Virus record (IMG/VR): IMGVR_UViG_3300028743_000015
Span: 1 to 38,183 of that record
Source: a virus
Lineage: Duplodnaviria; Caudoviricetes
Length of the DNA: 38,183 nucleotides
Strand: one strand, 5' to 3'
Part shown: piece after piece, positions 1-38,183 of the stretch
How the letters are laid out: the number at the start of each line of letters is the position of its first letter
Numbering within the stretch: position 1 is the first letter of the stretch
Position numbers and translations under genes: made by a program
The notes under the pieces: model-generated
Database searches by the model: none
The model's input: the letters and a program-made list of their open reading frames with translations, nothing else
What the model was told of the DNA's origin: nothing

Positions 1-57
1 GAAATCCGACTGCGAAGGGTAGGCGGCTAGAGCCGCGAGTGTGTTGAGTTGAGCCAC
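1..57 (-). CDS. 5' end of a leftward early gene (runs off the window), MAQLNTLAALAAYPSQSDF...
   Basis: GTG at 57-55 with GGAGG 8 nt upstream (70-66), downstream of a PL-like promoter. Open to the window edge. Confidence 0.5.
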   Translation of the reverse strand, partial: MAQLNTLAALAAYPSQSDF

Positions 58-75
58 TAGGGTTGCCTCCTGTCG

Positions 76-119
76 TGTTCGACAGGGGAACAGTTAATGT
101 GCGACTTTCGCCCTGTCAA
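76..119 (-). promoter_or_regulatory. Leftward early promoter (PL-like) with two operator-like sites
   Basis: TTGACA (119-114), 17 nt, TAACTG (96-91) on the minus strand. Sites TGTTCGA-CAG-GGGAACA (76-92) and TGTGCGA-CTT-TCGCCCT (98-114) resemble the palindrome upstream of cI. Confidence 0.65.
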
Positions 120-188
120 CTCCAAAAAGGAACAAGCAAAAACGCACCTGATCGCTAGGCTAGTGCTAAATGGCTACGGAGACGCAGG

Positions 189-542
189 ATGTCGGATTTT
201 TGGCGAAAGGCAGGGGTGTTCACCGGGCGGTTGGCCTTTGCCGAGATAGTCATGGCGGTAGTGGATTTGTGTGCGCCGTTGGGCGCGCTCGCTACTTCTG
301 GGCCTGTTTTAGGCTTGGTGGAGCTTTTGCCAACGGTAGCCCTAGCGACTTCGCTTGGTTATCTTTCAAGACGTAAAATGCCGTTGCATTTTGGGGAATG
401 GGCCTCGCGAGCGAGCATTCCCTTAGGCCTATTGACGTATGGGCAAGCGTATAACGCTAGGGCCAGTGGTGTATTAAGTTTAATGGTGATCGTTGCCGGT
501 TTGATTGGCCTTTGGGCTTATAGTCGTGGGGAAACGAAATAG
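189..542 (+). CDS. Hypothetical multi-pass membrane protein (117 aa)
   Basis: GGAG upstream; 3-4 hydrophobic segments; AT-richer than flanking phage genes. Confidence 0.55.
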   Translation: MSDFWRKAGVFTGRLAFAEIVMAVVDLCAPLGALATSGPVLGLVELLPTVALATSLGYLSRRKMPLHFGEWASRASIPLGLLTYGQAYNARASGVLSLMVIVAGLIGLWAYSRGETK

Positions 543-557
543 TCGCGTCCGCAAGGT

Positions 558-971
558 TTACACGTCTTCGCGCGTGTCTATGTCTGCTAGGCGCGCCGCG
601 CTTCTTTCGAGCGCAGGAGGCAAGGCCATACCCCAAAAAGCGAACGCAGAACCAACTGCGTCGCGGGTGCTTATCCAAGCATCGTTTTCGCTATTGTAGC
701 TACCCCAAGTCGAGGGTATCGCGAAGGTTACCGCGTGCGCGGCACAGTATGTGATATACGCGCAAGCGGCCAAAGTAAGGGAGACACGGGCCCACACCCC
801 GTATGGCTTTCCCCCGAACCGATTGACGCGGTTCCAGCGTTTTTCGGAGGTGCCAACAGCTAGGCTTTGGTGAAACCACGCCGGTTTTAGGATTGCTGAA
901 GAGATGTAAAGCAGCCCATACGTGCCCAAAATCACTCGCGTTGCCGTTACCGCCGTGTCGAGGGCATTCAC
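558..971 (-). CDS. Hypothetical membrane protein (137 aa) coupled to cI
   Basis: GTG overlaps the cI stop (TAGTG); about three hydrophobic segments. Confidence 0.6.
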   Translation of the reverse strand: MNALDTAVTATRVILGTYGLLYISSAILKPAWFHQSLAVGTSEKRWNRVNRFGGKPYGVWARVSLTLAACAYITYCAAHAVTFAIPSTWGSYNSENDAWISTRDAVGSAFAFWGMALPPALERSAARLADIDTREDV

Positions 972-1570
972 TACACCAACCTTCCAAACCAGACGGGGCG
1001 CCCGATCACCTGCACTTCGTCGGCGGTGAAAACTTCGTCGCTATATTCGGTGTTGGTGGAGAACACCCGCAGGCCTTCGCGCGTTATCTCGACATTCTTG
1101 AGCAAATGCGCGTCGCCAATGCGCAGGAAGAAAGGCCCGCCGCCCATACGTCGGCAATCGGTGTCGCGCTTGTCGATGAGCACCTGATCGCCTTGCGTGA
1201 AGCGGGGCTCCATACTGGTGCCGCGCATTTCGACCATAAGGAAATCACTGGGCCGCCCGCGCAGGGTGCCCTCGATCAAAGAGCGGGGCAGCATGGCAAT
1301 CTCGCGGTCGCCATCGCCATTGCCCCCGCCGCCCATGCCACCGAAAGTCGGGAACACTTCGACCGCGACATAGGCGTTGGTGTCGGAGGACGCGTTGGTG
1401 TCGTGTTCTGCGAGAAGGCGCTCAAGGGGCGCTAGTTCGTAGGCTTTCAAGGGGCGGACTGCGCCCATGATCTTTACGGCTACTGTTCGCGACTTACCAA
1501 GCGCTTCCGCGATGGCGTCGTGCTTGATGCCTGCGGCTTTTAGGCGCGCGAGGAGAGCTGAAGGTTCCAT
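971..1570 (-). CDS. cI: Phage repressor, N-terminal HTH plus S24 (LexA/CI) peptidase domain
   Basis: HTH (HDAIAEALGKSRTVAVKIM), catalytic Ser motif RGTSMEP, Lys in LLKNV, C-terminal VIGRPVW; divergent from a Cro-like gene. Confidence 0.93.
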   Translation of the reverse strand: MEPSALLARLKAAGIKHDAIAEALGKSRTVAVKIMGAVRPLKAYELAPLERLLAEHDTNASSDTNAYVAVEVFPTFGGMGGGGNGDGDREIAMLPRSLIEGTLRGRPSDFLMVEMRGTSMEPRFTQGDQVLIDKRDTDCRRMGGGPFFLRIGDAHLLKNVEITREGLRVFSTNTEYSDEVFTADEVQVIGRPVWFGRLV

Positions 1571-1573
1571 GTC

Positions 1574-1643
1574 AGCTATGTGCGACTATCGCACATAGCT
1601 TTACAAGTTCCAAATTGGCTTTTAAGTGTTCGATATACGCACA
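1574..1643. promoter_or_regulatory. cI/cro intergenic operators
   Basis: Perfect 12-bp inverted repeat AGCTATGTGCGA-CTA-TCGCACATAGCT (1574-1600) and variant TGTTCGA-TAT-ACGCACA (1627-1643). Confidence 0.8.
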
Positions 1644-1663
1644 GTAGAGCGAACCGGAGGCCC

Positions 1664-1828
1664 ATGACCCAAGTTTCTACGATCATCGCCGCCTTGGGCG
1701 GCGTGCGCGCCGCTGCAAGAGCCCTTGGCGTGCCCCCCTCCACTGTCCAGAGCTGGAAGCGTGTAAACGCCATACCGCATTGGCGGCAAGCGGCGGTTGA
1801 CGCCAAGCTGGCCGAGTTGTCGCAATGA
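1664..1828 (+). CDS. cro: Cro-like HTH protein (54 aa)
   Basis: GGAGG then ATG 1664; LGGVRAAARALGVPPSTVQSWKRVNAIP is a typical Cro/YdaS-like HTH; divergent from cI. Confidence 0.88.
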   Translation: MTQVSTIIAALGGVRAAARALGVPPSTVQSWKRVNAIPHWRQAAVDAKLAELSQ

Positions 1829-4239
1829 GCGATGCGGAGAAAAGCTGGGGGGCATCACCTGAAGAATGGGCACATTTTGACCTGGTGCTTGGTCTAACCG
1901 AGGACTTGTTGCCTGTGGTTTCCAATCCGCAGGCGGTCATTAGCCCGCTTTCGAAAATGAAGGGACTGGGCAAGACCCCGAGCATTTATAACCCCAGCCG
2001 CAAGGTGGCGGGCATCCCGGAGTGGACGACCAAGCGCGCCAGTGGCGCCGAGGTGGACCGCTGGGCAAAGGAAGGTGACTATGGGCTTTGTCTGCAAACG
2101 CGCGGCGTGCGCGCGCTCGATATTGATATCGACGATGCGGCGCTTGCCGCGCGCGTGGCGGAGCGTTTCGCGGCGCTGGTGGGGGCGGAGCTTCCCACGC
2201 GCAGCCGTCAGAACAGCGGCAAGCGGCTTCTCGCTTTCCATGTTCGATCCGCCAGCGGTGGCTCTGGCGAAGATGCTAGCGCAGACGCGGGCATGGGAAA
2301 ACGAAGTTTTCGCCTTGATGGCGGACTTGTCGAGTTCCTCGCCGATGGGCAGCAGTTTGTCGCCCTTGGCACCCACCCCAGCGGAAGCCGATATGCGTGG
2401 GCTGGCGGGTTGCCCGATGAGTTTCCCAGCATCGGCGCGCCAGCGTTCGAGGCGGCGTGGCAAATGCTTGTCGACGAGTTCGCAACCGCGCCAGCGACCG
2501 CCGGGGTGTTACGCAAAAAGGGCGAGACTGTCGAAGGCGTTGACGACGCGGTGGCCGATTGGCTTCTCGACCAAGGGCTAGTGCTGGGCGAGGGGCGCGA
2601 CGGCGCGCTCTATGTCGATTGCCCTTGGAAGGGCGAGCATAGCAACGATAGCGGCATTACCGAGGCGGCGTGGTTTCCGGCTGGCACCAATGGCTACGAG
2701 CGCGGCAACTTCCGCTGTTTACACGCCCACTGCGACGGGCGCGGCGCTGGAGAATTCGAGCAGGCGGTGGGTTACACCACCGACCTGTTTGAAGCTCTGC
2801 CGCCTGCGGGCGCTGGCGATGGTCCGCCCGACGAAAGCGCGAGCCGACCGGGGGCGCAAGTGTTCGACCGGGGCGACCTGACGCTGATCGCGCAGGCCTC
2901 GCTGCGCAAGCGCTGGCGCGTTGGGGAGCATGCTACTTTGTTGCGCGCCTGCGGTGGCTGGTATGAGTGGGGTGGCAAATGCTATGACGAAGTGGGCGAC
3001 GAGGAAGTGCGCAGCGACCTATGGCGCTATCTGGCGGGCGTATCGACGCGCGACAAGAAGGGCAATATTGTGCCCTTGCACCCCACCCGCGATTATATAG
3101 GGAATGTGGCCGACGCGCTCAAGGCGGTGGCCGAGCAGCGGGGTGCATGTGCCCCGTGCTGGCTGCCCGGCGGCGCGGGGCCGGACCCGGCCGAGCTGGT
3201 GAGCCTTGCCGACGGGGTGCTTTACGTGCCCGAGCGTAAGCTGTTGCCGCACTCGCCCAAGCTGTTCACCCTCAACTCGCTGCCTTACGCCTGGGGCGAC
3301 AGCCGTAAGGCGCCGGGGGGGTGGCTGGACTTCCTCGAAGCGGTGTGGCCGGGGGATAGCGAGGCGCAGGAGACCTTGCAGGAGATGTTCGGCTATCTGC
3401 TGACAGCCGACACCAGCCAACAGAAAATGTTCATGGTCATCGGCCCACGGCGGTCGGGCAAGGGCACCATCGGGCGCGTGCTGTCGGCCCTGATTGGCCA
3501 GCATAACACCTGCGGCCCGACCATGCAGCAGCTTACCGGAGAGTTCGGGCTTGAGACGCTTATCGGCAAGCTGGTGGCTCTGATCCCCGACGCGCGCGTG
3601 GGCGGAGGGACTAACGTTCAGGCCATTGTCGAGAAGATGCTGATGCTTTCCGGCGAGGACAGCATGACCATCAACCGCAAGAACAAGTCGTTCTGGACCG
3701 GGCGCCCGACCGCGCGCATCGTCATCCTGTCCAACGAGGCCCCCAAGCTGGGCGACGCCAGTGGCGCCTTGCCGGGGCGGTTCATTGTGCTGTCGTTGCG
3801 CCAGAGCTTTTATGGGCGCGAAGACAGGGGCCTCACCGGGCGGCTGCTGGCCGAGTTGCCCGCCATATTCCGCTGGGCGCTCGACGGACGCGACCGGCTC
3901 GCGGCGCGCGGGTATTTCCGCCAGCCCGATAGCGGCCTTGATGACGCCGACGAGCTGGGCGAGCTGGGTAATCCCATGGCCTCTTTCGTGGAGGACTGCT
4001 GTGTGCTCGACCCCGAGGCGAGCGAAGCCACCGACCATCTTTACGAGGCGTGGCGCGACTGGTGTGGGCGCTCGGGCCATATGGCGGGCGCACGCGAAAC
4101 GTTTGGGCGATCCCTGCGCGTGGCGTTTCCGCAAATCCAGCGCGTTCGCAAACGGGCAGATGAAAGAAGGTATTCTTACGCGGGGCTGCGCTTGTCGGAC
4201 GAAGCGCGTAAAATTTTGCTTATTGGTGGAGGGTTATAA
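1825..4239 (+). CDS. Primase-polymerase / SF3 (D5/P4-type) helicase fusion
   Basis: N-terminal prim-pol motif ALDIDIDD and GTHPSG; Cys/His cluster (CPWKGEH...CLHAHC); Walker A GPRRSGKGT; sensor VILSNEAP. ATGA overlap with cro. Confidence 0.9.
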   Translation: MSDAEKSWGASPEEWAHFDLVLGLTEDLLPVVSNPQAVISPLSKMKGLGKTPSIYNPSRKVAGIPEWTTKRASGAEVDRWAKEGDYGLCLQTRGVRALDIDIDDAALAARVAERFAALVGAELPTRSRQNSGKRLLAFHVRSASGGSGEDASADAGMGKRSFRLDGGLVEFLADGQQFVALGTHPSGSRYAWAGGLPDEFPSIGAPAFEAAWQMLVDEFATAPATAGVLRKKGETVEGVDDAVADWLLDQGLVLGEGRDGALYVDCPWKGEHSNDSGITEAAWFPAGTNGYERGNFRCLHAHCDGRGAGEFEQAVGYTTDLFEALPPAGAGDGPPDESASRPGAQVFDRGDLTLIAQASLRKRWRVGEHATLLRACGGWYEWGGKCYDEVGDEEVRSDLWRYLAGVSTRDKKGNIVPLHPTRDYIGNVADALKAVAEQRGACAPCWLPGGAGPDPAELVSLADGVLYVPERKLLPHSPKLFTLNSLPYAWGDSRKAPGGWLDFLEAVWPGDSEAQETLQEMFGYLLTADTSQQKMFMVIGPRRSGKGTIGRVLSALIGQHNTCGPTMQQLTGEFGLETLIGKLVALIPDARVGGGTNVQAIVEKMLMLSGEDSMTINRKNKSFWTGRPTARIVILSNEAPKLGDASGALPGRFIVLSLRQSFYGREDRGLTGRLLAELPAIFRWALDGRDRLAARGYFRQPDSGLDDADELGELGNPMASFVEDCCVLDPEASEATDHLYEAWRDWCGRSGHMAGARETFGRSLRVAFPQIQRVRKRADERRYSYAGLRLSDEARKILLIGGGL

Positions 4240-4276
4240 CCATGAACACGCAAAAAGATGCAAGCTACGGTGGGAA

Positions 4277-4408
4277 CGTCCCTAGTGTCCTTAGTGTCCC
4301 TAGAGGACAGCCACGCGTATATGAAATTTGTTGGATTAGGGAGGGCCAAGAGAAAACATATGAGGGGAATAGGGCTGTCCCCCGGGGACACTGGGGACAC
4401 TGGGTACA
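4277..4408. repeat. Putative replication origin: 3+3 oppositely oriented 9-bp iterons around an A/T-richer core
   Basis: CGTCCCTAG TGTCCTTAG TGTCCCTAG (4277-4303) and CCGGGGACA CTGGGGACA CTGGGTACA (4382-4408, reverse complement of TGTCCCYAG variants), just after the primase gene. Confidence 0.75.
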
Positions 4409-4456
4409 GCCCAACACGCAAAAAACTACAAGTTCCTCTTCGCAGGAGAACGCGCG

Positions 4457-4795
4457 ATGAGCGACATTCTCGATGATCTCCCCGGCGGCCAGCCCGCGCC
4501 GCCCAAGCGGGAGCCCACACGCATCGTGGGGATTGACGAGCGCGGCAACCGCGTGGGCGAGGACCACCCCCGCGCGAAGCTGTCCGACCATGAGGTCGAG
4601 CTTATCCGCGAATTGCACGAAGGCGGGATGAGCTGTGCCGAGATTGCCCGCAAGTTTGAAGTGGCCAAGAGCACGGTGTCGCTCATCGTCAATTTCAAGC
4701 GGCGGGCGACCGCGCCCATGGGCTTTCGCCGGGTGCGCATGACCGATGGCGCCGCGCGTATTATCGGAGGGCACGTGAAGCCGACCACCCGCTAG
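4457..4795 (+). CDS. HTH DNA-binding protein, candidate late-gene activator
   Basis: AGGAG SD; GEDHPRAKLSDHEVELIRELHEGGMSCAEIARKFEVAKSTVSLIV HTH; last gene before the packaging operon. Confidence 0.75.
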   Translation: MSDILDDLPGGQPAPPKREPTRIVGIDERGNRVGEDHPRAKLSDHEVELIRELHEGGMSCAEIARKFEVAKSTVSLIVNFKRRATAPMGFRRVRMTDGAARIIGGHVKPTTR

Positions 4796-4796
4796 A

Positions 4797-4829
4797 CGTT
4801 CACTTGGCCCCCGCTCTTGTCGGCAGAGT
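4797..4829 (+). promoter_or_regulatory. Putative late promoter 1 (terS)
   Basis: CGTTCACTTG (4797-4806), 17 nt, CAGAGT (4824-4829); ATG 7 nt downstream. Confidence 0.7.
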
Positions 4830-4836
4830 GCGGGCC

Positions 4837-5310
4837 ATGACCCTAACCACCGCCTCGCCCGAAAAAAAGCGCAAGTTCCTCGCAGCCCTTGCCGACACGT
4901 GCAACGTCACCAAGTCGGCAGGGCTGATCGGCACCAGCCGCGAGACGGTCTATGAATGGCGCAAGAAGGACCAGGAATTCGCCGCCGCATGGGAAGAGGC
5001 CCGAGCCCTTGGCGCCGAGGCACTTGAGGATGAGGCAATTCGTCGTGCCTTTGAGGGCTTTGACGAACCGCTTAGCCACAAGGGATACCTCACCGGCGAC
5101 GTGGTGAAGCGCACCAGTGACACGCTGCTCATTTTTCTGCTCAAGGGGGCCAAGCCCGAGAAGTACAAGGACCGTGTGGCCAATGAGCACAGTGGCGCGG
5201 TAGGCGTGGTGGCCGCCGATATTGACGATGAGGCCGCAGCCGACAAGCTGGCCGCGATCCTTGCCAATGTCGCCGAGCGGCGGGCCAAGTCTGCGGAGGA
5301 TTTGGCTTGA
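4837..5310 (+). CDS. terS: Terminase small subunit
   Basis: KKRKFLAALADTCNVTKSAGLIGTSRETVYEWRKKDQEFAAAWEEA...LEDEAIRRAFEG...SDTLLIFLLKG matches the common terS pattern; upstream of terL. Confidence 0.88.
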   Translation: MTLTTASPEKKRKFLAALADTCNVTKSAGLIGTSRETVYEWRKKDQEFAAAWEEARALGAEALEDEAIRRAFEGFDEPLSHKGYLTGDVVKRTSDTLLIFLLKGAKPEKYKDRVANEHSGAVGVVAADIDDEAAADKLAAILANVAERRAKSAEDLA

Positions 5311-5732
5311 TGCTCGCCCACCTCGGCCCAATCACGCATGTGACAATCCACTGCACGGCCACGCCCGAGGGCCGCCCCAACACCGCTGCCGAGGTGACGC
5401 GGTGGGATATCGCCCGTTTCGGCCAACCTAGCTACCACTGGGTTATCGAGCTGGACGGCGACGCGGTGCGCACTCTCGCGGATGACCAGAGAGGCGCGCA
5501 CACTGGCGCGCACAATACGGGCAACATCGGTATAAGCTACGTCGGCGGGACCGAGAGCTTGAACGCCGGAGGCAAGCCCAAAGACACACGCACGGCGGCG
5601 CAGAAGGCGACCTTGCGTCGTCTGGTTGCGCAGTACAGCGCGGCGCACCCCGGCGTGGTTGTGCTGGGCCATCGCGATTGGCCCGGTGTGGCCAAGGCGT
5701 GCCCTGCGTTCGACGTGGCCACCGGTTTGTGA
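5310..5732 (+). CDS. N-acetylmuramoyl-L-alanine amidase (Amidase_2, T7 lysozyme-like)
   Basis: Zn ligands and catalytic Tyr in IHCTAT, SYHWVI, GAHT, GISYVGG, GHRD, KACPAFDV. TGATG coupling to terS. Confidence 0.92.
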   Translation: MLAHLGPITHVTIHCTATPEGRPNTAAEVTRWDIARFGQPSYHWVIELDGDAVRTLADDQRGAHTGAHNTGNIGISYVGGTESLNAGGKPKDTRTAAQKATLRRLVAQYSAAHPGVVVLGHRDWPGVAKACPAFDVATGL

Positions 5733-7328
5733 GTGGGCTACTCCACCGACGAAATACGCGCGCTGCTGCCTCACATGACGGCGCAGGAACGCGCGCTTGT
5801 TGCGGCGCTGCTTGCCAAGCTGGATAGGCCTTGGTTCCCTCTCAAGGGGCCACAGACGATGGCCTACGAGAGCGCGGCGGATATCATTGGGTACGGTGGC
5901 GCGGCGGGCGGCGGCAAGACCGACCTCGCTTGTGGGAAGACCATCACCAAGCACCAGAAAGCGGGCATTCTGCGCCGGGTGGGTACAGAGCTTACCGGCA
6001 TTCTCGACCGCTTCACCGAGCTGCTGGGCGGCTCGCGCGATGGTTATAACGGGCAGGACAAGATTTGGCGCACCAAGCGCTATGACGGCAAGGCTCTGCA
6101 AATCGAGTTCGGCGCCGTGCCTAACTTGGGCGACGAGAAGAAGTGGCAAGGGCGACCACACGACTTGCTCGTGTTCGACGAGGCGGCGAACTTCCTCGAA
6201 CAGCAAGTGCGTTTTCTGCTTGGCTGGCTGCGTTCCGTCGACCCGACGCAGAAGTGCCAAGCTCTGCTCACCTTCAACCCGCCGACCAGTGCCGAGGGGC
6301 GGTGGATTATCGAATTCTTCGGGCCATGGCTCGACAAGAAGCACCCGCTCTATCCCGCCCTCCCCGGCGAGCTGTTATGGGCAGCCATGGTGCCCGGAGA
6401 GAATGGCGTATCGCGCGATATGTGGGTGGATGGACCTACACCCTTCGTGCTGGTCGACGGAAAGCCCAGCTACGACTTTGCCCCCGAGGCCTTTGCGCCC
6501 ACCGAAATAATTCAGCCCAAATCACGCACGTTCATCCCTTCGCGCGTGACCGATAACCCCCACCTGTTTGGAACGGGATACATGTCCACCCTGCAAGCTC
6601 TGCCCGAGCCGTTGCGCAGTCAGATGCTCAACGGTGATTTCCATGCGGGGATGGAGGACGACCCGTGGCAGGTGATCCCGACCGAGTGGGTTGAGGCGGC
6701 GCAGGAGCGTTGGCGCAAGCTGTGCCCCACGCCGCGCATGGACAGCATGGGCGTCGATGTGGCGCGGGGCGGGCGCGACAATACGGTGCTGGCCCGCAGG
6801 CATGGGGTATGGTTCGACGAGCCGCTCGTCTACCCTGGCACAGCCACGCCCGACGGGCCAAAGGTGGCAGGGCTGGTTATCGCCGCGCTGCGCGACCGGG
6901 CGCCTATCCACATCGACGTAATCGGCGTTGGCGCCAGCCCATACGATTTCCTCAACGTAGCGCGTCAGCAGGTACTGGGCGTCAACGTGGCCGAGGGCAG
7001 CACCGCCCACGACAAGTCGGGCCGCTTGAGCTTCCTTAACCTGCGCTCCGAACTCTGGTGGATGATGCGCGAAGCGCTGGACCCGACCAACAACACCGGC
7101 ATCGCGCTACCACCGTCCGGGCAGCTTTTAGCCGAGCTATGCGCGCCCAAGTGGCGCCTGCAAGGCCCGATTATCCGGGTGGAAAGCCGCGAGGAAATTA
7201 TCGCGCGCATTGGCAAAAGCCCCGACCTCGCCTCGGCTTTCATCCTTGCGTTGATGGACACGCCGCGCATGGCGGACCTCGAACGTTCACAAGGCGCGAA
7301 AGCGGCGGACTACGATCCCTACGCATAG
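5733..7328 (+). CDS. terL: Terminase large subunit
   Basis: Walker A GGAAGGGKT, Walker B LLVFDEA, TFNPP, nuclease motifs GVDVARGGRD and SPDLASA. Confidence 0.95.
   Translation: MGYSTDEIRALLPHMTAQERALVAALLAKLDRPWFPLKGPQTMAYESAADIIGYGGAAGGGKTDLACGKTITKHQKAGILRRVGTELTGILDRFTELLGGSRDGYNGQDKIWRTKRYDGKALQIEFGAVPNLGDEKKWQGRPHDLLVFDEAANFLEQQVRFLLGWLRSVDPTQKCQALLTFNPPTSAEGRWIIEFFGPWLDKKHPLYPALPGELLWAAMVPGENGVSRDMWVDGPTPFVLVDGKPSYDFAPEAFAPTEIIQPKSRTFIPSRVTDNPHLFGTGYMSTLQALPEPLRSQMLNGDFHAGMEDDPWQVIPTEWVEAAQERWRKLCPTPRMDSMGVDVARGGRDNTVLARRHGVWFDEPLVYPGTATPDGPKVAGLVIAALRDRAPIHIDVIGVGASPYDFLNVARQQVLGVNVAEGSTAHDKSGRLSFLNLRSELWWMMREALDPTNNTGIALPPSGQLLAELCAPKWRLQGPIIRVESREEIIARIGKSPDLASAFILALMDTPRMADLERSQGAKAADYDPYA
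7284..7316 (+). promoter_or_regulatory. Putative late promoter 2 (in terL 3' end, for portal operon)
   Basis: CGTTCACAAG (7284-7293), 17 nt, TACGAT (7311-7316). Confidence 0.6.
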
Positions 7329-7347
7329 CCGTAGGAGCCTGTCGACA

Positions 7348-7668
7348 GTGTGCGACCCCGTTACCATAGCCGTAAGTGCGCTCACTGTTTCGACGGTTGC
7401 AACGGGCGCTGGGATTTATCAGGCCAGCGAAAGCGCAGCCGCCCAATCGCGCGCGGCAGCGCAGGCCGAGAAGAACGCCGCTGACACCAAGGCGGCCAAC
7501 GAGCGGGCAATCAACGCGGCCAACCAGAAAAGCCCCGACCTTGCCGCCATCGCCGCCACCAACCGGTCGCTGGCTTCTGGGGGCGTCGGCTCCACCATGC
7601 TCACCGGCCCGACGGGCGTAGCCGCTGGCTCGCTTGATCTGGGCAAGAACACGTTGCTGGGGCGCTAA
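7348..7668 (+). CDS. Small Ala-rich virion protein preceding portal
   Basis: AGGAG SD, GTG start, MC N-terminus, C-terminal STMLTGPTGV...LGKNTLLG typical of this position in BPP-1/T7-like modules. Confidence 0.75.
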   Translation: MCDPVTIAVSALTVSTVATGAGIYQASESAAAQSRAAAQAEKNAADTKAANERAINAANQKSPDLAAIAATNRSLASGGVGSTMLTGPTGVAAGSLDLGKNTLLGR

Positions 7669-9362
7669 TGGACCACACACCTCGCAACCGCTACGAGCAA
7701 CGCTGGACCGCGCTCAAGAGCGAACGCTCTTCGTGGTTTCCCCATTGGCAAGACCTGTCGCGCAACTTGCAGCCCCGTTCGGGCCGCTTCTTCGTTACGG
7801 ATCGCAATCGCGGCGGCAAGCGCCACAACGCGATTTACGACAACACCGGCACCCGCGCGCTGCGCACATTGGCCGCAGGGCTTATGGCTGGTATGACCAG
7901 CCCGGCGCGCCCGTGGTTTCGGCTCACGACAGCGGACAGCGACCTTAACGCGCACCATGATACGCAGGTATGGCTCGCCAACGTGCGCAAGATCATGCTC
8001 GCGGTGTTCGCGCGTTCGAACACTTATCGGGCCTTGCAGCACTGTTACCTTGAGCTTGGGCTATTCGGCACGGCGGGCAGCATCGTTTTACCCAATTTCC
8101 AGAAGGTTATTCACCACTATCCCCACACGACGGGCGAATACGCCATCGCGTGCAACCCCGAGGGGCGTGTCGATACCTTCTACCGCGAGTTCCAAAAGCC
8201 CGTGAACGAGGTGGTAGCCGAATACGGCTACGCCAACTGCACCCCTGGCACCCAGCGACTTTATGACGGTGGCAATCTCGACGCATGGGTCACGCTGCGC
8301 CACGCTATCGAGCCGCGCGAGGATCGCGACCGCACCAGCCGTGACGCGCGCAATATGCCCTGGGCTTCGATCACGTGGGAGGCCGGTTCGCCCCCGGCGC
8401 GATATCTGCGTGAAAGTGGCTTCAAACACTTCCGCGCGATAGTTCCCCGGTGGGAAGCAGTTGGCGGAGATATCTACGGCGCTTCGCCTGCGATGGACGC
8501 GCTCGGCGACGTGAAGCAATTGCAGCACCAGCAGCTCCGCAAGGCGCAGGCCATCGACCAGATGGCGCTCCCCACGCTGCAAGCTCCCCCGTCCATGAAA
8601 AATGACGGCTTAAATCGCATCCCCGGTGGCGTGGTCTATAGCGAGGGTGCAGGCGCGAACGGGGGCGTGCGCAACCTCTACGACGTGAGGCTCGACCTCA
8701 ACCACCTGCTCGCGGATATCAACGATGTGCGAGGGCGTGTAAATGCCGCGTTTTACGCCGACCTGTTCCTTATGCTGGCAAGTATGCCGTCCGATGGCAG
8801 CATGACCGCAACCGAGGTTGCCGAGCGCCACGAGGAAAAGCTGCTCATGCTCGGCCCAGTGCTTGAGCGTTTACACGACGAACTGCTCGACCCGCTCATC
8901 TCGCTCACGTTCTACGACATGCTCGACGCCGGATTGGTGCCGCCGCCGCCGCCCGAAATGCAGGGGCAGCCGGTGCGAGTAGAGTTCGTATCGACCCTCG
9001 CGCAAGCTCAGCGCGCGGTGGGCACCAATTCGCTCGACCGCTTCGTGTCCAACCTTGGCGTGGTGGCGCGTTTTCAACCTTCTGTGCTCGACAAGTTCGA
9101 TGGCGACAAATGGGTGGATAGCTACGCCGACAGCCTTGGCGTCGATCCCGACCTTATCGTGGGCGACAAGCAGGTGGCACTGGTGCGCGACGCGCGGGCC
9201 AAGCAGCAGCAGCAGGCTGAGCAACTCGCAGCCGCAAACCACATGGCCGACACAGCGCAGAAACTGGCGCAGGTGCCGACAGGCGGCGGTCAGCAAAACG
9301 CGGCCAGCGACCTTATGAACCAGTTTTCGGGCTACGGCTCGCCTTCACCGGAGCAATATTAA
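7668..9362 (+). CDS. Portal (head-to-tail connector) protein
   Basis: LAAGLMAGMTSPARPWFRL and MTATEVAERHEEKLLMLGPVLERL are podovirus portal signatures. Confidence 0.95.
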   Translation: MDHTPRNRYEQRWTALKSERSSWFPHWQDLSRNLQPRSGRFFVTDRNRGGKRHNAIYDNTGTRALRTLAAGLMAGMTSPARPWFRLTTADSDLNAHHDTQVWLANVRKIMLAVFARSNTYRALQHCYLELGLFGTAGSIVLPNFQKVIHHYPHTTGEYAIACNPEGRVDTFYREFQKPVNEVVAEYGYANCTPGTQRLYDGGNLDAWVTLRHAIEPREDRDRTSRDARNMPWASITWEAGSPPARYLRESGFKHFRAIVPRWEAVGGDIYGASPAMDALGDVKQLQHQQLRKAQAIDQMALPTLQAPPSMKNDGLNRIPGGVVYSEGAGANGGVRNLYDVRLDLNHLLADINDVRGRVNAAFYADLFLMLASMPSDGSMTATEVAERHEEKLLMLGPVLERLHDELLDPLISLTFYDMLDAGLVPPPPPEMQGQPVRVEFVSTLAQAQRAVGTNSLDRFVSNLGVVARFQPSVLDKFDGDKWVDSYADSLGVDPDLIVGDKQVALVRDARAKQQQQAEQLAAANHMADTAQKLAQVPTGGGQQNAASDLMNQFSGYGSPSPEQY

Positions 9363-9673
9363 TGGCCCTCGCTGACCTCACCGCTGTTCGGGATACCGAC
9401 GACTGCTATCCGGGCTGTGGCCCTGATATTTATGGGCTTTGCCTTAGCCTTGACGACGCGCAGTGTGCCGCACTTGGCATCACAAAGCCGCCTCGTGCGG
9501 GCGTGATTATGGGCCTCAACGCGGTGGCGGTTGTGCGGCGGGTGTCGGAGGAAATCGACCAAGCCGGAGACACCGACAAGGAGGTGTGCTTGCAGCTCCA
9601 AATTACGCATATGGAGCTTAAAGACCCGCCCAAGGGCATGAACACCGCCAAGGCGCTCTACGGGTCCGACTGA
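9362..9673 (+). CDS. Possible capsid staple protein (epsilon15 gp10-like)
   Basis: YGLCLSLDD...LQLQITHMEL recalls the staple-family pattern (from memory); TAATG coupling. Confidence 0.55.
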   Translation: MALADLTAVRDTDDCYPGCGPDIYGLCLSLDDAQCAALGITKPPRAGVIMGLNAVAVVRRVSEEIDQAGDTDKEVCLQLQITHMELKDPPKGMNTAKALYGSD

Positions 9674-10848
9674 TGCGGCCTCTACAGCTCGACGCCGAGT
9701 TGCTGCGGTATTGCACCACCGACCGTCAGCGTGAAGTGGTGCAGGCCGTGATTGACAGCGGCGGTGCCCGCGCGGCGGCGCGCGCGCTTGGCTGCAACTA
9801 CACGGCGGTGGTCAACATCGTGACGCTGGTGCGGGGGAGAGCTGCGGGGAAGGGCTATGCGCCCGAGAACGATCTAACCGTGCCAGTCGCCCCCGGCATG
9901 AAGCTCGCTCGCCACGCGCAATACTACGACGGGGATGGTAAGCCTCGTGGCAAATGGGTAATCCAAACCCCTGATAGCGAAGCGCAGGCGCAGTTCCATG
10001 CCGCCATGGTCGCTGCGCTCAAGGCCGAAATCGTGCCTTTGCCAAATATCGCGCCGCCGCGAGCGACGCTTGACGACCTCCTTAACGTTTACACGTTCAC
10101 GGACTACCACTTCAACATGCTTGCGTGGGGGGAAGAGGCGGGCGACGATTGGGACATGACCATCGCGGCGCGGGTCTTGCGACTTTGCTTCCGGGATATG
10201 GTCGACCGTTCGCCCCCGGCGGGCACCTGCGTTATCGCGCAGCTTGGCGACTTTGCGCATACCGATGGTTTCCGCAATGCCACGCCCACCAGCGGGCACG
10301 AACTTGATGCGGATAGCCGCTATCCCAAGGCCGTGAGGGCCATGCTCTATGCATTGCGGGATTTGATCGAATACGCCGCCGCCAAGCACCAGAAGGTTGT
10401 GGTGCTGCTGGCCGAGGGCAACCACGACTTGTCTTCTAGCGTTTGGATGCGCGAAGCCTTTGCGATGTTTTACGAGGGCAATCCGCGTGTCACGGTTATG
10501 ACCGACCCCCAGCCGTATTACGCCTACGAATTTGGCCAGACATTCCTCGGCTGGCACCACGGGCACCTTGCCAAGAAGGCATCGCTGCCCCTTCTCTTCG
10601 CTACCGACTTCGCGCCCATGTGGGGCCGCACAAAATATCGGTTCATCCACACCGGGCACGAGCACCACGTTGACGTGAAGGAACACGCTGGCGCCGAGGT
10701 GCGACAACACCCGACTTTGGCAGCCAAGGACGCCTACGCCGCGCGCGGAGGCTGGCGCGCCATGCGTCGGGCGATTGGTATTACCTATCACCGCGAGCAT
10801 GGCGAACAAGGCTCGGTGACCACCACGCCCGAGATGATCGTGCCCTAG
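9673..10848 (+). CDS. HTH plus calcineurin-like metallophosphoesterase
   Basis: Motifs TDYH, LGDFAH, EGNHD, WHHGH, HTGHEHH; N-terminal HTH (GARAAARALGCNYTAV). Confidence 0.85.
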   Translation: MRPLQLDAELLRYCTTDRQREVVQAVIDSGGARAAARALGCNYTAVVNIVTLVRGRAAGKGYAPENDLTVPVAPGMKLARHAQYYDGDGKPRGKWVIQTPDSEAQAQFHAAMVAALKAEIVPLPNIAPPRATLDDLLNVYTFTDYHFNMLAWGEEAGDDWDMTIAARVLRLCFRDMVDRSPPAGTCVIAQLGDFAHTDGFRNATPTSGHELDADSRYPKAVRAMLYALRDLIEYAAAKHQKVVVLLAEGNHDLSSSVWMREAFAMFYEGNPRVTVMTDPQPYYAYEFGQTFLGWHHGHLAKKASLPLLFATDFAPMWGRTKYRFIHTGHEHHVDVKEHAGAEVRQHPTLAAKDAYAARGGWRAMRRAIGITYHREHGEQGSVTTTPEMIVP

Positions 10849-10881
10849 CGTTCACTTGCCCCCGAAAGGGTCGGGCATCGT
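10849..10881 (+). promoter_or_regulatory. Putative late promoter 3 (head operon)
   Basis: CGTTCACTTG (10849-10858), 17 nt, CATCGT (10876-10881); ATG 8 nt downstream, no SD. Confidence 0.7.
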
Positions 10882-10889
10882 CGTTAGCG

Positions 10890-11198
10890 ATGAGTTCACC
10901 GGACCCCTTCGAGGCCGCTGCTGCGGAACTGGACCACGCCTCCGTCGAGGATACGCGGCAGCAGCAATTGGAAGCCGAAGCGGACCTCCGGTGGCTCATC
11001 ACCGAGTTTCGCGGGCGCCGCTTTCTGCGGCGTCTCCTCGACGACACTGGCGTGTTTCGCTCGACCTTCACAGGGGAAGCCATTGGCGCCGCGTTCAACG
11101 AGGGACGGCGCAACATCGGGCTGCAAATTGTGGCCGATGTTGCCCGTACGGCGCCCGCCGCACTCGGTTCGATTTTGACCGAGGAACAATATGGCTGA
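10890..11198 (+). CDS. Head-region protein (Bbp19-like)
   Basis: LRWLITEFRGRRFLRRLL...AFNEGRRNIGL motif; position between portal and scaffold. Confidence 0.75.
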   Translation: MSSPDPFEAAAAELDHASVEDTRQQQLEAEADLRWLITEFRGRRFLRRLLDDTGVFRSTFTGEAIGAAFNEGRRNIGLQIVADVARTAPAALGSILTEEQYG

Positions 11199-11850
11199 CG
11201 GCACTTCCGACCCGACCCCAAGCTCCGCAGAAGCCCCCGCGCAAAGCGATGGCGGCACGCTGCTGACGGCTGCCCCCGCAACGCAAATCCCCATCGACGA
11301 GCGTAAGCCCGACCAGGGCGAGGGCGACAAGACCCCTGACAAGGGAGAAGGCGCCAAGGAATCTACCGGCGAGGCCGAAGGTGATGAACCTGCCCCCGGC
11401 GCGCCCGAGGAATACGCGGATTTTGCCGCGCCCAATGGCGTGACGCTCAACGCTGAATTGCTGGCGGCCTTCAAGGAAGCGGCCAAGGCCGACAACCTGC
11501 CGCAGGACAAAGCGCAGCAATACGTCGACCTCGGCGCCAAGATTTTACAGCAGCAGGCCCAAGCACAGGCTGACGAAATCCTTGCCATTCGTGGTGAGTG
11601 GAAAACGTCAAGCGAAGCACAGTTCAGCGCAGAGCAGTTCGCTGCCGCGCGTGCAGGGCTTGAGGCCCACGGCACGCCCGAACTGGTCACGCTGCTCGAC
11701 CAATCCGGCCTCGGAAATCACCCCGAGATTATCCGGCTGCTCGTCAACGCGGGGGCTTCCGCGCGCGAAGACAAGCTCGTCCCCGGTCGCGAACCGGCGC
11801 CGAAACCCGCCACTTTGGCGGGCCGTCTTTACCCCGAACAAGCCGCGTAA
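11191..11850 (+). CDS. Capsid scaffolding/assembly protein
   Basis: GAGG SD; acidic, Pro-rich N-terminus, GAPEEY, GLGNHPEIIRLL; directly before the MCP. Confidence 0.8.
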   Translation: MADGTSDPTPSSAEAPAQSDGGTLLTAAPATQIPIDERKPDQGEGDKTPDKGEGAKESTGEAEGDEPAPGAPEEYADFAAPNGVTLNAELLAAFKEAAKADNLPQDKAQQYVDLGAKILQQQAQAQADEILAIRGEWKTSSEAQFSAEQFAAARAGLEAHGTPELVTLLDQSGLGNHPEIIRLLVNAGASAREDKLVPGREPAPKPATLAGRLYPEQAA

Positions 11851-11862
11851 GGAGCCTAGGCC

Positions 11863-12882
11863 ATGGCCGTTCTCAATACCGGGCAGCTCACCCTCGCCGA
11901 TTGGGCCAAGCGCCAAGACCCTGAGGGTCGTATCGCCGCCGTCGCCGAGCTGCTGTCGCAGACCAACGAAATTCTCGAAGACGCTGTGTTCGCCGAGGGC
12001 AACCTTGCCACCGGCCACCGTGTTACCATCCGCACCGGCCTGCCGAACGTCTACTGGCGCGCGCTCAACGCGGGTGTGCCGACCAGCAAGTCGACCACCG
12101 CGCAGGTTGATGAGCAGTGCGGTATGCTCGAAGCGCGTTCGCATATCGACGTGCGCCTTGCCGCCCTCAACAACAACACCGCCGAATTCCGCTTGTCCGA
12201 GGACGTGGCCTTCCTTGAAGCCATGAACCAGACCCAAGCGCAGACGATGTTCTATGGCAACCCCGGCACCAACCCGCTGGGCTACCTTGGCTTTGGTCCG
12301 CGCTACTCTTCGTTGTCGGCGGGCAACGCGCAGAATGTTATCTCGGCTGGCGGCGCATCGTCGAACAACACCTCCATTTGGCTGGTGGGCTGGGGCGACA
12401 ACACCGTGTTCTGCCCCTTTCCGAAGGGCTCGCAGGCAGGCCTCAAGCACCAAGACCTCGGCGAAGAGAGCGTGCCGGATGGCAACGGCGGCTGGTATCA
12501 GGCGCTGCGCACCCTCTACACGTGGGACAACGGGCTGGTCGTGCGTGACTGGCGGTATGCGATCCGCATTGCCAATATCAACACCGCCGATCTGCTTGGC
12601 CAGAGCGGCACGCAGGCGGCGGCCGCCGCAACGGCCATCATCAACTTGATGGCGCGCGCGGTTGATCGCCTGCCCTCTATGGGCATGTGTCGCCCGGCCT
12701 TCTACATGAACCGCACGGTGCATTCGCTGCTCCGCGTCGCGGCTATGAACAAGTCGTCGCAGGTGCTGACGATTGAGAAGGGCCTCAACCAGTTCGGTTC
12801 GTCGTCGTCGTGGACCTCGTTTGATGGGGTGCCTCTGCGCCGCGTCGACCAGCTCCTCAATACCGAAGCCGTCGTCAGCTAA
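11863..12882 (+). CDS. Major capsid protein (BPP-1/epsilon15-like)
   Basis: AAGGAG SD; LTLADWAKR...ELLSQTNEILED...TGHRVTIRTGLP...RDWRYAIRIANI...FDGVPLRRVDQLLNTEA. Confidence 0.95.
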   Translation: MAVLNTGQLTLADWAKRQDPEGRIAAVAELLSQTNEILEDAVFAEGNLATGHRVTIRTGLPNVYWRALNAGVPTSKSTTAQVDEQCGMLEARSHIDVRLAALNNNTAEFRLSEDVAFLEAMNQTQAQTMFYGNPGTNPLGYLGFGPRYSSLSAGNAQNVISAGGASSNNTSIWLVGWGDNTVFCPFPKGSQAGLKHQDLGEESVPDGNGGWYQALRTLYTWDNGLVVRDWRYAIRIANINTADLLGQSGTQAAAAATAIINLMARAVDRLPSMGMCRPAFYMNRTVHSLLRVAAMNKSSQVLTIEKGLNQFGSSSSWTSFDGVPLRRVDQLLNTEAVVS

Positions 12883-12895
12883 GGACAACTGAGCA

Positions 12896-13396
12896 ATGGC
12901 AATTCTTGATGCTTTCAGCCTGTTTTCGGGCTCCTACGCCAGCGGTGCCCTGACGGGTCAGACAGTCACCGGCACCAACACCACGGTGAATGGCACCAAC
13001 GTCTACGATACGCAGGCGGGCCTTACCCTCAACACCGGCGGCCAGAACGTCGACCTCGGCAAGGGTCAGGAGTTTGATGTCGAGTTCGATATCACCACCG
13101 CTTTTGTCGGCGCCACCTCGGTCGAGTTCCAGATTGTTAACGCGGATGACAACGCGCTGGCAACCAACGCGACCACGCTGGCCTCGACCGGCGCGGTTGT
13201 GCTGGCGCAGCTCACCGCAGGGACACGTATCTCGGTAGCTGTGCCGAAGGCCGACCCCCGCACGGTCCGCCGCTATGTTGGCGTGCGCTACGTGATCGTC
13301 GGCACCGGCACCGCTGGCGCGGTTACGGCGGGCTTCACCACGCTTGCCAGCGACCTTCCGCAGCCGACTTACAAGTCTGGCTTTGCTGTTCTGTAA
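12896..13396 (+). CDS. Capsid cement/decoration protein (Bbp16-like)
   Basis: MAILDAFSLFS start, beta-rich, RRYVGVRYVIVGT...GAVTAG; directly after MCP. Confidence 0.75.
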   Translation: MAILDAFSLFSGSYASGALTGQTVTGTNTTVNGTNVYDTQAGLTLNTGGQNVDLGKGQEFDVEFDITTAFVGATSVEFQIVNADDNALATNATTLASTGAVVLAQLTAGTRISVAVPKADPRTVRRYVGVRYVIVGTGTAGAVTAGFTTLASDLPQPTYKSGFAVL

Positions 13397-13408
13397 GGAG
13401 GTTCTCTC

Positions 13409-13648
13409 ATGGCTCAATATCGCGTTCTCGAAGTAAGCTTCATCGAAAACAGTCTGCGAAAACCCGGCGATATCATCGAGTTCGACGGCCCCCCCGGTGC
13501 CAACCTCGAACCGGTGGACGCCGCCGCGAAGAAGGCTGCCAAGGCAGCCGCTGACGCCGCAGCCGCAGCCGCAGCCGCTGCTGCTGCTGCTGCTGCTGCT
13601 GCTGCAACGGCTGCCGAGGCTCCCCCCGCCGATCCGGCGTTGGCCTAA
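13409..13648 (+). CDS. Small head-region protein with 17-Ala tract
   Basis: AAGGAGG SD; YRVLEVSFIENSLRKPGDIIEFDGPPGANLEP domain followed by poly-Ala. Confidence 0.8.
   Translation: MAQYRVLEVSFIENSLRKPGDIIEFDGPPGANLEPVDAAAKKAAKAAADAAAAAAAAAAAAAAAAATAAEAPPADPALA
13556..13606 (+). repeat. Trinucleotide repeat (GCCGCA)3 GCC (GCT)9 GCA
   Basis: Read directly; encodes 17 consecutive Ala. Confidence 0.95.
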
Positions 13649-13680
13649 CCCGCCGACAAATGGGCGATAGCCCCGATGGG

Positions 13681-13707
13681 AGAGGGGGCCGCGTGCCCCC
13701 TCTTTTT
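13681..13707 (+). terminator. Intrinsic terminator after capsid genes
   Basis: AGAGGGGGC-CGCGT-GCCCCCTCT followed by a T run. Confidence 0.75.
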
Positions 13708-13721
13708 CGTAGGAGACGAGC

Positions 13722-14330
13722 GTGGCCACTGAAATCAGCATCTGTAATACGGCCTTGAGCCACCTCGGCGACGAAGCTGGCGTAGCGTCAATCGACCCGC
13801 CCGAGGGTAGCCCGCAGGCTGGTAGCTGCGCGACGTTCTATCCCATTGCGCGCGACGAAACCCTTGAGCGGCACACGTGGGGGTTCGCGACTGCAGAGGT
13901 CGGGCTGTCGCTGCTGGGCATCACCCGCCTTGGCTGGGATTATGCCTTTGGCGCGCCGAGCGATATGGCCAAGGCGCAGGCCCTTTTGCCCGAAGGGTGG
14001 ACGAAAGGCACTCCCACCGCAGAATTCACGATTGAGGCAGACGATAACGGCAATATCGTAATCCTGACGAATGAGGCTGCGCCCACGCTCAAATACACAA
14101 GGCGTATCATCGACCCGGCGCGCTTCTCGGCGCTGTTCGTCTCGGCAGTTGGGTGGAAGCTGGCCTCGTTGCTTGCTGGCCCGGTGCTCAAAGGTGACGC
14201 TGGCCGGACCGCCGCCGCCGAGTGCTTCAAGATGCACGAGTACACTCTGGGTCTCGCTGCTGGCAGCGATGCGAACGGGCAGCGTGTAAACGCCCCCCAT
14301 CTTCCTCCTTCGATCAAAGCGCGGCTATGA
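13722..14330 (+). CDS. Tail tubular protein A / adaptor (T7 gp11-like)
   Basis: AGGAG SD, GTG; EISICNTALSHLG...FYPIARDETLERHTWGFA...FSALFVSAVGWKLA. Confidence 0.88.
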   Translation: MATEISICNTALSHLGDEAGVASIDPPEGSPQAGSCATFYPIARDETLERHTWGFATAEVGLSLLGITRLGWDYAFGAPSDMAKAQALLPEGWTKGTPTAEFTIEADDNGNIVILTNEAAPTLKYTRRIIDPARFSALFVSAVGWKLASLLAGPVLKGDAGRTAAAECFKMHEYTLGLAAGSDANGQRVNAPHLPPSIKARL

Positions 14331-16696
14331 GCAGCAACCCCCGCACCTTCTTGCGGTCCTTCGCGGGCGGTGAACTTACTCCCGAATTTTTCGGGCATAT
14401 CGACGACGCGAAGTTTCAAACAGGGCTGCGCACCTGCCGAAACTTTGTTGTAAAGCCGCACGGCCCAGTAGAGAACCGGGCGGGCACGGCCATGGTGCGC
14501 GAGGTTAAGGACAGCACCAAGAAGACGCGCATCATCCCGTTTGTCTATGCCTCGGATCAAAGCCTTGTTATCGAGGTGGGCGCGGGATATTTCCGTTTCC
14601 ACACTCAAGGCGCAACGGTGCTCTCTGGCGGCGTTCCTTACGAGGTGACGAACCCTTACGCGCAGGACGATCTGGCTGGTATAAAGTTCCTTCAGTCCAA
14701 CGACGTGGTGACGTTGACGCATTCGGGTTACCCACCCGCAGAGCTTCGCCGCCTTGGTGCCACGAACTGGACCTATACCGCGCTGTCTTTTGCTTCGGCC
14801 CTTTCTCCGCCCACCGGCATAACAGCATCGGCAACCCCGGCCACGACTAGCCCCGGCACACCGACCTTACAGTCCTATGTCGTAACGGCGGTGAAGGGAG
14901 CGGATGAAAGCGCGTCTTCGGCCACTGGCACGGGCGCCCAACCCACCGGCGGTTCGGCTATATCGAGTATGAGCAACGCCAACCCTGGCTTGTTCACGAG
15001 CTTCGACGTGCCCGCTACTGATTTTGTGGTGGGCGAGAAGGTCTATATTTCGGGCTGCGCAGGAGTAACGGGCGTCAACGACACTTTCTTCTACATCAAC
15101 ACCTATAATGTGACCTATGACGACTCCGCTTCCGCTTCCGGGTTTACGTTTACCCTCAAGGATGCCAGCGGCACAGCATTCGACACTACTTCGATTGGCA
15201 CTTACACCGGCGGCGGCAAGATCGCGCATGGTTCTTCCGCCGCGGGTATCGGAAGCTGCTCGAACAACCTCTACGACACCGGCGCCTATAACACACTCGC
15301 GTGGTCGGCGGTATCGAACGCCGAACGCTATTATGTCTACAAGCAGTATAATGGTCTATTTGGTTATATCGGGCAGACAACAGACCTTAGCTTCAAGGAC
15401 GATGATATCGCGGCGGATGTGTCGAAGACGCCACCGATCACCAACATCCCTTTTACAGCAGCGGGGGATTACCCCGCCGCGTCAGGATATTTCGAACAGC
15501 GACGGTGTTTCGCAGGGACGGCCAACAACCCCGCCAAGTTTTGGGCCACCCGTTCGGCGACAGAGAGCAACCTCTCCTATTCGATCCCCGGTCGCGACGA
15601 CGACGCGGTTATCTTCTCGCTTGCAGCCCGCGAGCGACAGGCCATCCGGCATATCATCCCGCTGTCCAATCTCATCCTGCTTACCGAGAGCAGCGAGTGG
15701 CGGGTCGCGCCCGACACGGGCACGGTGCTAACCCCCAGCGTTTCGGTGCGCCAGCAATCCGCTATTGGCACTGCCGACGCGCCGCCCGTGATCGTCAACA
15801 ACAACTTGCTCTTCGCAGCCGCGCGCGGCGGGCACGTGCGCGAGCTGGCGTATAACTGGCAGGCCAACGGCTATATCACCGGCGACTTGTCGCTGCGCGC
15901 GCCGCACCTGTTTGACGGCTACTCGATTGTCGACATGGCCTACGCCAAAGCCCCCATACCGATAGTGTGGGCGGTATCGTCGAGCGGATCGCTCCTTGGC
16001 CTTACATATGTGCCAGAGCAGGAAGTCGGAGGCTGGCACCGGCACGATACCACCGGCGGTGTGTTCGAGCATATCGCCGTTGTGCCCGAGGGGGCCGAGG
16101 ACGTGCTTTATGCGGTGGTAAAGCGCGACGCGAATAGGTTCATCGAGCGCATGGCCTCGCGCGCGAATGGGGCTCTTGCCGATGCCTTCTTTGTGGACTG
16201 CGGTATTTCGCAGACTTTCGGCGCCCCGGTGTCGGCGGTGAGCGGCCTCGATTGGCTAGAGGGGCAAACGGTGTCGATCTTGGCCGATGGCGCGGTGCAT
16301 CCCCAGCAGGTGGTCACAGGGGGCGCGATCTCATTGCAGTGGGCGGCGAGCAAAATCACGGTCGGCTTGCCTATCGAGGCCGATATCGAGACGTTGCCCA
16401 TTGCCGTGCAGGCCATCGCCTTCGGGCAGGGCCAGCTCAAAAACGTCAGCCGGATATTCGTGCGAGTGTTCCAATCCAGCGCCATCGCGGGAGGGCCGAG
16501 CTTCGACAAGCTCACCGAATACAAGCAGCGCACGACCGAGGCTTACGGCACGTCGCCCGCGCCGGTGACGGCTGAAATCTCGTTTGCGATTGGGCCGAGC
16601 TGGGGCACCGACGGGCAGGTGTGCTTGCGGCAATCGCAGCCTTTGCCCCTCACCGTTGTGTCGCTGGTCGCGGAGTTCGCCGCCGGTGGGGGGTAA
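14327..16696 (+). CDS. Tail tubular protein B / nozzle (T7 gp12-like)
   Basis: ATGA overlap; SFAGGELTPEFFGHIDDAKFQTG...NFVVKPHGPVENRAGT, YFEQRRCFAG, GGWHRHDT. Confidence 0.9.
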   Translation: MSSNPRTFLRSFAGGELTPEFFGHIDDAKFQTGLRTCRNFVVKPHGPVENRAGTAMVREVKDSTKKTRIIPFVYASDQSLVIEVGAGYFRFHTQGATVLSGGVPYEVTNPYAQDDLAGIKFLQSNDVVTLTHSGYPPAELRRLGATNWTYTALSFASALSPPTGITASATPATTSPGTPTLQSYVVTAVKGADESASSATGTGAQPTGGSAISSMSNANPGLFTSFDVPATDFVVGEKVYISGCAGVTGVNDTFFYINTYNVTYDDSASASGFTFTLKDASGTAFDTTSIGTYTGGGKIAHGSSAAGIGSCSNNLYDTGAYNTLAWSAVSNAERYYVYKQYNGLFGYIGQTTDLSFKDDDIAADVSKTPPITNIPFTAAGDYPAASGYFEQRRCFAGTANNPAKFWATRSATESNLSYSIPGRDDDAVIFSLAARERQAIRHIIPLSNLILLTESSEWRVAPDTGTVLTPSVSVRQQSAIGTADAPPVIVNNNLLFAAARGGHVRELAYNWQANGYITGDLSLRAPHLFDGYSIVDMAYAKAPIPIVWAVSSSGSLLGLTYVPEQEVGGWHRHDTTGGVFEHIAVVPEGAEDVLYAVVKRDANRFIERMASRANGALADAFFVDCGISQTFGAPVSAVSGLDWLEGQTVSILADGAVHPQQVVTGGAISLQWAASKITVGLPIEADIETLPIAVQAIAFGQGQLKNVSRIFVRVFQSSAIAGGPSFDKLTEYKQRTTEAYGTSPAPVTAEISFAIGPSWGTDGQVCLRQSQPLPLTVVSLVAEFAAGGG

Positions 16697-17225
16697 GCTA
16701 AGACTGCGCGAAGTCGCCCCCGGCGACGCGGCGATGCTCGCCGCGCGCCTGCGGCCGGGCGATGTTGCCGAGGTTGAGGCCTCCACCGGTAGCGATCCAG
16801 AGCGAGCGGTGCGCCTTGGTATCGCGGAGAGCGATCCCGCGTATCTGCTGGCAGCGGAGTTTGGTGGGGAGCTGGGTGCCATCTTCGGGGTCGCGCCCGT
16901 TTCGCTTGCGACGGGTTCGGGAAGCATATGGATGTTGGGCACGACGGTAATGGACGACCATGGGCGTTCACTTGGTCTCGTTGCACACCGGTATGTTGCA
17001 GAAGCATCACGGGCCTACCCACTGTTGTTCAACTATGTGGACGCGCGCAATGCGCCATCGCTGCGGTTGATCCGGTGGCTAGGCTTTGAAGTCGAGCCCG
17101 CGCGCCCATTCGGGGTGCGGGGTTTGCCGTTTCATAGGTTCGAGCTGCGGAGCGTCAGACAAGAATGTGCGTTAGCAACTCGGGCGGTAAAAGCACAGCA
17201 GGGACAGCCTCACAGCTATCGCTAG
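16686..17225 (+). CDS. Internal virion protein A-like (T7 gp13-like, GNAT-like fold); start inferred
   Basis: GGAG then GTG 16686; LRPGDVAEV, IWMLGT, LFNYVDARNAPSLRLIRWLGF; conserved position between nozzle and ejection genes. Confidence 0.75.
   Translation: MGGKLRLREVAPGDAAMLAARLRPGDVAEVEASTGSDPERAVRLGIAESDPAYLLAAEFGGELGAIFGVAPVSLATGSGSIWMLGTTVMDDHGRSLGLVAHRYVAEASRAYPLLFNYVDARNAPSLRLIRWLGFEVEPARPFGVRGLPFHRFELRSVRQECALATRAVKAQQGQPHSYR
16965..16997 (+). promoter_or_regulatory. Putative late promoter 4 (intragenic, for ejection-protein operon)
   Basis: CGTTCACTTG (16965-16974), 17 nt, TATGTT (16992-16997). Confidence 0.6.
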
Positions 17226-17719
17226 GCGCGTCGAGCGTAGGGGCGCTCGGGTCGGCTGTGGGCAGCATTTTTGCCGCGCAGTCAGACCGCATCAACCTCA
17301 ACCTGCAAGCCCGCATCGCCGATATCAACGCGTCCATGGCGCAGGATAACGCGCGCGCGGCTTTACAGCAGGGTGATACGCAGATTACCCAAAGCCGATA
17401 TCAAACCGGTATGCTCAAGGCAAAGCAGGTGGCCGCCACCGCTGCCAATGGCGTTGTGGTGGGTGATGGCTCTGCGCTCAATAACCTCATTTCGACCGAT
17501 GTTATGGGCGAGATTGACGCGAACACGATCCGGCAGAATGCGGTTCGCGCAGCGGCGGGCTACCGCACGCAGGCGACGGATTTCAGCAACACCGCGCTTA
17601 TGAAGCGCACCGCAGCCAATTCGATCAGCCCGTTTGTATCGGGTCTTACCTCGCTGGCCACATCATCTTCAAAAGTGTCGGGAGATTGGCTGGCATTGGC
17701 TAGGGCAGGAGCGATCTAA
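17165..17719 (+). CDS. Small ejection protein (internal virion protein B, T7 gp14-like)
   Basis: MC N-terminus, Ala/Gly/Ser-rich, AATAANGVVVGDGSA motif; position. Confidence 0.75.
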   Translation: MCVSNSGGKSTAGTASQLSLGASSVGALGSAVGSIFAAQSDRINLNLQARIADINASMAQDNARAALQQGDTQITQSRYQTGMLKAKQVAATAANGVVVGDGSALNNLISTDVMGEIDANTIRQNAVRAAAGYRTQATDFSNTALMKRTAANSISPFVSGLTSLATSSSKVSGDWLALARAGAI

Positions 17720-19881
17720 TGGCGGAAGTTCCCTCTTACGGCGGCTTTAGGGCCGCGCCGCAAGGGCCTTCGGGCGCCTTTCTCACGGTGCCCGACGCGA
17801 CCGGCTTTGACCAGCCGTTGAAAGATTTGTCGCGCGCTAGTGACGCGGCATTTGCCGCAGGGCACCAGATTGCCGACGTGGTGCTCAAGGCGCAGCACGA
17901 CGCCAATCAGGTGCATGTCATGGATGCGACCAATCAGGGGCGCGAGGCAGCCCTTACCCTGACCTATGATCCGCAACAGGGGTATACCAACGTCAAGGGC
18001 AAGGACGTGCTCCCCACCGGGGGAACTCCCCTCGCGGTGGACTATGCCGGGCGCTACAAGGAAACACTGCGCTCTATCGCTGGTGGCCTTACCAACGACG
18101 AGCAACGCCAGCTTTTCGCGCAGCAATCGGCGCAGCTTATGAGCAGCTTCGAGGCGGGGGCTTTCGAACACGAGCAGCGCGAATGGCAAACATATTCGCA
18201 ATCGGTGTTTGATGGCGCTACGAAAATTTCCACCGAAAGCATTAAGAAAAACTACAGCAACCCCGCGATGATCGACACCGAAGTCGAGAATATCCGGGCG
18301 TCGGTGGCGGCCTCGGGCAAGCACCTCGGGCTGTCGGGCAACGATATCACCTACGCGCAGAACGCCAAGGTCAGCGGCGCGGTGACCGGCGCGATTGCCC
18401 AGGCGCTCGAAGCGCGCGACACGACCACGGCCAATGCCCTTTACCAGCGCTATAAATCCCACCTCGTTGCGGACGATGACCTAAGGGTTAAAGGCACTTT
18501 GCAGCAGGAAACGGCGGCTGGTGCGATCATGCAGGCGGCTGATATTGCCGACGGGATCGCGGCTGCACCGTCCACCACCACCGGTGGCGGGAAGGCCATT
18601 TTACCCGTTGCGGGCGCACGGATTACTTCGCGGTTTGGTGACGCCCGTGAAGGCGGCAAGACACACGAGGGGGCCGACCTTGCGGTGCCGGTGGGCACGC
18701 CGGTCAAGGCGCCCATGGCGGGCAAGGTCATTCGCGTGTGGGAGGATGCCGAGAACGGCAAGGCCGTGCGTATCCAGTTCTCTGACGGGTCGGTAGGGGG
18801 CTTCGCGCATCTTTCCGAGCAGGGCGTGCAGAATGGTGACCCCGTGACGCAGGGCCAAGTATTCGCCAAGTCTGGCAACACCGGTCACTCGACCGGGCCA
18901 CATTTGCACTACCGTCTTGAAAAGGGCGGGCAGCCAATTGACCCGCTTGCGGCTGGCGGAGGTGGCCCCGCTGTTGCGGCGCGCGCGGCGACGCTTGACG
19001 ATATGTGGGCCACCGCGCGCGCGGCGCTCGTGCAGCAAATGCCCGATCCGCGCCCAGAGGATATTCGCGCCCTGCGCGCCGAGGTCGATGCGCGATGGAA
19101 CCTGCACCAGAAGTCGAAAGCGGATAACGAGGACCAAGCCCTTGCTGGCGTCTATCGAGAGCTGGCGGGCAACGGGGGGAGCTATCTGGCGCTCTCGCCT
19201 TCCCAGCGTGCGGCTATTCCCGCCGACAAGCTGCCCAAGGTCATGGCCTTCGCCTCGGCTGCGCGCACCGCATTTGACCACGAGACGGGCGCGCAGGGTA
19301 TGGCCACCTATGCCCAGCTCGTGAGCGACCCACAGAAGCTCGCGGCCATGGGCGACGCGGACTTCCTGCATTTGCAGACGCAGTTTTCAAAGGCGGACTT
19401 TGGCCAGCTTGCGCGCGAACGCGGCAACCTGCGCCTTACGCTTGCCAAGGGCGTAGCCGCAGCAGCCAAGGACGCGGCGACGCTGAACCGCGAGGGGGCC
19501 AACCGCGCGGTCAATGAGCGACTTTTGTCGCTTGGCCTCTCCGCCAACCCCAAGCCCGACGACAATGACGCGCCGCGCGTGGCGGCTATTCGCATGACGG
19601 TCGACCGCGCGCTGCTATCGGCGCAGGCGGGGCTTGGGCGCAGGCTCACCGATGCCGAGACAGCGCAGACCGTGGACCGGCTGTTCACGGCCAATGCAAC
19701 GGGGTCGGGCTGGTTTAGCGCATATCAGGCGCCCGCGTTCTCTATTGGCAAGGGTAGCATCCCGAGCGTGGACCGCGAGGCCATCCGCCAATCGTTCGCT
19801 GCGAGGGGTAACCCCAACCCAACTGACGCAGACGTTCTCGCCGCTTGGTATGCCAAGAATACGACAGGACAACAGAAATAA
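17719..19881 (+). CDS. Middle ejection protein with inserted M23 metallopeptidase domain
   Basis: Helical Ala/Gln-rich flanks; M23 at about 18601-18948 with HEGAD (HxxxD) and STGPHLHY (HxH). Confidence 0.88.
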   Translation: MAEVPSYGGFRAAPQGPSGAFLTVPDATGFDQPLKDLSRASDAAFAAGHQIADVVLKAQHDANQVHVMDATNQGREAALTLTYDPQQGYTNVKGKDVLPTGGTPLAVDYAGRYKETLRSIAGGLTNDEQRQLFAQQSAQLMSSFEAGAFEHEQREWQTYSQSVFDGATKISTESIKKNYSNPAMIDTEVENIRASVAASGKHLGLSGNDITYAQNAKVSGAVTGAIAQALEARDTTTANALYQRYKSHLVADDDLRVKGTLQQETAAGAIMQAADIADGIAAAPSTTTGGGKAILPVAGARITSRFGDAREGGKTHEGADLAVPVGTPVKAPMAGKVIRVWEDAENGKAVRIQFSDGSVGGFAHLSEQGVQNGDPVTQGQVFAKSGNTGHSTGPHLHYRLEKGGQPIDPLAAGGGGPAVAARAATLDDMWATARAALVQQMPDPRPEDIRALRAEVDARWNLHQKSKADNEDQALAGVYRELAGNGGSYLALSPSQRAAIPADKLPKVMAFASAARTAFDHETGAQGMATYAQLVSDPQKLAAMGDADFLHLQTQFSKADFGQLARERGNLRLTLAKGVAAAAKDAATLNREGANRAVNERLLSLGLSANPKPDDNDAPRVAAIRMTVDRALLSAQAGLGRRLTDAETAQTVDRLFTANATGSGWFSAYQAPAFSIGKGSIPSVDREAIRQSFAARGNPNPTDADVLAAWYAKNTTGQQK

Positions 19882-22800
19882 TGCCGGGTAATCCCTATGA
19901 CGACGCGGTAGCGCAGGTGATGGGCGTGCAACAGTCTGGGGCCAGTGCTGCCCTGTCTAACGCGGCCAGCCTCGACCCGGACACCGAAGCGCGCAACCGG
20001 CAGCTCGCGCGCACTACGGGCCTGCCGATGCCGACAGTCCGCAACATGCCCAAGGAAGCAGAGGTTGCCGCTCGGCAGCAGGCAGCGCGCGATTTTCCGG
20101 TGCTATCTGCCTTGGCGTCGTCGCCGAAGACCGCGACGTGGGTCGCGCAGGGCGACAATGCGGCGGTGTCGCATGACGACGTTTGGACGCTCGCGGGCAT
20201 TGGCAAACAGCTAAGCGAGGCTGCAAGTGATTTCACCCCAAGAAACCTTGGTAAATCTTTGCTCGCTGGGCTCTACAGCACGGCGAGCGGCGTGGCCGGG
20301 GGAGTTCGTGGCGCGGAAGATTTCGCGGATAAATACGATCCATTTTCCTATCTCGACCGGGCAGTGCTGGGGCGATCCTTGCACAGCATCGTTGCCGACC
20401 GGCTTGCGGGCGAAGGGCGGCAACTGTCAGATTTAGCCGCCGCGTCCCGGCCAAAAGCCAAATCGCAATTTGGGCAAGATGTGCTGTCGGGGGTAGAAAG
20501 TATCCCCGGTTCGCTTGCGGCGATGGGAGTGACTGCCGCCACCGGCAACCCCTTCGCGGGCGCGGCGGTGCTCGGCGGGGTCACAGGCGGGCAGTCTTAC
20601 GCGCAGGCGCGCGACCAAGACGGCATGACGCTGGAAGGCGGGCTTACGAAATCCGCCATCGACGCGGCTATCGAAACCGCTACCGAGATAATCCCCGAGA
20701 AGTCCGTTGCTAAATTCACCCACGGAAAGAGTGGATTTGGCAAGTTCATGTTTGAGCTGGTCGGCGGCGAGGTGTTGGGCGAACAGGTCGCGACGCTGGG
20801 GCAGGATTATAACCAATGGGTTATGGCGGACCAGAACAAGGGCAAGACCTTTGACCAATACACCAGCGAGATTGTTCCCCACGCGATCTCGACGCTAACC
20901 GCGACCCTCACCACCGCCGGAGCCATGGGCAGTTTCGCGGGGGCCTTGCGCACGGTCGACCGGGTTTCGGGCCGCGCCGTCGTGCGCGAGGAACGCGCAG
21001 CGCAAGCCGAGGCCGCCGCGCAGCACTTCGACGACCTTGCAAAACTCGCGGAGGCATCAAGGCTGCGCGAGCGTGATGCAGTGAGCTTTCACGATTTTGT
21101 GCAGCACGCGGCGGAAGACGGCCCGGTCGAGGCGGTCTATGTCAGCCCCGAAAAGCTGGGTGAAGCTCTCAACCAGAGCGGACTTGATCCCGAACAGGCA
21201 CAGGCGGCGCAGGCCGCCGTTGCTCCGCATGTCGCCGAGGCGTTGGCCAACGGCACTGACGTTCGCTTGCCGGTGGCGGATTTCGCCACATACATTGCGC
21301 CCACCGCCGCAGGTAAGGCGCTGCTCGACCACCTCAAGGCCGACCCGGACGGGATGAGCCGCGAGGAGGCCAAGCAGTGGATGGAAACCAAGGGCGATGA
21401 CCTCAGGCGCGAGGTCGAGCAGACCCTTGCCGAGCATTTGGCGGACGCGCAGTTTCGCGCCTCGGGCGAAGTGGTGCAAGCCAAGATCGCCGAGCAGCTC
21501 CACAATGCCAACCGATTTACGCGCGAGGTGAACGAGACGAACGCCACCGGTATGGCGGCGTTCTATTCGACCATGGCAGCACGTATGGGGCTCACGCCCG
21601 AACAGCTCTACGAGCGTATGCCCATTCGCATCCAAGCCGAACCGGTGGCGGGTGAGGCGCTTTCGCAGCGAGACACACGCGTTGCAAGCGCTATTGAACA
21701 GGGGTATCTTACCCCCGCCAAATGGGAGGCGTTGACAGATGCTCGACTTGGACAAACTGGCGGACATGTTGACGCCCGAGGAAATGGCGCAAGTGCGGGT
21801 GAACATGGACGCACGAACCAAGTTCAACCGGAAGAATTGGGGCGCCAAGGTGGACAAGGCGAAGGACAGCGAAACGCTACGCCGACTGGCACGCAATTTG
21901 CCGACGCCGACCGAGGCGGACTTGCCACCTTCTATCACGGCACGCGCGATAGCATCGGGGGCTTTGACCTTGGACACCCCAACCGAAAAGATGCCGGGTG
22001 GCTCGGGCGAGGGGTCTACCTAACCAATGACCCGGTGCTCGCGCGCAACTATGCCGAGCGCAAGAAAGGCCCCGGTGCGCCGACGGTTCTGCCGCTGCAC
22101 ATCAAGCTTGAAAACCCTTATCACGCGACCTCTGCCGAGAAGCAGGGGCTACGGTTTAGCGCGCCGGAGGAAATAGCCCGATGGACCGACCGGCTTATCG
22201 CCAAGGGCCACGACGGCGTGGTGCTCGACCTTGGCAATGGAACCCACGAAATCGCGGTGTTTGACCCCGCCAACATCCGTTCGCCCGAAGCAGAGTTTGA
22301 CCCCGCCAAGTCCCATAGCAATGACCTGCTGGCACAGTCCCCGTTTTACTCTCCGCTTGAGCGCGCGGTCGAGCAAAGCAAAACTGCTAAGGCATCGGGC
22401 CAGCAGTGGCTGGCTACACTATCAAAAGCAGCGGGCGTAAAGAAAGAAGAGCTGGAATGGACGGGGCTGCCCGAGTGGCTGACCTCGCGCGAGGTAGCGT
22501 TTACACGCGACGAGGTGCAAGCCTTCGTGCGCGCAGGTGGCGTCCAAGTCGACGAGGTTGTGCTCGGCGGTGTTGACCAGGCGGCGGTTGCTGAGCGAGC
22601 CGGTGAGTTGCGGCAGGAGTATATCGAAGAGCAACTGCGCGAATTTGACGAGGAGTATAGCGACGAGTATGTTGACTACCCCCATATCGCCGAGGAAGAA
22701 GACGAGGACGGCAACCCCGTCTACGAAGTGGGCGGCGAGACCTACGGTATTTTAGAAGCCGCGCAGGACGCCGCCGATAGTCTGCACGACGAGCTGCGCG

Positions 22801-25800
22801 CGGAACACTACCAAGACGCCCGCAGCAACGCCGAAGGCGACGCCGAGCGCGCGGCGGACCAGCAAGATTTTGAACACGACGCCCGCAGTGAACAGGGCAG
22901 CGGCAACACACTGTTCGAGCAGTATGCAGAGAAGGGCGGCGAGGAATACCGCGAACTTTTGATAACGCTGCCGGAAGGCACGGCGGGCAACCCCGGGGAT
23001 GCCTATTACCACAGCGAGCATTTTAGCGACCACCCCGTCGTTGCTCATATCCGTTTCAAGACCCGCCAGAGCACTGACGGCAAGAGCGTTATGTTCGTCG
23101 AGGAAGTGCAGAGCGACTGGCACCAGCAGGGGCGGGATAAGGGCTACAAGGAGAAGGAGAGCCCGCAGGCGGTTGCCGAGGCTCTGGCGCGTTACCAAGA
23201 AGCTGAAAAGCGGCTTGGGGACACCGTGGACGACACTCGGCGCTATGCCTTGGCCCTTGTCGATGCGGTGTCTGAAAAAGACCTGCCTTACGCCGCGTGG
23301 CGCGATGCAACGCGTTCTGGCCTGGTCGGCGCGGGGGCGTATCTTGTGCGCACCACGGCGCGCGACATAATCGTCGGCGCGCAGGATTTGGGTCTCTCCG
23401 CTAACGAGAACCTAGAGAAGTTGGAGCGTCAATTCGACTTGCTCCGTGACGCCGAGCACGCGAGCGACGAGGCCCATAGCGATCTCACCAAAATCAAAAA
23501 CCCGCGCGGCATACCCAACGCGCCCTTCAAGTCCTCTTGGCCCGCCCTCGCCATGAAACGCGCCATTCGTTGGGCCGCCGATAACGGCATCCCCCAAATA
23601 GCTTGGACCACCGGCAAGCAGCAGAGCGAGCGTTACAATCTCGGTGCGACCACGGGCGACCTCGTTGTGGCGCCGCGTAACGACGACAAATTCAATGTCG
23701 AGATGAACAGCCAAGCCGCGCAGGTGCTGGAAAATAACCAGCTAGCTTCGGTGCAGGGCAGCGGCCCCTATGGCCGCCACGTCACACGCATGACTGCGGA
23801 GCAGGTTAAGCAGGCCTTCGGCGCGGACGTGGCGCGCAAGGTGGCGGAGGGCGTTGGCGCCGCGCATACGCCCGAACAAAAGGCGCAGCGAGTAGAACTC
23901 GAAAATAGAAAAGCGGCGGCTGACAAGGCAGAAACCGAAGCCCTGCACGCGGCGTTGGCGGCTCCAGCAAGCGAGCAGGCCGCGCGCGATGAAGCCTATG
24001 CGAATGCCCAGCAGGCGCGCAATGCCGCAGTGCGGGCGCTGGACGCTTTCGACAGGACCAACCCCGGTTCGTTCACCCTGTCTGGTCACGACCTCAATGT
24101 CGGCGGCGAGGGTATGCGCGCGTTCTACGACCGCAACCTTGTTAACATCACCAACGACATTATCAAACGCTATGGCGGCAAGGTCGGGCCGGTGGCGATT
24201 GAAGGTATGGCGCATTATACGCCCGACGACACCGCAGCAGTCGCCGCCGCCCAAGACAAGCTGCGGGTGGTAACGAACGAAATCACACAGGCCGGTATCG
24301 TGCCGTCAATTACAGACGCCCAACTCGACGCCGCTATTGCCGACAAGAAGGCGGAGGCCGAAAGCCGCTTGGCGCGGTGGAAAGCCTATGCCGAGCAGCA
24401 CCCCTCCTCGGCCGATTTGGCGCGGCAACAAGTCGCGCACCTTGAGAACCAAATACACCTTTTCAGCGACAAGGGCCGGGTGGAGGATATGCTCGCCACT
24501 TGGCGGCAGGCCAATGCGGAACTGGCCGAAGCGCAGGGCCGTGCGCAAGGAAACCCCGGCTTTGAAATCACGCCCCAGCTTGCCAAAGCGGCACAGGAAG
24601 GGTTCGCGCTATTCCAGCAGAACCGGGGGGCTTACTCGCCCGCGACCGATACGATTACGCTTCTCAAGCGGGCGGACCTCTCGACCTTCCTGCATGAGAG
24701 CGGGCATTTCTATCTCGAAGCCTTCGACCGTCTGGCCGCTGACCCCAGCGCGCCGCAGGATATTCGCGACGATTTTGACGCTATCTTGAAGTGGTTCGCT
24801 ATCCCCGGCGGGTCGGCGCAGGAGCGCGCGGCCAATTGGCGCGGCATGTCGCTCGAACAGAAGCGGGCAAGCCACGAGAAGTGGGCGCAGGGCTACGAGG
24901 CATATCTCTTCACCGGCAAGGCCCCCTCGATCAAGCTGCAAGCGATATTCCAACGCTTCCGCGCGTGGATGATCTCGGTATACAAGAGCGCGCTCAACAT
25001 CGGCGTCAAGCCAACGCCCGCCATCCGCAGCGTCATGGACCGGATGCTGGCCACGGCTGACGAGATTGCTGAGGCCGAACAGGCCCGCTCCATGCTGCCC
25101 TTGTTTTCCGACCGCGAGGCGTCGGGCATGGATGAGAATAGCTGGCGCGAATACCAGGCGCGTGGCCTCGAAGCCTCACAAGACGCGATCAGCGAGCTAG
25201 AGACCAAAGCCTTGCGCGATATGCAGTGGATGCGCAATGCCCATGGCCGGGAGCTGCGCAAGTTGCAACAACAGGCCAAGGCAACCCGCGCCGCGACCCA
25301 TAAGGCCGTCACCGCGCAGGTGCAAGCCGAGCCGGTCTATCGCGCAATCGACTTCCTCAAGCACGGGCGCATCGACGGGCAGAAGATCGATAGCCCGCAT
25401 CGCTTTTCCATCGCCGAAATCGAAGCACTCTACCCCGACGCGGCCACCCGCGATTTCGTCAAAGGTAAGCTGGGCTATGGCGCCTATGGGATGCTGGGTG
25501 AGGGTGAGGCTGTGCACCCCGAGCAGGTGGCCGAGCTGTTCGGCTTTACCAGCGCCGACCACCTCATCCGCTCGATTATCGACGCCGAGCCAATGAAGGA
25601 CCGGATCGCGGGTCTCACCGAACAGCGCCTGCTCGAAGAGCATGGCGACCTGACCGACCCGCGAGCGATTGCCGAGGCCGCCGATAAAGCCATCCATAAT
25701 GAGGCGCGTGCGCGTTTCGTGGCGACCGAATTGGCGGCTCTGGGCAAGGCCACCGGTAAGCCCAAGATTTTGACGCAGGCGGCGCGCAGCTACGCCCGCG

Positions 25801-28340
25801 CGATCATCGACCGGCTCAAGGTGCGCGATATCAAGCCGAGCCTTTACGAGGCCGCCGCCGCGCGCGCGGGCAAGGCCGCCATGGACAATTTGGGCAAGGG
25901 CAACCGGAACGCGGCAGCCGCCGAGAAGCGCAACCAGCTCATTAATATCTACGCGGCGAAGGAGGCCATCAACGCACGCGAGGAGGTCGACAAGGCTGTC
26001 GCCTATTTCAAGCGGTTCCTGACCCCGGCGGCGGCCAAGAGCATCGACCGGGAATACCTCGACCAAATCCTCGGGCTGCTCGATAAGGTCGACCTGCGCA
26101 CTGGGCAGACCCTCAAGGCCATTGATCGTCGCACCAGCCTTGCCGAGTGGATCAAGCAGCAGCAGGAGCTTGGCTTTGAGCCAATCGTGCCCGACAATCT
26201 GCTCGAACAGCTTGGCCGAAAGTCCTATAAGGAGCTGACGGTTGAAGAGCTGCGGGGCCTGCGCGACGCGATCAAAAATATCGAGCACCTCGGGCGCCTC
26301 AAGACCAAACTACTGACGGCCAAGCGCGACCGCGACTTTGCCAGCGCCGTCGGCAAGATCACTGACCGCATTGTCGGCGATGCCTACAAGGACATGCACG
26401 AGCCGCTCGAAAAGCGTGGCTGGCTTGCCAAGGCCAAAGATGGGGTATTCGACTTTGAAACTGACCACCGCAAGCTCGCCAGCCTCGTGCGCGAAATGGA
26501 CGGCTTTCGCGACGGCGGACCGGTGTGGGAATATTTCATTCGCCCCATGAACGCGGCAGCCGATCAGGAAGCCGCGTTGCGCGCCGACAGCGCGGCAAAG
26601 ATCGCCGAGATTTTCGCGCCCATCAAGCACTTTGGCGCCAAGCACTACATTCCGGAAATCGGGCAATCGCTCTCGCTCGAAGGACGGCTCGCTATTGCGC
26701 TCAACATGGGCAACAGCATCAACCGCGAGCGTGTCACCTCGGGCGAGCGTTGGTCGCCGGAGCAGCTTGAAGCCATCCTCTCGACCCTCACCGCCGAGCA
26801 GTGGGCGGCGGTGCAGGCGGTGTGGGACCATATCGGCTCTTACTGGCCGCAAATCCAAGCCAAGGAACAGCGCGTCACTGGTGTTGCGCCCGAGCGCGTC
26901 GAAGCCGAACCCTTGCGTGTAAACACCGCCGACGGGCAGGCGCTGGACTTACCCGGTGGGTATTACCCAATCAAATATAACAAGGACCGCAGCTCTGGCG
27001 CCGAGGGGCACGACCTCGCCGAGGCGGCGCGGCAGGCGATGCGCGGAGCGTATACCGCCGCGACCACACGCCGGGGGCACACCAAGGCCCGCGCCGAAAG
27101 CACGGGCTGGCCACTGCGCTATGACCTTGGCGTCATCGCCGAGCATCTGACGGCGGTTATTCATGACCTGACGCACCACGAAATGCTCATCGACGTAAAC
27201 CGGTTGCTGCGCTCGTCGTCGATAGACGGTGCTATCCGCGACCACTACGGCGCCGATGTGCGACGGGCCTTTGGTCAAACGATCCAAGCGGTAGCGGCTG
27301 GTGACGTGCCCGCGCGGAACGCCTTCGAACGGGGTATCAATTATCTGCGCACCGGCGTCACGATTGCGGGGCTGGGCTTCAACCTGGTCACGTCGCTGTT
27401 GCAGCCGCTGGGCGTGACGCAATCGGCTGTGCGCATCGGCCCCAAGTGGGTCGGCAAGGGTGTCGCGCGTTGGGTATCTGACGCTTCGACGTTCAACAAC
27501 ACGGCAAAGTGGATCGCCAAACAAAGCCCGATGATGGCGCACCGTGGGCTTACCCAGATGCGCGAAATGAACGAACTGCGCAATAAGGTGGCGGGCAAGA
27601 GCGGCGTGCTCTCTGCGGTGGAAGATGGCTTCTTCTACCTCATCGAAAAAGCGCAGTTGGTGGCCGACATCCCCACGTGGCTCGGGCAATACGAGAAATC
27701 GGTGGCGGCGGGCGAAGACCATGACACCGCCGTGGCCCTTGCTGACCAAGCGGTGCTCGGTAGCCAGGGCGGTGGCCAACAAAAAGACCTGTCAGAAATC
27801 CAGCGCGGCGGCCCGCTCATGAAGCTTTGGACGAATTTCTACAGTTTCTTTAACGTCAGCTACAACCTGCTTGCGGAAAGCGTCAACGAGACGCGCAAAG
27901 TTGGTCCAAGTCGATTGCCTCGCCTAGCCGTTGACGTGTTGCTGCTGACCGTGGTGCCGACCACGCTGGGCGTGGTGATGCGCGCCGCGCTCCACGGCTC
28001 GCCGCCCGACCCCAAGGATATACTCTCGCAAAATATCAGCGGCCTCTTTGGGCTTATGGTGGGCCTGCGGGATATTGGCAGTATTATCGACAGCAACGGC
28101 AAGACTTCCGCCCCCTCGGGTATCGTCCTCCAACAGTTCTCTGACTTTTATAAGCACGCGAAAGAAGGCAAAAATACCGAGGCCTTTTGGCGCTCCGCGA
28201 ATCGCCTTGGCGGGGTGCTGTTCCATTACCCGGCTGCGCAGGTGGATAAGACCGCGAGGGGGTTTGAAGCCTTGGCCGATGGCAAGACTTCAAACCCCGG
28301 CGTGCTGCTCGTTGGGCCACCGCCAAAGAAGACGCGCTAA
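19881..28340 (+). CDS. Giant ejection protein (2819 aa), polyvalent: ADP-ribosyltransferase and zincin-like domains
   Basis: TAATG coupling gives ATG 19881. ART motifs FYHGT...LGRGVYLT...ARNYA...GHDGVV...HEIAVFDP (about 21930-22300); EEVQSDWHQ domain; TFLHESGHFYL (HExxH, 24693-24707) with downstream HEKWAQGYEAY. Confidence 0.88.
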   Translation: MPGNPYDDAVAQVMGVQQSGASAALSNAASLDPDTEARNRQLARTTGLPMPTVRNMPKEAEVAARQQAARDFPVLSALASSPKTATWVAQGDNAAVSHDDVWTLAGIGKQLSEAASDFTPRNLGKSLLAGLYSTASGVAGGVRGAEDFADKYDPFSYLDRAVLGRSLHSIVADRLAGEGRQLSDLAAASRPKAKSQFGQDVLSGVESIPGSLAAMGVTAATGNPFAGAAVLGGVTGGQSYAQARDQDGMTLEGGLTKSAIDAAIETATEIIPEKSVAKFTHGKSGFGKFMFELVGGEVLGEQVATLGQDYNQWVMADQNKGKTFDQYTSEIVPHAISTLTATLTTAGAMGSFAGALRTVDRVSGRAVVREERAAQAEAAAQHFDDLAKLAEASRLRERDAVSFHDFVQHAAEDGPVEAVYVSPEKLGEALNQSGLDPEQAQAAQAAVAPHVAEALANGTDVRLPVADFATYIAPTAAGKALLDHLKADPDGMSREEAKQWMETKGDDLRREVEQTLAEHLADAQFRASGEVVQAKIAEQLHNANRFTREVNETNATGMAAFYSTMAARMGLTPEQLYERMPIRIQAEPVAGEALSQRDTRVASAIEQGYLTPAKWEALTDARLGQTGGHVDARGNGASAGEHGRTNQVQPEELGRQGGQGEGQRNATPTGTQFADADRGGLATFYHGTRDSIGGFDLGHPNRKDAGWLGRGVYLTNDPVLARNYAERKKGPGAPTVLPLHIKLENPYHATSAEKQGLRFSAPEEIARWTDRLIAKGHDGVVLDLGNGTHEIAVFDPANIRSPEAEFDPAKSHSNDLLAQSPFYSPLERAVEQSKTAKASGQQWLATLSKAAGVKKEELEWTGLPEWLTSREVAFTRDEVQAFVRAGGVQVDEVVLGGVDQAAVAERAGELRQEYIEEQLREFDEEYSDEYVDYPHIAEEEDEDGNPVYEVGGETYGILEAAQDAADSLHDELRAEHYQDARSNAEGDAERAADQQDFEHDARSEQGSGNTLFEQYAEKGGEEYRELLITLPEGTAGNPGDAYYHSEHFSDHPVVAHIRFKTRQSTDGKSVMFVEEVQSDWHQQGRDKGYKEKESPQAVAEALARYQEAEKRLGDTVDDTRRYALALVDAVSEKDLPYAAWRDATRSGLVGAGAYLVRTTARDIIVGAQDLGLSANENLEKLERQFDLLRDAEHASDEAHSDLTKIKNPRGIPNAPFKSSWPALAMKRAIRWAADNGIPQIAWTTGKQQSERYNLGATTGDLVVAPRNDDKFNVEMNSQAAQVLENNQLASVQGSGPYGRHVTRMTAEQVKQAFGADVARKVAEGVGAAHTPEQKAQRVELENRKAAADKAETEALHAALAAPASEQAARDEAYANAQQARNAAVRALDAFDRTNPGSFTLSGHDLNVGGEGMRAFYDRNLVNITNDIIKRYGGKVGPVAIEGMAHYTPDDTAAVAAAQDKLRVVTNEITQAGIVPSITDAQLDAAIADKKAEAESRLARWKAYAEQHPSSADLARQQVAHLENQIHLFSDKGRVEDMLATWRQANAELAEAQGRAQGNPGFEITPQLAKAAQEGFALFQQNRGAYSPATDTITLLKRADLSTFLHESGHFYLEAFDRLAADPSAPQDIRDDFDAILKWFAIPGGSAQERAANWRGMSLEQKRASHEKWAQGYEAYLFTGKAPSIKLQAIFQRFRAWMISVYKSALNIGVKPTPAIRSVMDRMLATADEIAEAEQARSMLPLFSDREASGMDENSWREYQARGLEASQDAISELETKALRDMQWMRNAHGRELRKLQQQAKATRAATHKAVTAQVQAEPVYRAIDFLKHGRIDGQKIDSPHRFSIAEIEALYPDAATRDFVKGKLGYGAYGMLGEGEAVHPEQVAELFGFTSADHLIRSIIDAEPMKDRIAGLTEQRLLEEHGDLTDPRAIAEAADKAIHNEARARFVATELAALGKATGKPKILTQAARSYARAIIDRLKVRDIKPSLYEAAAARAGKAAMDNLGKGNRNAAAAEKRNQLINIYAAKEAINAREEVDKAVAYFKRFLTPAAAKSIDREYLDQILGLLDKVDLRTGQTLKAIDRRTSLAEWIKQQQELGFEPIVPDNLLEQLGRKSYKELTVEELRGLRDAIKNIEHLGRLKTKLLTAKRDRDFASAVGKITDRIVGDAYKDMHEPLEKRGWLAKAKDGVFDFETDHRKLASLVREMDGFRDGGPVWEYFIRPMNAAADQEAALRADSAAKIAEIFAPIKHFGAKHYIPEIGQSLSLEGRLAIALNMGNSINRERVTSGERWSPEQLEAILSTLTAEQWAAVQAVWDHIGSYWPQIQAKEQRVTGVAPERVEAEPLRVNTADGQALDLPGGYYPIKYNKDRSSGAEGHDLAEAARQAMRGAYTAATTRRGHTKARAESTGWPLRYDLGVIAEHLTAVIHDLTHHEMLIDVNRLLRSSSIDGAIRDHYGADVRRAFGQTIQAVAAGDVPARNAFERGINYLRTGVTIAGLGFNLVTSLLQPLGVTQSAVRIGPKWVGKGVARWVSDASTFNNTAKWIAKQSPMMAHRGLTQMREMNELRNKVAGKSGVLSAVEDGFFYLIEKAQLVADIPTWLGQYEKSVAAGEDHDTAVALADQAVLGSQGGGQQKDLSEIQRGGPLMKLWTNFYSFFNVSYNLLAESVNETRKVGPSRLPRLAVDVLLLTVVPTTLGVVMRAALHGSPPDPKDILSQNISGLFGLMVGLRDIGSIIDSNGKTSAPSGIVLQQFSDFYKHAKEGKNTEAFWRSANRLGGVLFHYPAAQVDKTARGFEALADGKTSNPGVLLVGPPPKKTR
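21682..21710 (+). promoter_or_regulatory. Intragenic sigma70-like promoter for the nested ORF
   Basis: TTGCAA (21682-21687), exactly 17 nt, TATCTT (21705-21710); GGAGG at 21725-21729. Confidence 0.7.
21739..22023 (+). CDS. Nested +1-frame gene (94 aa) inside the giant ejection gene, function unknown
   Basis: Own promoter and GGAGG SD 9 nt before ATG. By hand count about 41 of the first 50 codons end in G/C, versus about 17 of 50 in the host frame. Confidence 0.72.
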   Translation: MLDLDKLADMLTPEEMAQVRVNMDARTKFNRKNWGAKVDKAKDSETLRRLARNLPTPTEADLPPSITARAIASGALTLDTPTEKMPGGSGEGST

Positions 28341-28373
28341 CGTTCACTTGCCCACAGCGGCGCGAGGCATGGT
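28341..28373 (+). promoter_or_regulatory. Putative late promoter 5 (tailspike/lysis operon)
   Basis: CGTTCACTTG (28341-28350), 17 nt, CATGGT (28368-28373); ATG 6 nt downstream, no SD. Confidence 0.7.
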
Positions 28374-28379
28374 TTCGGC

Positions 28380-31196
28380 ATGACCGTGACTTCTTCCCCG
28401 CGCATCGCTGGCCCCTATACGGGCATGGGGGCGGCTGCTTCTTTGCCGTTTGCCTTCAAGGTCTTCACAGCGAGCGATCTGCTCGTAACGCGCGACGGCA
28501 TGACCTTGGCGCTGGGGGCGGACTACACGGTTTCGCTCAACAGCGACCAAGACGAGGCCCCCGGCGGCGCGGTAGCGATAACCGCAACGGCCTACCCCCT
28601 AGGCTCGGTCGTGTGGCTGGGGTCAAACATCCCAGTGAGCCAAGGCACGTCCTTGCCAAGTATGGGGCCTTGGCTCCCCAAGGTAATCGAAAGCGCGCTC
28701 GATAAAGTCACTATCCTCGTGCAGCAGCTCTTGGGCACTGTGTCGCGGGCGGTGCTGCTACCCGTTGGCGATAGCGCGGGCGTCCTGCCTATCGCCTCTG
28801 CGCGCGCAGGCATGTATCTGGGCTTTGATGCAGGCACCGGGGCGCTGGTGACGATGGCGGGCACCGCCAGCGTAAGCGACGCGGCGGCAGTGGCCTATCA
28901 TGCGGCACAGACGGGTGCGATTGCGCGCAGCATTGCCGACGTGCTGAACGATACCCTTGACCCCAAGAACCTTGGCGCGGTGGGTGATGGCGTCCATCCC
29001 TCAGCCGATCAAGCCGGGTTTCAGGCGGCAATAACAGCGGATATCGCCAGCAACCAATTGCCCTTGGGCGCTAGCTCCACGATCAAGGTCAACAAGGGCA
29101 TCATCATTCCCCCCGGCGTCTATGACGCGGGCAATTTTTCGTTCTCCGGTGGTGCGCCAGTCCGCATGGCGGCGCTGATCCCCGGCACGGTGGTTATCCG
29201 TATTCCGGCGGGGCAGTATTTCATCAACCAATCCGGTAATCCCTTTTCCTGCCATTTTGAAAACATCATTTTCATTGGAGGACTCGGGACACTCAACGCC
29301 CAAAACACGGGGACGAATGTCTCGTGGGGCGCGGCCTTCATTAACTGCGCCTTTTACAATTACACTGAATGCGCGATTGGCAACCAATCGAGCGACAGCC
29401 CATTTTTGAAGGTGAAAAACTGCTTTTTCGGCACCAGCGCTGCGCCGCCCTCGGGGCAGGTGATCGGCATTTGCTGGGGCGGCTTTGGCGATGAAATGGT
29501 GGTAGAAGACTGCGCCTTTGGGGGAAACAGCTACCACATCGCCATCGGCCCGCGTTTGTCTGGCCATATCAGCATCACCCGGAACTATTTTCAGAGCGGC
29601 GACAACGCTACGAATGGCGCGCGATGCCTTGCGGATATCTGGATCAAGCCCAATGCCAGCGGTGTGACCAACAGCGGATTTGGCACCTACATCACCTACA
29701 ACAAATTCGGCAATGAATTGCAGAACTCGGCCTACCCTGCGCCCAATATTCTTGTGGCGTCGGAAGACACCAGCGCCGGGGCCTATCGAGCACAATACAA
29801 GCCGCTGACGACGACTGCGGGTGATGTTGGCTTTGTGTCGGGCATCCACATGTCCGACAATCGCATCAATCACCTGTCCCCGTGGAACGCCCCGGTCATT
29901 CGCAGCTACGTCTCTAGCCTTGCCGCATGGCTGGTCGAGCGTAACACGTTTGAGGGCGGGAACCCCTCCTATATGGTTGAGTTCCCCAACGCACGGAACA
30001 GCGATTATTCCAACAACAGTTCGATTTTCAAATTCGACAATTCCGCCTTTTCAGCACCGCTTCTGTTCGCCAACCGGCATTTCTGCCAGCTTGAGGACCG
30101 CGCCTGCAACTGGCCAGGTGATCCCAACTCAGTCCATTTTTGGGGCGTGTCCGACGACCCAACCCTGTCATTGATTACGGCTTGCCTCTCCGGTTTTGAC
30201 ATGTCCTATTTTTCGGGGTCGACTTCGGTTGCCACCGCCGACCCATATGGAACGATGGAATACGCCAGCGTAATCGGCGGGGCCTACACCGGGTTTACCG
30301 ACCCTTACGCGGGGTCCGGTGGTCCCATTTTTGTCGAGGTGTGCTTAGCGCGCCCCGCGTCGCAGGCTTTGACGCAGGTTTTTGTGGACGTCGTAAATAC
30401 CTCGGGGAGCGCTTACGCCCTGAAAACTTTGGTGTCATTGCCCGCCACAGGTGTCTTTGGCCGTTTCACGGTGCCGGTCATTTTACCTGCCAACGCTAAC
30501 CCCGGTTCGTGGCAGGCGCGGGTCTACGGTCAAAACGTGATTTCGGGAACCTCGGACACATTTGTTTGCGGCGACTTGATCGTGTCGAAAGGTCGCGGGC
30601 GCTTTGGACGCGCGAGGGTCTTGGCGCAATACCTCCCGTCCCCTCGCAACCAGCGGCTGGTGGGAGGCGCGCAGAACACATGGCCGACTGGCTGGTCCTA
30701 CTCCGTGGCCAACGGCACGCTATCCGGTGTAACCGTAACGGTTAACCGCGTGTCCACCGATGCGTTTGGGGACTTTGTAGAAATCGCCTTGACGGGCACC
30801 AGCACCTCGGCAGGAAACCTGATTTTCCGCTTTGACCCGCAGCGGTCAATGGATGTGGTCTATGGCAGCAACATCCGCGCCTTCGTCGGCGTGCGCCTCA
30901 TGAGTGGCAATTTATCGACTGCGACAACCAGCACGGGGCGCGATGGGTCAACCGGGCCATGTGCGCTGGGCATCGCTAGTCACGGGTCCAATGATGTGCA
31001 GCAGCAACAGGCTATCGTCTGCTTCACCCCGACCACCACCTATCAGGTCTTTGGCCGGACGATGACAACCAGCGGTGGCTACTTCAACGGATCGGTTGAT
31101 TACGGCTGGGCGCTCTTCGCCCTGGGCTATCCGAGCGGTGTTGCGACCAACGTCACCTTCCGACTTTACGCCCCCACCTTTCAGCGCTCGAAATAG
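28380..31196 (+). CDS. Tailspike / tail fibre with beta-helix (possible depolymerase)
   Basis: N-terminal podovirus anchor (LPFAFKVF...GADYTVSLNSDQDEAPGG...ESALDKVT); PKNLGAVGDG and IIIPPGVY beta-helix cap; Asn/Gly-rich rungs. Confidence 0.85.
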   Translation: MTVTSSPRIAGPYTGMGAAASLPFAFKVFTASDLLVTRDGMTLALGADYTVSLNSDQDEAPGGAVAITATAYPLGSVVWLGSNIPVSQGTSLPSMGPWLPKVIESALDKVTILVQQLLGTVSRAVLLPVGDSAGVLPIASARAGMYLGFDAGTGALVTMAGTASVSDAAAVAYHAAQTGAIARSIADVLNDTLDPKNLGAVGDGVHPSADQAGFQAAITADIASNQLPLGASSTIKVNKGIIIPPGVYDAGNFSFSGGAPVRMAALIPGTVVIRIPAGQYFINQSGNPFSCHFENIIFIGGLGTLNAQNTGTNVSWGAAFINCAFYNYTECAIGNQSSDSPFLKVKNCFFGTSAAPPSGQVIGICWGGFGDEMVVEDCAFGGNSYHIAIGPRLSGHISITRNYFQSGDNATNGARCLADIWIKPNASGVTNSGFGTYITYNKFGNELQNSAYPAPNILVASEDTSAGAYRAQYKPLTTTAGDVGFVSGIHMSDNRINHLSPWNAPVIRSYVSSLAAWLVERNTFEGGNPSYMVEFPNARNSDYSNNSSIFKFDNSAFSAPLLFANRHFCQLEDRACNWPGDPNSVHFWGVSDDPTLSLITACLSGFDMSYFSGSTSVATADPYGTMEYASVIGGAYTGFTDPYAGSGGPIFVEVCLARPASQALTQVFVDVVNTSGSAYALKTLVSLPATGVFGRFTVPVILPANANPGSWQARVYGQNVISGTSDTFVCGDLIVSKGRGRFGRARVLAQYLPSPRNQRLVGGAQNTWPTGWSYSVANGTLSGVTVTVNRVSTDAFGDFVEIALTGTSTSAGNLIFRFDPQRSMDVVYGSNIRAFVGVRLMSGNLSTATTSTGRDGSTGPCALGIASHGSNDVQQQQAIVCFTPTTTYQVFGRTMTTSGGYFNGSVDYGWALFALGYPSGVATNVTFRLYAPTFQRSK

Positions 31197-31206
31197 GAGG
31201 ATTATC

Positions 31207-31446
31207 ATGACCGCTTTTGCTTTCACCGCCACTGGCTCGATCGCCGAGGTCCGTGCCGCTCTGGCCGCGCGACCCGCCGCCGATCCTGCGTTTCCGCAGG
31301 GCGTGGCCGACCTGCTTGCCGCACAGCTCGCGCCTGTGCCTGACGACAAAAACCTGACCCTCACTGTGACCGGGGACGCAGGCTGGGCCACCGAGCAAAT
31401 TGCCGGGCTGATCTCGCTATCGGTTTTCGCCGCGATTTCGAGCTAA
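31207..31446 (+). CDS. Hypothetical protein (79 aa), possible tail accessory
   Basis: AGGAGG SD (31195-31200), ATG 31207, GC3-rich codons. Confidence 0.7.
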   Translation: MTAFAFTATGSIAEVRAALAARPAADPAFPQGVADLLAAQLAPVPDDKNLTLTVTGDAGWATEQIAGLISLSVFAAISS

Positions 31447-31512
31447 CCCAGAAAGGACGGCAACGTCCAGCTAAACGCAGATCAAAACCCGATCAAAACT
31501 TGCCCCAATTGC

Positions 31513-31535
31513 GCCGCCTTATGGGCGGTTTTTTT
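31513..31535 (+). terminator. Intrinsic terminator before the lysis cassette
   Basis: GCCGCCT-TAT-GGGCGGT with a T7 run. Confidence 0.75.
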
Positions 31536-31550
31536 ATGCCCGGAGCCCGT

Positions 31551-31871
31551 ATGAGCACCTGCCCTCCTGACCAATCCGCGCAAATCGCGCTCGCCAAAGA
31601 GCGTGCCGATGCAGCCAAACGAGATATCAGCCGCGTGGAGGAAGCCTTGGGCGAGCGCATTGATAAGCTAGAAGTCGCCGTCACCAAAGGTTTCGACGAG
31701 ACGAGCACTACCCTGAAACTGCTGATGGCTGAAATTACAGCGCTCAAGCTGGAAAACGCCAAGCGATCCAGTGCCGAGCGGCTTGTCAAATGGCTGATCG
31801 GAATCGGAATGGCCGGCATCAGCATTCTCGCCGGGTATCTCGAGATCACGCATCCCCCCCACCATCCCTGA
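31551..31871 (+). CDS. Coiled-coil protein with one C-terminal TM (holin/antiholin-like)
   Basis: GGAG SD; heptad region then LVKWLIGIGMAGISILAGYL; first gene of the lysis cassette. Confidence 0.65.
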   Translation: MSTCPPDQSAQIALAKERADAAKRDISRVEEALGERIDKLEVAVTKGFDETSTTLKLLMAEITALKLENAKRSSAERLVKWLIGIGMAGISILAGYLEITHPPHHP

Positions 31872-31885
31872 ATAGGAGAACAATC

Positions 31886-32320
31886 ATGCGCCTTGCGCCT
31901 GAATGGATCGCTGACGCGCGCGCGGCGATGAAGAAAACCCACGTGCCTGCCTCTGTCTCGATTGCCCAGTTTGGTATCGAGAGTGGATGGGGCAAGGCGA
32001 TCAAGGGGAATAACCCTTTCGGCATCAAGCATATGTCCGGTTTTCCCGACCAGATTTTCCATACCCATGAAGAGATCCACGGCAAGTCGGTTCCTGAAGA
32101 TCTCGTGTTCGCCGTTTTCCCCAGCATCACTGAGGCATTCATGGCCCACGCGCAGCTGATTGCGACGCGGCCTCAATATGCCCCCGCCATGCGCGCCCTG
32201 CCGAATATCGAGGCCTTCGTGCGCGCGCTCGCGCCCGTCTATGCCACGGATCACAAATATGCCGACACCATGCTGGCTGTGATCCGCTCGGGCAACCTCA
32301 CCCAGTACGATAAGGACTGA
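31886..32320 (+). CDS. Endolysin, GH73 glucosaminidase/FlgJ-like
   Basis: AGGAG SD; IAQFGIESGWG, NNPFGIK, YATDHKY motifs. Confidence 0.92.
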   Translation: MRLAPEWIADARAAMKKTHVPASVSIAQFGIESGWGKAIKGNNPFGIKHMSGFPDQIFHTHEEIHGKSVPEDLVFAVFPSITEAFMAHAQLIATRPQYAPAMRALPNIEAFVRALAPVYATDHKYADTMLAVIRSGNLTQYDKD

Positions 32321-32324
32321 TCCC

Positions 32325-32582
32325 ATGAGCATCATCACCACCATCAAAACCGAGGGTGCAGCCGTGCTGACCGCCGCCCGCGCGTGGTGGGCGCGTCAGT
32401 GGCCGCAATGGAGCACCAAGGCAGGCGCCATCATTACCACGGTCTCGCTGATTGCCCCGCAACTGGCGGCCCAACTGACCACCGCCAACCCGCAGATTGC
32501 CACTACTCTTGCCACCATCGGTGGCTGGGCTGGCGCCGCGCTGATCGTCTGTAACCAGATTGAGGGGAAGGCCAATGGCTGA
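32325..32582 (+). CDS. Putative holin (2 TM)
   Basis: WWARQWPQWST followed by two hydrophobic segments; after the endolysin. Confidence 0.65.
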   Translation: MSIITTIKTEGAAVLTAARAWWARQWPQWSTKAGAIITTVSLIAPQLAAQLTTANPQIATTLATIGGWAGAALIVCNQIEGKANG

Positions 32583-33219
32583 TCGCTTCTATCCCAAAAC
32601 CCTCGCCATTGGGGCTCCCGACCTGATTGGTCAGCTTTGGGTCTTTAAGGATGAGGGCACCGCCCCGGCTGGGGCCAGCGCGGAATCGGTGGCTATGTTC
32701 GCGGGTCGCGACAATGTGCATGGATCGCTCAAGGCAGCGCTCAGCTCGGTGCGCTCGTCGCTGGTGCTGAATATGTACGGGTTCGATGATCCCGAACTGG
32801 CGGACATCATCTGGGGCCTGATCCAAAACCCCAAGATCCTCGTGCAGATTACCCTCGACAAGAGCCAAGCGGGCGGCCTCGCTGAACGCAAGATCCTCGA
32901 TGGCGAGCGCACCGCTCACCCAGGCGAGTTTGGCAACCAGATCATCATCGGCACCAGCGCCACCCACCAGATCAGCCATACCAAGGCGGGCGTGATCGAT
33001 GGCGTGCTTGCATTCCATGGCTCGGTCAACTGGTCGGCGAGCGGCGAAGGCACGTTCAAGCAGGAAATAGGCCCGGCTGGCGTGGGCTACAAAGCCCAGA
33101 ACAACAGTCTCAGCTGGCACACTGACCGCCTGACCGTGAACGCTTTCCGTGACGAACTCGCGCGCGATCGCGCGGCGATGCAGGCGCAGATCGCGAAAGC
33201 GGCGGTGCCCGCCCGATGA
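32575..33219 (+). CDS. Phospholipase D superfamily (single HKD, Nuc-like) protein
   Basis: SHTKAGVID (HxKxxxxD) plus GSVNWS; upstream LNMYGFDD and ITLDKSQ motifs. Confidence 0.88.
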   Translation: MADRFYPKTLAIGAPDLIGQLWVFKDEGTAPAGASAESVAMFAGRDNVHGSLKAALSSVRSSLVLNMYGFDDPELADIIWGLIQNPKILVQITLDKSQAGGLAERKILDGERTAHPGEFGNQIIIGTSATHQISHTKAGVIDGVLAFHGSVNWSASGEGTFKQEIGPAGVGYKAQNNSLSWHTDRLTVNAFRDELARDRAAMQAQIAKAAVPAR

Positions 33220-33238
33220 TCATCAAAGGGGAATACAC

Positions 33239-33652
33239 ATGTCCATCATCACCGACGCGGCCGAGGAGGCCGTGACCATTGCCGCGCCTCAACTGGCGCT
33301 GCCGATCCGCATCTGGCACTGGATTTCAAGCCACGCCCTTCCGATCCTGCTCGCGGTGCTGGCCCTGTGGTTTGTCGGTCATATGCTGCTGTCCGAATGG
33401 CGTGCGGCCCAGATCGCTAAAGCCGAAGCGACGCTGACCGCCCAAGTTTCGAGCGCAACCAATGCCAGTGGCGCCGATGCGGTGACCACGGTCGAGCATA
33501 ACATCACCAATGAGCGCAATATCACCAACGAGGTCGAACATGTTCAAGCCGCTATTAATGCTGCGCCTGATGCTGCTGGCGCTGATGCTGCTGGTCGTGC
33601 CGGGCTGTGTGGGATCAACAGTAGTTTCTGCGCCGCCTCCGGCGTGCAGTAG
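33239..33652 (+). CDS. Inner-membrane spanin (Rz-like)
   Basis: Single TM (ALPILLAVLALWFVGHMLL), helical periplasmic part, C-terminal Cys pair; overlaps a lipoprotein gene. Confidence 0.75.
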   Translation: MSIITDAAEEAVTIAAPQLALPIRIWHWISSHALPILLAVLALWFVGHMLLSEWRAAQIAKAEATLTAQVSSATNASGADAVTTVEHNITNERNITNEVEHVQAAINAAPDAAGADAAGRAGLCGINSSFCAASGVQ

Positions 33653-33884
33653 CCTGGTCCCCACTGATTGGGCCGATGGGGTCAAGCATGCGCCAGCGCC
33701 AGACCAATCGAGCGACCCTGTGGCGATGCTAAAGGCATGGATCGGATTTGGCGTAGCCGAGGCCGGCAATGTCGAGATTGCCAACCGGCGCACTCATGAT
33801 GCCATGGGAATCGTGGCTCGTTGCGAAGCGCGCGATGCCACGGCGGTGAATAAGTCCCGCCGGAAATTTCTCGGCCTGTTCTGA
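33540..33884 (+). CDS. Outer-membrane spanin lipoprotein (Rz1-like)
   Basis: GAGG SD; signal MFKPLLMLRLMLLALMLLVVPG-C lipobox; Pro-rich after Cys; overlaps the Rz 3' end in another frame. Confidence 0.78.
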   Translation: MFKPLLMLRLMLLALMLLVVPGCVGSTVVSAPPPACSSLVPTDWADGVKHAPAPDQSSDPVAMLKAWIGFGVAEAGNVEIANRRTHDAMGIVARCEARDATAVNKSRRKFLGLF

Positions 33885-33889
33885 ATACC

Positions 33890-34024
33890 GCCGCCCCCGG
33901 CCCATTCGGGGGTGGCAAAGGGTGCTGCTACACCCTGAACCGCGAGGCAGATACCCCCGCACCTCCGGCTGGCGCGCCCAGCCTTTGGCTCCCCCGGCCG
34001 TGACGGCGGAGTCTTCTTAGGTGC
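33890..34024 (+). ncRNA. Putative structured cis-regulatory leader of the methyltransferase
   Basis: Five stems identified by eye; GCACCT (33959-33964) can pair with the SD-like AGGTGC (34019-34024). Confidence 0.5.
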
Positions 34025-34030
34025 TTAATC

Positions 34031-34846
34031 ATGAAAGAACAAGAAGAGAACATTTGCAATCTTGCCTCCGTGGCGCCCACGCGTCCGCCGGCGCCATGGA
34101 TGGGGGGCAAGCGCGCCCTGGCCGGGTGCTTGTCCGATCTGATCGCCACCATCCCGCACCAGCGCTATGTCGAGCCCTTCGTCGGCATGGGTGGGGTATT
34201 TTTCCGGCGAAAACACCGACCAAAGCTGGAAGTGATCAACGACATCAACCGCGAGGTCGTGAACCTGTTTCGCCTTCTGCAGCGCCACTATCAGCAGCTG
34301 CTTGATGTCCTGAAATGGCAAGTCTGTTCGCGCGCCGAGTTCCAGCGCCTGCTCAAGGTTGAGCCTGAAACTCTGACCGATCTCGAACGCGCCGCGCGCT
34401 TCCTCTATCTCCAGAGATCCAGCTTTGGGGGTAAGGTCGCGGGGCAGACCTTCGGCATTTCCTATGACGGCGGCGCCCGATTCAATCTGACCAAGTTGGT
34501 GCCCCTGCTCGAGGATGTGCACGAGCGGCTGGCCGGCGTGGTGATCGAATGCCTACCCTATGCCGAATGCATCCGCCGCTATGATAGCCGACCGGGCACG
34601 CTGTTTTACCTTGATCCGCCCTACTGGGGCTGCACCGATGACTACGGCCGCAATATCTTTGCTCCGGCCGACTTCGAGGTGCTGCGTGACATCCTCGCCA
34701 ACCTGAATGGGCGATTCGTGCTATCGATCAACGATGTGCCGGAGATCCGCGAGATCTTTGCGGGCTTTACCTTGCACGAGGTCGGCTTGCATTATGGCAT
34801 CGGCGGTGGCCAGCGCCCGGCACGCGAGCTCATCATTACCAATTAG
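34031..34846 (+). CDS. DNA adenine methyltransferase (D12/Dam-like class), orphan
   Basis: PWMGGK, YVEPFVGMGGVFF (motif I), EVINDIN, FYLDPPY (motif IV). Confidence 0.93.
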   Translation: MKEQEENICNLASVAPTRPPAPWMGGKRALAGCLSDLIATIPHQRYVEPFVGMGGVFFRRKHRPKLEVINDINREVVNLFRLLQRHYQQLLDVLKWQVCSRAEFQRLLKVEPETLTDLERAARFLYLQRSSFGGKVAGQTFGISYDGGARFNLTKLVPLLEDVHERLAGVVIECLPYAECIRRYDSRPGTLFYLDPPYWGCTDDYGRNIFAPADFEVLRDILANLNGRFVLSINDVPEIREIFAGFTLHEVGLHYGIGGGQRPARELIITN

Positions 34847-35136
34847 GCCGCCGCCTCGATTCGCATCCGAAGGCCCAACGCTGGAAGCACCTTGAGCATC
34901 GTTTCCAGCGTTGGGTTTCCATCTTCGCTGAATGCCCGGTAAAGCGCCTGGCGCTTGATCCCCGTGGCGCTGGCCACATCGCTCATCCCGCGTGCACGCG
35001 CGACAATCCCGATCGCCTTCGCGACGATATGCGCATCTCCGGATGCAACAGCATCGGCCAGCAGCTCGGCTTGGTCCTCTGGCTCGGTAAGAAACTCTGC
35101 CGCGTCAAAACGACTCAGTTCGATAGTCATTTTCAT
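34843..35136 (-). CDS. Addiction-module antidote, HTH antitoxin (HI1420-like); start may be 35130
   Basis: FDAAEFL...AIGIVARARGMSDVASATGIKRQALYRAFSEDGNPTLETMLKV. Confidence 0.92.
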   Translation of the reverse strand: MKMTIELSRFDAAEFLTEPEDQAELLADAVASGDAHIVAKAIGIVARARGMSDVASATGIKRQALYRAFSEDGNPTLETMLKVLPALGLRMRIEAAA

Positions 35137-35161
35137 TTCCCTTCACATGTGGCGGCCGACC

Positions 35162-35452
35162 TTATGGTATCTGTGCCGCCATCTCCTTTGCCTTGACGAT
35201 ATCACGATCTTGGCTTCCCTTGTCGCCGCCGATCAGCAGGATGATAAGGGTCTGGCCGCGCAGGGTATAATAGAGCCGGTAGCCCGGCCCGAAGTCGATC
35301 TTCGCTTCGGAAACGCCGTTGCCCAGACTGCGGATGTTGCCCATCAGACCGAGTTCCATGCGCGCAATCCGCCCAGCGATTTTCGACTGTGCTTTGCGGT
35401 CACGGAGGCCGTTGAACCAGTCGGAGAAGGAAGGGGTTTGCTGCGTTTCCAT
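35162..35452 (-). CDS. Addiction-module killer, RelE-superfamily toxin (HI1419/Gp49-like)
   Basis: FSDWFNGLRDRKAQSKI...GNGVSEAKIDFGPGYRLYY...LLIGGDKGSQDRDI; toxin upstream of antitoxin. Confidence 0.92.
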   Translation of the reverse strand: METQQTPSFSDWFNGLRDRKAQSKIAGRIARMELGLMGNIRSLGNGVSEAKIDFGPGYRLYYTLRGQTLIILLIGGDKGSQDRDIVKAKEMAAQIP

Positions 35453-35455
35453 GCC

Positions 35456-35502
35456 GTCACATATAAATGACAGGTGGGGAACTGTCAATATATAAATGAC
35501 AG
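35456..35502 (-). promoter_or_regulatory. TA promoter with two GTCA-N8/9-TGAC operators
   Basis: TTGACA (35488-35483), 17 nt, TATATG (35465-35460); palindromes at 35456-35471 and 35482-35502 sharing ATATAAATGACAG. Confidence 0.78.
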
Positions 35503-35530
35503 TTTGCAGCCGTCGGTGCAGCCATTTGGA

Positions 35531-35564
35531 AGAACGTTTTTACAACCGTCTGTAAAAACGTTCT
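35531..35564. repeat. Perfect 14-bp inverted repeat near the att site
   Basis: AGAACGTTTTTACA-ACCGTC-TGTAAAAACGTTCT. Confidence 0.85.
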
Positions 35565-35611
35565 AGCGGCCAAATTGGCCATTTTGCAAAGTGCTGATTT
35601 TCAGGGAAAAA

Positions 35612-35688
35612 TGGTAGCGGAGGAGGGACTCGAACCCCCGACACGCGGATTATGATTCCGCTGCTCTAACCAGCTGAGCTACTCCGCC
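35612..35688 (-). tRNA. tRNA-Met (CAT), elongator type; probable prophage integration site
   Basis: GGCGGAGTAGCTCAGCTGGTTAGAGCAGCGGAATCATAATCCGCGTGTCGGGGGTTCGAGTCCCTCCTCCGCTACCA: cloverleaf, CAT anticodon, encoded CCA, no initiator C1:A72 mismatch. Confidence 0.93.
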
Positions 35689-35911
35689 CCATGGGCACTG
35701 CACCGGAGTAGAAGGCTAGTATTGCCCGGTGCAGGCGGCGCGCATACCCAAGGGTAGCGGGTCGGTCAACCTGCCAATTGCATGAAGCAACAAAATTTTC
35801 GTCATTCGCTGTTGATAAATGCGGATTCCGACGATCCCGCCCACCTTTTGGGGTGGTGAGCCTGATCGTTGAGCCCATTCTTTTTAGCCTTGAACAGCCT
35901 GGAGAGAATGG

Positions 35912-36500
35912 ATGGTAACGAGGAGGGCGAAGATGCGCGCTTTGCGCGAAGTGATGCGGATGTACCGGGATGGTGAGCTTGCGGTTCGCGAGGTTGCCCG
36001 ACTGACAGGTGTTGCGCGCTCGACGGCGCGGGACATGATCAGCCGGTTCGAGAAGAGCGGCCTTGCTTGGCCCATTCCGCCCGAGACGGGCGGCGATGAA
36101 CTGGAACGCTGCCTTTATGGCGCTGTCGGCGTGAAGCGAGGCCATCGCAAAATGCCGGAACCCGACTGGTCGGCGGTGGCGCGGGAGATGAAGCGCAAGC
36201 GCGTGACGCTTCAGGTTCTGTGGGAAGAATACATCGCCGAGCATCCTGACGGCTATCGTTACAGCCGTTTCTGCGATCTGTTCCGGGGCTGGGAAGGATG
36301 GCTACCGCTGGTCATGCGCCAGAAATACGGCGGCGGGGAGAAGCTATTCGTCGACTACGCTGGCGACACGGTGCCGGTGGTGGTGGACCGCAAAACCGGT
36401 GAGATACGGCCAGCCCATCTGTTCGTGGCGGTCATGGGTGGCTCAAATCTGTCGTTCGCGCATGCGACCAGGCCCCTCGCAAATGGTCGACTGGATCGAC
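35912..36500 (+). pseudogene. istA: istA transposase, N-terminal fragment
   Basis: PDWSAVAREMKRKRVTLQVLWEEY...YSRFC...GEKLFVDYAG; frameshift near 36470 then deletion of the rest of the DDE domain. Confidence 0.88.
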
Positions 36501-36501
36501 A

Positions 36502-36891
36502 ACCCTCGACTTGCTGGGCCAACTCGGCCTTGCCGGTATGGCAAAGGCCTTTGCCGATCTTGCCGTCAATGACGAAGCCGCCAGCCTCAGCCACGCTGAA
36601 TGGCTGGCGTTGCTGCTCGATCACGAAGCAACCTGGCGCAATGACCACCGCATGTCATTGCGCTTGCGTCAGGCCTGATTGCGCCACCATGTCACGCCCG
36701 AGGACGTCAATTATCGCAGCCCGCGCGGTCTCGAGCGCCGGTTCTTCGAGATGCTGACCAAGGGCGACTGGATCTCGGTTCACGAAAACCTGGCAATCAT
36801 TGGACCAAGCGGCATCGGCGAAAGTTGGTTGGCCTGCGCCATCGGTCACAAGGCCTGCCGCGACAATCGCTCCGTTCTCTACACAAGGCTA
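36502..36891 (+). pseudogene. istB: istB helper ATPase fragment
   Basis: LGLAGMAKAF...EWLALLLDHE, in-frame TGA at 36676-36678, Walker A degenerated to GPSGIGES, truncated after SVLYTRL. Confidence 0.88.
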
Positions 36892-37177
36892 AAGGCAGGA
36901 AGGGGCGGGCGGCATCCGGCATAGGCCAGGGATCACCGCCCGTCAGGAGTATCCCCGCGCCGCTGTTCAAAACGCGGAGGATCAGGAAGTCGAGCGTGGC
37001 ATCCGAAGGGCTGCCCAGCCGCCGCCTGCGGGGGACAAGGCGGCGGCGCGGCGGATTTGCGGGGGGTTAGGGCAACGGTCCGCCGTTACCAGCGCTATAG
37101 GCCTTGCGCGGCGCGGGGTATAAACCATCATTGGTGGTGACAGTGATCGGGAAAGCCGATGGAACTTTTCGCGCTGG

Positions 37178-38152
37178 TCAGATTTCGCCGCGCGCGCGCC
37201 GGATGGCGAACCAGTGTTCCACATTACGGTTATGCTCGGCCAGCGTGTCGGCAAAAGCGTGGCCGCCGGTGCCATCGGCCACCATATACAGCGCCTTGGT
37301 CTTGGCCGGGTGCAACACAGCCTCGATCGAATCGCGGCCCGGATTGGTGATCGGCCCCTTGGGCAGGCCGGTCATGGAATAGGTGTTGTAATCGTTCTTC
37401 GCCTGAATCTCGCTCTGGCGGATGCGGCGGCCCAGCGGCTTGCCCTTGGTGATCGGGTAGATGATCGTGGGATCGGCCTGCAACATGATATGCTCGCGCA
37501 GGCGGTTCGAATAGAGCCCGGCCACCATCGCGCGCTCGGACGGCTTGCCGGTTTCCTTCTCGACGATGGAGGCCAGCACCAGCGCCTCCTCGGGCGTCTT
37601 GGCAACCGTGTCCGGCCCGCGCTTGGCCCACAGGTCGGCCAGTGTCCTGGTCATGGCTGCCTGCATCCGCGCCAGCACCGCCGCGCGCGATTCGCCCGCC
37701 TTGATGTCATAGGTATCGGGCAGGATGCTGCCCTCTGTGGGCGCCTCGGCTTGCCCCGTCAGGAAGGGCTGCGCGACAAGGCGCTCCCGCACCATAATGC
37801 TGGGCAAGCCTTCGGGAATGGTCACAAAGCGGCGGATGGCTTCGTTGCCGGACAGGATCGCCACAATCTGACGCTCACTGGCGCCCTTGGGCAGCAGGAA
37901 CTCGCCCGCCTTCACCGCCGCGCCGCTGCTGAGCAAGCGGGCGTGGAAGCGGAACGCGCGAGCGGAATAGATCGCGCCGGATTTTTGCAGTTTGGTCGCC
38001 ACCATCGGCAGGCTGGCGCCATCGGGCACCACAAAGGCGCGATCCCCGGCCAAAGGCCCCGCGCCATACCAGCCGTGCAGGACGCTGCCCACCACCAGCA
38101 CAGCGGCCAGCGGCAGGGCAAGGAGGGCGAGTCTGACCGGCTTCTTCTTCAT
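37178..38152 (-). CDS. mltG: Endolytic transglycosylase MltG (host gene)
   Basis: N-terminal TM, VTIPEG, EGSILPDTY, LASIVEKET, LQADPTIIY, YNTYSMTGLPKGPITNPG. Confidence 0.96.
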   Translation of the reverse strand: MKKKPVRLALLALPLAAVLVVGSVLHGWYGAGPLAGDRAFVVPDGASLPMVATKLQKSGAIYSARAFRFHARLLSSGAAVKAGEFLLPKGASERQIVAILSGNEAIRRFVTIPEGLPSIMVRERLVAQPFLTGQAEAPTEGSILPDTYDIKAGESRAAVLARMQAAMTRTLADLWAKRGPDTVAKTPEEALVLASIVEKETGKPSERAMVAGLYSNRLREHIMLQADPTIIYPITKGKPLGRRIRQSEIQAKNDYNTYSMTGLPKGPITNPGRDSIEAVLHPAKTKALYMVADGTGGHAFADTLAEHNRNVEHWFAIRRARGEI

Positions 38153-38183
38153 CGCACCCGCCTATCCGCGAAGGGTTGCCAAG

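Follow-up and report, generated by a model that had tools for sequence, protein, structure and literature searches.

A small +1-frame gene nested ahead of a predicted ADP-ribosyltransferase domain in a giant phage gene: a candidate cognate inhibitor

Introduction

Can a giant phage gene carry, in a second reading frame, a small gene whose product acts on the enzyme domain encoded beside it? The question is raised by the window analysed here, a 38,183-nucleotide stretch of viral DNA (IMG/VR record IMGVR_UViG_3300028743_000015), in which a small open reading frame lies out of frame just ahead of an ADP-ribosyltransferase (ART) domain. An earlier note on this DNA had read the arrangement as a nested effector and immunity system.

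Iyer et al. (2017, PMC5512222) predicted that polyvalent-protein ARTs with an H-Y-D motif enter the cell by injection and modify proteins of the host, and the same prediction of injection is made in PMC9503650; the available portion of PMC5512222 shows no toxicity for the family. Two phage systems combine a toxin with a binding partner. MuF proteins are virion-head proteins carrying polymorphic toxins, specific to temperate phages, and a small immunity protein, IapK, binds the toxin (PMC12226406, available portion). The antibacterial prophage ART Bxa is blocked by a binding immunity protein, Bsi/BAH (PMC11699363, available portion).

Results

The phage and its giant gene

Judged from its sequence, the window is a BPP-1-like podovirus, with genes in the order terminase, portal, capsid, M23 protein, giant gene and tail protein. 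The features that define this context are the following.

971..1570, minus strand: CI-like repressor (Pfam Peptidase_S24), a temperate-phage context
19881..28340, plus strand: giant gene of 2819 codons (open reading frame list) for a Bbp10-like polyvalent virion protein of the ejection type
19944..20222, plus strand: LPD22 domain of the host protein (Pfam PF18834, 58 bits)
21912..22283, plus strand, host frame: ART-PolyVal domain (Pfam PF18760, 44.3 bits, cut-off 31.2)
35612..35688, minus strand: tRNA-Met, likely the prophage-host junction
37178..38152: mltG/YceG-like gene at the right end of the window, beyond the tRNA-Met

The repressor, the tRNA-Met and the mltG-like gene together make it likely that the window is a prophage and the phage temperate. 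A toxin-antitoxin pair (34843-35488, minus strand; HI1420-type antidote and PHROG toxin) adjoins a Dam-type methylase (34031-34846) just before the tRNA-Met.

The ATG of the giant gene at 19881 overlaps the stop of the preceding gene. A virion role of its product is suggested by its place among late virion genes, with portal, capsid and M23 protein before it and the tail protein after it. The product is a large multi-domain protein of 2819 aa in which LPD22 and ART-PolyVal both score above the Pfam cut-off. Its two ends are 38% and 45% identical to Bbp10 of Bordetella phage BPP-1 (BLASTP), and BPP-1 has other sequence at the site of the nested gene and the ART.

The ART motif residues are H (21936), Y (22017) and D (22212), plus an E (22248); they are invariant in 33 ARTs of the nested type, the D being matched to the strand-5 D of PMC5512222 by position only. 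The model of the domain (pLDDT 86.3) matched tankyrase and diphtheria-toxin-like ART folds in Foldseek, and we regard it as a predicted ADP-ribosyltransferase with a PARP-like fold, its activity and toxicity being predictions. The top Foldseek match was chain B of PDB 9k3a, from the cyanophage A4 pre-ejectosome (E 3.9e-4, TM 0.56). No sequence match links the ART to this chain, and the available part of the paper on the A4 ejectosome (PMC12002296) mentions neither an ART nor ADP-ribosylation. The chain may hold an unrecognised ART-like domain; the fold match is a lead only.

A gene in the +1 frame

The hexamer pair TTGCAA-17-TATCTT, the GGAGG run, the ATG at 21739 and the FYHGT stretch at 21930, from which a hidden gene had been proposed, are all present as placed in the earlier note, and its third-position G/C count (41/50 codons in the nested frame, 17/50 in the host frame) is exact. 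The nested locus comprises the following features.

21682..21710, plus strand: promoter-like hexamer pair TTGCAA-17-TATCTT, 8/12 matches, of doubtful function
21687..21738, plus strand: host-frame cap motif; its W-E codons provide the nested ribosome-binding site
21725..21729, plus strand: Shine-Dalgarno GGAGG of the nested gene (duplex energy with the anti-SD -10.2 kcal/mol)
21739..22023, plus strand: nested +1 open reading frame of 94 codons, coding signal at about 21739-21918
21820..21906, plus strand: two-helix family core, consensus F...W...L..A.T.EE..AL..ELP (alignments A3 and A7)

The 94-aa frame exists as described, and it is gene-like only over its first 56-60 codons or so: the coding signal ends near 21900, which limits the protein-like part to about 56-60 residues, and the 3' part is the ART read out of frame. 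Eleven other genes of the window served to train a codon model, whose score for +1 coding peaked at 11.0 at 21735, the highest of 281 host-gene windows (mean -12.9, sd 5.6), while the best +1 window in any of 11 other phage genes reached 4.6. Nine GGAGG runs occur in the host gene, and the one at 21725-21729 alone precedes a +1 ATG; at other nested loci the ribosome-binding site likewise falls on host codons for W-E, G-D/E-W or W-R-W. Length was rejected as evidence, since the host gene has five +1 frames of at least 94 codons and 99% of 200 synonymous recodings of it hold one or more.

The two frames were also compared for selection. The nearest orthologue, L174, is 54% identical in the nested frame and 26% in the host frame, a comparison biased by an alignment made on the nested frame. 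Frame-blind DNA alignments of 11 disjoint pairs gave 190, 159 and 259 differences at the three nested codon positions (566 of each), and the ART in its own frame gave the same pattern (411, 326 and 719). Selection on the host frame would be expected to make the middle count the largest; the nested pattern thus indicates that selection acts on the nested frame and that the host frame only stays open. The hidden gene is therefore under purifying selection in its own frame, and on all these signals we take the giant gene to contain a real nested gene in +1.

Promoter and frameshift signals

The idea that the gene has its own promoter fared less well, so that the earlier note's overprinted gene with a promoter is partly confirmed as an observation. 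The promoter-like pair, at 8/12 matches, fell below the threshold of a scan that listed one site against 1.8 expected. The null was made by synonymous recoding of the upstream host codons; against it the pair had p=0.02, for a site picked after the fact. The pair is absent from L174, and 5 of 37 nested loci had promoter-like sites with p<0.05, at scattered distances; the pooled excess over the 37 loci, which are not independent, was slight (Stouffer p=0.0005). An internal promoter is thus possible, as something other than a conserved part of the locus, and with no conserved promoter the proposed expression in the lysogen loses support of its own. In seven loci (L138, L144, L153, L202, L077, L162 and L190) a -10-like hexamer lies about 55-70 bases before the nested ATG, on K-L-x-Y host codons, some with the rare CTA codon; in this subgroup it may be a real internal promoter. 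A slippery heptamer was found in 5 of the 37 loci, at scattered positions, and none in the window's nested locus.

How often the nested gene accompanies the ART

The ART was searched in viral, metagenome and genome collections and in named phages, two of the scans contributing their best 80 matches only. At least 238 ART starts in at least 109 clusters at 80% identity were gathered, the window's own record (L057) having been dropped. The strict set consisted of 91 clusters with a score of at least 55 and 100 upstream codons. Among the matches listed, an open +1 ATG frame preceded by an SD-like run of at least 4 was found in 25 of the 91 clusters, as against none in +2; a positive +1 codon score was found in 28 of the 91, compared with 0.8% of background windows, and in none of 40 clusters with an ordinary ART cap.

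Curation by eye gave at least 37 nested loci, three of them with broken ARTs; L189, nested by score, was not nested on inspection. Among the matches listed, a +1 gene occupies the same site in 34 of 85 ART clusters of score at least 100, and in 51, whose ARTs retain H, Y and D, no nested gene lies at that site (in the DNA around the ART). These residues are invariant in both groups of ARTs, and the non-nested ones thus do not look dead. The insert is absent from close relatives that share the architecture (L013, L014 and L016). An ART had been assumed to need a cognate inhibitor; the 51 clusters weaken that premise. As for the expected co-occurrence of promoter, Shine-Dalgarno and open +1 frame with the ART, the nested homologues keep the open frame with its start and ribosome-binding site, and the promoter-like pair is not kept in the nearest orthologue.

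Several neighbouring observations were made in these loci. In L003 a protein-like nested frame with its own Shine-Dalgarno lies at about 1600-1800, in the 3' end of the upstream gene, and the ART gene downstream starts separately. In L169 (= L252), at 2379-2590, a nested gene with an early stop stands before an ART cut short, both having decayed together. Elsewhere in these giant genes, in front of other domains, the codon bias also shifts to +1 over protein-like stretches, including in lytic-looking phages: L185 and L201 at about 4445 and 5200, L232 at about 4440, L243 at about 4800, L193 at about 4295, L143 at about 5230, L145 at about 1080, L192 at about 155, L160 at about 1145, L137 at about 975 and L152 at about 1945. 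The domains behind them we take to be a second ART-like H-Y-S stretch and a RadC/JAB-like stretch.

Exchange of the small gene with the ART

The proposal that the small gene and the ART form one in-frame cassette was borne out by pairwise comparisons, nearest neighbours and the ART tree. L002 and L017 are alike upstream (0.91) and share the nested start, whereas their small proteins (0.09) and ARTs (0.41) differ; the window and L174 have small protein and ART in common and a different next domain. For 17 of 27 loci the nearest neighbour was the same whether judged by the small protein or by the ART, compared with 8, 9 and 5 of 27 for the cap, the upstream flank and the downstream flank. Overall distances correlated weakly (rho 0.16 for small protein and ART, 0.18 for small protein and upstream flank), and L150 and L184 are a counter-example, with similar ARTs (0.76) and flanks (0.89 and 0.90) and dissimilar small proteins (0.18). 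On a quick ART tree the nested label changed 4 times, against 27 when shuffled, and a branch with support 96 separated two groups of rows, one with 49 non-nested and 2 nested members, the other with 32 nested members and 2 that are non-nested. Five clusters with fewer than 80 upstream codons (L151, L070, L062, L118 and L003) are omitted from this tree; four of them look nested. By these comparisons the small gene moves with its ART from one giant protein to another.

Four close copies of the cassette (L141, L145, L146 and L148) lie on different contigs of one genome. The record L017 (MW749009.1) carries the label Bacillus phage, and its DNA and that of L002 are about 90% alike; L002 is found in a bin labelled Desulfuromonas as well (L155). 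A wrong host label is probable for one of the two.

The small-protein family

AlphaFold2 gave the window's small protein four helices (pLDDT 84.9, pTM 0.56), the last two of which are common to 17 aligned loci. A profile of the small protein, used by itself to search 1.84 billion proteins, found 77 representatives (E<=0.001), mostly of 34-110 aa and some with tandem copies. Tails were compared for 68 of them, short and not identical to the curated set, although some may be near-copies of it: 26 of the 68 are the +1 reading of an ART start (at least 8 bits), against 2 of 1360 shuffles. Seen from the side of the small protein, too, the family is thus linked to the ART, with at least 26 of the 68 continuing into the start of one, and by its profile the window's protein is a member of an uncatalogued two-helix family tied to this ART clade. 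One representative, P0060, has the small domain in frame with the start of an ART that is broken; no intact in-frame fusion of small domain and ART was found among the 77.

Fold searches with the small protein returned no match, and the Atlas none that was usable, recognition being low. Against PDB sequences the family profile gave weak Prp8 matches only (best E 0.003), taken as chance; Pfam gave 2 weak single matches among 64 members and PHROGs none. When the window's 56-aa protein was itself the query, one near-identical called protein (P0001) was retrieved and no locus in viral contigs; pattern scans with two family alignments gave no locus there either. The family is rare: 401 genomes of one order yielded one true match, in an already-known genome, and one chance match (L250, rejected because it lies inside a sigma-factor gene), and a profile search of 400 genomes of a class found none. 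Several unrelated-looking types of small protein occupy the same site in other loci. Immunity proteins are often small, helical and net acidic; the small proteins here are net acidic in 29 of 34 cases, the window's own having a charge of +2, and the charges of small protein and ART are weakly complementary (rho -0.29, p=0.09).

Lifestyle and chromosomal remnants

The proposed link to lysogeny found support: an integrase or S24 repressor is present in 10 of 12 nested and 1 of 20 non-nested records, in a sample of 32 chosen for length that is confounded by kinship, the 20 non-nested records coming from 13 clusters. The trait runs along one branch of the ART tree, which brings the comparison close to a single contrast. 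The two nested records with neither gene are 37% and 41% complete, and one is classed as a provirus. Cultured-isolate genomes among the matches listed were nested in 8 of 8 cases.

Remnants were sought with the family profile in five genome samples of 190-401 genomes each. The profile was rare, except in the family of G831 (Nitrosospira), where 8 of 190 genomes matched. In none of 15 chromosomal matches examined, three of them already known via ART fragments, was there a whole ART or giant gene. Nine keep the start of the ART, up to 63 of 130 profile positions, and 13 have host-frame stops just upstream; in 14 the first 30 codons of the small gene are free of stops, one of these being without its ATG. 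As the remnants were found with a profile of the small gene, this last count favours intact small genes. In L262 and L268 the small gene is fused to another domain of 130 aa, with no ART nearby. From the pattern of decay the remnants look like orphan immunity; neutral decay is the alternative. A fusion of the L262/L268 type is annotated as hypothetical in Nitrosospira multiformis. Up to three remnants per genome occur in L251-L270 (genomes of the family of G831, G833 and G1502), with one tandem pair, L260/L266.

Discussion

What the nested gene does can be approached from its position, inheritance and distribution. We think it rather probable, if only just, that the small protein is a cognate inhibitor of the neighbouring predicted ART, and the earlier note's overall interpretation is to that extent partly supported. 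Both proteins would be translated from one late mRNA, with perhaps a low level of the small one in the lysogen, and the small one would block the ART in cells that assemble virions or harbour the prophage. The giant protein would then be packaged and ejected without it, leaving the ART active in a newly infected cell until inhibitor is made there. With the inhibitor written into the linker, recombination that moves the ART to another polyvalent scaffold would carry the partner along, and lytic-looking relatives lacking the gene would be explained because it is the temperate phage that needs a surviving host. Against an inhibitor speak the swap in L150/L184, the unrelated types of small protein, the 51 of 85 ARTs with no nested gene and the nested genes ahead of other domains in lytic-looking phages.

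Much of that same evidence would be expected if the locus were simply a tolerant linker in which a real small gene is inherited by linkage and has a job of its own, such as counter-defence or superinfection exclusion. Unrelated-looking proteins at one site, a small protein swapped under a similar ART, an ART clade most of whose members lack the gene, and the L262 and L268 fusions with no ART nearby all fit such cargo. Its rarity in the 401-genome and 400-genome samples, the members that run into the ART start and nearest neighbours that track the ART more than any flank do not, and we hold this explanation to be unlikely. Those last links to the ART would serve equally well a partner that does not inhibit, namely a chaperone, packaging aid or activator, perhaps replacing a split N-terminal cap segment; in three cap types the gene indeed follows the cap motif and precedes the first strand of the ART. 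Such a partner leaves both the temperate bias and the chromosomal small genes lacking a whole ART unexplained, and we rate it as somewhat more unlikely again.

A different use of the overlap would be a programmed frameshift, in which translation starts at the nested ATG and slips into the host frame, yielding either a short ART in soluble form or a C-terminal portion of the giant product. The nested frame overlaps the ART start in most loci, and P0060 joins the two in one frame, albeit with a broken ART; the scattered slippery heptamers, none of them in the window, and the lack of intact fusions among the 77 representatives make this reading very improbable. Least probable of all is a chance frame in a low-complexity linker, or the dead relic of a captured gene. 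Frames of this length in +1 are common in this GC-rich gene; a 25 to 0 split between the +1 and +2 frames among the 91 clusters of matches listed and substitutions like those of a gene under purifying selection count against it, as does the confident helical model, which is weak evidence alone for so short a protein.

The arrangement resembles several known systems in part. In lambda, Rz1 is embedded in Rz as a same-strand, out-of-frame gene whose product partners that of the host gene; the Rz/Rz1 pair is a fixed two-gene lysis unit and not a swappable effector cassette. The ShiLan case (PMC11855218, available portion) is likewise an out-of-frame gene, for an HNH enzyme in a phage methylase, inserted in frame and forming a loop in the host frame; that gene is a selfish homing nuclease, whereas here a helical protein of 35-75 aa is tied to the neighbouring domain. 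An endonuclease of the ShiLan type was not recognised in the all-helical 60-aa model, which gave no nuclease, family or PDB match. MuF (PMC12226406) shares an enzymatic toxin domain in a virion protein, a small partner and temperate phages; its toxin is C-terminal and its immunity genes are separate and downstream in the part of the source available, whereas the ART here is internal with the candidate partner nested upstream in +1, and inhibition, shown for MuF, is here a proposal. Bxa is also a prophage-encoded ART, but Bxa and Bsi are products of separate genes and Bxa is a secreted fitness factor (PMC11699363, available portion), whereas here the ART is a domain of an ejection-type protein and the inhibitor only a candidate. 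Set against the usual polymorphic toxin-immunity pair, the small gene is tightly linked to the ART and exchanged with it, L150/L184 being the counter-example; not every ART is accompanied by such a gene at this site, and the gene is neither downstream nor separate.

The polyvalent proteins of PMC5512222 have the same giant multi-domain form in the virion region, with LPD22 and an H-Y-D ART. In the portion of that paper available no immunity or nested gene is described; the words 'overlap' and 'frameshift' are absent, and 'nested' refers to a hairpin fold. A search of mostly non-subscription literature, the supplements of Iyer et al. not included, found no paper on nested genes in polyvalent proteins or on their pairing with the ART.

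The ART has been called the commonest protein-modifying domain of polyvalent proteins, with an activity that is only predicted. If it does have a natural cognate inhibitor, the domain could be cloned and tested, and there would be an answer to how a virion protein loaded with an enzyme can be made without harm to the producing cell. The nested gene also explains the odd Gly/Arg/Gln-rich 'linkers' of giant proteins, and it defines an unannotated family of small proteins, which are lost in gene calling wherever the giant gene is intact. A broader reading, which taken jointly we find possible but rather doubtful, is that polyvalent proteins are swappable effector arrays with +1 inhibitors hidden in their linkers, that in temperate phages the ART inhibitor silences the injected enzyme and lets a cell enter or remain in lysogeny, and that bacteria such as Nitrosospira retain orphans as ready-made immunity to the injected ART. 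Such chromosomal orphan copies would add a new type of candidate immunity against phages.
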